This document shows, piece after piece, positions 1 to 64,000 of a DNA stretch of 64,000 nucleotides. Source of the DNA: Maribacter sp. 2-571 (GTDB lineage Bacteria > Bacteroidota > Bacteroidia > Flavobacteriales > Flavobacteriaceae); NCBI RefSeq assembly GCF_050589625.1, contig NZ_JBNGOP010000003.1, positions 87,023-151,022 on the forward strand, written 5' to 3'. The position numbers and the translations under genes were made by a program. Below the pieces are notes generated by a model. That model ran no database searches. It saw nothing but the letters and a program-made list of their open reading frames with translations, and had not been told where the DNA came from. Position 1 is the first letter of the stretch, and each line of letters starts with the position of its first letter.

Positions 1-1224
1 AATTTGGATGAGTCCAAACTTGCTCGGAGGCAATATTTTATGTTTGGCGCGGTCATCTTTCATTTCGTCCCGAAGATGTTCGAAAAGTCTTTTGCGATGC
101 TGGGGTTTTACCATATCGATAAAATCGATGACAATGATTCCTCCCATGTCCCTTAATCGCAATTGTCGGGCGATTTCCGAAGCGGCGAGCAAATTTACCT
201 CTAATGCGGTATCTTCTTGATTTTTCGCCTTGTTCGAACGGTTTCCGCTATTGACGTCGATGACGTGCAAGGCTTCGGTATGTTCGATAATCAAATAGGC
301 ACCCTTACTCATAGAGGCCGTACGACCGAAAGAAGTTTTGATCTGTCTTTCGATGCCATATTTTTCAAAAATCGGAACGGTAGACTTGTATAGCTTTACA
401 ATGGATTCTTTTCCTGGAGCAATTTCTTGGACATAGTCCTGTATTTGCTCGCAAAGCGTTTGGTTGTCGACATGGATTCCCGTAAAGGAGTCGTTGAAAA
501 CGTCCCTTAAAATAGACGAGGCCCGGTTTACTTCGACCAATACCTTGGAAGGAGTTTGTGCCCTGTATAGTTTTTTACACATTGCTGTCCATTTGGTCAG
601 CAAGTTTTCTAGATCTTTGTCGAGTTCAGCTACTTTTTTGCCTTCGGCGACCGTACGGATAATAACACCGAAACCTTTTGGTTTGATGCTCATTACCAAG
701 CGTTTTAAACGGTCTTTTTCTTCTTTGCTGCTTATTTTTTGAGAAACGGAAACCCGGTCGGAAAAGGGCACCATCACCAGATACCTTCCGGCAAAGGAAA
801 GTTCGGAACTTATTCGTGGTCCTTTGGTGGATATGGGTTCTTTTACGATTTGTACCAACAACGATTGGTTGGCCTTTATCACATCCGTAATCACTCCATT
901 TTTATCGATATCCTTTTCAAAAGGAAAACTTTTTAGATTATAATCCTTAAGTTTTCCGGTGCTTACACCTTTTATGAATTTTAGCATGGAGGCCAGTTGC
1001 GGCCCAAGGTCGTGGTAGTGTAAAAAGGCATCTTTTTCGTAGCCTACATTTACAAAAGCGGCGTTTAGTCCGGTGACAGGTTTACGGATTTTGGCTAAAA
1101 AAATATCACCTACCGAAAAATTGTTGTCATCTTCGTCCTTGTGCAATTCAGTGAGCTTTCCATTTTTAAGCAGGGCAAAATCAACGGCGTCTGAACTAGA
1201 TCTTACGATTAATTCTCTATTCAC
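1..1224 (-). CDS. Ribonuclease E/G family protein (RNase G-like), 3' end truncated by the window edge; GTG start at 1224
   Basis: Reverse-complement translation VNRELIVRSSSDAVDFALLKNGKL...VLVEVNRASSILRDVFNDSFTGIHVDNQ...ALEVNLLAASEIARQLRLRDMGGIIVIDFIDM matches the S1 and catalytic-domain signature of RNase E/G. Not in the ORF track because it runs off the window. Confidence 0.75.
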   Translation of the reverse strand, partial: MNRELIVRSSSDAVDFALLKNGKLTELHKDEDDNNFSVGDIFLAKIRKPVTGLNAAFVNVGYEKDAFLHYHDLGPQLASMLKFIKGVSTGKLKDYNLKSFPFEKDIDKNGVITDVIKANQSLLVQIVKEPISTKGPRISSELSFAGRYLVMVPFSDRVSVSQKISSKEEKDRLKRLVMSIKPKGFGVIIRTVAEGKKVAELDKDLENLLTKWTAMCKKLYRAQTPSKVLVEVNRASSILRDVFNDSFTGIHVDNQTLCEQIQDYVQEIAPGKESIVKLYKSTVPIFEKYGIERQIKTSFGRTASMSKGAYLIIEHTEALHVIDVNSGNRSNKAKNQEDTALEVNLLAASEIARQLRLRDMGGIIVIDFIDMVKPQHRKRLFEHLRDEMKDDRAKHKILPPSKFGLIQI

Positions 1225-1497
1225 CTGAATATATTTATAAATATCCCATTGGTTGTCGCAACTGCGACTTGTGGGATAAATAGATTAAACAATACCATAA
1301 ACAGATAGTACCTACCTGCCGAAACTCTTTTGGGAGTTTCTATGTCAAGGAACGTATTAAAACGAAAAAGTAGTCGAAAACAACTACTTTTTCTTGTGTC
1401 GGTTAGCTCTCCGGCGCTTCTTTCGCTTGTGGGTAGCTACCTTATGTCTTTTTCGTTTTTTACCGCTAGGCATAAAGTTATCCTTTTAAATTATTGA

Positions 1498-1788
1498 TTA
1501 TTTTACTAAAACGTTACTTTTCACACTTTCGACAAACACCTTGGCAGGTTTGAAGGCCGGAATGTTATGGGCAGCTATCTTGATCGTAGTGTTTTTTGAG
1601 ATATTTCTTCCGGTCTTTTCCGCTCTGGTCTTAATGATAAAACTTCCGAAACCTCTTAAATAAACGTTGTCACCATTTTCCAAGGAACTTTTCACTTCTT
1701 CCATAAAGGTTTCGACCGTCGCCTGAACCTCTCCTTTTTCCATTCCCAATTTCTCCGAAATCTTTGCTACAATTTCTGCTTTCGTCAT
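1498..1788 (-). CDS. HU family DNA-binding protein
   Basis: 96 aa; MTKAEIVAKISEKLGM...RGFGSF...KIAAHNIPAFKPAK is the typical HU/IHF fold signature. Confidence 0.85.
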   Translation of the reverse strand: MTKAEIVAKISEKLGMEKGEVQATVETFMEEVKSSLENGDNVYLRGFGSFIIKTRAEKTGRNISKNTTIKIAAHNIPAFKPAKVFVESVKSNVLVK

Positions 1789-1836
1789 CGTTAAATTATA
1801 TAGTTTGTTTTAAGGCTTGCAAATATATAAATTAAA

Positions 1837-2958
1837 TTGAATCTTTATTATCAAACGACTAATTTTAAGTCTATAAACCACTACTTTAGCGCATCTCGAA
1901 TGGATCTTATGTCGTTTTCAGAAAATATCTTGCTTTGGTATGCGGAGAATAAACGATCACTTCCTTGGCGCCGTACCACCGATCCCTATCATATTTGGCT
2001 TTCTGAAATTATGCTACAACAGACACGTGTGGCACAGGGCACGCCCTATTACCTTAAGTTTATAGCGCATTTTCCCAAGGTGGAAGATCTAGCGAACGCG
2101 TCGGAGGAGCAAGTGCTCAAATTATGGCAAGGTCTGGGGTATTATTCCCGTGCCCGTAACCTGCACGCTACCGCAAAACATGTGGCTTTTGAACTGGGAG
2201 GGCGGTTTCCAAATACCTATAAGGAACTATTGGCGTTAAAAGGGGTGGGCGACTATACGGCCAGTGCAATTGCTTCCATTTGCTTTAACGAGCCACAACC
2301 GGTGGTAGACGGTAATGTATATCGGGTGTTGGCCCGCTATTATGGGGTAGACCTTCCCATAAACACCCCCAAGGGAACCGCGTATTTTAAAAAATTGGCC
2401 CGCGAGGTAATGGCCGTTGAAAACGTTCGGGACTACAATCAGGGCATTATGGAATTCGGGGCGATACAGTGTGCCCCAAAAAAGCCCTATTGCCTGCACT
2501 GCCCTTTAAACGACAGTTGTGCGGCCCTGGCAAAGAACAGGGTGCGTGAGCTTCCGGTAAAACTGAAGAAAACCAAGGTGCGCAATCGGTACTTCAATTA
2601 TCTGGTGCCGGTATTGGCCTGTGACGGTGATACGCCCGAAACCTTGTTGCGCAAACGGGAGGGGAAAGGCATTTGGCAAAATTTATGGGAGTTTCCATTG
2701 TTCGAAACGGAGAACGAGGTGGATCTGGAAGCCATTAAAAGTCGGACCGAAGCCCTTGTCCCCATTAAGGGAACCCCCGAAATATCGCTTTTCAACGAGA
2801 AAATAGTAGTTCACAAATTATCGCACCAACACCTGCACACGCGCTTTTGGATCATACGCAGCAAAGAAACCGTTAGCGGGGCGATCCCTTTTGAACGTGT
2901 GCCCGATTATGCCGTGCCCGTTTTGATCGCCAATTTCCTAAAAACGTTCAAAATTTAG
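1837..2958 (+). CDS. mutY: A/G-specific adenine DNA glycosylase MutY (true start probably the internal Met near 1897)
   Basis: LPWRRTTDPYHIWLSEIMLQQTRV, HhH-GPD region GVGDYTASAI, 4Fe-4S Cys cluster CAPKKPYCLHCPLNDSC, and a C-terminal NUDIX-like domain. Confidence 0.85.
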   Translation: MNLYYQTTNFKSINHYFSASRMDLMSFSENILLWYAENKRSLPWRRTTDPYHIWLSEIMLQQTRVAQGTPYYLKFIAHFPKVEDLANASEEQVLKLWQGLGYYSRARNLHATAKHVAFELGGRFPNTYKELLALKGVGDYTASAIASICFNEPQPVVDGNVYRVLARYYGVDLPINTPKGTAYFKKLAREVMAVENVRDYNQGIMEFGAIQCAPKKPYCLHCPLNDSCAALAKNRVRELPVKLKKTKVRNRYFNYLVPVLACDGDTPETLLRKREGKGIWQNLWEFPLFETENEVDLEAIKSRTEALVPIKGTPEISLFNEKIVVHKLSHQHLHTRFWIIRSKETVSGAIPFERVPDYAVPVLIANFLKTFKI

Positions 2959-3033
2959 TATTTTTGACCCGGAATCCATTTCGGTTTTTTTACCAATTAA
3001 AAAAGGCTAAATGAGTTCCTTAATAAAACTGGT

Positions 3034-3507
3034 ATGAGCGGAACGTTAAATAAGGTGATGTTAATCGGACACCTCGGTGATGAGTTGAAAATGCACTATT
3101 TCGAGGGCGGGGGATGTATCGGACGTTTTCCATTGGCCACCAACGAAACCTATACGAATAAGCAAACGGGAGAGCGGGTTACCAATACCGACTGGCATAA
3201 TATTGTTGTGCGCAACAAAGCTGCTGAAATTTGCGAAAAGTATTTGAGCAAAGGGGACAAGGTGTACGTTGAGGGCCGCCTAAAAACCAGACAATGGCAA
3301 GGTGAGGATGGTAATATGCGCTATTCTACGGAAGTACAGGTACAGGACTTTACCTTTCTGACCACCAAAAAAGAAAGTATGGCCGCCGCGCAATCGCAGC
3401 AGGTTGCAGCTCCAAAAGCATCATCGGGTATGCCGGCGCAAACACCGAAACAGACCGCTCCCATACCATCGGCCCAACCTGAACAGGAGGACGATTTACC
3501 TTTCTAA
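3034..3507 (+). CDS. ssb: Single-stranded DNA-binding protein
   Basis: OB fold (VMLIGHLGDE...RLKTRQWQGEDGNMRYSTEV), a Q/P-rich linker and the acidic C-terminal tail DDLPF. Confidence 0.9.
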   Translation: MSGTLNKVMLIGHLGDELKMHYFEGGGCIGRFPLATNETYTNKQTGERVTNTDWHNIVVRNKAAEICEKYLSKGDKVYVEGRLKTRQWQGEDGNMRYSTEVQVQDFTFLTTKKESMAAAQSQQVAAPKASSGMPAQTPKQTAPIPSAQPEQEDDLPF

Positions 3508-3528
3508 AACCGAAAAGCTCCGTAAACG

Positions 3529-4857
3529 TTGGATCCCGACCCCTACAGTTCGCTATTACCTTTGATCGCCTTTACGAGTGCCTTTTTTGTAAAATTGGCG
3601 GTACTTTTCTTTTTGTTGATCTGTTCGGCCCTCATTTCGGGTGCCGAGGTTGCTTTTTTTGGGCTATCCTCTACGGACGTTAAGGGGCTACAGGAAGAAA
3701 AAACGACCAAGGCCGATGTCATCGTCACCCTTTTAGAGCGCCCCAAGAAGTTATTGGCCACTATCCTCATAGCCAACAACGCCATTAACATCGGAATCGT
3801 ACTGCTGTTCAGTGCCATTGGCGATACCTTGTTTTCGGGCATTACCTTTAAATTGTTCGGTTTTTTGTCGGTGCGTTTTTTATTGGAGGTCATCGTAGCT
3901 ACTTTTCTTATCCTGATGTTCGGGGAAATACTGCCCAAGGTATATGCCAATCGCAATCGCATGGATTTTTCGCATTTTATGGCCTTTCCCTTAAAGGTGT
4001 TGGACGTGTTGTTCTCGCCCCTTAGTCTGCCCATGCGCAAGGCCACGCTGTTCTTGCATACCCGACTGGGACGGGAAAAATCGAATTTGAGCGTCGATCA
4101 CCTATCCCAGGCACTGGAACTTACCTCGGAAGGGGATACCACCAAAGAGGAGCAAAAAATTTTGGAGGGCATCGTTTCCTTTGGGAATACCGACACCAAA
4201 CAGGTGATGCGTCCAAGGATCGATATTTTTGCCCTGAACGAGGAAATGAAGTTTTCCGAGGTGCTTGCCGAAATTAAAAAAAACGGGTATTCCCGTATTC
4301 CCGTGTTTTCGGAAAATATGGACAATGTTCTAGGGGTGCTTTATGTGAAAGACCTGTTGCCCTACATCGACCGCAAAACCTTTGCCTGGATGTCCCTGAT
4401 ACGCGAACCCTATTTTGTTCCCGAAAATAAAAAGCTCGACGATCTTTTGTTGGAATTCAAGGAAATGAAGAACCACCTTGCGGTAGTAGTGGACGAGTAT
4501 GGCGGTACTTCGGGTATTGTTACCTTAGAGGATATTATAGAGGAAATTGTCGGGGATATCAGCGATGAGTTCGACGATGAGGACCTTATTTTTTCCAAGT
4601 TGGACGATTTCAATTATGTTTTTGACGGGAAGACCGCGCTAAAGGATTTTTATAGGGTGGTGAAAATAGCGGATGAAGAGGGCTTTGAGGAGCAAAAGGG
4701 CGAATCGGAGACCATTGCCGGTTTTGTGTTGGAAATTGCCGGTAGCTTCCCCAAAAAGGGGGAGAAGGTCTGGTTTAACGAGTATCAGTTCATTGTAGAA
4801 AGTTTGGATAAAAAACGGCTCAAACAAATTAAAATTACGTTGCCCCATGATGTGTAA
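3529..4857 (+). CDS. gldE: Gliding motility protein GldE (CNNM/CorC family: DUF21 membrane domain, CBS pair, CorC_HlyC)
   Basis: Four N-terminal TM helices, CBS domains and a C-terminal transporter-associated domain. Conserved ssb-gldE-gldD synteny of Flavobacteriaceae. Confidence 0.75.
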   Translation: MDPDPYSSLLPLIAFTSAFFVKLAVLFFLLICSALISGAEVAFFGLSSTDVKGLQEEKTTKADVIVTLLERPKKLLATILIANNAINIGIVLLFSAIGDTLFSGITFKLFGFLSVRFLLEVIVATFLILMFGEILPKVYANRNRMDFSHFMAFPLKVLDVLFSPLSLPMRKATLFLHTRLGREKSNLSVDHLSQALELTSEGDTTKEEQKILEGIVSFGNTDTKQVMRPRIDIFALNEEMKFSEVLAEIKKNGYSRIPVFSENMDNVLGVLYVKDLLPYIDRKTFAWMSLIREPYFVPENKKLDDLLLEFKEMKNHLAVVVDEYGGTSGIVTLEDIIEEIVGDISDEFDDEDLIFSKLDDFNYVFDGKTALKDFYRVVKIADEEGFEEQKGESETIAGFVLEIAGSFPKKGEKVWFNEYQFIVESLDKKRLKQIKITLPHDV

Positions 4858-5401
4858 TAAATTTTTGATGCTTTTCGTTGTTCTTTTTTTGATGGCCTGT
4901 GGTGAAGAGACCCTTCCAAAACCGAATGCCGTATTGCGATTGGAATATCCAAAAGCGCAATGGGATACCTTAAGTGTGGGGCATTTTCAATTTCAGAAGA
5001 ACCGATTGGCCAAGGTAAAGGACCGTACTTCCGAGTCGTTGACCTTGGATTACCCCGCTATGAAGGGGACGATTTATTTGAACTATAAAAAAGTAGACGC
5101 TAATTTAGAGAAGTTATTGGTCGACGCACAAAAGTTCAGCTATGAGCATGCCGTAAAGGCCGACGCGATCGATACAAAAGTATTCCAGAACGAGGAGGAA
5201 CGGGTATACGGGCAGTTTTTTTCGGTCAGTGGCGATGCGGCGTCCCAGGCACAGTTTTATGCCACGGACAGCACCGATCATTTTGTGACCGGTTCGCTTT
5301 ACTTCTACGCGCGGCCCAATTATGACTCCATTTACCCCGCTGCCGTGTATTTGCAGAACGACATCCTTACGATAATGGAGAGTTTGAGGTGGAAGGAGTA
5401 A
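4847..5401 (+). CDS. gldD: Gliding motility lipoprotein GldD (putative)
   Basis: Lipobox LFLMAC, about 184 aa, overlaps the gldE stop (operon). Identified by position and size; no motif independently recognised. Confidence 0.55.
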   Translation: MMCNKFLMLFVVLFLMACGEETLPKPNAVLRLEYPKAQWDTLSVGHFQFQKNRLAKVKDRTSESLTLDYPAMKGTIYLNYKKVDANLEKLLVDAQKFSYEHAVKADAIDTKVFQNEEERVYGQFFSVSGDAASQAQFYATDSTDHFVTGSLYFYARPNYDSIYPAAVYLQNDILTIMESLRWKE

Positions 5402-5925
5402 ACTTTATATTTAATAATCTTAGTTTTTGGTTTTATGCGGTTGTCGCAATCGCTCTTGTTTTCTTTGGGCTTTGGGTGAAAAAAAGGAGTGTGAATCAAA
5501 ATTCGAGCGAATCCAAAAATGATTATCAAGAGGAACTGAAAAATTCCGGAAATCGGATTAGAGTTGTTTTCGACCACTGCCATATTAAACATCGCGAATA
5601 CGAGCAGGAAGTTATTTTGCGAAAAGACACGAGATATCAGAAACGGATTATAGTTCGTTATTCAGAGTGCGAAGTAATATTTGAACTTAAGACCGATAAA
5701 AAAGTGATTGCGTATACAAGCCCAACTCTGTATATGGAACTTATCAACCTTCGTTACAAACTGTATGAGAAAAAAGAAACCATTATTTATGTTTCTAATA
5801 AAAACAATTTCGAGGTTACGGATGAAGAGGGTTTTACCAGGGTAGTTTCCAATGATGGAGAACCATATTACTATTTTGATTTGGAATTTTTGGGAGACAA
5901 GGTATTTTCACGGCCAAAATATTGA
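5389..5925 (+). CDS. Hypothetical membrane-anchored protein (AT-rich islet)
   Basis: 178-aa ORF with an N-terminal TM helix (FWFYAVVAIALVFFGLWV); low GC; no recognisable domain. Confidence 0.4.
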   Translation: MEGVNFIFNNLSFWFYAVVAIALVFFGLWVKKRSVNQNSSESKNDYQEELKNSGNRIRVVFDHCHIKHREYEQEVILRKDTRYQKRIIVRYSECEVIFELKTDKKVIAYTSPTLYMELINLRYKLYEKKETIIYVSNKNNFEVTDEEGFTRVVSNDGEPYYYFDLEFLGDKVFSRPKY

Positions 5926-6258
5926 AGATGAAATTCACTTCATCGGAATATTTCACGAACAAATGGACCTAAAATAGAATGCTAGAGCAACAACTAATCC
6001 AGTAAAACTAAAAACAATACGGGCTTAGGTTTTAAACGAAAGGGTTATGTTTCTTTATAAGGTTCGAAAAGTATTTAGATTCAGAAAACATTACGCAACA
6101 CCGTGTACAATTCATTGCTAGGCATAGCTCGCAAAAGAGAATTTAAGCGGAATTTTCTATCTGTTATTATTTAGTAAGTTTTATTATAAACACCCAAAAA
6201 ACGGCACACGAGACTATTTTGAGTAATTCTTGGAGCAATTTTTGTTGTTTCAACAGAT

Positions 6259-6765
6259 ATGAAAAAATCAGCCTTTCTTCTAGTGATTTTTCTTGTGAAT
6301 GGACTCTCTACATATGGGCAGGAAAATGTAATTACCGAATTTGATTTATATGGTTGTTGGACTTTCCAACGTTCAAAAGATGGAGAACGGCTCGAAAAAG
6401 AGGTAAATCGATCCTGTCTTAAAACTGATGAAACACTTTTCCGTCAGAATTCAAAAATCAGGTTTATGGCCCACAATAAATGTGAGTTTCAGGCCGTAAT
6501 ACAAGATGCGGTTTGTCCGATAATATATAAAACTGTTGAGGGGACTTGGACTTATAGCGATACATCTGGAATAATAGAAATGTACTACCCTAAGAACTTT
6601 AAAGCAGAATTTTGGGAAAAAGTAAAAGAAGACTATCCTGAGTTAGAAATTCCTAACCCAAGACCATACATGAGGTTCGAGATTATTAGCTTAGACTTAA
6701 AAAGAATGGAAATAAAAAAACTACGTACCAAAATGGCTATGGCAAATAGGGGAAAAAGTGAGTAA
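6259..6765 (+). CDS. Hypothetical secreted protein
   Basis: Signal peptide MKKSAFLLVIFLVNGLSTYGQ; 168 aa; AT-rich. Confidence 0.45.
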   Translation: MKKSAFLLVIFLVNGLSTYGQENVITEFDLYGCWTFQRSKDGERLEKEVNRSCLKTDETLFRQNSKIRFMAHNKCEFQAVIQDAVCPIIYKTVEGTWTYSDTSGIIEMYYPKNFKAEFWEKVKEDYPELEIPNPRPYMRFEIISLDLKRMEIKKLRTKMAMANRGKSE

Positions 6766-6978
6766 ATTTTTGGCTTGGGCTTACTTATCAAGTCCGCCAA
6801 AGCTTATTGATTTAACTATATGATTTCTATTTTCGTTATGGAATTCGTGATAACGCTGCGTTAAGTTCGCAATGAAAAAAATAACTACGAAACAAAAGGC
6901 TATAGCCAACTGACCGGACGGAAACGAAAAGTTTCCTTGTCTCTGCTCGTACAACCATTGTAAGCAATTTAAGAATAC

Positions 6979-7392
6979 ATGAAAAAGTTCACCAATAAAG
7001 TAATTGTTATGACTATTTCTTTTATGGTCTTAACCATTGTCGTTGGATTTGTTATTTACAAAAATAATGTGCCGCAAACCGTGGTTTGTGCAACTCCCGA
7101 CCCTGTTTTATTCTGCGGAACAGAATCAAACTTCACGGAAACTGCTCTTAACGGAAGAAAAATTTTCAGAACCCATTGCGCCGCTTGCCATTCGATGCGC
7201 AGAAAAATGACTGGACCCGCTTTTGCAGAAATGGATTCAATAAAAATACGGGAATGGTTGACGAAGATGGAGGAAAAAATAGATAGCACCAAGTATTCAG
7301 AAATGGGAATTGATTTTCATAAAAATATGTGGGGTGATATTCTGAATGAAGAAGAAATCGGACAATTAATTGAGTACAACTGGACGAAATAA
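6979..7392 (+). CDS. Membrane-anchored c-type cytochrome domain protein
   Basis: N-terminal TM helix plus a single haem-binding CxxCH motif (THCAACHSM). Confidence 0.55.
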   Translation: MKKFTNKVIVMTISFMVLTIVVGFVIYKNNVPQTVVCATPDPVLFCGTESNFTETALNGRKIFRTHCAACHSMRRKMTGPAFAEMDSIKIREWLTKMEEKIDSTKYSEMGIDFHKNMWGDILNEEEIGQLIEYNWTK

Positions 7393-7492
7393 AACTGCGC
7401 CAAATAAAAATTAAGGCTCATACAGCCGCCGTGAAGGTCGGTAGCAAGATTTTGGTTTGTAATTTAGTCTAACACCTTGTCTGTCATAGCAA

Positions 7493-7864
7493 ATGAAAAG
7501 TAAGATTGTATTGGAGTTTAAAAGGTATAATTGGACTGTCGACTATTCGATAATTGAGGTTTCCGATAATTTTTATCGTATCATGTTTCCAAATTGTTTC
7601 ATTGAATACTATAAGAATCAGATGTACCATAGTATTGAATGTTGTATTGATATTGATGGAAAAAAGTACGACTTAGAAACTGCTCTGAGATTTAATAAAA
7701 GGAAGACAGGGTATTTGTATAACAACCATTCGGACTTAGAAATTGCAAGATTTATTGAGCAGTATACTGAAACGCTTTACTTTGAATTATTACATTTTAT
7801 CATCCATGATTTCTCTTGGGCCGATAGACAAGCCCATAATTCTCGGAATATAAATTGCATATAA
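7493..7864 (+). CDS. Hypothetical protein
   Basis: 123-aa ORF followed by a rho-independent terminator; no recognisable domain. Confidence 0.4.
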   Translation: MKSKIVLEFKRYNWTVDYSIIEVSDNFYRIMFPNCFIEYYKNQMYHSIECCIDIDGKKYDLETALRFNKRKTGYLYNNHSDLEIARFIEQYTETLYFELLHFIIHDFSWADRQAHNSRNINCI

Positions 7865-7865
7865 G

Positions 7866-7892
7866 CTCCTTTAAGGGGCTTTTTTCTTGGCC
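7866..7892 (+). terminator. Rho-independent terminator after 7493..7864
   Basis: GCTCC-TTTAA-GGGGC hairpin followed by TTTTTT. Confidence 0.55.
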
Positions 7893-8200
7893 GGTTAGAT
7901 GGCCGATTATGGTTTCCGGTGCTTTACGGAGCTATCCAACAGATTCTATAGGATGGCTTCGGGCCATACTGCTGAACACACAGGGAAGCCTTCACGAGCA
8001 TCTCCGCCTCGCTTTTCGAAGGTTTTTGTCCGAATTTCAGGCATTTCTTCAGGTGGTTATGTAGAAACAAAAAACTATTCCAAATGCAGAACAAAGCTGT
8101 TTATAAACGGAATGACAATCAATTTCACAGATGGTATCATCCAACAAAAAGGAAAAATGTTTAGTTTAATAGGATTTTAAAAACCGAAACCATAACAATA

Positions 8201-8833
8201 ATGAACAATGAAGCACAACATTCAACTGATGTAGGTCCTGATAAATTCACTTCAAAAGCAGAACACAATCCAGGACAAGACATGTATGACACTAAAAAAG
8301 AACCAAGAAAATCAATGGGGGTCTATTTGAAAAATCAAAATAGGCTCATAATGAATTCGATAGCGATCGCGGATAAAAAAGCGGCAATTTTAATTAGGAT
8401 AAACACTGCAATAATATCTGCTTTGATCGTATTTGAGAGTTATTTTAAAGGAAATACATCCTTTAATGAACAAATTATACCTGTTCTGATCATTGGGCTT
8501 TCCATTTCATTGATTTTTGCCATTCTCGCAGCAAAACCTTTTAGCTATATTATGTATAAGGTCTTTAATAAAATTGTCAAAAAGAAATATCCGAATTTAG
8601 AAGAAAACAACTTCATGATTTTTGAAGTACCGGAATTTGAGAAGTATGAATTGTCAATGCAGAAGGTTTTAAAGAGTCAAAACCTACAAATAGGGAACCT
8701 TACCAGATTTAACTATTTTATGAGCAAAAGCATCTCTAGGAACTACCTACAGCTAGAAATTGCGTACACTATTTTTTTAATTACGGTCATCGTCGTTGCT
8801 GGCCTATATATCGGTTCAAACTACTTTTGGTAA
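8201..8833 (+). CDS. Hypothetical membrane protein (3 predicted TM helices)
   Basis: 210 aa: K-rich soluble N-terminus, two central TM helices and one C-terminal TM helix; AT-rich. Confidence 0.45.
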   Translation: MNNEAQHSTDVGPDKFTSKAEHNPGQDMYDTKKEPRKSMGVYLKNQNRLIMNSIAIADKKAAILIRINTAIISALIVFESYFKGNTSFNEQIIPVLIIGLSISLIFAILAAKPFSYIMYKVFNKIVKKKYPNLEENNFMIFEVPEFEKYELSMQKVLKSQNLQIGNLTRFNYFMSKSISRNYLQLEIAYTIFLITVIVVAGLYIGSNYFW

Positions 8834-9196
8834 GAGGAAAAACATAACTTTCTGGATGGCCGCGATTAAATTTCACAACGCTCCATCGTATGATGCACCC
8901 AATTAACTCATGGATAATAACAACGGACTTATGGGTAATCAATTTCAATGGCAACAGCTATTTTATGGCGTTTTTGTTTAGGAATAAAAAGTCTCAGGCA
9001 AAACAACAATATGCAACACCCTTATCACAAAAAAAGATATTGATTCAAATGGATATCCGCCTAGTTACTGACCGCTATGGCGTTTTTTCAGAAATACATC
9101 GAATTCCAATGGTACCGCCTACGCCATGTCCTTTTCGGGAGGGCCCCTAAACTGAAAATCAGTTATATTTAAGAATCCTTATTTAATTCGGCCCAA

Positions 9197-11998
9197 GTGA
9201 GATTCTGTTTGATGATGCTATTATTGGTTCCTTTTGGGCTATTGGCCCAAGAACTGCCTCCTATCCAAACATTTTCGCCATCGGACTATCAGGGCGAAAA
9301 CCAAAATTGGGCCATTTCGCAATCGCTGGACAAGTTCATTTATGTGGCCAATGATCATAGCCTCATGGAGTTTGATGGTGTTCGGTGGAACAAATACGCC
9401 TCGCCGAACGGTTCCTCTATCAGAAATGTAAAGGTGGTCGGGAACAAGATATACACGGGATGCTATATGGAATTCGGGTATTGGACAAAGGATTCCACAG
9501 GGAAACTTAACTACACCTCGTTGGTGGATAAACTAAGCCGGCCCCTTTTGGAGGACGAGGAATTTTGGAACATCGTTGCCGTAGAAGATCGCATATTGTT
9601 CCAGTCGCTCCACAGGATCTATATCTACCCGCTTTCCAGAAAGGAGTTTCGAATTGTTGAAGCGGAGACCGATAAAGCGCAGCTGTTCAATTTAGAAAGT
9701 GGGGTGTATTTTCAAAGAAAAAACCAAGGGATATTCAAGATCACCGAAAATACTGCTCGCGCGATTACCCAAGATGAACGCATTAAAAACAAAACGGTAA
9801 TCGGGCTTTTCGAGGATACTAAAGGGTTGATTTATCTTACTTCGGATGCCGAGTGGTACCGTGAGGAAAAGGATGGCAAACTTGTCGCCTGGGACATTCC
9901 CGCCAATACCGGTCTTTCATCGCTCAATATTTACAGCAGTTTACAACTTGGGGACGGTAGTTTTATATTGGGCACCATCTCCAACGGAATGTATCAAATA
10001 TCAGAAGAAGGCAGTCTGATCAGAAAGATAGACCAACAACAGGGTTTGAACAACAATACCATACTGGCCATCTTCGAGGATAAAGATTCCAATGTATGGT
10101 TGGGGCACGATAACGGCTTGAGCGTAATCAACCTCGATTCCCATTTTAATGAATATATCGACAATGTGGGCAAATTGGGCGTGGTGTATGCATCAAAAGT
10201 TTTTGATGGTAAATTATACTTGGGTACCAATCAAGGGTTGTTTTGGACCGAAAAAGAGGGCGCTCCCAAATTTAAGCTGGTTCCCGGTACCGAAGGCCAG
10301 GTGTGGTGTCTTCCTCAAATCGGGGAAGCGCTTTTCTGTGGGCATCATAAAGGTACCTTTGTCATTGAAGGGGATATGGCAAAAATGATTTCCAAGTTTC
10401 CCGGTACATGGAATATTAAGCCGATAGCGGGCAAACCAAACTATTTGCTACAGGGCAACTATGGAGGGTTAAGCGTTTTGGAAAAATCGGACGGGCTATG
10501 GACGTTCCGAAACAAACTGAAAGGGTTCGATAATTCCAGCCGCTTTTTTGAATTCTCCGGTAAGGATACAATATATGTCAACCATGAGTTTAAAGGGGTA
10601 TTTGGATTAAAGATCGATGACGACCTCAGAAATGCAAAACTGCTATCCAAAGAAGAGGGAAAGGGAAAAGCATCCAGCTTGGTACGCTTCAACGATGCAC
10701 TTGTATACGCTACCGTTCATGCCGTTTTCGATATCGATACACAACGGAACCAATTTGTGGTAGATACCACCCTCACCAATATTTTTCACGAGGATCAAGG
10801 GGATGAACCGAGTATCTTAATTACAGATGGATCGGATAAAAAGTTGTGGCGGTTTGGAAAACAGGACATCATGTTCGCGGAACCCTCCAAGTTCGATGAT
10901 GGCTATAACCGAACCGTTATAGCGGTGCCGAGGGGCCTGCGCAATAATTTGGGTGTCTCGGGTTTTGAGAACATCGGCACTCTTGGTGACGAAAAATACC
11001 TTATCGGCGCTTCTAACGGGTATGTTACCTTGAACAGGTCCAAACTCAAACCGAGTACATACACCGTTCTTTTTAATGAGGTAAAAAAGTACCGTTACGG
11101 CGATTCTCCCGAAAACATCCCTTTGGACACTGTTGCTTCATTGAAAAACCAAGAAAACAGCCTGCTATTTTCCTATAGCGTTCCCGAATTTGACAAATAC
11201 AAAGCGGTAGCGTACCAATACAGGCTGATCGGAATGCACGAAGATTGGAGCGAATGGACCACCGTTCCCGAAGTTTCCTTTGAAAACCTACCCTTTGGGG
11301 AGTACACGTTCGTGGCAAGGGCAAAAGTGGGAAATACGATGACCGACAATGAAATTTCGTATACTTTTTCAATTGAAAGACCTTGGTATTGGTCCATAGT
11401 GGCCATAGCGTTTTATATTTTGGCTATTTTAGGATTTTCGGTGATGGTACACAAGCTGTACAAAAGGTATTATAAAAAGCAGCAGGCGAAAATAATGCGC
11501 GAGAACGAGCGAAAACTGAAACGTAAAAGAAACAAGGCCAAACGCAAAATAGTACAGATAAAAAATGAAAAGTTAAGAAATGAAATAGAGGCCAAAAATA
11601 GGGAGTTGGCCGTGGCGACCATGAGCATGATCAAAAAGAACGAGTTTTTGAATTCCATAAAATCACAATTGACCAAGACCGAGAACAATGCCGCCGTGGG
11701 GTCGGTCATTAAAATGATCGATCTTAACATTGACAATGAGGATGACTGGAAGTTTTTTGAAAAAGCCTTTAATAATGCGGATACCGGTTTTCTTAAGAAA
11801 ATAAAGGAACTGCACCCCGACCTTACGTCCAATGATCTAAAACTTTGTGCGTATTTGAGATTGAACCTTTCTTCCAAAGAAATTGCCCCATTGCTTAACA
11901 TTTCAGTGAAAAGCGTTGAGGTAAAACGTTACCGATTGCGAAAAAAAATGCAATTGGAGCACGAAAATAGCCTCACCGAGTACTTGCTCAATATCTAA
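9197..11998 (+). CDS. Two-component-regulator-propeller / Y_Y_Y domain one-component regulator with C-terminal LuxR-family HTH (PUL regulator)
   Basis: Signal peptide, beta-propeller repeats, Y_Y_Y domain (AVAYQYRLIGMHEDWSEWT), one TM helix, a coiled coil, and a LuxR/GerE HTH (DLKLCAYLRLNLSSKEIAPLLNISVKSVEVKRYRLRKK). No kinase domain. Confidence 0.8.
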   Translation: MRFCLMMLLLVPFGLLAQELPPIQTFSPSDYQGENQNWAISQSLDKFIYVANDHSLMEFDGVRWNKYASPNGSSIRNVKVVGNKIYTGCYMEFGYWTKDSTGKLNYTSLVDKLSRPLLEDEEFWNIVAVEDRILFQSLHRIYIYPLSRKEFRIVEAETDKAQLFNLESGVYFQRKNQGIFKITENTARAITQDERIKNKTVIGLFEDTKGLIYLTSDAEWYREEKDGKLVAWDIPANTGLSSLNIYSSLQLGDGSFILGTISNGMYQISEEGSLIRKIDQQQGLNNNTILAIFEDKDSNVWLGHDNGLSVINLDSHFNEYIDNVGKLGVVYASKVFDGKLYLGTNQGLFWTEKEGAPKFKLVPGTEGQVWCLPQIGEALFCGHHKGTFVIEGDMAKMISKFPGTWNIKPIAGKPNYLLQGNYGGLSVLEKSDGLWTFRNKLKGFDNSSRFFEFSGKDTIYVNHEFKGVFGLKIDDDLRNAKLLSKEEGKGKASSLVRFNDALVYATVHAVFDIDTQRNQFVVDTTLTNIFHEDQGDEPSILITDGSDKKLWRFGKQDIMFAEPSKFDDGYNRTVIAVPRGLRNNLGVSGFENIGTLGDEKYLIGASNGYVTLNRSKLKPSTYTVLFNEVKKYRYGDSPENIPLDTVASLKNQENSLLFSYSVPEFDKYKAVAYQYRLIGMHEDWSEWTTVPEVSFENLPFGEYTFVARAKVGNTMTDNEISYTFSIERPWYWSIVAIAFYILAILGFSVMVHKLYKRYYKKQQAKIMRENERKLKRKRNKAKRKIVQIKNEKLRNEIEAKNRELAVATMSMIKKNEFLNSIKSQLTKTENNAAVGSVIKMIDLNIDNEDDWKFFEKAFNNADTGFLKKIKELHPDLTSNDLKLCAYLRLNLSSKEIAPLLNISVKSVEVKRYRLRKKMQLEHENSLTEYLLNI

Positions 11999-12238
11999 GG
12001 CACTTAACAAACTTCTTTTTTACCACTACATTACCTATACAAACATGAAAATAGCGTGGTAATGTCGTCTTTTTTCATTTGGCTTTTGATTCGTTAAACC
12101 TGCGTTAAATACAGGCTTTCATTATGATTTTATCAAAAATTACCCAAAAAAATAGCGTTGTATGTTTTTTATATAGGTGAATATTAAGGATTTGTGATTT
12201 GGTGACGATAGTTTTGATTTTCGTAAAGAACGCACCAA

Positions 12239-15200
12239 ATGAAACAATTCTTATTTTTTATTTCATTCCTGTTTTTATGCACCACTACCATAGCGCAGAG
12301 CGTGAAGGTTTCCGGTACGGTGTACGACCAAACCACTTCCCAGCCTTTACCAGGGGCAAATGTGTTTGTTAAGAATACAAATACGGGCACCACGGCGGAC
12401 TTTGATGGAAATTTTGAACTATCGGACGTAGCTATCGGAGATGTGCTGGTGTTCTCCTATATTAGTTTTAAAAATCAAGAATACCCGATCGATGGTCCAC
12501 AAAGCGGCCTGGAAATTTTTTTAGAGGAGGATGTTGCGGCTCTGGACGAGGTGGTGGTCATTGGCTATGGGACACAGACCAAAAAGGAAATCACGGGAGC
12601 GGTGGCCGTTATAGGTGCCCAAACCATAGAAGAGCTCAACCCGACAAGAGTGGAACAGGCCCTACAAGGCCAAGTTGCCGGGGTGAATATTACGGCAGAG
12701 TCCGGTTCGCCAGGTAGTGGCTCCAGTATCCGTATTCGGGGAATATCCACAAACGGCGACAATAGGCCCTTGATTCTCGTGGACGGAAACGTTATTGAAG
12801 ACCTGAGCGTATTAAATCCGGGGGATATTGAAAGTATAAATGTGCTTAAAGATGCAACGGCAGGTATATATGGCGTACGGGCGGCAAATGGGGTAATTTT
12901 GATTACCACCAAGACGGGTAAAAGAAATTCGGAACTACGCTTCAGATATGATGCTTTCGGAGGTTTTCAGGAAACTTCGCGCACCATTCCGGTGCTCAAC
13001 GCTACGGAGTACGCCTTGCTGGTAAACGAAGCCTTTGCCGCAAATGGCAGCCCCAATCCATTTCCGAACCTATCCCAATTGGGCGCAGGTACCAATTGGC
13101 AGGACGAAGTTTTTGGTTCCGCACCAATATTTAACCATAACCTTACCGTGGATGGCGGTAGCGAAAAATCAACATATTCCTTGGGAGCTTCACTGCTAAC
13201 TCAAGATGGTATCGTGGGCGGTAACAAGGCAAACTTTAAACGGTACACCACCAGGTTCAACTTCAACACCGATATTCTTGAAAATCTAAAATTGACTACA
13301 AACCTTTTATATACGGGTACGGAAAGAAAAACACTGTCGGAGAACGCGATCGGGTCGGTATTGTTCAATGCGTTGAACAACGCCCCTACCTTTGCGGTAA
13401 AGGACGTGACAGGGAATTTTACGCTGGCCGAAGGACTGGGAAACGAAGTGATCAATCCCTTGGCGCAAATAGCCAATACCTTCAATAGCAACCGTGTAGA
13501 TCGATTGAGCGGTAAAATTGCGTTGAACTATCGCTTTTTAAATAATTTTAAGGTCGAGAGTAGTCTTCAGTTCAACTATGCAGAAGTGCAGGGACGCGGT
13601 TTTTCCCCTACGGTTTTCTTTGGTTCCGGAAAAGTGTTCAACAACCTAGGACGAAACTCCCTGACCGCAAACAAGGATATTTTTAGGGACTACACCTTTG
13701 ATACGTTTATCAATTACAATAAGCAGTTTGGGGAGGTGCACAACGTACAGGCCACTTTGGGTACTTCGGTATTTAAAACAACAGGATTGTTCTCCGGCAG
13801 TACCACTGGTTTCTTTGAAAACGAAGTCCCATTTGCCGAAGCCGATATCGCCAATACCGTGGATAGAAGAAATGGTTTAATAGATAGCGGTCTCAGCGGC
13901 AAATTTGATGAACGACTCTTATCCTACTTTACCAGGGTCCAATATGACTATAAGGGCAAATACCTGTTATCCGGTATTATTAGGCGCGATGGTTCTACGA
14001 AGTTCGGGCCTGAAAATAGGTTTGGGTATTTCCCTTCCGGTTCCGTGGGATGGATCGTTTCCGATGAGAATTTTTTAAGTAAGAGTAACATTATCGACTT
14101 TCTTAAGCTTAGGGGTAGCTATGGAATTTTGGGTAACGATCGTATCCCTTCAAACGGCTTTAGGGGAGTATTGAGCGGTGAAGCGGCTTATGTAGTGAAC
14201 GGGGAGTTGGTGTTCGGCCAGGCCGTAGGCGTCTTGCCCAATCCGTCGATCCAATGGGAAGAACAAAAAACCTTTGATGTCGGGGTGGACATCAAACTGT
14301 TCGATAATACGGTTGACCTTACGGCGGATTATTTCAATAAAACAACGGAAGGACTCCTACTACAACCACAGGTATCGGGAATTTTAGGGGCCTCCGCCCC
14401 AGGTGCCCAAGCGCCGGTGGTAAACGGCGGTACCGTCGTAAATTCAGGTGTGGAGTTCGCCATAGGCTACCAAAGCGACCGTGCCAAGGCGTTTAACTAT
14501 GGCATCAATTACAACGTTACCTTTTTAGAAAATGAGGTCACGCAGGTCAATAATGAGGCAGGATTTTTACAGGGCGGCTCTTTTGGTGTCGGCCAAGACC
14601 CACCGTCCAGAATGGAGGCAGGGAAACCTATAGGGTATTTCTTTGGATTGGAGACCGATGGAATTTTCCAAAATCAGGCCGAGATAGATGCGCACGCTAC
14701 CCAGGCGAACGCCGGCCCGGGAGACCTTCGCTTTAGGGACCAAAATGGCGATGGACAGATCGATGCCGATGACCGCGTGGATATTGGAAACCCGATTCCC
14801 GATGCTACCATGGGACTGAACCTATCCATCAACTATAAAAACTTCGATTTTGGGGCCTATACTTTTGCATCCATCGGAAATGAAATCGTACGAAACTATG
14901 AACGGAACCAACCGCTGGTCAACAGATCGGTGTTCACCATCGATCGCTGGACAGGGGAAGGAAGCACCAACACCTATCCCAGGGTAACTACCGGGGCGAC
15001 TTCCAACACCCTTTTTTCGGACTTTTTTGTGGAAGACGGTTCCTTTGTCAGAATTCAAAACGCCCAATTGGGCTATACCCTTCCCCAAAAGGCCATGGAA
15101 CGTTTTGGAGCGGACCAACTACGAATTTATGTGTCCGCCAACAACATATACACCTTTACCGAATACCGGGGATACGATCCCAGTGGTGCCTCGGGGCCTT

Positions 15201-15304
15201 CCGGAGGTACAAACGGAAACGGTTCGCCCATAGGGGCCGGTATAGACCAGGGTTTTTATCCTGTGCCAAGAACCTATTTGTTGGGTGTAAATCTAAAATT
15301 CTAA
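12239..15304 (+). CDS. susC: SusC/RagA-family TonB-dependent outer-membrane transporter
   Basis: Signal peptide, carboxypeptidase-regulatory-like N-terminal domain (VSGTVYDQTTSQPLPGANVFVKNTNTGT), TonB plug, a 1021-aa barrel, C-terminus ...LGVNLKF. Confidence 0.9.
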   Translation: MKQFLFFISFLFLCTTTIAQSVKVSGTVYDQTTSQPLPGANVFVKNTNTGTTADFDGNFELSDVAIGDVLVFSYISFKNQEYPIDGPQSGLEIFLEEDVAALDEVVVIGYGTQTKKEITGAVAVIGAQTIEELNPTRVEQALQGQVAGVNITAESGSPGSGSSIRIRGISTNGDNRPLILVDGNVIEDLSVLNPGDIESINVLKDATAGIYGVRAANGVILITTKTGKRNSELRFRYDAFGGFQETSRTIPVLNATEYALLVNEAFAANGSPNPFPNLSQLGAGTNWQDEVFGSAPIFNHNLTVDGGSEKSTYSLGASLLTQDGIVGGNKANFKRYTTRFNFNTDILENLKLTTNLLYTGTERKTLSENAIGSVLFNALNNAPTFAVKDVTGNFTLAEGLGNEVINPLAQIANTFNSNRVDRLSGKIALNYRFLNNFKVESSLQFNYAEVQGRGFSPTVFFGSGKVFNNLGRNSLTANKDIFRDYTFDTFINYNKQFGEVHNVQATLGTSVFKTTGLFSGSTTGFFENEVPFAEADIANTVDRRNGLIDSGLSGKFDERLLSYFTRVQYDYKGKYLLSGIIRRDGSTKFGPENRFGYFPSGSVGWIVSDENFLSKSNIIDFLKLRGSYGILGNDRIPSNGFRGVLSGEAAYVVNGELVFGQAVGVLPNPSIQWEEQKTFDVGVDIKLFDNTVDLTADYFNKTTEGLLLQPQVSGILGASAPGAQAPVVNGGTVVNSGVEFAIGYQSDRAKAFNYGINYNVTFLENEVTQVNNEAGFLQGGSFGVGQDPPSRMEAGKPIGYFFGLETDGIFQNQAEIDAHATQANAGPGDLRFRDQNGDGQIDADDRVDIGNPIPDATMGLNLSINYKNFDFGAYTFASIGNEIVRNYERNQPLVNRSVFTIDRWTGEGSTNTYPRVTTGATSNTLFSDFFVEDGSFVRIQNAQLGYTLPQKAMERFGADQLRIYVSANNIYTFTEYRGYDPSGASGPSGGTNGNGSPIGAGIDQGFYPVPRTYLLGVNLKF

Positions 15305-15308
15305 AAGG

Positions 15309-16790
15309 ATGAAAACGAGCAATAAAAACGTAAGACGTATGAAAAGAATTCTTTTTATCCTCCTTTCCAGCCTTGCAGTTTATGCCTGTACGGACGATTT
15401 TGTAGCGGTAGAATCCTTTAATGAGGATACCGAGAACTTTTTTAATTCGGAAGAGGATTATGAAAGTGCGCTCATTGCCGCATACGACCTGTTACAGTCG
15501 ACCTATCTGAATGTGCTGTTGGGGGAAATTGCTTCGGACAATACCTTGGCCGGAGGTGAAAGCGCCACGGACGTACAAGGCATTCAAGAGATAGACGATA
15601 TGGTACACACTCCGGTCAACCAACAATTAAGGGATGTTTGGAACTGGATGTTCGCGGGAGTGAACCGCGCCAACTATATTTTGGAATTTAAGGATAAAAC
15701 CGATTTTTCCAACAAAGGGGTGGTATTGGCGGAAGCAACTTTTTTACGGGCCTATTATTATTTTGAATTGGTAAAATGGTTTGGCGACGTGCCTTTGGCC
15801 GTAGATCAACGGTTACTGTTCGGCGACCAGAACACCATAGAACGTACAGCGGCTTCCGAAATATATGCCCAAATAGAACAAGACTTGATTTTTGCCGCCG
15901 CGAACCTGCCCAATACCCAGGATGAGCTCGGTAGGGCCACAAAGGGTGCGGCCCAAGCACTTTTAGGAAAAGCCTATTTGTATCAAGGCAAATTTCAAGA
16001 AGCGGCTACCGTATTGGATGAAGTGATCGCTTCCGGAGGTTACGATCTTGTAGCCGACTACACCACTATATTTGAAAATGACAACGAGAACAACATAGAA
16101 TCGGTTTTTGAGGTTCAGTATACCGATGTTGAGGGTGCCGGATTTGGTTGTTTGCAATGTAGCGAGGGCAACGTGGCCGTAGGATTTAATGGCATCCGCA
16201 ATTACTCCGGACCGCTTTTCGAATCCGGTTTTAGCTTTAACGTGCCCACCCAAGAAGTTTTTGATGCCTTTGAGGCTGGCGATGTGAGAAGAGCGGTCGC
16301 CATATTGGATATTGAGGCTTGGGCGTCCGCCAACACCGACGTTTCCTTTGTGGAAGGTTTTGAACACACCGGTTACTATAACAGAAAGTATATCGCCCGC
16401 CAGGGGGATTTGAATACCGGTGATGCAAACCTGACCAACCCCAACAATTATAGGGCGATCCGGTTTGCCGATGTCCTTCTTATGGCCGCCGAGGCCTATA
16501 GTCGCGGTGGTCTTGGCGACGCTACCGCACAGCAATACCTAAATCGGGTAAGAAATCGGGCAGGGTTGGGAAATGTGACGCTAACAGGAGGTGACCTTAC
16601 CGCAGCTATTTATCAAGAGCGAAGGGTGGAACTGGTCGGCGAGGGCCATCATTTCTTCGATCTGGTACGAACAGATCGTGCCGCGGCGGAGATAGACGGA
16701 TTTACGTCAGGAAAAAACGAAATTTTTCCGATTCCCAGTATAGAAATAGAATTGGCCGGTAACCGATGGAACCAAAACCCGGGCTACTAA
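15309..16790 (+). CDS. susD: SusD/RagB-family nutrient-binding outer-membrane lipoprotein
   Basis: Lipobox (LAVYAC), TPR-like helical SusD fold, immediately downstream of susC. Confidence 0.85.
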   Translation: MKTSNKNVRRMKRILFILLSSLAVYACTDDFVAVESFNEDTENFFNSEEDYESALIAAYDLLQSTYLNVLLGEIASDNTLAGGESATDVQGIQEIDDMVHTPVNQQLRDVWNWMFAGVNRANYILEFKDKTDFSNKGVVLAEATFLRAYYYFELVKWFGDVPLAVDQRLLFGDQNTIERTAASEIYAQIEQDLIFAAANLPNTQDELGRATKGAAQALLGKAYLYQGKFQEAATVLDEVIASGGYDLVADYTTIFENDNENNIESVFEVQYTDVEGAGFGCLQCSEGNVAVGFNGIRNYSGPLFESGFSFNVPTQEVFDAFEAGDVRRAVAILDIEAWASANTDVSFVEGFEHTGYYNRKYIARQGDLNTGDANLTNPNNYRAIRFADVLLMAAEAYSRGGLGDATAQQYLNRVRNRAGLGNVTLTGGDLTAAIYQERRVELVGEGHHFFDLVRTDRAAAEIDGFTSGKNEIFPIPSIEIELAGNRWNQNPGY

Positions 16791-16905
16791 CAAACCACCT
16801 CGGGGCAAGCCCGCGCGGTATTCGTGAAGAACAAGTTTTTAAATACGGGGCAAGCCTCGGGATCCTAAACCCTTTGGCGGTGCCAATAAAATTAAATGTT
16901 GAAAA

Positions 16906-19041
16906 ATGAGAAATGCTAAAAATTTTCTGATAACCCTATTCGTAGTGCTCTTCGCGGCCTGTGATGAAGATGAAACGACCTCCGTTGCACTACAGGACAT
17001 CTCCGCACCCACAAACGTAAACGCCGTTTTTGATATTTCCGATGACGATACTGGAACGGTCACCGTAACCCCAACGGGTACCGGGGCCTCGTCGTTCGAA
17101 ATATTCTTTGGCGATGTTGAAAATGAAACTGCGACCACCGCATCGCCGGGCGAAACCATAAGCAAGATCTATGGAGAAGGTACCTTTACCCTTCGTATTG
17201 TAGCAATAGGGGCTACAGGTCTGAAAAGTGAACTGGTCAGAATCGTCACCATATCCTTTACGCCACCAACCAATTTAGCGGCAACTATTACCGTATCGGA
17301 AACAGATCCCTTTGAGGTAACCGTAACTCCTTCTGCCGATGATGCCACGGTGTTCGATATTTTCTTTGGCGATGTAGAAGAGGAAACGCCTACTACGATT
17401 ATGGCCGGTGAAACCGCTACCAAAATATATGCGGAAACCGGGGATTATACCGTTCGGGTCGTGGCACGTGGAGCCGGATCGGCTACCATCGAACTTTCGG
17501 AAACGGTAACCATTACCGGATCGGATAACCCCATTGTATTGCCGATAACATTTGACGATGCTACCGTAAACTACGCGTTCGGAACCTTCAATGGTGCAAG
17601 CTACGAAGTGGTGGACAATCCGGACCTATCCGGTGCCAATACGGAGGCATCAAAGGTTGGGGCCATCACCAATTCGGGAAATGCCTTTGAGGGCGGGGCC
17701 TTTAATTTGGGTACTCCCGTCGATTTTAGCGGTACGGACAAAACCATCGCTATGAAGCTTTGGTCAACTTCCGCTGTGCCTGTTTTACTAAAATTCGAAG
17801 GTGGTGTCAATGGCGAAAGAGAAAATGAAGTTACCGTAAATCACGGAGGTACCGGTTGGGAGATCTTAACGTTCGATTTTGCCAACAATGCGGTCAAAAG
17901 TTTTATTGACGGCAGCCAGGGTGTGGGCGAAGCTTTCGTTCCGGATGGACAGTATGCTACCATTGTTATTTTCGTGGACGGGCCGGGTACTAGCGCGGGT
18001 ACGTTCTACCTGGACGACCTGGAACAATCCTTGGGAGCAATGGCAGCTTTGGAACTCCCTATGGATTTTGACGATCCCGACGTGGACTATGCCTTTGGAA
18101 CCTTTAACGGTGCAAGCTATGAGGTAGTGGACAACCCGGACCTATCAGGTGCCAATACGGAGGCATCAAAGGTTGGAGCGATCACCAACAGTGGGAATGC
18201 ATTTGAAGGAGGTGCCTTTGATTTGGGTACACCGGTGGATTTTATGACCGACAAGACCATTAGCATGAAATTTTGGGCCACTACTTCAGTACCCGTGCTA
18301 TTAAAATTTGAAAATGGGGTCAATGGCGAACGTGAAAATGAGGTCGTTGTTACCCATGGCGGTACCGGTTGGGAAGATCTTACGTTCGACTTCGCCAATG
18401 ATGCAACCAAGAGTTTTATTGACGGTTCCCAAGGGGTGGGCGAAGCTTTCGTGCCGGAAGGACAGTATGCGACCATGGTACTCTTTGTAGATGGTCCCGG
18501 AAATACGTCGGGTACGTTCTATGTAGATGCGATTGTGCAATCGGCACCGGACATGGGCGCGGCCGTTGTGCGCCTTCCCTTGGATTTTGAATCGACTACG
18601 CTGACATACAATTTTGTAGGTTTTGAGGGTGCTGATTCGGCTATTGAAGCGAATTCCGTTTCCGGCGGTATCAACACCAGTACACAGGTTATGAGGATCA
18701 CCAAAACCAATGGCGCCCAGTTTTTTGCGGGTACTTTTGTTGACCTGGAGGAGGCCATTGATTTTTCAGCCTCGCAAACCCTTCGGATGAAGACATACTC
18801 GCCAAAGGCCAATATTCCTATAAGAATGGCCTTGGAAAACTCCGAGGGCGGGGTCACTCAAATAGCGGTGGATGTCAATACCACGGTCACCGACCAGTGG
18901 GAAGAACTCACTTTTGATTTCAGCGGCGTTTTTGATGCTGACGCCTCATACAATCGGGTAGTCATTTTCTTTGAATTTATCGATGGGCTTGCCGGTGACG
19001 GTAGCACCTATTATTTTGACGATATCGCGTTGAGCAACTAA
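16906..19041 (+). CDS. Surface glycan-binding lipoprotein (PKD/Ig-like domains plus three tandem ~155-aa CBM-like modules)
   Basis: Lipobox LFAAC; N-terminal Ig-like repeats (TVTPTGTGASSFEIFFGD / FEVTVTPSADDATVFDIFFGD). Two ~85% identical nucleotide repeats at 17545-18010 and 18075-18540 plus a divergent third copy. Position is typical of SGBPs in laminarin PULs. Confidence 0.7.
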   Translation: MRNAKNFLITLFVVLFAACDEDETTSVALQDISAPTNVNAVFDISDDDTGTVTVTPTGTGASSFEIFFGDVENETATTASPGETISKIYGEGTFTLRIVAIGATGLKSELVRIVTISFTPPTNLAATITVSETDPFEVTVTPSADDATVFDIFFGDVEEETPTTIMAGETATKIYAETGDYTVRVVARGAGSATIELSETVTITGSDNPIVLPITFDDATVNYAFGTFNGASYEVVDNPDLSGANTEASKVGAITNSGNAFEGGAFNLGTPVDFSGTDKTIAMKLWSTSAVPVLLKFEGGVNGERENEVTVNHGGTGWEILTFDFANNAVKSFIDGSQGVGEAFVPDGQYATIVIFVDGPGTSAGTFYLDDLEQSLGAMAALELPMDFDDPDVDYAFGTFNGASYEVVDNPDLSGANTEASKVGAITNSGNAFEGGAFDLGTPVDFMTDKTISMKFWATTSVPVLLKFENGVNGERENEVVVTHGGTGWEDLTFDFANDATKSFIDGSQGVGEAFVPEGQYATMVLFVDGPGNTSGTFYVDAIVQSAPDMGAAVVRLPLDFESTTLTYNFVGFEGADSAIEANSVSGGINTSTQVMRITKTNGAQFFAGTFVDLEEAIDFSASQTLRMKTYSPKANIPIRMALENSEGGVTQIAVDVNTTVTDQWEELTFDFSGVFDADASYNRVVIFFEFIDGLAGDGSTYYFDDIALSN

Positions 19042-19046
19042 AACCT

Positions 19047-21161
19047 ATGACCATGAAAAGAGCAATCAGCTATTGTATCGGCTTCTATACGGCACTGACC
19101 CTATTAATTTCGTGTCAAGAAGACGAACCCACATTGGATGCCGTTATAGTACCTTCCAACCTCACGGTAAACACTTTGGTGGCGGACGACCAATCCGGTA
19201 ACGTAACCGTTACGCCATCAGCCGAAAATGCGCTTAATTTTCATGTCATTTTCAATCAAGGGGAAGACCCCGTCGTAATTTCAAATGGAGAATCGGCCAG
19301 TTTTAGATATACCCGGTCCGGGCAGTTCTCCACGCCCATTACGGTCATCGCTTTTGGTAAAGGAGGCGTAAGTTCAAGTACCACGGTCAATGTGGATATG
19401 GATGTGCGTTTGTTTATCGATGAGGAAACCCTAAGGCTGATCGGTGGCGATGGTGCCAAAAGATGGGTCTGGGACCGGACCGTAGGCGGTCATTTTGGAG
19501 TAGGTCCCTTGACAAATAGTTTTCCCGAATTCTTCAGTGCAGGCCCAAACCAATTAAATTCCTGTCTTTATGATGATGTTTTGGTGTTCAGTTATGATGA
19601 AAACGATAATTACGGGTACACCTTGGAACCTGGGGAAGGGAATGAAATATTTATGAACTGGACCGAGGTAAACCGATTTTTTCCGGATGCTACCCCCCAA
19701 CAATTTGCGGATGAATGCCGCGATATCACGGATCAAGCAGTTTTTGATACGAGTTTTGTAATCATCGAAAACGAAGATGGAACCCGTACGTTGGATGTCG
19801 GCAGTAGCTTTTTAAGCTATTGGTCGGTGATACCGGGGCAGTACGAAATATTGGAGCTTTCTGAGAACAGATTGGCCTTGCGTGGAATCAGCCAACCTTT
19901 CAATGGTGACGACCCACTTGCCTGGTACAGCGTTTTTGTACCGGAAGACCAAGGGGATACCGGAAGCGGAGAAGCGTTGGAAACCGTTTTTAATACCCTC
20001 GTATGGTCGGATGAGTTCGACGTTGACGGGGCTCCCGATCCTGCAAATTGGACCTACGATTTAGGAACGGGCGATAACGGTTGGGGCAATGAAGAGGCCC
20101 AAAGCTATACCAGTAATGCCGACAACGTTGTTGTTGAAAACGATCTTTTGAAGATAACCGCTAGGGCGACCGGAGGAGGCAGTGCGGCCGATGTTTATTA
20201 TTACGATAGTTTCCGACAGGCCGATGCTGGTGCAAATCCTATTCAGGAAGTACAGGATTTTGAGGGAACAGCTCCAGAATTCAATGGGTTCGAAGGGGCA
20301 AGCTCCGCGGTGGTCGGTAATCCCGATATTTCTGGCATCAATACTTCCGCGAACGTGGCATCGTTCACGAAGAATGCGGGTGCAGCCACCTTTGCGGGAA
20401 CATTTTTTGATTTGGATGCGCCTTTGGATTTTTCTGTAAACAACCGATTGCTTTTAAAGACCTGGTCCCCTAAATCGGGGGCCGTTGTTCGACTTAAGCT
20501 TGAAGATTCATCGGACGGTTCAAAATTTGTAGAGGTAGATGCGACCACAACGGTCGAAAACCAATGGGAAGAATTGACCTATGACCTAAGTGCCGCTCCG
20601 GGGTTCGATTACGATAGGATCGTAATTTTCTTTGACTTCGGGCTTGCAGGTCCAATGGGTTCCGCCTATACCTCGGCACGGATAAAAAGTGAGGGACTTC
20701 AGGAGTTTACCTACGGTAGGGTAGCGGCAAGGGCCAAGCTGCCCACGGGCGGAGGTACCTGGCCCGCAATTTGGATGTTGGGAGGGGATTACTTGACCAA
20801 CCCATGGCCAGCCGCGGGTGAAATGGATATTATGGAACATGTGGGCAACCAACAGGACATTGTTTTTGCCAGTACCCACGATCCCAATAATTTTGCGGGC
20901 AATGCCAGAACGGGATCGACGTTGGTCTCGGGCGTATCCGAGGAATTTCATATTTATGAAATGGAATGGACGCAGACCGAAATTAAATTTGCGGTAGACG
21001 GTACCGTATACCATACCGTTTCCAATGACGGTACCTTGCCCTTTAACAAGGACTTCTTTTTCATTTTAAATGTGGCCATGGGAGGCACCTTTGGTGGCGA
21101 TATCGATTCGAATTTTACCCAGTCGACCATGGAAGTTGACTATATCAGAATGTACCAATAA
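19047..21161 (+). CDS. Multidomain GH16 endo-beta-1,3-glucanase (laminarinase) lipoprotein with Ig-like and CBM-like domains
   Basis: Lipobox LLISC; a fourth copy of the CBM-like module (EFNGFEGASSAVVGNPDISGINTSANV...); C-terminal GH16 domain with catalytic ExDxxE (GEMDIMEHVG). Confidence 0.8.
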   Translation: MTMKRAISYCIGFYTALTLLISCQEDEPTLDAVIVPSNLTVNTLVADDQSGNVTVTPSAENALNFHVIFNQGEDPVVISNGESASFRYTRSGQFSTPITVIAFGKGGVSSSTTVNVDMDVRLFIDEETLRLIGGDGAKRWVWDRTVGGHFGVGPLTNSFPEFFSAGPNQLNSCLYDDVLVFSYDENDNYGYTLEPGEGNEIFMNWTEVNRFFPDATPQQFADECRDITDQAVFDTSFVIIENEDGTRTLDVGSSFLSYWSVIPGQYEILELSENRLALRGISQPFNGDDPLAWYSVFVPEDQGDTGSGEALETVFNTLVWSDEFDVDGAPDPANWTYDLGTGDNGWGNEEAQSYTSNADNVVVENDLLKITARATGGGSAADVYYYDSFRQADAGANPIQEVQDFEGTAPEFNGFEGASSAVVGNPDISGINTSANVASFTKNAGAATFAGTFFDLDAPLDFSVNNRLLLKTWSPKSGAVVRLKLEDSSDGSKFVEVDATTTVENQWEELTYDLSAAPGFDYDRIVIFFDFGLAGPMGSAYTSARIKSEGLQEFTYGRVAARAKLPTGGGTWPAIWMLGGDYLTNPWPAAGEMDIMEHVGNQQDIVFASTHDPNNFAGNARTGSTLVSGVSEEFHIYEMEWTQTEIKFAVDGTVYHTVSNDGTLPFNKDFFFILNVAMGGTFGGDIDSNFTQSTMEVDYIRMYQ

Positions 21162-21189
21162 AGCGCTGTTCGTCAAATTAGTTGTAACT

Positions 21190-21960
21190 ATGAAATACAT
21201 TATGCGTTTCGTACGCTTTCCTTTGATTTTACTTCTCATTATTTCATGCAATGCGCAAGAGGTATTGCTTTGGGAGGAGGACTTTTCAGGTACTGGCTTG
21301 AACAAGGAATATTGGAATTTTGAATTGGGTGACGGTTGTCCCGATCTGTGTGGCTGGGGGAATAACGAACCTCAGGTATACACAAAATCCAACCACAGAT
21401 TGGAAAATGGGTATCTGTACATTACCGTGGATAAAAAAGACTCGGTATATACTTCTACAAAAATCACTACCGAGAAGAAGTTCGAGTTCCAGTATGGTAG
21501 GGTAGAGGCACGGGCCAAACTACCGATAGGAAAAGGGATATGGCCGGCCTTTTGGATGCTTGGATCCAACCACAGAGAGGTCGGTTGGCCATTATGTGGG
21601 GAAATCGATATTCTGGAATACGTAGGGCGCGAACCCGATATGATCTTTAACTCCCTGCATACTGCCGATAGCCATGGTAAAACGGTAAACACCAAAAAAA
21701 GTACTATTGAGAATATAGAGGAAGGCTTTCATGTCTATGCAGCCAACTGGACACCCGATAAGATCGAATTTTTTGTGGATGGAGTGCTGTTGTACACATT
21801 TCAACCCGATAAAAAAGATGAAAAAATATGGCCCTTTGACCAACCTTTTTATCTCATTCTAAACGCGGCGATTGGCGGCGATTTTGGCGGGCATGATATC
21901 GATAATGACATACTGCCCCAAGAATTCGTTATTGACTATATTAAGGTATTCAAAAATTAA
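21190..21960 (+). CDS. GH16 family beta-glucanase (laminarinase) lipoprotein; true start 21190 (the ORF-track 21070 start overlaps the upstream gene)
   Basis: MKYIMRFVRFPLILLLIISC signal/lipobox; GH16 catalytic motif GEIDILEYVG; WPAFWMLG. Confidence 0.8.
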   Translation: MKYIMRFVRFPLILLLIISCNAQEVLLWEEDFSGTGLNKEYWNFELGDGCPDLCGWGNNEPQVYTKSNHRLENGYLYITVDKKDSVYTSTKITTEKKFEFQYGRVEARAKLPIGKGIWPAFWMLGSNHREVGWPLCGEIDILEYVGREPDMIFNSLHTADSHGKTVNTKKSTIENIEEGFHVYAANWTPDKIEFFVDGVLLYTFQPDKKDEKIWPFDQPFYLILNAAIGGDFGGHDIDNDILPQEFVIDYIKVFKN

Positions 21961-22176
21961 ATTGCGACAAGCTAATTTTACGATAGTGTCCAAGCCCGAA
22001 TAGTTGAAAAAATGGTACTAGAACAGGCCTGATGACCTAGTGGTTTCCAGGTGTTCCCCCCGAGTACCATTTTTCATTTTGTTTTGATCCAATTTCAAAG
22101 TTAAAACGGTATACTTTCCATCCGAAATAGATTTTTAGCGCTGAAGCGGGTTCAAAGGTCCTTTCCTTTTTGCAAT

Positions 22177-22345
22177 CAAAAAAATGCGCTAGTACACTTC
22201 CTTTTAAAGAAGGTGCCGGCGCATTCACCACTTGTTTACAGCGAAAATCTCTTTCAACTGTTTTACCATACCCCCGTTTCCGGAGACAGTTATCTTCTCC
22301 ATATTTTCTATCTCCTTCAACTTGAAGCGTAGTTCGTTTTCCCAA
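22177..22345 (-). pseudogene. Remnant copy (about 85-90% identical) of the 3' end plus terminator of the SPFH/band-7 gene at 31451..32557
   Basis: Direct nucleotide comparison with 31397-31590. Encodes ...KITVSGNGGMVKQLKEIFAVNK, the C-terminus of the intact gene; has a 20-bp deletion and keeps the terminator hairpin AATGCGC...GCGCATT. Confidence 0.7.
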
Positions 22346-22456
22346 TTTAGGTTCGCTATGAGGCTCTTCCCCATTCCATGGCGATGCGAAAAAATCCGCA
22401 ATTGCCAAGACCAAATCAATCAATACGAATGTAACCATAGTATGGTTTCCATGCGA

Positions 22457-25400
22457 TTACTTAAGAATTAGCTTGCCCGTATGTCGCTTAGATGTGGTGA
22501 TTGCCTCAATAATGTACATTCCGGATGGTATTGAACTTAAATCGATCTCTAACAGCTTTTTTTCGGAAGTGTTGATCGTTTCATAAACTAGTCTGCCATT
22601 CATATCAAGAATGCGTGCCGCTAAAATAGTCGTTTCTTCCTTGGGTATTTCCAACTTCAAAATCCTGTTTTTATTTGGATTGGGATAGAATGTTAGTTTT
22701 TCAATACCACTGATATCCAATAGGGGTCTACTAGCATCATGATCACAAATATTACCTATTCCGTCACCATCCTTATCTCCTTGATCGGCGTTGGGAGTTG
22801 TGGGACAGTTGTCATTTACATCAAATACGCCATCGCCATCGCTATCTTCACTTTGAAATTCGATAAAACCTTGACATAGCAATCTTTCAGAAAGCGCCCC
22901 TCCACAGCTATTGGTCTCGTTATTATAACTTCCGGTGTTTACTGCTTGTTGTTCTGCTTGTAAAATGGCATCATTTATGGAGATAAAATCTATTTGCAGG
23001 TTTTTGTCTTCACCATTTTCTTCAATGGATCCATCTAGGAATTCGATTCGTATGGGTGCATTTGGCGTAGGGAGAATGAACTCAAATTGCTGGTAGCTTT
23101 TGGTCACTTGTTGTGTAGCTCCTATTTGAGTACCCTCGACCAGTACGCGAAACATTTCTTTACCGCTGTCGCCTTTTGCCTTTACGACCAGTCTGTCACC
23201 GCCGGGCGTTCCAGAATCTTGGGTATCCTGCAAAAAATATCCGGAAAAGGCGATTAGGTAACCCATAACTTCGATATCCGGTTCATTTACCCAGTGTTTA
23301 TTGTATGCATCTATATACGCCTTAGCAGGTGGGGGTACGTTGTCATTGTAATTGCTGTTGAGATAACTTCTGTCGTGCGAAGGGCCTTTGACCGGAAGCC
23401 CGCTAGGTGCAGCATCACTAATACTAAAAGGCCTAAAATGCGGGGTTGTCACAGGAGAACTGCCTACACCGGTAATGAACACCTTGCCTAGCGCGTTTCT
23501 ACCCAATAGGATATGAAATTGATCTAACGCTACATTCTTATATTTGATATCTCCTGTAATCTGATAAGCACCCATCAAAGTCCATGCTTTGTGAAGCATG
23601 TTTCCAATGGTATGCCGGTGCTCCCAATACTTCTCTGGCAATATATTGCCATAACCGTCCGAAGTATTTTGAGCCATGTAAGAACCAAGTTGCGCCTTCA
23701 TCGCATTGATGATATCATTTTTAATGGTAGCATTAACGGCCCTATTCTCAATAAGGCAATAGCGCTGCAGTACCTGTAAAAGATTCTCGATACGCATAGA
23801 ATGTGTATTTGGGTTTTCTTCCGGGAAGGGATAATTTAGTTTGCTGTAGCTGTTATAGATAGCAACAAATTTGTCGTGATATTTCTGTTCCCCTGTGTTG
23901 ATGTATAATTCCATGGAGAGCCAAAGGAAATCTTCCTGGTAGGTAAAGTCAAAACGATATGCCTCGACCGTATCCGCAGATCCTGTCCTTCCATTCGCGT
24001 TTAAAAAATTCCATGCTGCTATTGCCTTTTGCTGACAGCGATTCGCAAATGGCGTGTCGTAGTCTTTAAATACACGATTTGCTCTGGCCAATACGGCCCC
24101 TACTTTACCCGTGTTTGTGGAGTATACATCCCCGATCAGGTATTCCGTATCATCGTTCTGAGGAGGAACCCGGCTTGGATGACTGTCTTGAACCGGGCCG
24201 AGACCAATGGAAACACCGCCGTCATCGTTCATCATCTTTATCATCCAATCCAGCCCCCATTTTGCCTCAATCAGCAAATCGGGCATACCGGAAATACGCT
24301 CATTTGAAGCTAAAGAAGAGGGGATTTCATCAAATTCACGGGGAAACAACTCTGCTATTTCCAACATTCTATTGACCGCCTGGGCATGGCTCATCGTGGA
24401 TCTTCTGTAATCGCCTCCATTATGCCAGCCACCTTCAACATTTCTATTGTCCGCAATGTAGTTACCATCTACATATCGCTGTTTGCCGGCATGCAAGTGG
24501 CATTTAGGATGCCCTACAACCTCATGTTGAACGGCATAACTACAACGGCTGGAATAGATCCCCCTTAACGAAGTACGGAACAACTCCTGGTACACTCGAT
24601 CACCAATAACAAAAGCAGGAGAGGTTTGTTCATTTACCTTGACCCTGTACCTACCAGGGGTGGTAAAATCTGAAAAATCACCTTTGAAGACGTTTTCATT
24701 GGCGTATTTATCGTATTTGGAATCAGACATGTTTCCCGTAAACACTACGTTGTTATCAGTATCCAATAACTGGAAAGAAGCCGCTGAAAAATTGGTCCTA
24801 AAGTCTTTGGGATGTAAGGTTTCGTAACCTACTTGATTTACATGTATTTTGTCCGTCGCATTTCCTGTGGCATTGGAATCGCTTGATCTTGGGTCGTAAT
24901 CGGTTTGTATGTTCAAAGGCGTATTACCGGCGTTTGCTATGGCATCCCATTTTACAAATTTGTAACGTGAAATTTGATTTGCCACTCCATCGTGGGCCAA
25001 AAACATGCCTTTCGCGAAATCGCCTCCTAAATTCACGTTGGTGACATCAATGCCATCTGTATTTTGAACATCGGTCAGTGCAAAGCTTTTGAGGTATTTG
25101 TTTTTTGCCTGACTATCTGCAAAGGCTCTTTCGAAAACCGCGTACTGATTTTTTCCCTGGACCGATGCTATTAAATATCCATTTCCCGAGTTTCCGTAAT
25201 ACAACGTTAACCCCTCCACATCTGCAGCAAGGTTGGCATTACCGGAGACGGTAGCGACGGTCACTCTTTCATTCATAAGTACACCGTCGCCGTTGGTAGG
25301 GTACCGATAAATACCTTTGTCCTCAGCGGCGATATAGATGACGTTTTTCTCGTCATCCGCCACAATTCCCTCAACTTCAGTTCCGTTGCCACTAACATCT

Positions 25401-26053
25401 ATTACCGTTGTTACCCGTACCCCTTTGATACGGTCTTCTTCCGCACCTGACAGGTTGGGTTCCAATCGATATTGCGCTACTTTTCCCGCCTTATCACTAA
25501 CAATAACGTAATGGATGTCTTTGGCTTTGTTATGGAACATGGCCAGGCCATAGGGGGCATCGCCTCCGGACAAGAAGCCATTTCCCAGCGCTATTTCACC
25601 GACTTTTTCTAGGGTAACAAAATCGCCACTGGTATTCTTGTTGACCTTAAAAACATCTATTTCCTCATCCGATCTGTTTGAAACGCATACAATATCCCAA
25701 AGTTGCTGACCGGTATCAAAGTTGTATTTGATATCAATGTTGTTATAGCGTTCGCCTTTTTCAAAAAGATTGATTCCTTCTTGCCAAGTGTTTTGCCTTA
25801 CAGATTTCCCATCCAATTTAAAGGCGTAGATGCCGCCGACGTCCGTTTTACTTTTATTCACTCCTAAGACCACACTTTTGCTTGGTGTATAGGGGTGGAT
25901 CCAGATACAGGGGTCATCTGCCTTATCCCCATTTCCCAACATGGGTTCCGAGGTTATGGTTGGACGTATCACTGGAATGTTTTGCGCAAGTGCATTGCGG
26001 GACGTAAATAGCAATAGAAACAGTAAAATGGGGAGTGTATTTTTCGTATTCAT
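22457..26053 (-). CDS. T9SS-secreted multidomain protein: phytase-like beta-propeller (BPP) domain, Ig-like CelD_N, GH9-like (alpha/alpha)6 domain, CBM-like module, thrombospondin-3-like Ca-binding repeats, T9SS C-terminal sorting domain
   Basis: Signal peptide; ADDPCIWIHP (BPP DDPAIW-type motif); GGWHNGGDYRRS (compare GH9 GGWYDAGDH); DSDGDGVFDVNDNCPTTPNADQGDKDGDGIGNICD; C-terminal LTFYPNP...GMYIIEAITTSKRHTGKLILK. Confidence 0.65.
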   Translation of the reverse strand: MNTKNTLPILLFLLLFTSRNALAQNIPVIRPTITSEPMLGNGDKADDPCIWIHPYTPSKSVVLGVNKSKTDVGGIYAFKLDGKSVRQNTWQEGINLFEKGERYNNIDIKYNFDTGQQLWDIVCVSNRSDEEIDVFKVNKNTSGDFVTLEKVGEIALGNGFLSGGDAPYGLAMFHNKAKDIHYVIVSDKAGKVAQYRLEPNLSGAEEDRIKGVRVTTVIDVSGNGTEVEGIVADDEKNVIYIAAEDKGIYRYPTNGDGVLMNERVTVATVSGNANLAADVEGLTLYYGNSGNGYLIASVQGKNQYAVFERAFADSQAKNKYLKSFALTDVQNTDGIDVTNVNLGGDFAKGMFLAHDGVANQISRYKFVKWDAIANAGNTPLNIQTDYDPRSSDSNATGNATDKIHVNQVGYETLHPKDFRTNFSAASFQLLDTDNNVVFTGNMSDSKYDKYANENVFKGDFSDFTTPGRYRVKVNEQTSPAFVIGDRVYQELFRTSLRGIYSSRCSYAVQHEVVGHPKCHLHAGKQRYVDGNYIADNRNVEGGWHNGGDYRRSTMSHAQAVNRMLEIAELFPREFDEIPSSLASNERISGMPDLLIEAKWGLDWMIKMMNDDGGVSIGLGPVQDSHPSRVPPQNDDTEYLIGDVYSTNTGKVGAVLARANRVFKDYDTPFANRCQQKAIAAWNFLNANGRTGSADTVEAYRFDFTYQEDFLWLSMELYINTGEQKYHDKFVAIYNSYSKLNYPFPEENPNTHSMRIENLLQVLQRYCLIENRAVNATIKNDIINAMKAQLGSYMAQNTSDGYGNILPEKYWEHRHTIGNMLHKAWTLMGAYQITGDIKYKNVALDQFHILLGRNALGKVFITGVGSSPVTTPHFRPFSISDAAPSGLPVKGPSHDRSYLNSNYNDNVPPPAKAYIDAYNKHWVNEPDIEVMGYLIAFSGYFLQDTQDSGTPGGDRLVVKAKGDSGKEMFRVLVEGTQIGATQQVTKSYQQFEFILPTPNAPIRIEFLDGSIEENGEDKNLQIDFISINDAILQAEQQAVNTGSYNNETNSCGGALSERLLCQGFIEFQSEDSDGDGVFDVNDNCPTTPNADQGDKDGDGIGNICDHDASRPLLDISGIEKLTFYPNPNKNRILKLEIPKEETTILAARILDMNGRLVYETINTSEKKLLEIDLSSIPSGMYIIEAITTSKRHTGKLILK

Positions 26054-26275
26054 GATTTTATAGGATTAAGAAGGAACGTATTTAATAGTATTTAGGTAAC
26101 CATAATGCGGAATATCCGGGTGGGGGCTATGTCAGAAAGCGCAAAATGAAAGGTCTATAGAAGCTATTGAAAAACTATCTTGGTTTGATATTTCAACAAC
26201 TATTTAGGGGGCTCTTTATCGATAAAAACAAAAATGGGGCGGTAAACGATAGTTCACCACCCCCTATTGTATTGT

Positions 26276-29200
26276 TTAATGCCGTATGATGATTTTGCCG
26301 CTTTGCTTATGGCCATTTACGTAGACAACGGACAGTATGTAAGTGCCATCTTTCAACTCGGACACATCGATACTCCTGTCTTCGAAGGTGGTAATCTGTT
26401 TCAGCAATGCTCCCGAAAGCGTATAAACATTCACATAAAGAATGTCTTCTTGGCTGTCCAAGGTCACGGTGCTTTGGGCCGGATTTGGATATAGTTGTAA
26501 CTCCTTGTCCTTGGCCGCCACATTATCTGCTTGCAGTCTCGTACTACCATTGCCATTGCAACCCATAAATTGTATTTCGTTTAACTTGAGGTCTTTTTTG
26601 GTCCAGTTCTTCAGGTCGGTTAATTCCTGGCCACCAATGGAAACACAATCAAAGGTGATGTTCTGGGGGAAAATGGTATTGCTATACCCTAAGAACCTGC
26701 TTTTAAGTCCTCCATCGGCCGCCACGGTCCAGTTCCTAAATGTGATATTCCTGAATTTTGCACTTACCAAGCGCTCACCCGAATTTTTGCCTGGTTGCAT
26801 CTTCAGGTCAAAAAGTCGTTTATTTAGGTCTTTGTCCTCTACCCGTATATTTTCCAACAGAATATTTTCGATAACAGCGTCGGATTTCAGGCCTTGCAAA
26901 TCAATGACATTTCCGCCCGATGTATTGTTTACGTTGCCGCGATGGTAAAGGATATCGGCATCACGAACAACACAATTTTTTCCGCCCGCGTAAGCGGTAA
27001 AAATAAAGGCAGAACCATTCCCGTCATTCCATGATGAAATGCGCCGTATCGTAACGTCGTCCATAGAGCTGGCAACATAGTAACCATCATCTTGTGTACG
27101 GGTGAAACAGTCTTCGACCAAGGCATAACCCGATACATGTATCCCATCTCCATTGGGGCGCCAACTCATGATCTTAACCCGTCGTATTTCATTAGGTGCA
27201 GCGGCAGAACCGTCACCAATGGTCAAGGAATGGTGCGAGGGGTCTTCAATGGTAATATCCTCGATCTTTAGATTGCTACTGCCTCTTAACCATTTAATTG
27301 CAGCTTGCGCTTGTTTTGTTCCGTTGATAAACCTGGGTAAATGTGCACCTGAAAGGATCCCCAAGCCAAAAACTCTTATGTTGTTGTATTCCACCTCTTT
27401 TTCAAACGTACCTTTCACAAAAGCACCGTTGGCAAAGTAGTAGTTTACGCCATCCTTTACCTTGTAATTGAGTCCCATATTATGTGTCCCAGGTTTAAAA
27501 ACTACCGTTTGCCCCGCAGTGAGATTGGACGCTTTGGGCATGCCGGTACCAGGTTGTACTACAACGAGATTGTTCGTGGGGGCGTCGATGAACGGATTGG
27601 CAAAAATACCAAGGGTATTTTCTAATTGTGCCTTTCCTCCGGACAGTGGCACTACGGAAAGATAAGCTGTTTTCAGATATGCAGTGGTAGGGGCTTGCAC
27701 GCGTATCTTGGCGACACGCTTGTCGTTTTCGGTTACGTACTTGACCGCTGCTCCTTTTTTACTGGGACGAACTTCCAGGTTTGAAATATTGCCATTTTTC
27801 TTCACAACTTTCACCCATGCTCCTTGATCACCAAACTCAAAATTCACATAACCCATCTTATACCCCCGTAAGAAGTGGTCACCCGTATTTGAATATCCAG
27901 GTTTGATGGTGTTGTTCTTCGCAAGGGTATGATGTACATGCGCCTCTTCGTAAGGGCCATTTTCATTGACCGAAACAAATACCTGATATTCATTTGATCT
28001 GGGAATATCGTTGCGAGGTGGCAATACCCTTATACCGCCTGTTTCGGTGTCATCTTCGTCTTTTGACGGGATGGTGATCGTTTGCTTGTTGGATGTCGCC
28101 ACGGCTACCTCATTTAACATGGGTCTTACAACATACGTATACTCGGCATTAGGTTCTGGATTTGTGTCGGTAAATGTAAGCGTGTTTGCTGCAACGTCGC
28201 CAATATTGTCCACATCATCCCCTCTAAACCGACGAACCCGATAGCCTGTTTCCCCTGCAACATCGCTCCAGTTTAAGGTTACACCACTTTCGGTATAGGT
28301 GGCCTTCAAATCGGTGATATTGGGCAGTGTTTCATCACCGGGGTCTGTATTGCATGAGATCATTGCATTGAACAGTCTATTGCCCGCCTTCCTGATGGCA
28401 ACGGCATCCCAATGAATGGGTTCATTGTCAACTCTGGTAGTAAGATCAATGGTACTGACATAAGAAGTGGTAGCAGCATTGTTCGCGGCATATTCCTGCA
28501 TCGCATGGGCAACATCTAGGTCTAATTGCCCGGCAAATGTATAGGCCGGTTCCATCAAAACTACTTTCATCGAATTTGCCTGGCCGGGAAGTAAATTTTC
28601 AATATCGGCCTTTAGGTCGCTAAGCATAGTTCTCAGTAGCGCACGATATTGATTTTTGGACATTGCTTTATCCGCTTCGCCCTGTTGCCAGCCAAAACCG
28701 ACCAGATTAATGGTTTTGTTGGCTTGCTTTAGTGCGGTTACTTCCCTGGTAATTCGCGCAAGAAAGTCGTCGTACATGCGTTCTCCTTTTTGCCAAATTT
28801 CAATAGAGGTTCCGCCAGAAGCCCCATTGATCAGGGCCAACTTTGTTTGTCCACAATCATATAGTTTGCGGGCCAGCGGTACGTGCATTCCATAATTTCT
28901 TACTTCAACCCCTGTATTTTTTAATTTGTGTAGGTGGGGCGATAAAGCCTTAAAATCACCAATACTTCTCGAAACCCCGATTACATTGGAATTGTTGCTC
29001 AAAAGTACGCCCACATCCGTTTCGGCCGGGTGGTTCCTGGGGACTCGTTCAGACCAAAGTGCCCTACCTCGCATATTTGACTGCCCTGCCAATAGTACAA
29101 GGTCATAAACCTCTGACTCTTTCTCCGTTTTATCCTGACTAGAGTTTATGTTCGAGTCGGATAGGTTGATCATGGTTCCACCGTATGAGGCAGTATGCAG

Positions 29201-29347
29201 TTGGTTTTCCATTTCTGGTGTCGCATCAACCGGATTCCCTTTCGCGGTGGTCGTTTTTTTAGAAAAGGCGGTAGTGATACAAAATGCGCAGAGCGCTAGC
29301 AAAATGTTGGTTTTCAATTTTATAAAGTAAGTGTCATTTTTTTTCAT
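26276..29347 (-). CDS. T9SS-secreted multidomain protein: SASA/DUF303-type carbohydrate esterase (SGNH-like), FN3 domain, right-handed parallel beta-helix (pectate-lyase-like) domain, T9SS C-terminal sorting domain
   Basis: LLAGQSNMRGR (GQSNM esterase motif); FN3 (TYTESGVTLNWSDVAGETGYRVRRF); beta-helix repeats (NGDGIHV..., SSWNDGNGSAFIF); C-terminal LQLYPNPAQSTVTL...GKIIIRH. Confidence 0.65.
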   Translation of the reverse strand: MKKNDTYFIKLKTNILLALCAFCITTAFSKKTTTAKGNPVDATPEMENQLHTASYGGTMINLSDSNINSSQDKTEKESEVYDLVLLAGQSNMRGRALWSERVPRNHPAETDVGVLLSNNSNVIGVSRSIGDFKALSPHLHKLKNTGVEVRNYGMHVPLARKLYDCGQTKLALINGASGGTSIEIWQKGERMYDDFLARITREVTALKQANKTINLVGFGWQQGEADKAMSKNQYRALLRTMLSDLKADIENLLPGQANSMKVVLMEPAYTFAGQLDLDVAHAMQEYAANNAATTSYVSTIDLTTRVDNEPIHWDAVAIRKAGNRLFNAMISCNTDPGDETLPNITDLKATYTESGVTLNWSDVAGETGYRVRRFRGDDVDNIGDVAANTLTFTDTNPEPNAEYTYVVRPMLNEVAVATSNKQTITIPSKDEDDTETGGIRVLPPRNDIPRSNEYQVFVSVNENGPYEEAHVHHTLAKNNTIKPGYSNTGDHFLRGYKMGYVNFEFGDQGAWVKVVKKNGNISNLEVRPSKKGAAVKYVTENDKRVAKIRVQAPTTAYLKTAYLSVVPLSGGKAQLENTLGIFANPFIDAPTNNLVVVQPGTGMPKASNLTAGQTVVFKPGTHNMGLNYKVKDGVNYYFANGAFVKGTFEKEVEYNNIRVFGLGILSGAHLPRFINGTKQAQAAIKWLRGSSNLKIEDITIEDPSHHSLTIGDGSAAAPNEIRRVKIMSWRPNGDGIHVSGYALVEDCFTRTQDDGYYVASSMDDVTIRRISSWNDGNGSAFIFTAYAGGKNCVVRDADILYHRGNVNNTSGGNVIDLQGLKSDAVIENILLENIRVEDKDLNKRLFDLKMQPGKNSGERLVSAKFRNITFRNWTVAADGGLKSRFLGYSNTIFPQNITFDCVSIGGQELTDLKNWTKKDLKLNEIQFMGCNGNGSTRLQADNVAAKDKELQLYPNPAQSTVTLDSQEDILYVNVYTLSGALLKQITTFEDRSIDVSELKDGTYILSVVYVNGHKQSGKIIIRH

Positions 29348-30245
29348 GGGGAATATTTTGAATTCATGTTAATTTTTTGGGGTTTCTATCAACTTTTCAA
29401 ACGGCTCTTTTACGCTATGATCCAGATGTACACATGCCCGCCACTGGTGCGTTTTACCAAGGCTTGCCTTGAGTTTTACGCGTACGCTTGTATGCATGGG
29501 ATTGTACCAAGGATGTTAGCGAAAATTTGGTTTTGGAAAGTGAATGCTACCTGTGAATGCCATGGTATCGCACCAGCTATTACAAAGCTGACATGAACAC
29601 CAATACGCATATCGGGGCATTTCTAAGCTATGGCGGCGGATCGGAGAAACGGCGCAGTAGCATCGATTGGAATACAAGAAAGATTTTTAAAAAAATCTGA
29701 AAAAAGTAGGTTCTACCACAAAGGCAACGTTCAATCATAACATGTATATAATTTTGGGTTACTTAAAAAAATACATGTTGGTTTGGCCATATATTGACAC
29801 GGTCATTGCTTGGGGCATTTTAAAAACAATGTACCCGTACCAAATATAAGAAGTGGTAAAAGTACTTGTAATTAGCTAGTTATAACTGCTAATTTGCAAA
29901 TTTGGATAACAAATATGAAGACCGTTGGCATTAAAAACCAGGGTTTGGAAAACTGGTTTTTACGGATATTCCCTTATTCTATAACCGATAGCAGATGAAT
30001 TTGAAACAGCGGTAGTTACGTGTAGATTATGATTTTTTTGACCTTAGGGAAGGTACTAAAGAGACCACCAAAAGAAGGGTCTTGTTCTCCAAAACCAGGA
30101 TTTCTTGCGATAATTAACCTATTTCAGTCATAATAACTGGCAAGTTTTGGTTCAAAATGCCAAGGTCGGCAGTAGTAAAGTCGGCTTACCCGTAATGGCA
30201 CAAACTCAAAAAACCAAGACTATCCATTTTAATTAAGCGATACCC

Positions 30246-31346
30246 CTAATAATTTAAAAATTGTTTTTTGTACTGATTCGGTGTCATTCCAGTAGCTTCC
30301 TTAAAATTGGCGTAGAAGCTCGACTCTGATTTGAAACCACTGTCTATGGCAATGGAAAAAATTGTTAGATTTTGATTTTCAGATTTTTGCAATAACTTCT
30401 TGGCTTCTTCGATTCTTTTTTCTTTTATAAACTGGCTAAAGCTTTTCCCCAGTTCATCGTTCAAAAACTTTGACAATAAGTAGGGTCGAATATCGAGTTT
30501 TTGAGCCAGTTTATGTTCGTTAAGTTCTGTATCCAAATAGAGCTTTTTTTCATTTATCTGCTCCAACACAAGGGACATTTCCTCGGAGAGGGGGGGATTG
30601 TGAGCATTTAAACCAGTTTGAAAATTAGGAAACCCGGCAAGTATACGCGGATATCTTATGAAGAGATAGCTACTAATAAAAAGTATGAAACAAGTAAATA
30701 TGATATAATTGAGATGCGTTATCGGCCTTATCATCATTAACGAGCTCTTGGTAGTTATTAGTACCTCGCTTAGAATGGAGAAGAGTAGATTAAAAAAACT
30801 GATATAGGTAATCACCGCTAAAAAAATAATCAAGGTTTTGGGCCACGTCAAGAGTTTTCTGTATTTATTCTTAAAAGATGTTTTAGCCAAACGAAAATCC
30901 GGTAGCATCTTCAATAGCAAAATTAATTTCCATCCAAAGACTACGATTAAACTTCCCTTATGTAGCCGCGTTCCGATGTAATCATGAAAATCAAGGTCGT
31001 TTTTAAAACAAACAAAACCCAACAGCAATAAGGACCAAATAAGACAGGGTGCAAAAAGTATTCGATAATCTATGGTGAGATTTTTGTTGAATATCTTTTT
31101 TAAGTAAATATAAAGTAGGGTAGGAAGCAGTAAATCTAAAATATCGGGCACCACCAATAATTGTGGGGTATTAAACTTAACTTCTGTAAACCGCAAAACA
31201 TATTGAAACGTGATATTAGTAGATATCACAAAAAAGATAAATGACAAAAGGTAATTGCCATACCCCTTTTTTACTAGGGGGATTACAATACCAACCAATA
31301 CACTTTGAATTATTCCCCAGATGAATAAGGCAATAGTCATCCTCAA
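30246..31346 (-). CDS. Membrane-embedded AraC-family transcriptional regulator
   Basis: About 7 N-terminal TM helices; C-terminal AraC HTH (LAQKLDIRPYLLSKFLNDELGKSFSQFIKEKRIEEAKKLL ... SIAIDSGFKSESSFYANFKEATGMTPNQYK). Confidence 0.75.
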   Translation of the reverse strand: MRMTIALFIWGIIQSVLVGIVIPLVKKGYGNYLLSFIFFVISTNITFQYVLRFTEVKFNTPQLLVVPDILDLLLPTLLYIYLKKIFNKNLTIDYRILFAPCLIWSLLLLGFVCFKNDLDFHDYIGTRLHKGSLIVVFGWKLILLLKMLPDFRLAKTSFKNKYRKLLTWPKTLIIFLAVITYISFFNLLFSILSEVLITTKSSLMMIRPITHLNYIIFTCFILFISSYLFIRYPRILAGFPNFQTGLNAHNPPLSEEMSLVLEQINEKKLYLDTELNEHKLAQKLDIRPYLLSKFLNDELGKSFSQFIKEKRIEEAKKLLQKSENQNLTIFSIAIDSGFKSESSFYANFKEATGMTPNQYKKQFLNY

Positions 31347-31396
31347 ATATAATCATCAAATATTAAAGGATTTAAATGAGGTTTAAATAGCATGAC

Positions 31397-31448
31397 TAAA
31401 AAAAAAATGCGCTAGTACACTTCTTTTTAAAGAAGGTGCCGGCGCATT
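31397..31448 (-). terminator. Rho-independent terminator of the SPFH gene (also present in the duplicated copy at 22177-22225)
   Basis: Minus strand: AATGCGC...(loop)...GCGCATT followed by a T9 run. Confidence 0.6.
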
Positions 31449-31450
31449 CA

Positions 31451-32557
31451 CTACTTGTTTACAGCAAAAATCTCTTTTAACTGTTTGACCATACCCCCGT
31501 TCCCGGAGACGGTGATCTCACCAATCTTTTCGGCGATTTTCTCCACATATTCCATCTCTTTCAACTTGAAGAGCATTTCGTTTTCTTCCATTAGTTTAGC
31601 GGTGTTCAGCAAACTTCGGGTAGAAGCGGTCTCTTCACGTCGTGTAATGGTATTGGCCTGTGCCTGTTTTTGTGCCACAAGCACTTGGTTCATGATAGCC
31701 TTCATTTCACCCGTTAAGATGACATCTCGGATACCACAGTTCAGTACTTGTACGCCCAGGTCGGCCGCTGTTGTCTTGATTTCGGAAAATACCGCATCGG
31801 CGATGCGTTCCTTTCGCTCTAACAGCTCATCCAAGGTATAGGTGCCTATGTAGGCACGCAATACCAATTGAATGGCAACATATAACTGCTTTTCGTAGTC
31901 TTTGTTTTCCAACAAGGCCTTTTCAATAGCAACTACTTTATACTGGGTATAGCAGTTGATTCGAATAGCGGCCTTGTCCTTGGTCAACAATTCTTGCCCT
32001 GAGATCTCGAGTTGCAATTGTCGCATATCGGCGCGTGCAATCTTTACCGAGGTATCGTTTTTCCAGAAGTGGTATACCCCACTGTCCAGAACCTTCACGA
32101 AGGTATCCTCGACCAGTAACAGCGCTTTTTCGTATGCCAAAATCTCCAATACACGAATGTAAGGGCGCAGCAACGGATGGCCTAGCAGCATTTTGCCAAT
32201 GGGTTCGGTGATGTAGATTTTACTTAAATCGGCCATCACGAACTCATAATTGATCAATCCTTTCCAGAAAGCATATTTACCGGCTGCAAGCACTTTTTTC
32301 AAAGTCCCGTTTTCAGATACCAATGCCAACTCCGCATCTTTTACCTCGATAACGTGCAATAGTGCCTCCAAACCTTGGTCCTGTAGCAAAATCTCCAATG
32401 CTATCGGGGCCACAAAGGCTTTGGTGAGGTCGTATACCATGACCATGTTTCGTAGGCCTACCCAGTGTGTGCCTTGGGTAATAACGTTTTGGTAATCTCC
32501 ATTTTTGAAGACCAAACCTACTTTTCCTGCATTGATTCGTACTCGTTTCATCATCAT
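31451..32557 (-). CDS. SPFH/band-7 (slipin/flotillin-like) domain protein
   Basis: 368 aa; band-7 core followed by a long coiled-coil C-terminal region (VAQKQAQANTITRREETASTRSLLNTAKLMEENEMLFKLKEMEYVEK). Confidence 0.75.
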   Translation of the reverse strand: MMMKRVRINAGKVGLVFKNGDYQNVITQGTHWVGLRNMVMVYDLTKAFVAPIALEILLQDQGLEALLHVIEVKDAELALVSENGTLKKVLAAGKYAFWKGLINYEFVMADLSKIYITEPIGKMLLGHPLLRPYIRVLEILAYEKALLLVEDTFVKVLDSGVYHFWKNDTSVKIARADMRQLQLEISGQELLTKDKAAIRINCYTQYKVVAIEKALLENKDYEKQLYVAIQLVLRAYIGTYTLDELLERKERIADAVFSEIKTTAADLGVQVLNCGIRDVILTGEMKAIMNQVLVAQKQAQANTITRREETASTRSLLNTAKLMEENEMLFKLKEMEYVEKIAEKIGEITVSGNGGMVKQLKEIFAVNK

Positions 32558-32940
32558 TTTAAATTTGTGTCCGCCTCGCCGGTGACGGACGAACGGGTTA
32601 AACTATCATCATATATTTTAGTTGTTTCTTTTGTTTAAAAAACCGCAGCTGTGGTTCATCCATCGACTACGGAAATATTGGTTTTTGAAGTGTCGGATGA
32701 TTTGTTTTTTAGTATGCTTCCATCGGCTTTGCCAAAGGTGTTCATTGGTTTTTTCCAAGGGAGGGATATTCAAAAAGAAATGACCTTCCACATCAAATAG
32801 TCAACATTTCAAGGTAGTATTAAGACTGTTTGCCTTTCCGAAGAAAAGCCGACCGATCCATAACTACGGTTTTTTGTCATTTTAAGTCTAACAGGACTTG
32901 GAGACCAGTTTTAAAAGATGGTCGGCTTTAGAAAATGGAT

Positions 32941-33115
32941 TTTCAGTCCATATCCCACGTTATGAGCGTGGTGCTCTACCAACTGAGCTATCCCGATGCT
33001 GGCGGGAGCAGGAGTCGAACCTGCGCATCCTTCTGTTGTTCTAACCTAACTGAACTACGGTTCCAAATAGAACCGACGGGATTCGAACCCGTGACCGACA
33101 GATCTGAGACCATTT
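32941..33115 (-). pseudogene. Cluster of scrambled tRNA gene fragments (Asp-type 3' half, Asp-type 5' half, a 3' T-arm/acceptor fragment, an anticodon-CAT tRNA lacking a matching 3' acceptor)
   Basis: Minus strand reads ...GGTCACGGGTTCGAATCCCGTCGGTTCTA-TTT-GGAACCGTAGTTCAGTTAGGTTAGAAC-AACAGAAGGATGCGCAGGTTCGACTCCTGCTCCCGCCA-GCATCGGGATAGCTCAGTTGGTAGAGCACCACGCTCATAACGTGG... The acceptor halves do not pair within any unit. Confidence 0.6.
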
Positions 33116-33159
33116 TTTGGAAAACAGCCGAAACCTTCAAGTCAAGTTGTATATGAAGA

Positions 33160-34500
33160 CCTAATACTTCTCAGTAAGACTTCACACAATAGTGCTATAC
33201 AGAAACACCCAACAAGACCCGCTTGATACTTTATTCCCGCGAAGGCGGGAATCTTTTACGATTTCCCTATGCGAAGCGTAGGCCTCGCCATGGAATCTTA
33301 TCTTTCAATGAACTTTAATAAACCTGGCAACACGCCTTGTTGCTGCGAGGCACCCCCGCAAACCACGATAAGCTGCGGTTTGCACTATATTTTAAAAAAA
33401 CGTGCTGGGAATACCCACGCTTATGGACAAGCTTTCGTAGGAGTATGGCGAACGCTTTCCCTACTTTTCCACGCGCCTTCCGTTGCTTTGGAAATTGCGT
33501 ACCTGTCCGATGCCAAATACATTGTAGCCGTTCGGCAACTTAGACCCGGCCTGCATAGCGGTTTTTGGCCGCGCTTTGCAATTACGGGGGTTGGCTCCCC
33601 CACCGTTCACAGGTGTCCCCTTGCGGGGCGACCTATTGGAATGTTCACCGCATGGTATCGGCTTGCGACCGCTACCACCCCATATGTTACAATGGGTTTA
33701 GGCAACTACTAGCTGCTACAATGCCCGAAGTCTTTCGCTTTTTATGTTCTATAAAATTTTGGAAAAAAGTCTAGTAACAATTAATCATTTGACCTGGAAG
33801 AAGGGCTTCGAGAATGGCTCCGTAGATTTTGGCCTACAAAATACCAACCTTCTTCCTGTAAGCTTCCCAGCTTACGGCAGTTCCAGCCACCGAACAGTTT
33901 ACCTGTCGGGTTACTTTTATGCTGTAATCGGCACCGTTAAATCGGATGGTTTAAGCGTTACCGAGAACTACAACTTTTCCTGTTGGTGTCTCCACCGCAA
34001 GCCTACTTTTGGTCGGCTATATTTTTCTAAGGCCTCTCAGCGGTCGCCCCTGAGGCCTTGTAAAAATATGTTGGTTGCTTGCTTACCTGTACTCCCCCCG
34101 AAGGGGATAGTCTCCATTTGCGAGGCCCGCAAATAGATTTATCCTTGTTACCAAGTTTATCTAAGGACGATAAGCCGCCCCGTCATTTACAAGAAATGAC
34201 GATTTTTTTCGTAGAAGCCCATGATATGGACTCCTTTTTATTTCAATGAACTTTAGTTGAGCCTCACAACACTCCTAGTTGCTGCGAGGCACGCTCACAA
34301 ACCTCTTTTTAAAAGGCTTGTTTTTAAATACTGGGCAAAATTGAATCATAACTACGCAATTATTATGCGTAGATATTTTTTTTCATCGCATTACTTCTGC
34401 GTCGTCACGCTGAGCCTGTCGAAGCGCATTTCATTTTTGCTCGCCCCTCGACAAGCTCGGACTGACAATGCGTTGTTCATTTGACCATCTTTATTGCGGT
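33160..34500. other. ORF-free, hairpin-dense region of about 1.3 kb containing a duplicated ~90-nt motif (TTTCAATGAACTTTA...GTTGCTGCGAGGCAC) at ~33294 and ~34225, each followed by a plus-strand terminator-like hairpin
   Basis: No credible ORF. Many perfect hairpins (ggcctctcag...ctgaggcc, gtaagcttcccagcttac, ccccgaagggg). Terminator-like hairpins at 33365-33405 and 34352-34384 on the plus strand. Confidence 0.4.
34352..34384 (+). terminator. Rho-independent terminator (plus strand) inside the noncoding region
   Basis: CTACGCAATTATTATGCGTAG hairpin followed by ATATTTTTTTT. Confidence 0.5.
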
Positions 34501-34509
34501 CTTTTCTTT

Positions 34510-34594
34510 GGGTGTACTCCGGTCCCGACGCTTCGGGAGAACCCTGTTCTTCCCATTCACAGTGGGACGCTTTACCAGATAAGCTAGAGACACC
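34510..34594 (-). ncRNA. tRNA-like element, anticodon GTG (His-like), T-loop replaced by a TCCCGA-AGCG-TCGGGA hairpin; the most degenerate member
   Basis: Manual fold: acceptor GGTGTCT/GTACACC (one mismatch); anticodon arm TCCCA-CTGTGAA-TGGGA; then GTTC plus hairpin. Confidence 0.35.
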
Positions 34595-34599
34595 ATTTG

Positions 34600-34671
34600 A
34601 AGATCCGAAAGGAGTTGAACCTTTACGCCAAGGATCAAAACCTTGTATGCTAACCGTTACATCACGGATCT
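34600..34671 (-). tRNA. tRNA-Gln (anticodon TTG)
   Basis: AGATCCG-TG-ATGT-AACGGTTA-GCAT-A-CAAGG-TTTTGAT-CCTTG-GCGT-AAAGG-TTCAACT-CCTTT-CGGATCT-T; all stems pair. Confidence 0.8.
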
Positions 34672-34676
34672 ATTTG

Positions 34677-34748
34677 TACTCCATAAGGGAATCGAACCCT
34701 TGTCTTCCGATAGAAAGTCGGATGCACTAGCCACTATGCTAATGGAGC
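34677..34748 (-). tRNA. tRNA-Glu (anticodon TTC)
   Basis: GCTCCAT-TA-GCAT-AGTGGCTA-GTGC-A-TCCGA-CTTTCTA-TCGGA-AGAC-AAGGG-TTCGATT-CCCTT-ATGGAGT-A. Confidence 0.8.
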
Positions 34749-34754
34749 ATTTCT

Positions 34755-34848
34755 TCTGAGAAGCAACCCCGATGCTTCGGGGGAACTTGCGACCTCCCGC
34801 TTCCAAAGCGGGTAAACATCTCCCGAAGCTTCGGGATTATCTTCCCAG
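34755..34848 (-). ncRNA. tRNA-like element, anticodon TGG (Pro-like); both the D-arm (TCCCGAAGCTTCGGGA) and the T-loop (CCCCGAAGCATCGGGG) are replaced by palindromic hairpins
   Basis: Acceptor CTGGGAA/TTCTCAG; anticodon arm CCCGC-TTTGGAA-GCGGG; T region GCAA-G-TTC-hairpin-TTGC. Confidence 0.4.
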
Positions 34849-34852
34849 TTTG

Positions 34853-34936
34853 CAGTACCGACGGCCCCGAAACTTCGGGGGAACCCGTACCTTCCCGATA
34901 GACAGTCGGGCGCTCTAGCCTTTGAACTACGGTACT
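34853..34936 (-). ncRNA. tRNA-like element, anticodon GTC (Asp-like), canonical acceptor/D/anticodon arms, T-loop replaced by the CCCCGA-AGTT-TCGGGG hairpin
   Basis: AGTACCG-TA-GTTC-AAAGGCTA-GAGC-G-CCCGA-CTGTCTA-TCGGG-AAGGT-ACGG-G-TTC-[CCCCGAAGTTTCGGGG]-CCGT-CGGTACT-G; acceptor stems perfectly complementary. Confidence 0.5.
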
Positions 34937-34939
34937 TTG

Positions 34940-35010
34940 CGCGTCCGTAAGGATTCGAACCTCAATCCTAGGTTTTGGAGACCCAGATGCTGCCATTACA
35001 CCACAGACGC
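34940..35010 (-). tRNA. tRNA-Trp (anticodon CCA)
   Basis: GCGTCTG...TGGGT-CTCCAAA-ACCTA-GGATT-GAGG-TTCGAAT-CCTTA-CGGACGC-G; short D-arm but all stems pair. Confidence 0.75.
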
Positions 35011-35014
35011 GTTG

Positions 35015-35108
35015 TGGAAGCAGTAGCCCCGACACTTCGGGGGAACCTACATGTCATTTCTGAACCTGATTTACAGTCAGGCGAGCCAGCCAGTTGCTCA
35101 ATGCTTCC
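35015..35108 (-). ncRNA. tRNA-like element, anticodon GTA (Tyr-like, type II with long variable arm), T-loop replaced by the CCCCGA-AGTG-TCGGGG hairpin
   Basis: GGAAGCA-TT-GAGC-AACTGGCTG-GCTC-G-CCTGA-CTGTAAA-TCAGG-[variable arm]-GTAG-G-TTC-[hairpin]-CTAC-TGCTTCC-A; acceptor and D-stems perfect. Confidence 0.55.
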
Positions 35109-35117
35109 AAAATTTCA

Positions 35118-35243
35118 GAGACAAGGATGAGATTACTCACGCTATCTCTATTCTTTCTTAAGTAGTTCGTGAATGCTTTGCATTTCGAACTTATAAAAAA
35201 TGGTTTTGCAGGCCATTGCCTTAACCATTCAGCCACCTTGTCT
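35118..35243 (-). ncRNA. Degenerate tRNA-like element (possible GCA/Cys-like anticodon) with a ~75-nt hairpin-rich insertion in place of the T-arm
   Basis: Acceptor AGACAAG/CTTGTCT pairs perfectly; D-arm GGCT...; anticodon region AATGG-CCTGCAAAA-CCATT; remainder is nested hairpins. Confidence 0.25.
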
Positions 35244-35249
35244 ATTTGG

Positions 35250-35346
35250 CGGAGGGTAAAGCCCCGACGCTTCGGGGGAACCTTCACTACCTTTGGTAGA
35301 CTCGCTTAGCAGGCGAGCGCAACAAACCAGTATTTGCCTACCCTCC
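35250..35346 (-). ncRNA. tRNA-like element, anticodon GCT (Ser-like, type II long variable arm CTACC-AAA-GGTAG), T-loop replaced by the CCCCGA-AGCG-TCGGGG hairpin
   Basis: Acceptor GGAGGGT/ACCCTCC perfect; anticodon arm CTCGC-CTGCTAA-GCGAG; T region GAAG-G-TTC-hairpin-CTTT. Confidence 0.5.
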
Positions 35347-35527
35347 AGTCACTTCAGCCGTGGCCCCGACACTTCGGGGGAACCCACACGAGACTGGTTA
35401 CTCCGAAAACTTTTAACTCCATCATTTCTACTTTCATAGGTCTCGTTGAATTCGCAAGCTCATTTCAAGAGTGTGGCCACCGCCCTTTGGCTTGCCCTTC
35501 CTTTTTTCAAAAAATAATGCGCATAAA

Positions 35528-35557
35528 AAAAGCATCTCTTTATCGGAGATGCTTTGT
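35528..35557. terminator. Bidirectional rho-independent terminator hairpin
   Basis: AAAAAAAGCATCTC-TTTATCG-GAGATGCTTTGTATAT: 7-bp GC-containing stem flanked by an A-run and a T-run. Confidence 0.5.
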
Positions 35558-35759
35558 ATATATGTGAATGTTGTCTATGACGTCAACACATGATACACGT
35601 ATTTCTCCTTTGTTTACAAATGGACAGTTGATGACTATAAAACCGTTCAAACCATTTCGGCGAACAGCGATGTAGTTCCGCTAATTGTATATGTCTTTTT
35701 AAAAATTCCATTTGTAATAGATTTATACTTTATGACGATGCAAACCTAAAAATGATTTT

Positions 35760-35997
35760 TAGATTACACAAGAAAAAATCAATTTAATTTATTGATAATC
35801 AGGTAGTTATAATTAAAATTTGAGTAATAAGGTTCCTGTCCGTCATATTGCGGATTTTGAATATTTTACACAATCGCCTGTCTACCAATTGTTTCGTGTT
35901 TCAACTAGCTATTCTTGTATTTTTCTACTTCTCATTCAATGGTTAAAATTATTCCATAAAAAAAGCGTCCAATTCAAATTGGACGCTTTCTTTTTAT
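35760..35997 (+). repeat. Copy 1 of a ~230-bp intergenic repeat (promoter-like TTG...TAnnTTTG, ~170 nt, terminator hairpin AGCGTCCAATT/AATTGGACGCT)
   Basis: Direct nucleotide similarity to 39990-40225 (shared ...AATCAATTTAATTTATTGATAATCAGGTAGTTATAATT..., CCTGTCCGT, CAAATGG, CATAAAAAAAGCG-CCAAT...TTGGACGCT). The ORF-track ORF 35820..36008 contains the terminator and is probably not coding. Confidence 0.6.
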
Positions 35998-36170
35998 CGC
36001 TTAATTAAGTCATTTCATAGAATCAACTACTGGATAAAGTCACAAAACGCCCGTTTCGTTCACTATATTCCGAACGAAAATGGTCAAGGCTGAGCCCTAT
36101 ATGTGGGGTGATATGTAACTTTCTCTGTTTCATTTGTACTACAAAGATGTAATTTTTAAACGTTTCGATA

Positions 36171-36719
36171 TTAATTTTTATGCTTTTTCTTTCTCTTTTT
36201 TGAAGAGTACTGCCTCTTTTTTACTTTGGATTTATCCCATTTCAACTTCTTCTTGACCCTGTTCTCCTCTTCTTCGATAAAGGAAAAGTAATCATCATTG
36301 AAAGCATGTTTTTTGGCCTTCTTCAGTTGTTTTATAGCAGCCTTATAATCTTGTTTGGTTTCCGCCGCATACGCGGAAAGCCAAAATAGACTTCCTTTTG
36401 CTATTCCCTTTATACTGAAAGCAAAGGCGATAAGTTTTGCTGCTCTATCGATTTCATCGGCCCAAATAAGGTATTTTGTATAAACAGGATAAACAGTTGT
36501 ATAATCACTGTTTATTGCGATTACTTTATCAAAACAGGCAAAAGCTTCGGCATACCGATTCAAGTTACCAGCATATACTTCCCCCAAAAGGCAAAGTGCC
36601 GCACAATGGTTTTCATCGTAAGACAGGGCATAATTTAATGATTCACAAACTTCGTCCCAGTCATAACCCGATGCCGCCTTGGCTTTTAAATAATAGGTGT
36701 CGGCTATTGTCAATCCCAT
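36171..36719 (-). CDS. TPR-like repeat protein with a highly basic C-terminal tail ([16 protein letters not shown])
   Basis: 182 aa, helical repeats; start overlaps the prfH stop by 10 nt (translational coupling). Confidence 0.55.
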
Positions 36720-37402
36720 TGTTGTTTTTTTAGATTGTTCTTATACTTCTGCCGTATGGCTTTAAAGCTTTTGTTCTTTTTTTGATGTTTGAAGTCGGTT
36801 CCTTTAAAGACCCGAACCGGATTTCCCCGTTGTAGCTTCAAATGATTTTCCCATTGGTCCGATATACTGTTTTTCAACTGCCGAAGGTTGGCCTCGTTCA
36901 CCTTTTCCTGTAACCGGGTTTTTGCCAGTTTTTTATTTTGGTGCTGCGACCTGTTATCCATGGCAACGACCTGAATTCCCGTCGGATGATGAGTGGCCCT
37001 AACCGCAGAGTTGACCTTATTTACATGCTGCCCACCAGGCCCTGTGCTTCTCATGGTTTGAAAAGAGATATCGTTATCCTTAATTGCTGTAGGGTTCAAC
37101 AGTTTCAGTTCAAAAACGCCGATGAACCAGTTTTTTCGTTTATGGTACTTTCGAAAATTTGAGGTGCCGATCCATTGAATGGTTCCTAACCACGTTGCTA
37201 AAAAAGTATTTAGGGTACTCCCTGTCAGCCCAATGGTGACCGATTGTACCGTGCCGTTTTGAGAACCTTTTTCCTGATGAAGTATGGCATATTGCAATCC
37301 TTCTGCCTTTACTTCCTGCAAGAATAGCTTTAGCACTTGGGAAACGACCCAGCAACATTCTGCCGGGCCTCTTCCTGCTGTAATTTGTAATATCTTTTCC
37401 AT
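36710..37402 (-). CDS. prfH: Peptide chain release factor H (PrfH; RF2-like, lacking domain 1)
   Basis: 230 aa with the GGQ motif ([25 protein letters not shown]), immediately downstream of the RtcB gene, as in the classical prfH-rtcB pair. Confidence 0.75.
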
Positions 37403-37426
37403 TGTTTTTAGTTTTATTAGGTATTA

Positions 37427-37525
37427 AGTACTGAGTACTTAGTACAAAGTATTTTGAATACCTTCTCAATACTCAATACTCAATACTCAATACTCAATAC
37501 TCAATACTCAATACTCATATCTCAC
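37427..37525. repeat. Heptanucleotide microsatellites in the rtcB-prfH intergenic region: (AGTACNN)x4 followed by (TCAATAC)x7-8
   Basis: agtactgagtacttagtacaaagtatt ... tcaatactcaatactcaatactcaatactcaatactcaatactcaatactcatatc. Confidence 0.85.
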
Positions 37526-37532
37526 TACTATT

Positions 37533-38924
37533 TCATTTATCCATTCGTACTATTTTAGGGGTAAAGGTTCCAAGTACTTCAACCAATTCTTGTTGATTCG
37601 CCATGACTTTTTCTATGTTTTTATAGGCCATCGGCGCTTCGTCTATTCCCCCGCCAATGAGGGTTACTTCATTGGCGTTCAATTGTTTTTTAATCTCGTT
37701 TTGGGTAAAGGTCTCCTTACACTTTCGTCTTGAAAAAAGACGCCCTGCACCGTGGGAGGCGGATTGTAAGCTCGCTGCATTTCCCAAACCTTTTACGATG
37801 TAACCCGGTGCCGTCATAGATCCGGGAATGATTCCCAGTTCGCCTTTTGCAGCCGGAGTCGCTCCTTTTCTGTGTACGATACACTCCTCACCGTTTACCT
37901 CTTGTTTCCAGGCAAAATTGTGATGGTTCCGTATCTTGACTATTGGTTTTGCTCCTAAAAGCTTGGCCAGCCTAGTATGAATATCATCGTGGCATGCGGT
38001 AGCGTAATCGCCCGCCAAACGCATCGCCAACCAATATTCCTGTCCGTCATGAGTATTTAAATCCAACCATGCCAAATGCTGTACGTGTTTGGGCAAGGGA
38101 CATTGCTTAGTGGCCAAATACGTGTACTGTTTTGCAATGTTCGCACCAAGGCCACGCGACCCGCTATGGGAAAGTAGACCGAGATATTCCCCCGATTTAA
38201 GTCCCCATTCGTTATCGTCGTCCGTAAGGGTTACCGTACCGAATTCAACAAAGTGGTTTCCTCCACCTGAGGTTCCCAACTGCTTGTACGCCTTGTCCTT
38301 TAGTCTTTTTACGAACGGTATATTTTTAAATTCTTCTCGCTCAAAGATTTCATGGTCATGCTTTATCCGATGCGTTTCCCGCATTCCGAACTTGGTATGT
38401 TCGGAAAGCATGTTCGCCAATTGATGCTTCTTTCCTTTAAGGTAGGAAACCGCAATAGGATAAACGGTCAAACACATACTACAGCCAATATCGACTCCTA
38501 CACCATAGGGGATTACCGCATTATGGGTCGCCAAAACACCCCCGATCGGCAGGCCATACCCGCTATGGGCATCCGGCATTAGAGCACCAGCTACGGAAAT
38601 CGGTAATTTTAGGGCATCGTACAATTGATACTTGGCTTGTTGCTCAATTTCATTTTCACCGTATATCCGAAAAGGAGCGCGTACCGTTTTGAGTTCCTGT
38701 TTTTTAACGATGACCGGGTCCAATAAACTTTCGGCTATCTTTCCCCACACGGCATCACCGCTATAGTCTTCGGGGTGCAACAACACTTTTTTGGCTTCCG
38801 TCAATACCTGCGCTTTCTTTTTTCGCTTATGGTACCTGTTGATCTGGCCCAAGGTGATGTTTATACTATTGTTCTTTGGAAAACCTAATTTGATCAGGTC
38901 CTTCCCGCTTAATTTTTTTCCCAT
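37533..38924 (-). CDS. rtcB: RtcB-family RNA 3'-phosphate ligase (release-factor-H-coupled RtcB2 type)
   Basis: 463 aa; conserved RtcB motifs MPDAHSGYG, GGGNHF, NHHNF and SHGAGR (metal and GTP-binding His/Cys residues). Confidence 0.8.
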   Translation of the reverse strand: MGKKLSGKDLIKLGFPKNNSINITLGQINRYHKRKKKAQVLTEAKKVLLHPEDYSGDAVWGKIAESLLDPVIVKKQELKTVRAPFRIYGENEIEQQAKYQLYDALKLPISVAGALMPDAHSGYGLPIGGVLATHNAVIPYGVGVDIGCSMCLTVYPIAVSYLKGKKHQLANMLSEHTKFGMRETHRIKHDHEIFEREEFKNIPFVKRLKDKAYKQLGTSGGGNHFVEFGTVTLTDDDNEWGLKSGEYLGLLSHSGSRGLGANIAKQYTYLATKQCPLPKHVQHLAWLDLNTHDGQEYWLAMRLAGDYATACHDDIHTRLAKLLGAKPIVKIRNHHNFAWKQEVNGEECIVHRKGATPAAKGELGIIPGSMTAPGYIVKGLGNAASLQSASHGAGRLFSRRKCKETFTQNEIKKQLNANEVTLIGGGIDEAPMAYKNIEKVMANQQELVEVLGTFTPKIVRMDK

Positions 38925-39694
38925 GATATTTCGTCTTTTAGTAATTGGTGAATGGAATATTTTCTAAGGTTTTGGACATCTTTTTTAATTTTTCTGTTCC
39001 GTTTTTTCACTTCTTCTACCTTCCACCAATCGTTCCATTTGTCTAGTTTTTCATTCGTTTCGTAATAGCCATGCTTTTTCATTTGCTGTCCCAATAGCGC
39101 ACTTTCACTTTCCAGTTTTGGGTCAATGCGTTTGCTATGGGTGATAAAGGCTCTGGTAAATCGGATCCGATATGCCCCTCTCGGGATTTTTACATAGTAC
39201 CGGAGTCTCAATTTTTTACTTTCCACCATATAGTGGAAAGGCATGCACAGTAATTTTGCTTTATCGCTCAATCGATTGTACTGTTTTTTGCTAATGGTCG
39301 GAATTTCCTTGTTGATCAAATATTTTGAAGTTTGATGACGCCACTTTTTTTCCGCTTCTTCTTTGGTGCGTCCCCAAAATAGTTTTTCCACCTTATCGTA
39401 CACCTCTCTTATAGCGGCACCATTTTTATAGTGCTCCACGCCATGGGTGATGATAATTTCTTTAAACCAACCATGTCGAATAGGCTTCTTTAACTCGATA
39501 AACCCCAGTGCATTTTTTTCTGCCCATAGTTGACCTAGTCTCTTTCGAATACGACGAATTTCTTTCGCTCTTTTACATTTGATATGTGGGGGTTTCACGA
39601 CACATCCGTTTTTAGGGTTGCATTTTTTTAAAATCAGGTTGCTGCATCGTTCGATGCCAAAATCGTTTGCGCAATGGCATTGATTTTGTTTCAA
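38909..39694 (-). CDS. Hypothetical Cys-rich, highly basic protein translationally coupled to rtcB
   Basis: 261 aa; N-terminal CHC...C...C..C...C (CHCANDFGIERCSNLILKKCNPKNGCVVKPPHIKC) zinc-ribbon-like cluster; Lys/Arg/Trp-rich; 16-nt overlap with the rtcB start. Confidence 0.5.
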   Translation of the reverse strand: MKQNQCHCANDFGIERCSNLILKKCNPKNGCVVKPPHIKCKRAKEIRRIRKRLGQLWAEKNALGFIELKKPIRHGWFKEIIITHGVEHYKNGAAIREVYDKVEKLFWGRTKEEAEKKWRHQTSKYLINKEIPTISKKQYNRLSDKAKLLCMPFHYMVESKKLRLRYYVKIPRGAYRIRFTRAFITHSKRIDPKLESESALLGQQMKKHGYYETNEKLDKWNDWWKVEEVKKRNRKIKKDVQNLRKYSIHQLLKDEISWEKN

Positions 39695-39989
39695 AACCCG
39701 GTTTTATCGCATTTTCGACCCTTAGGACGAAAATTTTGTATGTAAACTGGGTTAAATGATCCTAGTATAAATCCCGGAAAGTCCTGCCTTTAAAAATCAG
39801 GCATAAAAAAAGTCCGAAACGTTTGGGCTTCGGACTTTCGATCATAGGCTATGGTGGCATTATGTATTGTAGAAGTCCTGAAGCGACACCAATAAAGCAC
39901 CTGGTGCTTTTAGTGTTTTTCGATATGTATTTATAAAAGTCATACTACTTCAGTTAAAAATGGGAGTGATTAATTTTGATGCAAATCTA

Positions 39990-40228
39990 AAACGCTTTTT
40001 TGGATTTACCAAATTAAAATCGATTTAAATTACTGATAATCAATTAGTTATATTTAGGTCAAGACACAGCTGTCCCTGTCCGTTTTGGAACGGATAGCAG
40101 CATATTTCATGAATTTGCTGTTTATCAAACGATTAGCTTTCAAATGGCATCCTTTTGAAATTTGGAGAATTCCCAAAAAAAATTACATAAAAAAAGCGCC
40201 CAATTTCTTGGACGCTCCAGTTATGTAT
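39990..40228 (+). repeat. Copy 2 of the ~230-bp intergenic repeat (promoter-like element, ~170 nt, terminator hairpin AGCGCCCAA/TTGGACGCT)
   Basis: See copy 1. The ORF-track ORF 40085..40327 overlaps it and is probably not coding. Direct orientation relative to copy 1, so together they bracket the rtcB-prfH cassette. Confidence 0.6.
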
Positions 40229-40367
40229 CAGTTTTCAATAGTACCTACCCATCAATTTGATGCAATCCCAGCTTTTCGGCGTCCGATATGTGATGAAAAC
40301 AATTTGGCATGTACTATATTTTTATAATTAACTTTTAAAATTCAACGATTAAAATGTGGCATGGCAC

Positions 40368-40655
40368 CTATAATATCGCTATTACTTTACCATACACATT
40401 TTTGGTCCATCCATTAATTCTACCGTGATTGTTGCCAATAAGCAGACCACGTTTGTTGTTTTTCCCTTTAACAAGATGTGTAAAGACGTTTCCACGTACT
40501 TTACAATACACAATGTCACCTACCTCACAATCTTCCCAACCAATGGGCGCAATGCGCACCGCTTGTTTCGATTTTAAAAGGGGCAACATAGAATTGCCGG
40601 GTTCTTTTGAAATGATGGTCTCACCATCCTGTAATTTTTGAATTTTCCAATTCAT
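40368..40655 (-). CDS. Small S24/S26-family peptidase-like protein (LexA/UmuD-like catalytic domain only)
   Basis: 95 aa; GNSMLP (compare the GDSMEP Ser-nucleophile motif) and a downstream Lys (KVRGN). Confidence 0.4.
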   Translation of the reverse strand: MNWKIQKLQDGETIISKEPGNSMLPLLKSKQAVRIAPIGWEDCEVGDIVYCKVRGNVFTHLVKGKNNKRGLLIGNNHGRINGWTKNVYGKVIAIL

Positions 40656-40941
40656 TGTATCGATTTTAAAAGTTATGCACCTCCTTATGGAAGTACATAT
40701 CCCTTAAATCGTCAAAAGAACATTTTCAATGAACTGCCGCAAAGATGCGGATTATATGCCAACGGTCAAAAAAAATCCGGTCGTTACGAGGGTTTTCATA
40801 GTTAAAGTTACCGATTGCCGTTGGGCTCCTTTCCGATCGCAACGAATTCTAGTTTACCCCCAACGAATTCTAAAAGCACCGGATACGCCGTACGGACCAC
40901 CATTACATTTGATCAAAATAAAACCTTCTAAAACTAAAATT

Positions 40942-43095
40942 ATGAAATACGTATACACACTGCTTCTTTACTGTACCATTGCTTTTGGCTACGCCCAAGA
41001 ACACAATAGTCCCTATTTATCGGTAACTACGGAAGATGCCGAGGTTCCTTTAATGGCTTCCAAGACTGACGTGCAAATTTCCGGTGCTATTGCACATGTA
41101 CGGGTTTCCCAAGTATATCAAAATAACGGTAATCAAGCTATCGAGGCCAAATATGTATTTCCGCTCTCCACCCGAGCGGCGGTACATAAAATGCAGATGA
41201 CAGTGGGCGACCGAATCGTAAATGCGAAGATCTTTGAAAAACAAGAAGCCCAAAAAGTATATGAGACCGCGTTGCGCGAAGGCAAGCGGGCGGCAAAACT
41301 GGATCAAGATCGCCCCAATGTATTTCAAATGAATGTCGGTAACATTATGCCGAACGATGAAGTAACAATAGCCATTTATTATACCGAAATGTTGGTGCCC
41401 GTAAATGGGGAGTATCAGTTTGTAGCTCCGGCAGTTGTCGGGCCGCGGTTTACGGGAGAAAGCTCGGAAGGTTCAGCTAGTTTTCATATGCCGTATACGG
41501 CAGAGGGAATTTCGGATACGTTCGCTTTTGATATGACGGTGTCCATCAATGCCGGAATGATCATTCAACGTGTTGCCAGTAATAGTCACAATGTAAAGGT
41601 TACCTACCCGGACGCCATGACCGCTGAGGTTTTTTTGTCGCAAAACAACGAGAACCCCTCCAATAGGGACTTTATCCTGAACTATAACCTTCGTGGGAAC
41701 ACCATACAATCGGGAATGCTTTTGTACGAAGGAGAAGATGAGAACTTTTTCACCTTTCAAATGGAACCGACAAAAAGCGTGGCCTTGGAAGATATTCCCG
41801 CTCGGGAGTACCTTTTTATTGTGGATGTTTCCGGTTCCATGAACGGCTACCCCTTAGCGGTTTCCAAAGAACTGATGCGCAACCTGCTCTGCGGCCTAAG
41901 GTCGACCGACACCTTTAATGTACAACTGTTCGCTTCCAGTTCCACCGTATTCAGTGCCACACCGGTAGAAACGAACGAGCAGAATATTGAAGCGGCCATT
42001 CGGTTTCTTTCCGAAGAACAAGGGGGCGGGGGTACGCAATTGCTGAACGCTTTACAAGAGGCCTATAAACTTCCTAGAAAAAACCCTGCCAATGCCCGTT
42101 CTATGGTCGTCATTACCGATGGTTATGTAAGCGTGGAAAAAGAGGCGTTCGAATTGATCAAAAACAATTTGGACCAAGCCAATGTATTCACTTTCGGAAT
42201 CGGTTCCAGCGTCAATCGGTATTTGGTAGAGGGCATGGCCAAGGTAGCCAAAAGCGAATCTTTTATCGCTACGTCTAAAAAGGAAGCTTTTGAAGTGGCC
42301 AAAAAATTTGAAGCGTATATCGCCACACCCTTATTGACCCAGGTAAAAATAGAAGCAAAAGGTTTTGATATGTATGCTACTGCCCCGAGCAGTATTCCCG
42401 ATGTTTTTGCGGCAAGACCGGTAACCGTATATGGCAAATATCATGGTAAGCCGGAAGGCAAAATTATCGTAACCGGCTATCAGGGCGGTAAACGGTTCAG
42501 GCAAACGTTCAATGTTTCGGAAGGCCGTTTGAGCAAGACCAACAAAGCCTTACCGTATTTATGGGCACGAAAACGAATAGCGGAACTCGACGATTACAAT
42601 ACCCTGTTCAATGAGGATGTAAAAGATAGCGTCATCGCCTTGGGACTCCGATATCATTTGGCCACCAAGTATACCTCTTTCGTTGCCGTGGATCAAGCGG
42701 TGGTGAATAGGGATGGTGCTATGCGTATGGTAAAACAGCCGCTGCCCATGCCCCAAAATGTCAATAATTCCGCGGTAGGGGCCGAGGCCGAAGTAAAGGA
42801 ACGTACAACATACAAGCCTTCCTACAGTATCGTGTTCAATGAAAAGATGGATAAAACCACAAAAAGAAAAATAACAATGGAATTTAAGATGATCTATACA
42901 AAACTGGTCGATACGTATTTGGAAAAGTATGAAGGACTCCGAATAAAATTCAATGCGAAGGGCCAGGTAATGAGCATTGAAAAAATGGAAAACGGAAAAT
43001 GGGTCTCGGATTCTGGTCTGATCCATGAGTTTGAGGCGTTTTCCACAAGAAAAATGAGGTTGGACCAAGAGATGATCTTGACATTGAAAAAATAG
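40942..43095 (+). CDS. VIT (vault/inter-alpha-trypsin) and VWA domain-containing secreted protein; start at MKYVYTLLLY (the ORF-track start at 40729 is upstream read-through)
   Basis: Signal peptide; VIT domain; VWA MIDAS region LFIVDVSGSMNGYPL...ITDGYVS. Confidence 0.7.
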   Translation: MKYVYTLLLYCTIAFGYAQEHNSPYLSVTTEDAEVPLMASKTDVQISGAIAHVRVSQVYQNNGNQAIEAKYVFPLSTRAAVHKMQMTVGDRIVNAKIFEKQEAQKVYETALREGKRAAKLDQDRPNVFQMNVGNIMPNDEVTIAIYYTEMLVPVNGEYQFVAPAVVGPRFTGESSEGSASFHMPYTAEGISDTFAFDMTVSINAGMIIQRVASNSHNVKVTYPDAMTAEVFLSQNNENPSNRDFILNYNLRGNTIQSGMLLYEGEDENFFTFQMEPTKSVALEDIPAREYLFIVDVSGSMNGYPLAVSKELMRNLLCGLRSTDTFNVQLFASSSTVFSATPVETNEQNIEAAIRFLSEEQGGGGTQLLNALQEAYKLPRKNPANARSMVVITDGYVSVEKEAFELIKNNLDQANVFTFGIGSSVNRYLVEGMAKVAKSESFIATSKKEAFEVAKKFEAYIATPLLTQVKIEAKGFDMYATAPSSIPDVFAARPVTVYGKYHGKPEGKIIVTGYQGGKRFRQTFNVSEGRLSKTNKALPYLWARKRIAELDDYNTLFNEDVKDSVIALGLRYHLATKYTSFVAVDQAVVNRDGAMRMVKQPLPMPQNVNNSAVGAEAEVKERTTYKPSYSIVFNEKMDKTTKRKITMEFKMIYTKLVDTYLEKYEGLRIKFNAKGQVMSIEKMENGKWVSDSGLIHEFEAFSTRKMRLDQEMILTLKK

Positions 43096-43360
43096 GTTGT
43101 AGTTATACCATTTTAACTTTGAAATGGTATTAACAGGGTATTCGTTAGTGTTTGGTTGGTTTCCCTTTTCGGGGGAAGAGGGCCTGTAAGTGTCGAAAGC
43201 GCTTGCGGGCCTTTCTTTTTTAACCTGACAGGCTTAAGAAAGATGCCTAGAGCTACGGATTCTAGTTTAACCGCTACGGATACTAGAACCGCCCCAAAAA
43301 GCGGCCATAGGCACATTACTTTTAGGGTATAGAAACAAAACAACAACAAAAACTAGCATT

Positions 43361-43933
43361 ATGAAAAGTAGCATTCTTTTATTCCTATTCCTGTTATTGG
43401 CCGTCTTTTTAGGCAACGCCCAAGAATTTACACTTACGGAAAAGTATACGTTCGTCAATCAACGGACCTGGGGCCCGGAAGAGGAAGATCGGTCACTGGT
43501 AGACCTAGTGGCTTCCGAAGATTCCTCCACAATTGTTGCCACCCTGGGAATTACCTCCATGGAATTGTTGGAAGATGTACGTATTACGGTACTTCCAAAT
43601 CCCGGACTTGAAGCGGTCAAGGAAGTTGTAAAAGTTACGTTTGAATACATTGCCTGCTGTGCCAATACCGAAACCTATTACTTTTTGGTCGACCATGACA
43701 ATCAGTATACGGCCTTACCGAAAATTGACAACCTGTATTGCGATACCGCCGAATCCGATGAGCACTATGTTTTTCCGAGTCAGGCCTTCGGTAAGGAAGG
43801 TATCATCGTAAGGGCCGAACTGCGGTATTCGGCAACCAACGGCTCCATTAAAAATATTCATGTACTTCAAAGCCATGTCTGGAACGACGATGACTTCGAA
43901 TACCAAGACGCTATAACAGCGATCGAACCGTAA
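43361..43933 (+). CDS. Hypothetical secreted protein
   Basis: Signal peptide MKSSILLFLFLLLAVFLGNAQ; 190 aa. Confidence 0.5.
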   Translation: MKSSILLFLFLLLAVFLGNAQEFTLTEKYTFVNQRTWGPEEEDRSLVDLVASEDSSTIVATLGITSMELLEDVRITVLPNPGLEAVKEVVKVTFEYIACCANTETYYFLVDHDNQYTALPKIDNLYCDTAESDEHYVFPSQAFGKEGIIVRAELRYSATNGSIKNIHVLQSHVWNDDDFEYQDAITAIEP

Positions 43934-43971
43934 TAGGTTCATTTATTAATAACCCTTTAAAACATAAGATT

Positions 43972-44859
43972 ATGAAAAATTTGAAAAAAAGTGCTTTGAT
44001 GATTTGCTTGTTCGCCTTCGCGCAACTGTTTGCCCAAAATACTCCAGAAGTACAGTTTGAAACGATGCACACCGAAACACCGGAAGCAGAACTTCAGTAT
44101 GAATACCTGATGGCACACAAGGTTTTTCTTCGCGCAAAACCGTCCGTAAAAGGAAAAAAAATTGGGATTCTGAATATAGGAACACCAATGGTATTGTGGG
44201 AAAAAAGTAAAAACACCGAACAGCTAAACGGTATCAAGAGCAATTGGTACCGTGTAACGGCAGGTACGCAGACCGGATGGGTGTGGGGCGGTATGATCGC
44301 TCAAAAAGCATTCGGTAGCGAGGCCGATTACCGGGTAAAGTTCGTTTATGGCTTAGAGGCCAGTAGTATAAATGAGCATGGTATTGCAGAAAACAGGTAT
44401 CAGTTGCGCGCCTTCAAAAATGGGCATCAGTTGGATAAGATTGTACTCGATAGTTTGGTATCGACCCCATGCGCTGTGGAAAACATCGGAAACAAAGGAC
44501 TGTTCAATGTAGAGGACATTATAAAATTGGATGTTGCGGATAAGCATACCGGTGCCAATATTGGAAAAAGCTATGTGTTTTGGAACAATGGTAAGTTTAC
44601 GAACATCGCGAATTTAATGGACTATTCCGATGCCTTTTACACCAAAACGGAATCCTTCGTTTTTCCTTCCGATATGGAGGGAACCAGAAGTACAGTTGCC
44701 TTAAAAACGGTTATTGTGGATAACAATATGGTTCCTGAAAGTGGTTTGCTCGCCTCGCAGAAACGGCATATTACCACGGCATACGGCTGGAACGGTTACA
44801 AGTTGAGCAAAAAAGGCGATCATAGGATGTCCAACACTTCGGTCGCAAGCACCAATTAA
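43972..44859 (+). CDS. Secreted bacterial SH3-like (SH3b) domain protein
   Basis: Signal peptide; SH3b-like region (VFLRAKPSVKGKKIGILNIGTPMVLWEKSKNTEQLNGIKSNWYRVTAGTQTGWVWGG). Confidence 0.5.
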   Translation: MKNLKKSALMICLFAFAQLFAQNTPEVQFETMHTETPEAELQYEYLMAHKVFLRAKPSVKGKKIGILNIGTPMVLWEKSKNTEQLNGIKSNWYRVTAGTQTGWVWGGMIAQKAFGSEADYRVKFVYGLEASSINEHGIAENRYQLRAFKNGHQLDKIVLDSLVSTPCAVENIGNKGLFNVEDIIKLDVADKHTGANIGKSYVFWNNGKFTNIANLMDYSDAFYTKTESFVFPSDMEGTRSTVALKTVIVDNNMVPESGLLASQKRHITTAYGWNGYKLSKKGDHRMSNTSVASTN

Positions 44860-45085
44860 TACCATTTCAAAGTAAATGGTAAGAATAATAGGATTAGCAT
44901 CATACAAAAGGGTAGGGCAATACCATTATTGGGCCGTACCCTTTTTGGTGATTGGTCATGGCAATTGAAAAGTGTAATCCACTTCAATATCGCGTCGCCT
45001 GTAAAAGCGCCTTTTTTGCGTTATTTCAAGACCAGATATTTGTAAAAACTCATGGGGCGAGGGTACCCGTCCAAAAAAATCAAAA

Positions 45086-46117
45086 ATGAAAAAGCTCCAT
45101 ACGTTAGTATTCGTTTTGGTATTGTTGTTAGGTTATGGCAAACCATTGTCGCAAACTTTAGGGACGATTGCCCCTATGCCTGTGTTAGCGAATGAAACAA
45201 AGAGATCGGTGGTGTTCATAACCGGTTTTGATGAAGGTGACAATACGTATTATACCAATGCGGAAAACTACTTTGTGGAGCAAGGCCTGCCCGTAGTAAA
45301 AGGGCTCTTTTCCCTGGAGGAGGTCATCACTTGGTTGAACCGATCGGCCCAAATAAATTTTGATGAGGTACATATTGTTAGCCATAGCAATGCATGGATG
45401 GGAATGTCCCTAAAAACCACAAAGAACGGGCAACGTATAACGGTAAAAACCTTACTGCAGGCCAAAGGGGAACATAAAATACCGGAACTGAAAAGGGGAA
45501 TACACCCAGAAACTAAAGTAATGTTCCATTCCTGTGGATTGGGCGAGAATGTAAAGCTGCTACAGGAATTAAAAAGAACCTTGAGTGGTACGGTTTCGCC
45601 AAAGGTCTATGCTTCTGCCTACTTTAACGTATTTGGCGGAAAGTTTGCAGGGCATTATTTGGCCAAACCCTATTATGGGTATTACCCCACTGCGGAATCT
45701 CCCGGACCGTTGGCGCTTACCAAAGCGTTCCGATCGGCTTACCCGGAAACAAAAATTGATTGGCGCAAAGCCATGAAAACCCGTCGTGAAGCTACCCTTG
45801 GGGAAGCATACAGTTTTAAGTTCAACATTCCCGTTACCTGGGAATTTAGTTTCGATACGGTTTCGGAAGTGCCCGTACTGGACGGCCGCGAGGCCATTAT
45901 GGATTGGGTGGCGGAATCCCCGGAAATGGCCGAAGTCCTTTTGGAATTGAATATCCCTCTGGAAAAGTTCCGTTGGAAGAGCGAAGTTCAAGGAAAAAAA
46001 ATGACGATCAAAGCAAAAACGACCGTGCTTTGTGTACTGGAGCCGGTTTTGAGTCATTGTAACGAAGAGTACCGTATGCCAGTAGCCGAAGAGACAACGC
46101 TATATCAAATATTATAG
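45086..46117 (+). CDS. Hypothetical secreted protein
   Basis: Signal peptide; 343 aa; no recognisable domain. Confidence 0.5.
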   Translation: MKKLHTLVFVLVLLLGYGKPLSQTLGTIAPMPVLANETKRSVVFITGFDEGDNTYYTNAENYFVEQGLPVVKGLFSLEEVITWLNRSAQINFDEVHIVSHSNAWMGMSLKTTKNGQRITVKTLLQAKGEHKIPELKRGIHPETKVMFHSCGLGENVKLLQELKRTLSGTVSPKVYASAYFNVFGGKFAGHYLAKPYYGYYPTAESPGPLALTKAFRSAYPETKIDWRKAMKTRREATLGEAYSFKFNIPVTWEFSFDTVSEVPVLDGREAIMDWVAESPEMAEVLLELNIPLEKFRWKSEVQGKKMTIKAKTTVLCVLEPVLSHCNEEYRMPVAEETTLYQIL

Positions 46118-46165
46118 CCTTATTTTCGTTTAATCTACGGTCCAACTAATGGAAATTCTAGTCTT

Positions 46166-49100
46166 TTGAACCAGAGCCTAACATACCTTTTTTTGTGTTT
46201 ATGTTTCGTATATGCGGAACAGTTAGTCGCACAAAATAGCCAGTTGCGCCCGTATACGATAGCCGAGGGCTTGCCCCAGTCGCAGGTGTACGATGTGGCA
46301 CAGGACGAAAAAGGGTTTTTATGGTTAGGAACCCAAGGGGGCGGCCTCGCAAATTTCGATGGCGAAACCTTTTCGGTATGGAACGAGAATGATGGACTGC
46401 TTTCCAACTATATCCATGCCCTGCACAGCGCCAACGATTCGGTGTTCGTTGGAGCCAACAGAGGACTTTCCATAAAAACAAAGCGTGGTTTTACCAATTA
46501 TGAAATTCCTTTAATACAGCAGTTCTATCGGTATAAAAACAACCTATATCTCGCAACACGAAAAGGCATATATGCCTATTCCCAAAAATCGGGACCCAAA
46601 AAAATACCGATACATCCTGAAATAGATGCCAGTAGCATCAACACCATTTATTTTGATGGGGACCATTTTTGGTTGGCCACCGATAACGGACTCTGGAAAT
46701 GCAATGCGTTGAACGCTACCGCCGGTGAAATCAGCAAATTGGAGTCCAATAATTTTACCGCGGTACTACAGCATAACAAAAAGATCATTGCGGCTACTTT
46801 TGATGATGGGGTGTTCGTTATGGATCAAGAAAACCCCAAGAATACGTTTCTGATGCCCGAGCCGCTCGGTGTCAACAGCATGTCCGTTTACAAAAACCAG
46901 TTATGGATGGCTACCCATAATGGAGTTTCGGTTATCGAAACCAAAAATTTTGATGTGGTAAAACAATTGCACACCGGTAACGGTTTGGCGGCACCCCACG
47001 TTCGAAAAGTGTTTTGCGATTCCCGAAACAATCTTTGGATCGCTACCTCCGGAGGGGGACTGTACAAGTACTTCCAAAACAATTTTGTGCATTATGACAA
47101 ACGCAACGGTTTAAAGGGAAACCGTATTTACGCGGTACACCGCGCAAAGGATGAGATCTGGTTGTCCAGCTCGGAGGCCGGACTTACAAAAATAGACTCC
47201 TCGGGCATACATCCGTTACCCAATAAAAACCCTTTTTACAAGGTAAAGATCAAGACCATTGCCAGTGACGCAAATGGGAACATCTGGGCCGGATCCGACG
47301 ATAGGGGCATCCTTTTCCGCGAAACAAAAACCACGGATAGTTTAGTGCTCCGATCCCGAAATTCCTTTCAAATTCAAATAGACACCATACCGGTAACCCG
47401 GACCACCGAACATAGTATTGACGAACGCAAGGGTTTTCCTTCCGACTGGATCCGAAAACTGGTCGTTGACGATGAATACGTATGGGCGGCTACCTATGCC
47501 AACGGAATTGTAAAGTTCAATTACTTTTCGGGCAATGACAGTCTGGTAATCCGCAAAACCTTCGGAAAACGGGAGGGAATGACCGATCTGCTGCTCAAGG
47601 ATATGGTAAAAGATGAAAGTGGTCGGTTATGGTTCTCCTCTCAGAACGGACATTTGGGCTATATTGAAGCGGGTAAGTTGACCATGCTCGATACGCCGCT
47701 GGAAGGGCTTACGGCCATAGGAACGGTGCGCTTCCATAACGACAGGTTGTTCCTCGGAACTTCAGGGAAAGGTATTTGGTATTCCAATAGCGGCACACCC
47801 GATAATTTTCAGCAACTCAAGGGTGCAAAAAACAGCGCTTCCAATAACATTTACCAACTTATTTTTGATGATGAAGGAAATTTATGGGCAGGCACCGAAA
47901 AGGGTGTGGATAAGATAGTGTTGAACGCCTCCAACGAAATTATGGAGGTATACCACTTTGGTAGGAACGATGGTTTTTTAGGGATAGAAACCTGTTTGAA
48001 CGCCGTGGACAAGGACGGGAAGGGCAACCTTTGGTTCGGTGCGATCTACGGATTGACCAAACACATCCCTAGTCAAAACACCAGAACATCCTTACCCCCG
48101 AGGGTTTATTTTACAGGGGTAGAAGAAGCGTATAAGGCCATTGACTCCATTGATCTGAGGCAATGGACCAACAGTAACAAGGTACTACAGCTGAACCCCG
48201 ATCAAACGCAATTGGGCTTTTCCTTCAGGACCGTAGACTTGGACCATCCGAACGCCATTGCATATCGTTTCAAGTTGGACGATAACGAATGGAGCCCTTG
48301 GAGCGCGTCGCGACAGCAAAATTTTGCCGGTCTGGCCTATGGGCCACATACCTTTTCCGTACAGTCCCGAAACCACAGCTGGGAAGAGAGCGACCCCATA
48401 GCGTTCCGCTTTTTTATCGATAGTCCGCTGTACAAGAAAAATTGGTTTCAATGGACCGTACTGGCATCGGTGCTTATGGTGCTATTAAGTTTGGTATGGT
48501 GGTACGTTCAAAAATTAAAATCCAAAAACAGGGCGGCACAGGCACGTTTGAAAACGCAAAATTACCTGCTCACCTTGGAGCAAAAAGCATTGCGCCTGCA
48601 AATGAACCCGCATTTTATTTTTAACGTGCTCAACGGAATCAAAGCGATGGCGACCGATAAACCGGAAAAAATGAATACCACCATAAACAGTTTTGCGGTG
48701 TTGCTTCGGGATACGCTAACCAATTCCCGAAAGGAAACGATTGCCCTGGACCAAGAAGTAAAAACGCTGGAACATTATATCGCTGTAGAAAAGTTAATGG
48801 CCCCAAAGCCGTTTACCCATTCCATAGACGTAAAAACAACGCCCGGTGCCGAGGAAATTTTGATTCCGCCAATGCTGATACAGCCTTTTGTGGAAAATGC
48901 CATCAGGCATGGCATACTAAAAGGAACTAGGGAAGGGGTATTGCAAGTAGCCTTCCATACCACCGATACCCATTTGCATTGCACGGTTTCGGATAACGGT
49001 ATGGGCATTTTTTCGTCCCAACAAAAAAAGGCGAAAACCGACCACCAGTCCATGGCATTGGTAGTAACAAAAGAACGTTTGGAGTCCATATCCGGAAAGG

Positions 49101-49192
49101 AAAGCTTACAGATCGATGAAGTAAAAAAAGAAGATGGGACGGTCGGAGGAACGCGCATTGCCTTTGCCATTCCCCTGGTGACCGACTTTTAA
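46166..49192 (+). CDS. Two-component sensor histidine kinase: periplasmic beta-propeller repeats and Y_Y_Y domain, TM helix, LytS/YehU-type His_kinase (PF06580-like) and HATPase
   Basis: Signal peptide; Y_Y_Y (AIAYRFKLDDNEWSPWS); TM (VLASVLMVLLSLVWWYV); H-box LQMNPHFIFNVLNGIKA; C-terminal GHKL ATPase. Confidence 0.8.
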   Translation: MNQSLTYLFLCLCFVYAEQLVAQNSQLRPYTIAEGLPQSQVYDVAQDEKGFLWLGTQGGGLANFDGETFSVWNENDGLLSNYIHALHSANDSVFVGANRGLSIKTKRGFTNYEIPLIQQFYRYKNNLYLATRKGIYAYSQKSGPKKIPIHPEIDASSINTIYFDGDHFWLATDNGLWKCNALNATAGEISKLESNNFTAVLQHNKKIIAATFDDGVFVMDQENPKNTFLMPEPLGVNSMSVYKNQLWMATHNGVSVIETKNFDVVKQLHTGNGLAAPHVRKVFCDSRNNLWIATSGGGLYKYFQNNFVHYDKRNGLKGNRIYAVHRAKDEIWLSSSEAGLTKIDSSGIHPLPNKNPFYKVKIKTIASDANGNIWAGSDDRGILFRETKTTDSLVLRSRNSFQIQIDTIPVTRTTEHSIDERKGFPSDWIRKLVVDDEYVWAATYANGIVKFNYFSGNDSLVIRKTFGKREGMTDLLLKDMVKDESGRLWFSSQNGHLGYIEAGKLTMLDTPLEGLTAIGTVRFHNDRLFLGTSGKGIWYSNSGTPDNFQQLKGAKNSASNNIYQLIFDDEGNLWAGTEKGVDKIVLNASNEIMEVYHFGRNDGFLGIETCLNAVDKDGKGNLWFGAIYGLTKHIPSQNTRTSLPPRVYFTGVEEAYKAIDSIDLRQWTNSNKVLQLNPDQTQLGFSFRTVDLDHPNAIAYRFKLDDNEWSPWSASRQQNFAGLAYGPHTFSVQSRNHSWEESDPIAFRFFIDSPLYKKNWFQWTVLASVLMVLLSLVWWYVQKLKSKNRAAQARLKTQNYLLTLEQKALRLQMNPHFIFNVLNGIKAMATDKPEKMNTTINSFAVLLRDTLTNSRKETIALDQEVKTLEHYIAVEKLMAPKPFTHSIDVKTTPGAEEILIPPMLIQPFVENAIRHGILKGTREGVLQVAFHTTDTHLHCTVSDNGMGIFSSQQKKAKTDHQSMALVVTKERLESISGKESLQIDEVKKEDGTVGGTRIAFAIPLVTDF

Positions 49193-49265
49193 AATGGTGT
49201 TTTTTCAAAGTTAAAGTGGTATAATGTAATTTTCAATATAGACCGATATAACAACTAGAAGCCCT

Positions 49266-50015
49266 ATGCTAACCGCCATTATTGTAGAAGACATGTCCGA
49301 TGCCCTTGCCCTTTTGAAAAAGGACATTGAAACCCGACATCCCGAAATCGAAATTATCGCAACGGCCCAAAGCGTGGTAGAAGCGGCGAAAGTACTACGG
49401 AAAAACCAACCGGATATTTTATTTTTGGACATTATGCTCGGCGACGGTACCGGTTTTGATGTGTTGGAAATTTTCCCGGAACTTACATCAAAGATTATTT
49501 TCGTCACGGCCAGTGATGAGTACGCCATACGGGCCTTTAAGTTTGCGGCCATCGATTATGTATTGAAACCCTATGATCAAAACGACCTTGGATTGGCCAT
49601 TGCGCGGGCAAAGGAACAGTTACGGCCCAACGGGGAACGTCTGCAAATACTAAAGGATACCATTTCGGCCCCGGAACAAAAGCCGGATAAAATATCGTTG
49701 CACACGCTGGATCAGATTATTATTGTAAGTCTTGACGATATTGTACGCTGTGCATCGGACAGCAACAATACCATTTTTCACCTACGGGACAAACGCAAGA
49801 TATTTGTCACCAAAACCTTAAAGTACTTCTCCGAAATGTTGAAGGCCTACGATTTTGTGCGCATTCACCAAAGTCACTTGGTAAACCTACAATACATTAG
49901 TGCCTATATAAAAACGGACGGGGGGTACCTCATGCTCAAAAATGGGGAGAACGTTCCGGTTTCCGTTCGAAAAAAAGCCGAGATCATCGATATTTTAGAC
50001 CGTATGCACCGGTAG
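49266..50015 (+). CDS. LytTR-family two-component response regulator
   Basis: REC domain (phospho-acceptor context ILFLDIMLGDGTGFD) plus C-terminal LytTR DNA-binding domain. Confidence 0.85.
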   Translation: MLTAIIVEDMSDALALLKKDIETRHPEIEIIATAQSVVEAAKVLRKNQPDILFLDIMLGDGTGFDVLEIFPELTSKIIFVTASDEYAIRAFKFAAIDYVLKPYDQNDLGLAIARAKEQLRPNGERLQILKDTISAPEQKPDKISLHTLDQIIIVSLDDIVRCASDSNNTIFHLRDKRKIFVTKTLKYFSEMLKAYDFVRIHQSHLVNLQYISAYIKTDGGYLMLKNGENVPVSVRKKAEIIDILDRMHR

Positions 50016-50501
50016 TTCTTGTAGAGCACACTAATGCCCTGTATCACCGTTTACAGATTACCTGTATTGTTCGTTTGGCGCCGACACCTGTATGAAAGCG
50101 AAGTCCTTTAATTACTAAAATGGAGCATCGCGCTTAGCATGGTATTTACTTTAGTAAACTCCTTTTGTGAGGCGCTACTATGTTAAACCCGCATTATGCA
50201 TTAAAAAATCTATTATAGCTTGAAGATGCTTCAAATCCTAAGCTTCGCAACATTTTCAAATTTAACCAGAGCGATGCTCTGCAAAAACTTGTAAAATGTT
50301 AGGCTTTATTGCATTTTCAACCTTCATAACGAAGTTTTAATACATAATCCGGGTTAAAATATCAGTTAAGGCGTTTTTAATCTCATTTTTGATCAACTAC
50401 CTCTAACTATAGTCAACTTGTATTGCTTTGGATTGGCCAACTTGCGCTCTAATACGAATGGTCCGGCATTGAGGTCGACTATAAACCCTAAAACTTTTAA
50501 A

Positions 50502-51344
50502 ATGAAAACAAAGAATTTACTTGTAATCGGTATGGCATTGTTCCTGGTAACGGCCTGCCAAAAAGAAGAAGAAACCCCAAGCGTGGAAACCGCTCAAGAA
50601 ACGGAGCTGACCGTAAAATATATTGCGGAGAATTATTATAACCCAGATTTAACGGAAGAAGAAAAGACAAAAGTGGCAAACGCATACCTTGAGCTAGATG
50701 TAGAGGAGATGAAAGCGTATTTTCAAATGAGGGCCGAAATCATGAAGGCTGAAGGTTCGGACACTAAAGATGTTGACGCAAAATTGGAGCTTTTACTTGA
50801 AGTGAACGATGAAATATTTCAGGAAACAGGTAAGTCATATAGCCAAGCAGATGTCGCTAAGGTCAGTGCGCGCTACTATGAAAAGCTAGTAGAAGCAAAT
50901 CTGGACGAAAAAGGGCAAGAGGTTGCTCGTAATTCATCTTGCAGTAATTGGTATAAAACGACAAACTGGCGCTTTTATAGGTACCAAGGTCCTGCAACGG
51001 CCGCACAATATCATGCTATGTACTTCGTAGGATTTCGGAATTTTGGTGGAAATTCTCCTGATTGCGATATGATGTTTCGATCGACGCGATATGTAGAGAG
51101 TCGCAGGACAAATTATTTGGTGGCCAGTACCGCGGCGGCAATGAATGCCATGACGGGAACTTTTCTAGGTATTTATAGCAAGAATGCCACGGAAGTTCTG
51201 GGAAGGGAAGTATGGTACAGTTCATCTAGAAGAAGCCTGTACGCAGAAGTAGGCATAGGAGCCGATAGAATTAACGTTAACTACCCCCTTGGAGGTGCGA
51301 ATACCTTTGCAAGACAGATTTGGGTAACTTCTTTTGCATACTAA
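50502..51344 (+). CDS. Hypothetical lipoprotein, paralogue A (start at MKTKNLLVIG)
   Basis: Lipobox LVTAC; shares its N-terminus, a helical middle region and a C-terminal region (FGGNS.DCD..FRS...YLVASTxxAxNAMxG...YxSSSRR) with 51817..52671. Confidence 0.6.
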   Translation: MKTKNLLVIGMALFLVTACQKEEETPSVETAQETELTVKYIAENYYNPDLTEEEKTKVANAYLELDVEEMKAYFQMRAEIMKAEGSDTKDVDAKLELLLEVNDEIFQETGKSYSQADVAKVSARYYEKLVEANLDEKGQEVARNSSCSNWYKTTNWRFYRYQGPATAAQYHAMYFVGFRNFGGNSPDCDMMFRSTRYVESRRTNYLVASTAAAMNAMTGTFLGIYSKNATEVLGREVWYSSSRRSLYAEVGIGADRINVNYPLGGANTFARQIWVTSFAY

Positions 51345-51816
51345 CATTTACCAAACGAAAGAGGTCCATTAGAAAGATTGTTGAAATATAGAAGTAGGGT
51401 TTTTATCAACTTGGTTTAAGCTGATAATAGCCCTATTTCGTTTGTTCTCCCGTGAGCATATTATTTTTCTGCATATGTTGCCTATGCATGTCCAAGGATT
51501 TTTCAATAGCGCTTTCTGGTTGTATGATAACTCAAACTCATAACGCTAAAGTAGCAACCCCTTTTCATACGTTTTAAGAACGTATCCGATTCATAAATCG
51601 GTGTTCCAATTTGAAGGAAATCCTATTGGCATGCAATTTTTTGGAGGGTGTTGGATGTTCGTTTCATCTTAAATTAATGGAACCCTCATTTAATCGCAAT
51701 TTTCAGAAAGGACCGTACATTTTTGTGAATGGTTGTTGCCGAATATTGAGAACCTTGCACCATAATCTAACTGGAACTGTACAGATTCCAAAATTGTAAC
51801 CCCTAAACTTTTAAAA

Positions 51817-52671
51817 ATGAAAACAAAAAATCTATTAATTATCGGCATGACAGTGTTCATAGCGGGCTCATGCCAAAAAGAGGAGGAAACGGTAAATATG
51901 GAAGCCGTGAACGACACGGAATACACGGTGAAGTACATTGCGGAAAACTACGACAATCCCGACCTGGATCGGGGCGAAATGAATGAAATTGCGGATGCAT
52001 ATCTGACCTTGGATAGTGAACAAATGAAAGAATTTTTTAAGTTGCGGGGTGAAATAATGAAGGGCCGTGGCATGGATGCTGCCGAAGTTGATACCCGGGT
52101 GGCCATGCTATTGGAGGTCAACAATAATCTACAGGAAGAAACTGGAAAATCGTACGCGCAAGCGCAATCTGAAAAACTAGGTACTGCATTCGATGGTGTC
52201 GCCACAGAGGAAAAGTACAAATCGGAAAACTTCGAAATGGGAAGAGGCGCCTATTGCCCTAGTGGAACATGGGATAATCGTGGGACGTATCCATTTTATA
52301 GATATAGACGCTCCTCTGTAGATAGATATACCAGTTATTATGGCATTGGATATGTAGGACGCGTCAATTTTGGGGGAAATTCCTCAGATTGCGACTTTTT
52401 ATTCCGTTCAAATAGTTACCCTGCTTCGAAAAGAGGGCAGTACTTGGTGGCCTCTACTTCAAGAGCAATAAATGCCATGCGCGGCTATGTACGAGGAATC
52501 TCCAATGGAAATGAAACAAAGGTGCCAGCAAAACAATATTATACAAGCTCTTCCAGAAGATTCATAAAATCTGAAGTTGGAGTAGGTTTTGGTAGAGTTG
52601 TTGGAAATTATCCATTCGGGGGCGCACCTGGTTTTGCAAGTGAAATTTGGGTCGCTACCAGGGATCAATAA
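51817..52671 (+). CDS. Hypothetical lipoprotein, paralogue B
   Basis: Lipobox IAGSC; paralogous to 50502..51344, and the ~45 nt upstream (aacccctaaacttttaaaaatgaaaacaaa) is also conserved. Confidence 0.6.
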   Translation: MKTKNLLIIGMTVFIAGSCQKEEETVNMEAVNDTEYTVKYIAENYDNPDLDRGEMNEIADAYLTLDSEQMKEFFKLRGEIMKGRGMDAAEVDTRVAMLLEVNNNLQEETGKSYAQAQSEKLGTAFDGVATEEKYKSENFEMGRGAYCPSGTWDNRGTYPFYRYRRSSVDRYTSYYGIGYVGRVNFGGNSSDCDFLFRSNSYPASKRGQYLVASTSRAINAMRGYVRGISNGNETKVPAKQYYTSSSRRFIKSEVGVGFGRVVGNYPFGGAPGFASEIWVATRDQ

Positions 52672-52761
52672 AACCATTCCGTATCTCCAAACAAAATGGA
52701 AAATTGATAAACTATGCGTTTATAAGAAGGGTTGTATCCGTTAGGTTACAACCCTTTTTTA

Positions 52762-54204
<1,443 letters not shown>

Positions 54205-54284
54205 CTACAGGAAGTCGGCGAACTGGCTTCTTTATGATTCCGGTACAAACTTCACATCTTTCTGCGCAATCATTTTGCGTAGTT

Positions 54285-54935
54285 ATGAAATACACTATCT
54301 TTAAGTCAAAGGATCAAATGAATTTGGAGCAAAGGTTTAGGTCATTACATACGATTTGGGTAACCGATGAAACTCGTGTAGATAACCTATGGATCGAGTT
54401 GACCAACAAGTATAACGAAACACATAGGCACTATCACAATCTGGAGCATATAAGGGCGTTGTTCGCTTATTATGATGACTATAACACCGAGTTAAAGTAT
54501 CCAAATGAGGTGGCTTGCGCCCTGTTTTATCATGATATTATCTATGATATATGGAGTAAAAAGAACGAGTTGAAGAGTGCGGAACTTGTGAGAGCCCATT
54601 TGGAATCATATCGGTTGAACGATAGCTGTATCGATCGTATTTGTAATCTTATTATGGTCACCAAAGATCATAAGCCCAAGGATAATGAAGATGAAAAATG
54701 GATGATCGACTTTGATATTGGTATTTTGGGTCGGTCTTGGGACCGATATCATGTATACACCCAACAAATACGAAAAGAGTATAGTGCCGTTCCCGGTTTT
54801 ATATATCGCAAGGGTAGGAAAAAGGTGCTTGATCACTTTTTGGAAAAGGATTTTATCTATAGCACCAAATTTTTCCGTGATCGATTTGAAATCAAAGCGC
54901 GGAGCAATATTAAAAAAGAACTAGAAACGCTTTAA
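54285..54935 (+). CDS. HD-superfamily metal-dependent phosphohydrolase (COG4339-like)
   Basis: H..H...HD-type motifs (HRHYHNLEHI...ALFYHDIIYD); divergent from the second RtcB gene. Confidence 0.6.
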   Translation: MKYTIFKSKDQMNLEQRFRSLHTIWVTDETRVDNLWIELTNKYNETHRHYHNLEHIRALFAYYDDYNTELKYPNEVACALFYHDIIYDIWSKKNELKSAELVRAHLESYRLNDSCIDRICNLIMVTKDHKPKDNEDEKWMIDFDIGILGRSWDRYHVYTQQIRKEYSAVPGFIYRKGRKKVLDHFLEKDFIYSTKFFRDRFEIKARSNIKKELETL

Positions 54936-54936
54936 A

Positions 54937-55956
54937 ATGGCCCTTAACAAAAATGCCCTTATCCGATACAAGACCATTGACAAGTGCCTACAGAACCGGT
55001 ATCGCCAATGGACGCTTGACGATTTGATCGAAGCCTGTTCAGATGCCCTATATGAGTATGAGGACAGGGATATCAATGTAAGCAAGCGTACCGTACAATT
55101 GGACATTCAACTGATGCGCAGCGACAAATTGGGGTATAATGCGCCTATAGAAGTCTATCGGAAAAAGTACTACCGTTATGCGGATGATGGTTTTTCCATC
55201 ACCAATATTCCCATAACGGAAAACGATATGGACGTACTTTCCGAAACGGTGGAAATGTTAAAACAGTTCAAGGACTTTTCGCTGTTTTCCGAACTGGGCG
55301 GTATCATTCAACGCTTGGAAGATACCGTGTATACCGAAAAGACCCACCAGTCGGCCATCATCCACCTGGACAAAAATGAAAACCTAAAAGGGCTACATTG
55401 GTTGGACGAGCTTTATCGCGCGATTCAAAAAAAGGTGGTATTGGATATCACCTACCAATCCTTTAAGGCGAAAAAGCCCAGTATTATTAAGTTCCATCCT
55501 TACTTGTTAAAAGAGTTCAATAACCGCTGGTTTTTGATCGGGGCCGATGATAAGGGCAAGGTTATCTTGAATTTTGCGTTGGATCGAATTCTGGCATTGG
55601 ACCTGGATTTTCAAACCGACTACGCTGTTGGTAATTTTGATGCCGATACCTTTTATATGGATGTGGTGGGTGTTACGGTAAACCGGGAAAGGCCTTCCGT
55701 GGTAAAGGTATGGGTCGATAAGGGCAACGCTCCATATGTGGTAACAAAACCCTTACACCACTCCCAGCGCGTTGTTAAGGAAAACGAGGACGGCAGCATT
55801 GAAGTTACGCTATTGGTAAAGCTCAACTACGAACTTGAACGGTTATTGTTAGGTTTTGGAGAGGCCTTGGAAGTATTGAAGCCCGAGCGGTTGCGGAAAC
55901 GAATTCGGATAAAACTGAATCGGGCGGCCACCCGTTATGGGGAAGATTTGCCTTAA
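54937..55956 (+). CDS. HTH plus WYL-domain transcriptional regulator
   Basis: N-terminal wHTH (DeoR-like); WYL-type motif region FHPYLLKEFNNRWFLIGADDKGKVILNFALDRILAL; C-terminal WCX-like region. Confidence 0.65.
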   Translation: MALNKNALIRYKTIDKCLQNRYRQWTLDDLIEACSDALYEYEDRDINVSKRTVQLDIQLMRSDKLGYNAPIEVYRKKYYRYADDGFSITNIPITENDMDVLSETVEMLKQFKDFSLFSELGGIIQRLEDTVYTEKTHQSAIIHLDKNENLKGLHWLDELYRAIQKKVVLDITYQSFKAKKPSIIKFHPYLLKEFNNRWFLIGADDKGKVILNFALDRILALDLDFQTDYAVGNFDADTFYMDVVGVTVNRERPSVVKVWVDKGNAPYVVTKPLHHSQRVVKENEDGSIEVTLLVKLNYELERLLLGFGEALEVLKPERLRKRIRIKLNRAATRYGEDLP

Positions 55957-56246
55957 ATTGCTTTTTATGAAATGAGCATAAACTTTTTTAAGCATACCCT
56001 ACCGAGATGATTAAAATAAGTTTATGCGAATTACTGAATTTGCAGAAATTTTTAGTTTCTTCATTTCCAGCAGACTACAAAATTTTAAAAAGATGAAAAG
56101 GATTAGTAAATGATGCGGTAAGATGCCGCTTCGCTTAGGATAAACCAAGAAGGAGGAGATCGGTCTACAGTGCAGTTGCCCTGTTTTGCCGGTATGTCAC
56201 CCTATCCATCGTTATTAAAGTTGCTACTTTTGAAAAAAGAAGTTCA

Positions 56247-57194
56247 ATGAACGCGCAAACCCTAATAGACTGCCACACCCGCATCAAACCCTACGTTCAT
56301 AATACCCAAGTATTGTCATCCCGTCTGATCAACAAAGAAGTAGGTGCCGAGGTATATTTTAAGTGTGAAAACTTTCAACGGGCCGGGGCCTATAAAATGC
56401 GCGGTGCTACCAATGCAATGCTACAATTGACCGAAAAGCAACGAAGCAAAGGGGTGGTTACCCATTCTTCGGGGAATTTTGCCCAAGCAGTGGCCTTGGG
56501 AGCACAAAGCTTGGGGATTACCGCCCATATTGTAATGCCCACCTCCGCGCCACAGGTTAAAAAAATCGGGGTGTTGGAATATGGTGGGCGTATTTATGAA
56601 TGCGAACCCACTTTGGAAGCCCGTCAGAACATGGCGGATACCATTGCAAAGGATACCGGTGCTACTTTTTTACACCCCTCAAATCAATTGAACGTTATTA
56701 TTGGTCAGGGCACCGCGGCAATGGAGTTGTTGGAAGAGCGCCCCAATTTAAATGCAATTTTTTGTCCGGTAGGCGGTGGTGGACTTATTGCAGGGTCGGC
56801 CCTTGCGGCACATTATTTTGGAAATGGATGCAAGGTGTTCGGAGGGGAGCCTTTTGAAGCGGACGATGCCTATCGCTCTTTGCAAAGCGGCATCCTGGAA
56901 GGTAACGAAACCACTAACACCATCGCAGACGGATTGCGGACCACCTTGGGCGATGTAAACTTTCCCATTATTCAACAACATGTTACCGGCATTGTTCGGG
57001 TTGCCGAGGAGGAAATCATTACCGCCATGCGCTTGGTGTGGGAACGTATGAAGATCATTATAGAACCTTCAAGCGCCGTCACCGTTGCCGCTTTGCTTCG
57101 CGAGCGATCGGTTTTTAAAAATCAAAAAGTGGGAATCGTTATTTCGGGCGGTAATGTAGATTTAGCTAACTTGCCCTTTCATGCGTCGCGTTAA
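56247..57194 (+). CDS. PLP-dependent threonine/serine dehydratase family enzyme (serine racemase-like)
   Basis: PLP-binding Lys context FQRAGAYKMRGATNA; GGGGL glycine-rich loop; 315 aa. Confidence 0.75.
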   Translation: MNAQTLIDCHTRIKPYVHNTQVLSSRLINKEVGAEVYFKCENFQRAGAYKMRGATNAMLQLTEKQRSKGVVTHSSGNFAQAVALGAQSLGITAHIVMPTSAPQVKKIGVLEYGGRIYECEPTLEARQNMADTIAKDTGATFLHPSNQLNVIIGQGTAAMELLEERPNLNAIFCPVGGGGLIAGSALAAHYFGNGCKVFGGEPFEADDAYRSLQSGILEGNETTNTIADGLRTTLGDVNFPIIQQHVTGIVRVAEEEIITAMRLVWERMKIIIEPSSAVTVAALLRERSVFKNQKVGIVISGGNVDLANLPFHASR

Positions 57195-58317
57195 AAAAAT
57201 ACTTCAAAAAATGGGATGGTTCTTATTGGGATTGGTGGTGTTTATAACCATTGCGACAGTACTCTTTATGTATATCAGTCCGCAATTTGGGGGTTCCCCG
57301 ACCAAAGCGGAAAAAGAACGTTATGCCCGATCTGAAAATTATACGGACGGCGTATTCGTAAACAGGAACAATGTTCAAATGGAAATGGGAATTGGAAAAA
57401 TGTTCAAAGGCCTAAAAGGCTATTTTGGCCCTACTCCCAATACACAACCTGACAAGGATGTAGCGGTCCAGAAAATTGACTCGGTTACCATAGCGGATTA
57501 CGAAGGGCCTACCCGTATGATCTGGTTTGGCCATTCGGCCTTTCTTCTTCAAATAAACGGAAAGAATTTACTTCTTGACCCCATGTTCGGAAAAGTGCCA
57601 GCACCCCATCCTTGGTTGGGAAACAATCGTTTTAGCACCGAATTGCCCATTGAAATAGAGAAGTTGCCCAAGATCGATGCAGTGCTCTTCTCGCACGATC
57701 ACTATGATCATTTGGATTATGAATCCATTCAATTGATCAAGGATAAAGTAGGTGTCTTTTATGTGCCCTTGGGCGTAGGGCCATACCTGAGAGATTGGGG
57801 AATAGCGGACAAAAAAATCATGGAGCTCGATTGGTGGGAGCAAACACCTTTCCAAGACCTAAAATTCGTATGCACACCGGCACAACACTTTTCAGGACGT
57901 GGATTTCGGGATCGAGGAAAAACCTTATGGAGCTCTTGGATCATAGCCTCTGAAACCGAAAATATCTTTTTTAGCGGCGATAGCGGGTATGGAGACCACT
58001 TTAAGGAAATCGGTAAAAAATACGGTCCCTTCGATTTTGCCATGATGGAATGCGGACAGTATAATGAACTGTGGAAGGAGATCCATATGATGCCGGAAGA
58101 GACCGCGCAGGCAGGCGTTGATGTTGGAGCAAAAAAAATAATGCCCATTCATTGGGGAGCTTTTAAATTAGCGATGCATCCATGGACGGAACCGGTAGAA
58201 CGGGTAACCCAAAAAGCGGCCGAATTGGGCGTGCCGGTAACGGTTCCGGAAATCGGGGAAGCTATCTATTTAAATACGGAACAGCTTTCCAAAAACGATT
58301 GGTGGTCCAAGTTCTAG
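57181..58317 (+). CDS. Membrane-anchored MBL-fold metallo-hydrolase (NAPE-PLD-like)
   Basis: N-terminal TM helix; HxHxDH motif (FSHDHYDHLD). Confidence 0.7.
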   Translation: MRRVKKILQKMGWFLLGLVVFITIATVLFMYISPQFGGSPTKAEKERYARSENYTDGVFVNRNNVQMEMGIGKMFKGLKGYFGPTPNTQPDKDVAVQKIDSVTIADYEGPTRMIWFGHSAFLLQINGKNLLLDPMFGKVPAPHPWLGNNRFSTELPIEIEKLPKIDAVLFSHDHYDHLDYESIQLIKDKVGVFYVPLGVGPYLRDWGIADKKIMELDWWEQTPFQDLKFVCTPAQHFSGRGFRDRGKTLWSSWIIASETENIFFSGDSGYGDHFKEIGKKYGPFDFAMMECGQYNELWKEIHMMPEETAQAGVDVGAKKIMPIHWGAFKLAMHPWTEPVERVTQKAAELGVPVTVPEIGEAIYLNTEQLSKNDWWSKF

Positions 58318-58405
58318 AACAAGTGTTTTTTAAATTCAAAAAGAACAAAGAGCCAAGTGGTCAGTAGTAGTGGGCAATAATCGACCAAATTTAGTTTATC
58401 CGTTT

Positions 58406-58912
58406 TGAGTTTGCATTGGAGGTTGCGCTTGAGCTTGCCACTTGAACTTTTTTAGTCTTTTTTCTTTCAGCGAAGCGGTCTTTTTTCAATTAGCAATTGA
58501 CGGTGGTTTATTGGATGGTAGAAGCAATTAGTGAATAGTATGGTCTGAAATTTGCGCTTGAAGTTGAATTTATTTTTTCATCGACCAACCACCAACCACC
58601 AACCACCAACCACGAACCACCAACCACTAACCACTAACCACTTTTTAGTACCCAGTACCTAGTATTCAGTATCAAGTACCTTACTGGCTACTACGGTTCA
58701 ATAAAAGTGCTCCCTCTTTAACCTGAGTTTGATTTTGTGCTTGAACTTGCCACTTGAACTTGAACTTTTTTAATCTTTTGTCCTTTTTCTTTCAGCGAAG
58801 CGGTCTTGTTTCAATTAGCAATTCAAGGTGGCTCATCGGATGGTAAAAGCAATTAGTGAATAGTTTAGTCCTGAATTTGCGCTTGAACTTGACACTTGAG
58901 CTTGAACTTTTT
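58406..58912. repeat. Composite intergenic repeat: two ~185-bp direct repeats (58406-58585 and 58724-58912) separated by heptamer microsatellites (CCAACCA)x8 (58585-58642) and (AGTAYYN)x5 (58646-58681)
   Basis: Both copies share ...ttgccacttgaac...tttctttcagcgaagcggtctt..ttcaattagcaatt.a.ggtgg...tggatggta.aagcaattagtgaatag.....tg.a.tttgcgcttgaa.ttga...; the microsatellite is a near-perfect accaacc array. Confidence 0.8.
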
Positions 58913-58949
58913 TTAGCACCCAATAGCACCCAGAACTCCCACACCTGCA

Positions 58950-60008
58950 CTAGGCCTTTTTTATCCACGCAACAACTTCCTCCGTTACTTCTTGTGTCGA
59001 TGCATTCCCCCCAAGGTCGCGGGTAAGAACCTTTCCTTCGGAAGTCAACGCTTCTATGGCATTTAAGATCAATAGGGCACCTTCCGTTTCTCCAAGATGA
59101 TCGAGCATCATGGCCCCGGTCCAAAAACAAGCAATAGGGTTGGCCAAATTTTTACCCGCAATATCGGGGGCACTACCATGTACCGGTTCGAACATACTCG
59201 GGTATTCTTTTTCTGGATTGAGGTTGGCACCGGGCGCAATTCCCATACCACCTGCGATGGCCGGCCCAAGATCGGATAAAATATCCCCAAAAAGGTTGCT
59301 GGCAACCACTACGTCGAAAGTACTCGGCCGACCCACAAAATGCGCACTAAGGATATCGATATGAAATTGGGATTGCTCCACTTCGGGATATGCTTTACCG
59401 ACTTCGCGAAAACGTTCGTCCCAAAAGGGCATGGTATGTACGATTCCGTTCGATTTTGTGGCACTTGCCAGTTTTTTGTTCCGTTTCGCTGCCAAGGTAT
59501 AGGCATATTTCATAACGCGATCGACGCCCCTTCGCGTAAATACACTTTCCTGTACCACCATCTCGTGTTCGGTGCCTTCGTTCAAACGACCTCCAATAGA
59601 AGAGTATTCCCCCTCGGTGTTTTCGCGGACGATATAAAAATCGACATCCCCAGGATTTTTTAATGGGGAGTCCACACCCTTTAAAAGCCGTACGGGCCTG
59701 AGGTTGATGTACTGTTGAAACGTTCTGCGAATGGGTACGAGCAAACCCCATAACGAAACATGGTCGGGTACGCCCGGGTAGCCTACCGCCCCAAGAAAAA
59801 TACCGTCACTGTCACGAAGCCGCTCCAAGCCGTCCGCTGGCATCATGGCCCCGGTTTTTTTATAGTGTTCACAGGAAAAGTCGTGGTTGGTATAGTTCAT
59901 TTGAAAGCCGCAACTTGCGCCTACGGCATCCAACACCTTAAGAGATGCGGGAATGACTTCATTGCCGATCCCATCTCCGGGAACGGTCGCTATTTGATGT
60001 GTTCTCAT
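58950..60008 (-). CDS. Isocitrate/isopropylmalate dehydrogenase family enzyme (tartrate/D-malate dehydrogenase-like)
   Basis: MRTHQIATVPGDGIGNEV...; 352 aa; conserved IDH/IMDH fold motifs (NLFGDILSDL). Confidence 0.75.
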   Translation of the reverse strand: MRTHQIATVPGDGIGNEVIPASLKVLDAVGASCGFQMNYTNHDFSCEHYKKTGAMMPADGLERLRDSDGIFLGAVGYPGVPDHVSLWGLLVPIRRTFQQYINLRPVRLLKGVDSPLKNPGDVDFYIVRENTEGEYSSIGGRLNEGTEHEMVVQESVFTRRGVDRVMKYAYTLAAKRNKKLASATKSNGIVHTMPFWDERFREVGKAYPEVEQSQFHIDILSAHFVGRPSTFDVVVASNLFGDILSDLGPAIAGGMGIAPGANLNPEKEYPSMFEPVHGSAPDIAGKNLANPIACFWTGAMMLDHLGETEGALLILNAIEALTSEGKVLTRDLGGNASTQEVTEEVVAWIKKA

Positions 60009-60139
60009 ATATGTGTTTTTTAGTAATCGGTAGCTCCCAATATTTCAGATGGGAACGATGAATAGGTTTTTATTTTTTGATATCTGAACGGGAATCCGTT
60101 CTTGTTGGTCCATTGCGTTATATCGGTCCGTCTTTTCTA

Positions 60140-61012
60140 TTAGCCAAAAAATTGGATAAAGGCATCCAGGGTTTGATCGGGTGCTTCCTCCGGTAAATAG
60201 TGTCCGCAGGGCAATGCATATCCGGTGACCTCGTCGGCCCATTTTTTCCATTCTTTTACAACATTATATTTTTTGCCTACATAACCCTTTTCGCCCCATA
60301 GACAGAGTGTTTCGCAAGGTGTTTTTTTCCCGCTGTCGATATCCGATTGGTCATGTTCAAGGTCTATCGATGCCGAGGCCCTATAATCTTCGCAACTGGC
60401 GTGTATAGTCTCCGGGGTCAGGCAACGTCGGTATTCGGCCATGGCGGCTTCGGTAAATGCACCGCTATCCCTTCCCCATTGTCCAAATTTTTTCAATAGG
60501 AAGTACTCAGGATCTGCGCCGATCATTTTTTCCGGAATGTCCGCGGGCTGAATTAGAAAAAACCAATGAAAGTATGCCGTTGCGAACTCCATATCGGTCG
60601 TCTTATACATGGTGTAGGTCGGGGCAATATCCAACACGGCCAGTTTCGTTATCGCCTGTGGATGATCTAAGGCCATCCGATGAGCCACTCGGCCACCGCG
60701 ATCATGCCCCGCCACGAAAAAAGAATCGAAGCCCAGGGCTTGCATTAACAACACTTGGTCTTTGGCCATTTCCCTTTTTGAATACGAACTGTGGTCGGGA
60801 ACCGTGGCGGGCTTGCCGCTGTCACCGTATCCTCGGAGGTCGCTTGCCACAACGGTGTAGCGCTCGGCCAAAAATGGGGCTATTTTATGCCATATGACAT
60901 GGCTTTGGGGGTATCCGTGCAATAATAATAAGGGTTTTCCTTTTCCACCTATCCGGTAATGGATGGTTGTGCCGTTAACCGTTGCCTTTTTTGTAGTAAA
61001 CCCTTCAAACAT
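60140..61012 (-). CDS. Alpha/beta-fold hydrolase (haloalkane dehalogenase / epoxide hydrolase-like)
   Basis: LLLHGYPQSHVIWHKIAP; nucleophile elbow GHDRGG; 290 aa. Confidence 0.7.
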   Translation of the reverse strand: MFEGFTTKKATVNGTTIHYRIGGKGKPLLLLHGYPQSHVIWHKIAPFLAERYTVVASDLRGYGDSGKPATVPDHSSYSKREMAKDQVLLMQALGFDSFFVAGHDRGGRVAHRMALDHPQAITKLAVLDIAPTYTMYKTTDMEFATAYFHWFFLIQPADIPEKMIGADPEYFLLKKFGQWGRDSGAFTEAAMAEYRRCLTPETIHASCEDYRASASIDLEHDQSDIDSGKKTPCETLCLWGEKGYVGKKYNVVKEWKKWADEVTGYALPCGHYLPEEAPDQTLDAFIQFFG

Positions 61013-61015
61013 AAT

Positions 61016-62485
61016 TTATGGTTTTAGTTTTTCTGGAAATTTGTCAATGGTAATATCCCAAAGTTCGGGCAACACATAATAAACGAAACCCGTTAGGATT
61101 ACTATGGAGATGATGTTCATAAACAGTCCCTTTTGTACCATATCCGGTATACGGAGATATCCTGAACCGAATACCACGGCATTGGGTGGTGTAGCTACGG
61201 GCAGCATGTACGCGCAAGATGCCGCGACCGCGGTTCCTACCATTAAAACAAAGGGATGGATATCTATGGTCAGGGCCATGGGTGCCAGAACGGGGAGCAA
61301 CATGGCGGTAGTTGCCAGGTTGGAGGTGATTTCCGTGAGAAAATTGACCGCGGTTATCAGAACCAAGATCAAAAGCAAAAAGGGCAGGTCGGTAAGCGAG
61401 GTCATTTGGTTTCCGATCCAATTGGCCAGTCCGCTTACTTCAAAACCTTTGGCCAATGCCATGCCTCCACCGAACAGTAAGATGATGCCCCAAGGCATTT
61501 TTACGGCTTCTTCCCAACCGATTAGGGCCCCTTTTTTATTTTTAGCGGGAATCAGAAAAAGCACAATGGCAAATACCATGGCGATAATGGTATCGTCCAA
61601 TTGCGGTAGTATTTTTTGAAGCAGAAAAGAACGGGTAATCCAACAGAAAGCGGTGCTGGCAAAAACGATCGCCACCAGTTTTTCCTCATAGGTGATCTTG
61701 CCCAGGTTGGCCAACTGCTTTTTAATTTCGTCCTTTCCGCCGGGAAAATTTTCTTGGTCGAACGTAAAGGCAAAACGGGTTAAATACACCCAACAGATAA
61801 AGAGTAACAGAATGGCAATGGGAAGCCCAAAAGCGAACCATTGCATAAAGGTAATCTCGTACCCATAGGTGTCCAAGACCACTCCTGCCAAAACAAGATT
61901 GGGGGGCGTGCCGATCAAGGTCGCTATGCCTCCGATGGATGCACTGTAGGCGATGGATAGCATCAGGGCCTTTCCGAAGATGGTGTTTTCGTTTTTTACC
62001 GTTCCCGGATTGTCCTGCAATTGTTTTATGATCGCAATACCGATGGGCAACATCATTACCGAGGTGGCCGTGTTGGAAATCCACATGGATAAAAAGGCGG
62101 TGGCGACCATGAACCCCAAGATGATCTTTCGAACGTTGGACCCGATAATCTTTATAATATTCAGGGCTATACGCCTATGGAGGTTCCATTTTTCTATGGT
62201 GATGGCAATAATAAAGCCGCCCATATACAGAAAAATGTACTTGTGCCCAAAGGAGCCCGAAGTACTGGGGAGATCCAAACCTCCCGATAAGGGAAAAAGG
62301 ACCAAGGGCAGCAGCGCTGTGGCGGCAATGGGGATGGCCTCCGTAATCCACCAAACGGCGATCCAGGCGGTGGTGGCCAAAATGGCGTTCGCCTCCTTTG
62401 ACAAGCCTTCCGGATGAAAAAAGTTAAGAATGATCAAAAACAGTAAGGGTCCTAGAAAGAGACCGATTTTTTTGGTTGTGGGCAT
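61016..62485 (-). CDS. DASS/SLC13-family Na+-coupled di/tricarboxylate or anion symporter
   Basis: 489 aa polytopic protein with duplicated hairpin-motif regions typical of SLC13/DASS. Confidence 0.7.
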   Translation of the reverse strand: MPTTKKIGLFLGPLLFLIILNFFHPEGLSKEANAILATTAWIAVWWITEAIPIAATALLPLVLFPLSGGLDLPSTSGSFGHKYIFLYMGGFIIAITIEKWNLHRRIALNIIKIIGSNVRKIILGFMVATAFLSMWISNTATSVMMLPIGIAIIKQLQDNPGTVKNENTIFGKALMLSIAYSASIGGIATLIGTPPNLVLAGVVLDTYGYEITFMQWFAFGLPIAILLLFICWVYLTRFAFTFDQENFPGGKDEIKKQLANLGKITYEEKLVAIVFASTAFCWITRSFLLQKILPQLDDTIIAMVFAIVLFLIPAKNKKGALIGWEEAVKMPWGIILLFGGGMALAKGFEVSGLANWIGNQMTSLTDLPFLLLILVLITAVNFLTEITSNLATTAMLLPVLAPMALTIDIHPFVLMVGTAVAASCAYMLPVATPPNAVVFGSGYLRIPDMVQKGLFMNIISIVILTGFVYYVLPELWDITIDKFPEKLKP

Positions 62486-62486
62486 A

Positions 62487-63392
62487 TCAACAAATTAAAT
62501 AATACAATAGCATTAGGGTGCCGACGGATAGGGGAATGCCCACTCCTGGCATTAAAAGGGCCAGTTTTGGCCTCGGGTTTAACGATACGGCAACGATCGC
62601 TATAGTGTTCATAGAACCGATGCCGGCCCCAAGAATACATATTTTTGCGATAAGCGTGTGTTGAAGCCCCAAAAAAAAGAAAAGCATATAAATGAGTACA
62701 GGTGCCAAAACCAGTTTGTAAAACTGGCCCAACCAAAGAAACTTCCGGTTTTCCCCAAATCCCTTGAGCTGTACTTGGAGCCCTATGGTGAAAAGGGCCA
62801 AAACGGAAAAAGGACTACTCAGAAAGGTCAACACCGATTTGGTGGAGCTGTGGTGTTCATAATCGAAAAAGAGGAGCAACATGGCTATGAACATTGCTAT
62901 AAACGGTGGGAACTGTACTATTTTCTTGACTATTACGGATGGTTTTGGCTGTTCTTGTGCGTACCAATACCCCGTTAAAATACCTACCGAATTGCATACG
63001 ACAAGGGTGCCTGCAATACTCATTACAATACCATAGGAAAGCCCTTCATCGCCATAGAACAACTTAAAAAATGGAAATCCGACAAAAGAGATACTGCCGA
63101 TACCGGAGGTCATGATCAATGCCGCCCTAACTTTTTTGGGAATGGGCGTAAGTTGGTGTACCGCCTCAAAAAAAAGAAGGGAGCACCCGTAAATGATCCA
63201 GGGCGTGATGAGCAACCAAATATGGACGATATCGAATTTAAATTGGCTCAGATGCAGCAATATAAGCACCGGTAAAAAAAAGTAGATGAGTGTTTTATTG
63301 AGCGATAGCGCAAAATTGGATGGCAATACGCTGAGGTTTCTTAGCAGATAACCGAGGGTAAAAGATGAGAAGAGAACAAAGTGATTTTCCAT
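62487..63392 (-). CDS. AEC-family (auxin-efflux-carrier-like / malate permease-like) transporter
   Basis: 301 aa, about 10 TM helices, 2-nt spacing to the DASS gene (operon). Confidence 0.65.
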   Translation of the reverse strand: MENHFVLFSSFTLGYLLRNLSVLPSNFALSLNKTLIYFFLPVLILLHLSQFKFDIVHIWLLITPWIIYGCSLLFFEAVHQLTPIPKKVRAALIMTSGIGSISFVGFPFFKLFYGDEGLSYGIVMSIAGTLVVCNSVGILTGYWYAQEQPKPSVIVKKIVQFPPFIAMFIAMLLLFFDYEHHSSTKSVLTFLSSPFSVLALFTIGLQVQLKGFGENRKFLWLGQFYKLVLAPVLIYMLFFFLGLQHTLIAKICILGAGIGSMNTIAIVAVSLNPRPKLALLMPGVGIPLSVGTLMLLYYLIC

Positions 63393-63461
63393 GCCATTTT
63401 AAAACAGAGGCCCCGCTGGGCGGAGCCTCTATAAACTAACTCAAACCAAACAAAAAACTAC

Positions 63462-64000
63462 TTAAAAAGTAACGTTCAAACCCGTAAAGTAATAGGAGCC
63501 GTTGAACCCGAACTGATTGGAATTCCTGGAATACGGAATTTGCCCGTTCGCGTACGAACTGGCTTGGCCAACAAAACCATCCGCGGTATTGTTGTACTTG
63601 TCGGGGTATACATCAAAAATATTGTTCGCTCCCAGTGTGAAGCGGAAATTTTCGCTTAGGGCATAAGAAACGCTAAGGTCCGTTATGGCCTTCGCGGCAA
63701 AGGTCTGTATGTTGTTGGGTCCCGCTCCTGCCGATACGTTGGAATCGGCGAGGTCGAGCCCCCTACTGGAAGCTTGTACGGATCCAAAATTGGTGAGCCT
63801 GCCCGTTATGCCAAAACGCCCGGTATTGTAGTTGACGTTCATGAGCAGTTTGTTTCGGGGTTGTGCCACTTCGATCAGTTCGGTGGCGACCGCCCCTAAA
63901 AGTTTCTGACCTTGAAACTCCTCGGCTGCCCCGGCCAATATTTCGGCAGGTGTATCCTTTTGGCTTTTTACCTTGGTTTCGTTTATGGTAAAGGCAATAC
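63462..64000 (-). CDS. TonB-dependent receptor, C-terminal portion (5' end beyond the window)
   Basis: C-terminal barrel strands ending ...YYFTGLNVTF (aromatic terminal residue); the frame stays open to the window end. Confidence 0.65.
   Translation of the reverse strand, partial: IAFTINETKVKSQKDTPAEILAGAAEEFQGQKLLGAVATELIEVAQPRNKLLMNVNYNTGRFGITGRLTNFGSVQASSRGLDLADSNVSAGAGPNNIQTFAAKAITDLSVSYALSENFRFTLGANNIFDVYPDKYNNTADGFVGQASSYANGQIPYSRNSNQFGFNGSYYFTGLNVTF

Follow-up and report, generated by a model that had tools for sequence, protein, structure and literature searches.

Look-alike stretches flanking an rtcB-prfH operon in Maribacter are probably minus-strand copies of one control region, not small-RNA genes

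Within the 64,000-nucleotide stretch of Maribacter sp. 2-571 DNA analysed here (the window), an operon carrying rtcB and prfH lies between two look-alike stretches of ~230 bases, which raises the question of what these stretches do and on which strand they are read. A sequence-only reading had taken them for paralogous small RNAs made from the plus strand. Our analysis suggests that they are probably copies of a minus-strand control region, made up of a terminator, two hairpins and a promoter, rather than small-RNA genes.

The repeat itself is real and lies where it had been placed. Comparison of the whole window by blastn with a query covering 35700-36010 returned copy 2 as the sole match, with no third copy in the 64 kb. 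The match comprises two collinear segments at an offset of ~4235 nt, the first joining 35737-35815 to 39978-40056 (77% over 79 nt, E 2.7e-12) and the second 35945-35987 to 40179-40216 (81%, E 1e-4). The AT-rich block at the left end is present as described, but its borders had been drawn too tightly: it extends ~20 nt further, to 35741 in copy 1 and 39982 in copy 2, where TAGGTTTGCATC and TAGATTTGCATC sit. Besides these segments, the copies have hairpins and the island CCTGTCCGT in common; the island is kept in homologues and corresponds, on the minus strand, to GGACAGG together with the 3' arm of a hairpin (H2). CAAATGG, also taken for an island common to both copies, is not aligned between them. 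The terminal hairpins exist (35958-35993 and 40193-40218), and the open reading frames at 35820-36008 and 40085-40327 do appear to be non-coding, neither of them being conserved. Read on the minus strand, the two copies contain the following parts.

35955..35992, minus strand: T0 of copy 1, a predicted intrinsic terminator, AAAGCGTCCAAT-loop-ATTGGACGC followed by UUUUUUU-AUG
35870..35892, minus strand: H1 of copy 1, a 7-bp stem ACAAUUG/CGAUUGU with the 9-nt loop GUAGACAGG
35835..35855, minus strand: H2 of copy 1, AUCCGC...GACGGA, directly followed by the invariant GGACAGG
35793..35801, no strand assigned: palindrome of copy 1, TGATTATCA, within TTGATnATCAA
35741..35771, minus strand: predicted promoter of copy 1, with -33 TTG at 35771-35769, a 20-nt spacer and the -7 box TAGGTTTG at 35748-35741
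40186..40218, minus strand: T0 of copy 2, a predicted terminator, GGAGCGUCCAA-GAAA-UUGGGCGCU followed by U7-AUG
40098..40119, minus strand: H1 of copy 2, the class-a form, CAGCA...UGCUG
40075..40094, minus strand: H2 of copy 2, AUCCGU-UCCAAA-ACGGA, then GGACAGG
40034..40042, no strand assigned: palindrome of copy 2, TGATTATCA
39982..40013, minus strand: predicted promoter of copy 2, with -33 TTTG at 40013-40010, a 20-nt spacer and the -7 box TAGATTTG at 39989-39982

Judged by its sequence and that of its relatives, the element is read on the minus strand and not on the plus strand. About 60 homologues of the element, from genomes of Flavobacteriaceae and from metagenomes, served for comparison. 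A U-run (at least 7 U in the next 8 nt) follows the T0 hairpin on the minus strand in 53/54 homologous copies and on the plus strand in 2/54, and the T0 stems stay paired among homologues through G.U pairs and compensatory double changes. The G+C-rich hairpin followed by a U-run that characterizes an intrinsic terminator is found in T0 and in a second terminator, T1, described below. Non-Watson-Crick cells in H1 and H2 comprise 55 G.T against 25 A.C, a moderate bias, uncorrected for phylogeny, that favours the minus strand; the conserved features downstream (a leader ORF, the second terminator, tRNA arrays and rtcB/prfH genes) all lie on that strand. Single-sequence folding of the window copies did not distinguish the strands. 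It is against this background that a plus-strand RNA of ~150-180 nt per copy, running from a promoter in the AT-rich block to the GCG(C/T)CCAAT hairpin, has to be weighed. Copy 1 does carry TTG-N19-TAAAATTTG on the plus strand, and TTTCTTTTT after the hairpin, but copy 2 has neither a plus-strand -7 box nor a T-run after its hairpin, and even in copy 1 the second box of the supposed TTG-20-TAaaaTTTG promoter is one base too long. Of the two runs said to flank the hairpin, the plus-strand T-run occurs in copy 1 only, and the A-run, present in both copies, is the U-run of the minus strand. The H1/H2 region of copy 2 folds well on the plus strand (z -2.6); since the hairpins are near-palindromes, both strands can fold. 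Terminator polarity, the lack of a conserved plus-strand promoter in the homologue alignments and the wobble bias all argue against paralogous plus-strand small RNAs, no Rfam family matched either strand, and we consider this explanation very improbable.

The promoter of Bacteroidetes type and the strong terminator hairpin of the earlier reading are both present, but on the other strand. With the consensus and the position of the -7 box (-12 to -5) taken from PMC9723704, 8-9 of 9 promoter positions matched in 60/60 copies, and both window copies have the -33 TTG and -7 TAnnTTTG of Bacteroidetes sigma-A promoters ~19-21 nt apart. The conserved motif, TTG-N20-[T/C]AnnTTTGCA, lies on the minus strand and points leftward, away from the T0 hairpin, with predicted transcription starts near 35736 (copy 1) and near 39977 (copy 2). 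The palindrome, whose centre lies ~61 bp before the predicted start and which is 57-58 nt from the -7 box in 59/60 copies, is a candidate protein-binding or upstream promoter element. With its RTAAATTA tail it was found also upstream of unrelated gut Bacteroidales promoters, and it may therefore be a generic promoter element.

The distribution of the element ties it to particular genes. In 12/14 related genome loci, together with the window, we found 19 copies; 'a' copies (such as copy 2) lie upstream of the operon, and 'b' copies (such as copy 1) in the gap that separates it from an array of 11-17 tRNA genes. Scanning metagenomes for nothing but the promoter pattern gave 101 stretches, of which 49 have the full element; wherever these 49 had enough downstream DNA, a same-strand tRNA array or rtcB/prfH/TPR/261-aa genes followed, and the ~50 pattern matches without T0, H1 and H2 are ordinary promoters from Bacteroidales of the gut and rumen, so that both the palindrome and the -7 box look generic. 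Downstream of every full copy, and on its strand, come a short ORF, then T1 and finally either rtcB/prfH-type genes or a tRNA array. The module is conserved in Flavobacteriaceae and other Bacteroidota; its cultured carriers include Tamlana sp. 2201CG12-4, Aquimarina aggregata RZW4-3-2, Tenacibaculum xiamenense and Winogradskyella undariae CCUG 63832. That the copies flank the rtcB-prfH cassette had suggested either a regulatory or a recombinational role, and our results support the former. Direct repeats on both flanks, each with hairpins, might be expected of att-like or attC-like boundaries of a mobile or recombining cassette, but in alignments the a and b copies show the same mutual differences everywhere and are each orthologous across genera, and single copies without a partner precede arrays or operons in the metagenome set. 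Nor is there an adjacent integrase or transposase, nor were integrase-type sites seen or a third copy in the 64-kb window (blastn), and every R1 match falls within a copy of the element. Such boundaries are hardly credible here. The genes that follow the two copies in the window are these.

36171..39694, minus strand: operon after copy 2, with the 261-aa gene, RtcB, PrfH and TPR
38909-39694, minus strand: 261-aa protein with no family assigned
37533-38924, minus strand: RtcB
36710-37402, minus strand: PrfH
36171-36719, minus strand: TPR protein
34500..35495, minus strand: tRNA array after copy 1, orthologous to the 14-tRNA array of locus L098

The predicted T0 of copy 1 closes the 261aa-rtcB-prfH-TPR operon and opens the copy 1 module, and T0 of copy 2 lies downstream of a conserved 95-aa gene. 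In 24/26 arrays the T1 U-run and the first tRNA are 3-33 nt apart, which argues against a separate promoter for the arrays. The canonical tRNAs of the window array are Trp, Glu and Gln only. As separate observations, tRNA-like genes of this genome are remodelled, with a hairpin in place of the T-loop, a motif without a match in viral contigs or 115 loci, and an SPFH gene adjoins tRNA arrays.

Between each promoter and the genes downstream lie a short ORF and T1.

35583..35711, minus strand: leader ORF b, 42 codons, MEFLKRHIQLAELHRCSPKWFERFYSHQLSICKQRRNTCIMC
35522..35555, minus strand: T1 of copy 1, AAAGCAUCUCC-GAUAA-AGAGAUGCUUU followed by U7, shortly before the tRNA array; proposed attenuator
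39860..39943, minus strand: leader ORF a, 27 codons, MTFINTYRKTLKAPGALLVSLQDFYNT
39803..39838, minus strand: T1 of copy 2, AAAGUCCGAAGCC-CAAA-CGUUUCGGACUUU followed by U7, before the operon; proposed attenuator

T1 was found in 62/68 leaders scanned, and an ATG-initiated ORF of at least 24 codons ending 8-45 nt before T1 in 64/64 distinct leaders, against 6.7% of shuffles, although the leaders, like the copies, are related sequences and shuffle statistics thus overstate their independence. The ORFs have 24-29 codons in class a and mostly 34-46 in class b, and their stop lies 16-41 nt before the T1 arm; the 5'UTR varies from 14 to 130 nt, whereas ORF length and the distance from stop to T1 are conserved. 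Because the last ORF codons are complementary to the 5' arm of T1, they could form an antiterminator. In class a this duplex has a mean energy of -13.9 kcal/mol against -6.2 kcal/mol in shuffles of these related leaders (z -3.9), with 97% of copies below z -2, and its strand ends ~10 nt before the stop codon; in class b, where the antiterminator is short (5-7 bp), z is -2.1 and only 42% of copies have z < -2. The 5' strand of the predicted antiterminator of leader ORF a is formed by the codons LQDF (GCUUCAGGACUU, 39884-39873), and in leader ORF b, which also has an internal hairpin UUCG-C-CGAA, GGAGA (35608-35604) can pair with the T1 5' arm. Alternative folds were predicted for all 29 class-a and all 10 class-b leaders folded, as well as for the window's own leaders, and compensatory changes link the antiterminator strand to the T1 arm (GAC/GTC to GAT/ATC; GCTTC/GAAGC to GTTTC/GAAAC). 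Two of the features expected of an attenuator, a translatable short ORF between promoter and terminator and a terminator-excluding antiterminator with one strand inside the ORF, are therefore found here, the second more weakly in class b. We saw no evident run of regulatory codons in the leader ORFs; N/K/Q/R/E/H/Y/D are weakly enriched in their first halves (0.46-0.47 against 0.36-0.40 expected), and in class b QH(I) turns up repeatedly close to the N-terminus of the peptides. Conservation of the leader peptides (LRDYF, RSPK) may come in part from RNA structure rather than from coding.

The explanation that we favour, and hold to be reasonably likely, is that two paralogous modules, copy 2 driving the operon and copy 1 the tRNA array, act through leader-peptide attenuators that are read through upon slow translation. 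Each module would consist, in order, of T0, the H1/H2 stretch, the palindrome TTGATnATCAA and a Bacteroidetes sigma-A promoter, TTG-N20-TAnnTTTGCA, which would fire leftward to give a ~200-nt leader with a short ORF and then the strong terminator T1. In healthy translation, the ribosome would trail the polymerase as far as the leader stop codon and cover the antiterminator strand, so that T1 would form and transcription would end. Damage to ribosomes, or cleavage or shortage of tRNAs, would leave the leader with a late ribosome or none, so that the antiterminator would form first and the polymerase would continue; it is this step, read-through when translation is slow, that we infer from the arrangement of leader ORF, antiterminator and T1. 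Read-through after copy 2 would lead into the 261aa-rtcB-prfH-TPR ribosome rescue and repair operon, and after copy 1 into a reserve tRNA array, the duplication placing both under one logic. H1, H2 and the palindrome could provide a second input at the DNA level, or H1 and H2 could act as RNA produced by read-through of T0.

The structured stretch between T0 and the promoter, ~130 nt long and with the invariant motifs AGACAG and GGACAGG, bears on both of these candidate roles. In H1 and H2, 82.5% of cells are paired, against 31-43% with slid partners; double changes occur in 10/12 pairs, and the observed score was reached by 0/500 shuffles, a figure to be read in the light of the relatedness of the copies. 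The H1 loop AGACA is invariant in 29 sequences as the stems vary, and compensatory changes can be followed by eye in the class-a alignment (ACAGTTAT/ATAGCTGT in L001a, ATAGTTAT/ATAACTAT in L008a); pair 64-71 of H2 is UA in 21, CG in 13 and GC in 1. Such strong covariation, the excess of G.T over A.C cells on the minus strand, and an H2 loop of anything between 3 and 8 nt, a variation not to be expected of a dimeric DNA operator, would fit a minus-strand RNA, made from a hidden promoter or by read-through of T0, in which H1 and H2 form a sensor or protein-binding domain of a long leader; in the transcriptome of a flavobacterium, partial termination products are often seen past intrinsic terminators (PMC9723704). 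This RNA domain would modulate the attenuator or the fate of the transcript, and would supplement the attenuator model rather than replace it. But H1 and H2 come after a strong terminator and ~90-150 nt before the predicted start, inspection of the leader by eye showed nothing with which they could pair, the preference for one strand is a moderate one, uncorrected for phylogeny, and a second promoter between T0 and H1 is not conserved (12/60 copies at 8/9, driven by the T-run, against ~10% of shuffles of these related copies). We consider the RNA domain somewhat unlikely. Two further candidates in this region were rejected: pairing of GACAG with TTGTC after H2 is not a helix, because the partner varies while GGACAGG is invariant, and a small ORF across H2 (MFIIRSYTDR..., in some b copies) is broken by indels elsewhere and has no ATG in the window.

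Successive motifs are spaced by 41-42, 38-40 and 57-58 nt, so that the first three sites lie ~four helical turns apart, and this fixed H1/H2 spacing would also suit a protein bound along one side of the DNA helix. A DNA-binding, TrcR-like regulator acting on AGACAG/GGACAGG, on the palindrome near -61 or on both, with T1 merely leaky and the leader ORF incidental, would account for these invariant, regularly spaced motifs, and has a precedent in a tRNA-array/rtcB regulon with shared promoter repeats. We nevertheless regard it as unlikely: the palindrome and its RTAAATTA tail are perhaps generic, no regulator gene is conserved beside the module, and such a regulator leaves unaccounted for the ORF in 64/64 leaders, the fixed distance to T1, the antiterminator covariation and the promoterless gap between T1 and the array. 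A regulator could, however, act jointly with attenuation.

Database searches did not assign the element to a known family. With Rfam 15 at the gathering threshold, only tRNAs pass in the 64-kb window, and in E-value mode all matches in 35400-36200 and 39700-40380 are far below threshold and driven by the terminators. Neither mode gave a match to a riboswitch, T-box, Y RNA, ribozyme or Pedo-repair-type motif, nor, on either strand, to a small-RNA family of the kind that the sequence-only reading had led one to look for. Searches of the 261-aa, 95-aa and TPR proteins against Pfam, NCBIfam and PADLOC returned TPR repeats only, and no family was found for the 261-aa and 95-aa proteins among PDB sequences.

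Leader-peptide transcription attenuators are familiar from the trp, his, phe and thr leaders of Proteobacteria and from the Bacteroid-trp leader. The modules described here resemble them in having a promoter, a short ORF, a mid-ORF hairpin and structural genes without a promoter of their own, and in the predicted antiterminator and terminator helices, which exclude each other, a strand of the antiterminator lying within the ORF. Unlike them, they have no codon run for a single amino acid, they control a tRNA array and an operon for ribosome rescue and repair rather than a biosynthetic operon, and their geometry predicts read-through upon a general slowing or absence of translation; neither by sequence nor in Rfam was a match to such attenuators found, Phe_leader and Thr_leader being far below threshold. 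Leaders that sense inhibition of translation also precede antibiotic-resistance genes (erm, cat/cml, bmrCD, vmlR/ARE-ABCF), where drug-stalled ribosomes at specific peptide motifs provide the signal in Firmicutes and others. There too the state of the ribosome on a leader ORF selects terminator or antiterminator and impaired translation induces the genes, whereas the modules described here belong to Bacteroidota and have RtcB, PrfH and tRNAs as their outputs, and we identified no stalling motif. As for RNA repair, rtcBA is controlled by RtcR and sigma-54 in E. coli and Salmonella, and Y RNAs (YrlA/B) adjoin rsr-rtcBA. These systems also combine dedicated regulation and non-coding RNA elements beside an RtcB operon, but no RtcR or Rsr/TROVE gene was found among the neighbouring genes, nor a Y-RNA match in Rfam. 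A sigma-54 promoter at GGACAGG-N7-TTG(T/C) was rejected, as it gives GG-N9-G(C/T), often with GT for GC, where GG-N10-GC is needed, and misses the -24/-12 spacing by one base.

Flavobacteria use leader-peptide attenuation, amino-acid operon leaders having been predicted in Flavobacterium psychrophilum, and show partial termination at intrinsic terminators (PMC9723704). The nearest functional analogue, and by function only, is the tRNA-array/rtcB stress regulon of Anabaena, in which translational stress induces tRNA L-arrays and rtcB together by way of promoter repeats common to both (PMC8421152, PMC10272220). In Anabaena sp. PCC 7120 the trn L-array/rtcB regulon is under the RHH repressor TrcR, the supernumerary tRNA array is normally silent, and a slipin/SPFH gene is included (PMC8421152, PMC10272220). 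Both systems have a long same-strand tRNA array and rtcB with copies of one regulatory sequence, and an SPFH gene, which is a regulon member there and a neighbour of the array here. The module found here differs in being ~300 nt long, with terminator, hairpins and promoter followed by a leader ORF and a terminator; in the element alignments no -10 box is overlapped by TrcR-type repeats (TGTAGTAT-like), the two systems share no sequence similarity, and a TrcR-like/RHH gene was not found among the neighbours tested.

RtcB2-PrfH repairs ribosomes damaged by colicin E3, and Flavobacteriia PrfH also rescues intact stalled ribosomes (PMC9304027, PMC12829566). Regulation of RtcB2-PrfH is not addressed in the literature that we found, and control of a 'cryptic' tRNA array is described there only for Anabaena, by a repressor. 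It is tentatively conceivable that Bacteroidota possess a 'translation-damage response' in which a duplicated cis-module gauges translation on a leader ORF and H1/H2, as a new cis-regulatory RNA or nucleoprotein, supplies a second input; the remodelled reserve tRNAs might then be decoys for tRNA-targeting toxins. If the attenuator model is true, Bacteroidota would tie a repair operon and a tRNA array directly to ribosome performance, by means of a compact and portable sensor of translation stress whose triggers (colicin-like rRNases, anticodon nucleases, antibiotics) would be testable with a simple reporter. It would also account for how these arrays can be silent and yet retained.

The two copies of the element, copy 2 (the 'a' copy, ~39982-40228, before the rtcB operon) and copy 1 (the 'b' copy, ~35741-35997, before the tRNA array), do form a pair, as the sequence-only reading had claimed. 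By MAFFT and a repeat finder, 35737-35815 aligns with 39978-40056 (77% over 79 nt), as do the hairpin regions 35945-35974 and 40176-40205, and in a blastn search of the whole 64-kb window copy 1 matched copy 2 alone (E 2.7e-12 and 1e-4, collinear). The similarity lies at the sites first proposed but extends ~20 nt further left than the borders then drawn, to what reads on the minus strand as TAGGTTTGCATC / TAGATTTGCATC; of the two islands held to be common, CCTGTCCGT occurs in both copies and CAAATGG does not align between them. The element matched none of the families in an Rfam scan. All genes around both copies are on the minus strand:

40368-40655, minus strand: conserved 95-aa gene
38909-39694, minus strand: 261-aa protein of no known family
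37533-38924, minus strand: RtcB
36710-37402, minus strand: PrfH (TIGR03072, 246 bits)
36171-36719, minus strand: TPR protein
~35495-34500, minus strand: tRNA array

Five related loci have the 95-aa ORF at 81-89% identity, and in three of them (L002, L003 and L008) it immediately precedes the 'a' copy. It has no match in Pfam, NCBIfam or PDB; by eye, its GNSMLP motif recalls S24 (LexA/UmuD-type) peptidases. The rtcB-prfH gap, ~0 to ~2200 nt long among related loci, holds in the window (37451-37536) a tandem repeat with a 7-nt unit, CTCAATA (reported as 5 copies of 30 nt, spacing 14 nt). Upstream on the same strand, ~0.5-4.5 kb from the element, there is usually a second, distant RtcB paralogue (25-31% identity), and the tRNA arrays usually have an SPFH/Band-7 gene (62-86% identity) downstream of them (loci L001-L008, L027, L039, L055, L066, L070, L071; window 31451-32557). 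The window also contains a second two-copy repeat (33298-33364 and 34236-34303, plus strand; 20 nt at 90% and 42 nt at 83%) upstream of small plus-strand ORFs, with homologues of two neighbouring ORFs recurring downstream of arrays in L022 and L056, and a weak Rfam tRNA match (36 bits) at 32927-32997, minus strand, that was not called by ARAGORN.

Read on the minus strand, the element opens with T0, a GC-rich terminator hairpin whose stem pairing is kept through G.U pairs and double changes, and which in both copies is followed by UUUUUUUAUG; a T-run after the hairpin on the plus strand is present in copy 1 only. Among homologues, 53 of 54 copies have at least 7 U in the next 8 nt, compared with 2 of 54 on the opposite strand, and a distant soil subgroup has a T0 of other sequence at the same position. 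At the end of the AT-rich block, the minus strand carries TTG-N20-TAGGTTTG in copy 1 and TTTG-N20-TAGATTTG in copy 2. The flavobacterial sigma-A promoter has its -7 box, TAnnTTTG, at -12 to -5 (PMC9723704), and the conserved motif is, judging by its sequence, a promoter of this type; a sigma-54 promoter was discarded for its wrong spacing. The predicted polarity of promoter and terminator is well supported.

Two hairpins, H1 and H2, lie between T0 and the promoter. H1 has a variable 7-bp stem and a 9-nt loop with an invariant AGACA, and H2 has 5-6 bp (UCCGU/ACGGA), a loop of 3-8 nt and an invariant GGACAGG directly after it; in class-a copies, among them a 12-copy metagenome subgroup that was folded separately, H1 differs in sequence and one more hairpin is present. 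Across 46 distinct copies aligned with a covariance model, 82.5% of cells were paired, against 31-43% with slid partners, double changes occurred in 10 of 12 pairs, and none of 500 shuffles reached the observed score. Non-Watson-Crick cells comprised 55 G.T and 25 A.C, a moderate bias that favours the gene strand. This bias, the polarity of the terminator and promoter, and the distribution of U-runs after T0 indicate that the earlier proposal of a plus-strand small RNA of ~150-180 nt in each copy had the wrong strand and the wrong kind of element. H1 and H2 could act as RNA, by read-through of T0 or from an unseen promoter, as one loop varies in length and the other is conserved, which argues for a folded strand; no second promoter is conserved between T0 and H1 in the homologous copies. 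They could also act on DNA, since the fixed helical spacing of the motifs (AGACA, 41-42 nt, GGACAGG, 38-40 nt, TGATWATCA, 57-58 nt, TTTG) argues for bound proteins.

A short ORF and, beyond it, a strong terminator (T1) lie downstream of each copy. An ATG ORF of at least 24 codons stopping 8-45 nt before T1 was found in 64 of 64 distinct leaders and in 6.7% of shuffled ones; the 5'UTR varies from 14 to 130 nt, and conservation is seen in the distance from stop to T1 (mode 25-27 nt) and in the length of the ORF, which is 24-29 codons in one class of leaders (class a) and mostly 34-46 in the other (class b). Class-a leaders precede protein-coding units, with T1 AGUCCGAAGCC.../...GUUUCGGACU and a peptide ending in ...LRDYF.., and class-b leaders precede tRNA arrays, with T1 AAGCACCUCC.../...GGAGGUGCUU and a peptide containing QHI...RSPK. 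The last ORF codons are complementary to the T1 5' arm: the class-a duplex, whose complementary strand ends ~10 nt before the stop codon, averages -13.9 kcal/mol against -6.2 in shuffles (z -3.9; 97% of copies below -2), and the class-b duplex is weaker (z -2.1). RNAfold returned this alternative helix in all 29 class-a and the 10 class-b leaders folded, as well as in the window's own, and compensatory changes join the antiterminator strand to the T1 arm: three lineages have GAU/AUC in place of GAC/GUC, and one has GUUUC/GAAAC in place of GCUUC/GAAGC. A hairpin midway through the ORF, with U's often coming after it (in class a, GAGAAC..GUUCUUUU), may serve as a pause site. Of 26 arrays, 24 have their first tRNA beginning 3-33 nt beyond the U-run of T1, and the arrays are therefore transcribable only by T1 read-through. 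The predicted attenuator is computationally well supported.

The 261-aa protein, used to query species-representative genomes, yielded 14 Flavobacteriaceae loci (including Tamlana, Thalassobellus, Wocania, Aquimarina, Flaviramulus, Tenacibaculum, Winogradskyella and Lacinutrix), 12 of which have the element by an nhmmer profile. In the window and six of these loci the element is present twice: one copy ('a') immediately precedes the 261aa-rtcB-prfH-TPR operon, and the other ('b') comes right after that operon and before an array of 11-17 tRNA genes on the same strand. Because a and b copies each group with their own orthologues, the duplication must be old and both copies under selection. This orthologous conservation, together with single copies elsewhere and the absence of an adjacent recombinase, makes a role as a cassette boundary very unlikely. 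The palindrome-promoter pattern alone retrieved 101 metagenome stretches, 49 of them with the whole element from T0 through the promoter; wherever these had enough downstream DNA, a same-strand tRNA array (3-18 genes) or rtcB/prfH/TPR/261-aa genes followed ~200-450 nt away. The remaining half are ordinary gut/rumen Bacteroidales promoters before unrelated ORFs, which confirms TTG...TAnnTTTGCA as a generic promoter and the upstream TGATTATCA-RTAAATTA as a generic element, so that the system-specific parts are T0, the ~130 nt after it and the leader. The same upstream motif occurs in a gut/rumen Bacteroidales multi-copy promoter cassette, AAAGTTAGYCAAAGTTAAACTRT-TGATTATCARTAAATTA...TACCTTTGCAATAGATAATTAAAAC, found before many different ORFs at up to 3 copies per contig (L023, L026, L032, L036, L045, L047, L079, L082, L099, L101, L107). 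In five loci (L018, L037, L042, L065, L083) a compact unit runs from element and class-a leader to the TPR gene and then a tRNA array, with rtcB/prfH absent between, which ties the 182-aa TPR protein closely to tRNA arrays.

Metagenome locus L098 has a canonical array of 14 tRNAs, the orthologue of the window's (88-94% identity). Relative to it, the window's array lacks Lys, Leu and Leu; in six tRNAs (Ser-UGA, Ser-GCU, Tyr, Asp, Pro, His) a 16-nt near-palindromic hairpin, YCCCGAAGNNUCGGGR (YCCCGAAGNNTCGGGR), takes the place of the T-loop's 3' part, tRNA-Pro has the same palindrome in the D-loop as well, and Ser-UGA and Cys carry ~51-nt insertions:

35364-35379, 35262-35277, 35027-35042, 34865-34880, 34767-34782, 34523-34538 and 34821-34836, minus strand: hairpins of the array (34500-35495)
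~35414-35463 and ~35134-35184, minus strand: ~51-nt insertions, in the anticodon loop of tRNA-Ser(UGA) and the T-loop of tRNA-Cys

There are 7 occurrences of the hairpin in the array and 0 in the rest of the window (0.02 expected); it is absent from 115 other loci and from viral contigs, and excising it as a single intron would not give back a T-loop. The tRNA calls in this array are limited to Trp, Glu and Gln, and the hairpin-bearing genes may represent decay or remodelling into tRNA-like decoys. The insertions look related by eye (both start AAATG and have GC..ATTCA.CGA..AC in common) and may be a mini-insertion element or intron-like.

In healthy translation, a ribosome at the leader stop codon would cover the antiterminator strand, T1 would form and the unit would be off. 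When ribosomes are damaged, or tRNAs cleaved or scarce, the antiterminator would form first and transcription would go on, expressing RtcB-PrfH by read-through after copy 2 and reserve tRNAs after copy 1. According to two published accounts (PMC9304027, PMC9223846), RtcB2-PrfH rescues and re-ligates colicin-E3-cut ribosomes, and PrfH-CT of Flavobacteriia also rescues intact stalled ribosomes (PMC12829566). The physiological logic proposed here is the same as that of the Anabaena trn L-array/rtcB regulon, which is silent until translation is impaired, but the implementation differs, as there control is through promoter-shared repeats bound by TrcR (PMC8421152, PMC10272220); an SPFH (slipin) gene is a member of the TrcR regulon too. 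The literature searched contained no description of leaders of this kind before rtcB-prfH or tRNA arrays, and the control module is apparently undescribed. Of the regulatory or recombinational roles first suggested, the regulatory one was right: in Bacteroidota, translation-repair genes and reserve tRNAs are probably governed by a conserved control module, and the element makes up its upstream half.
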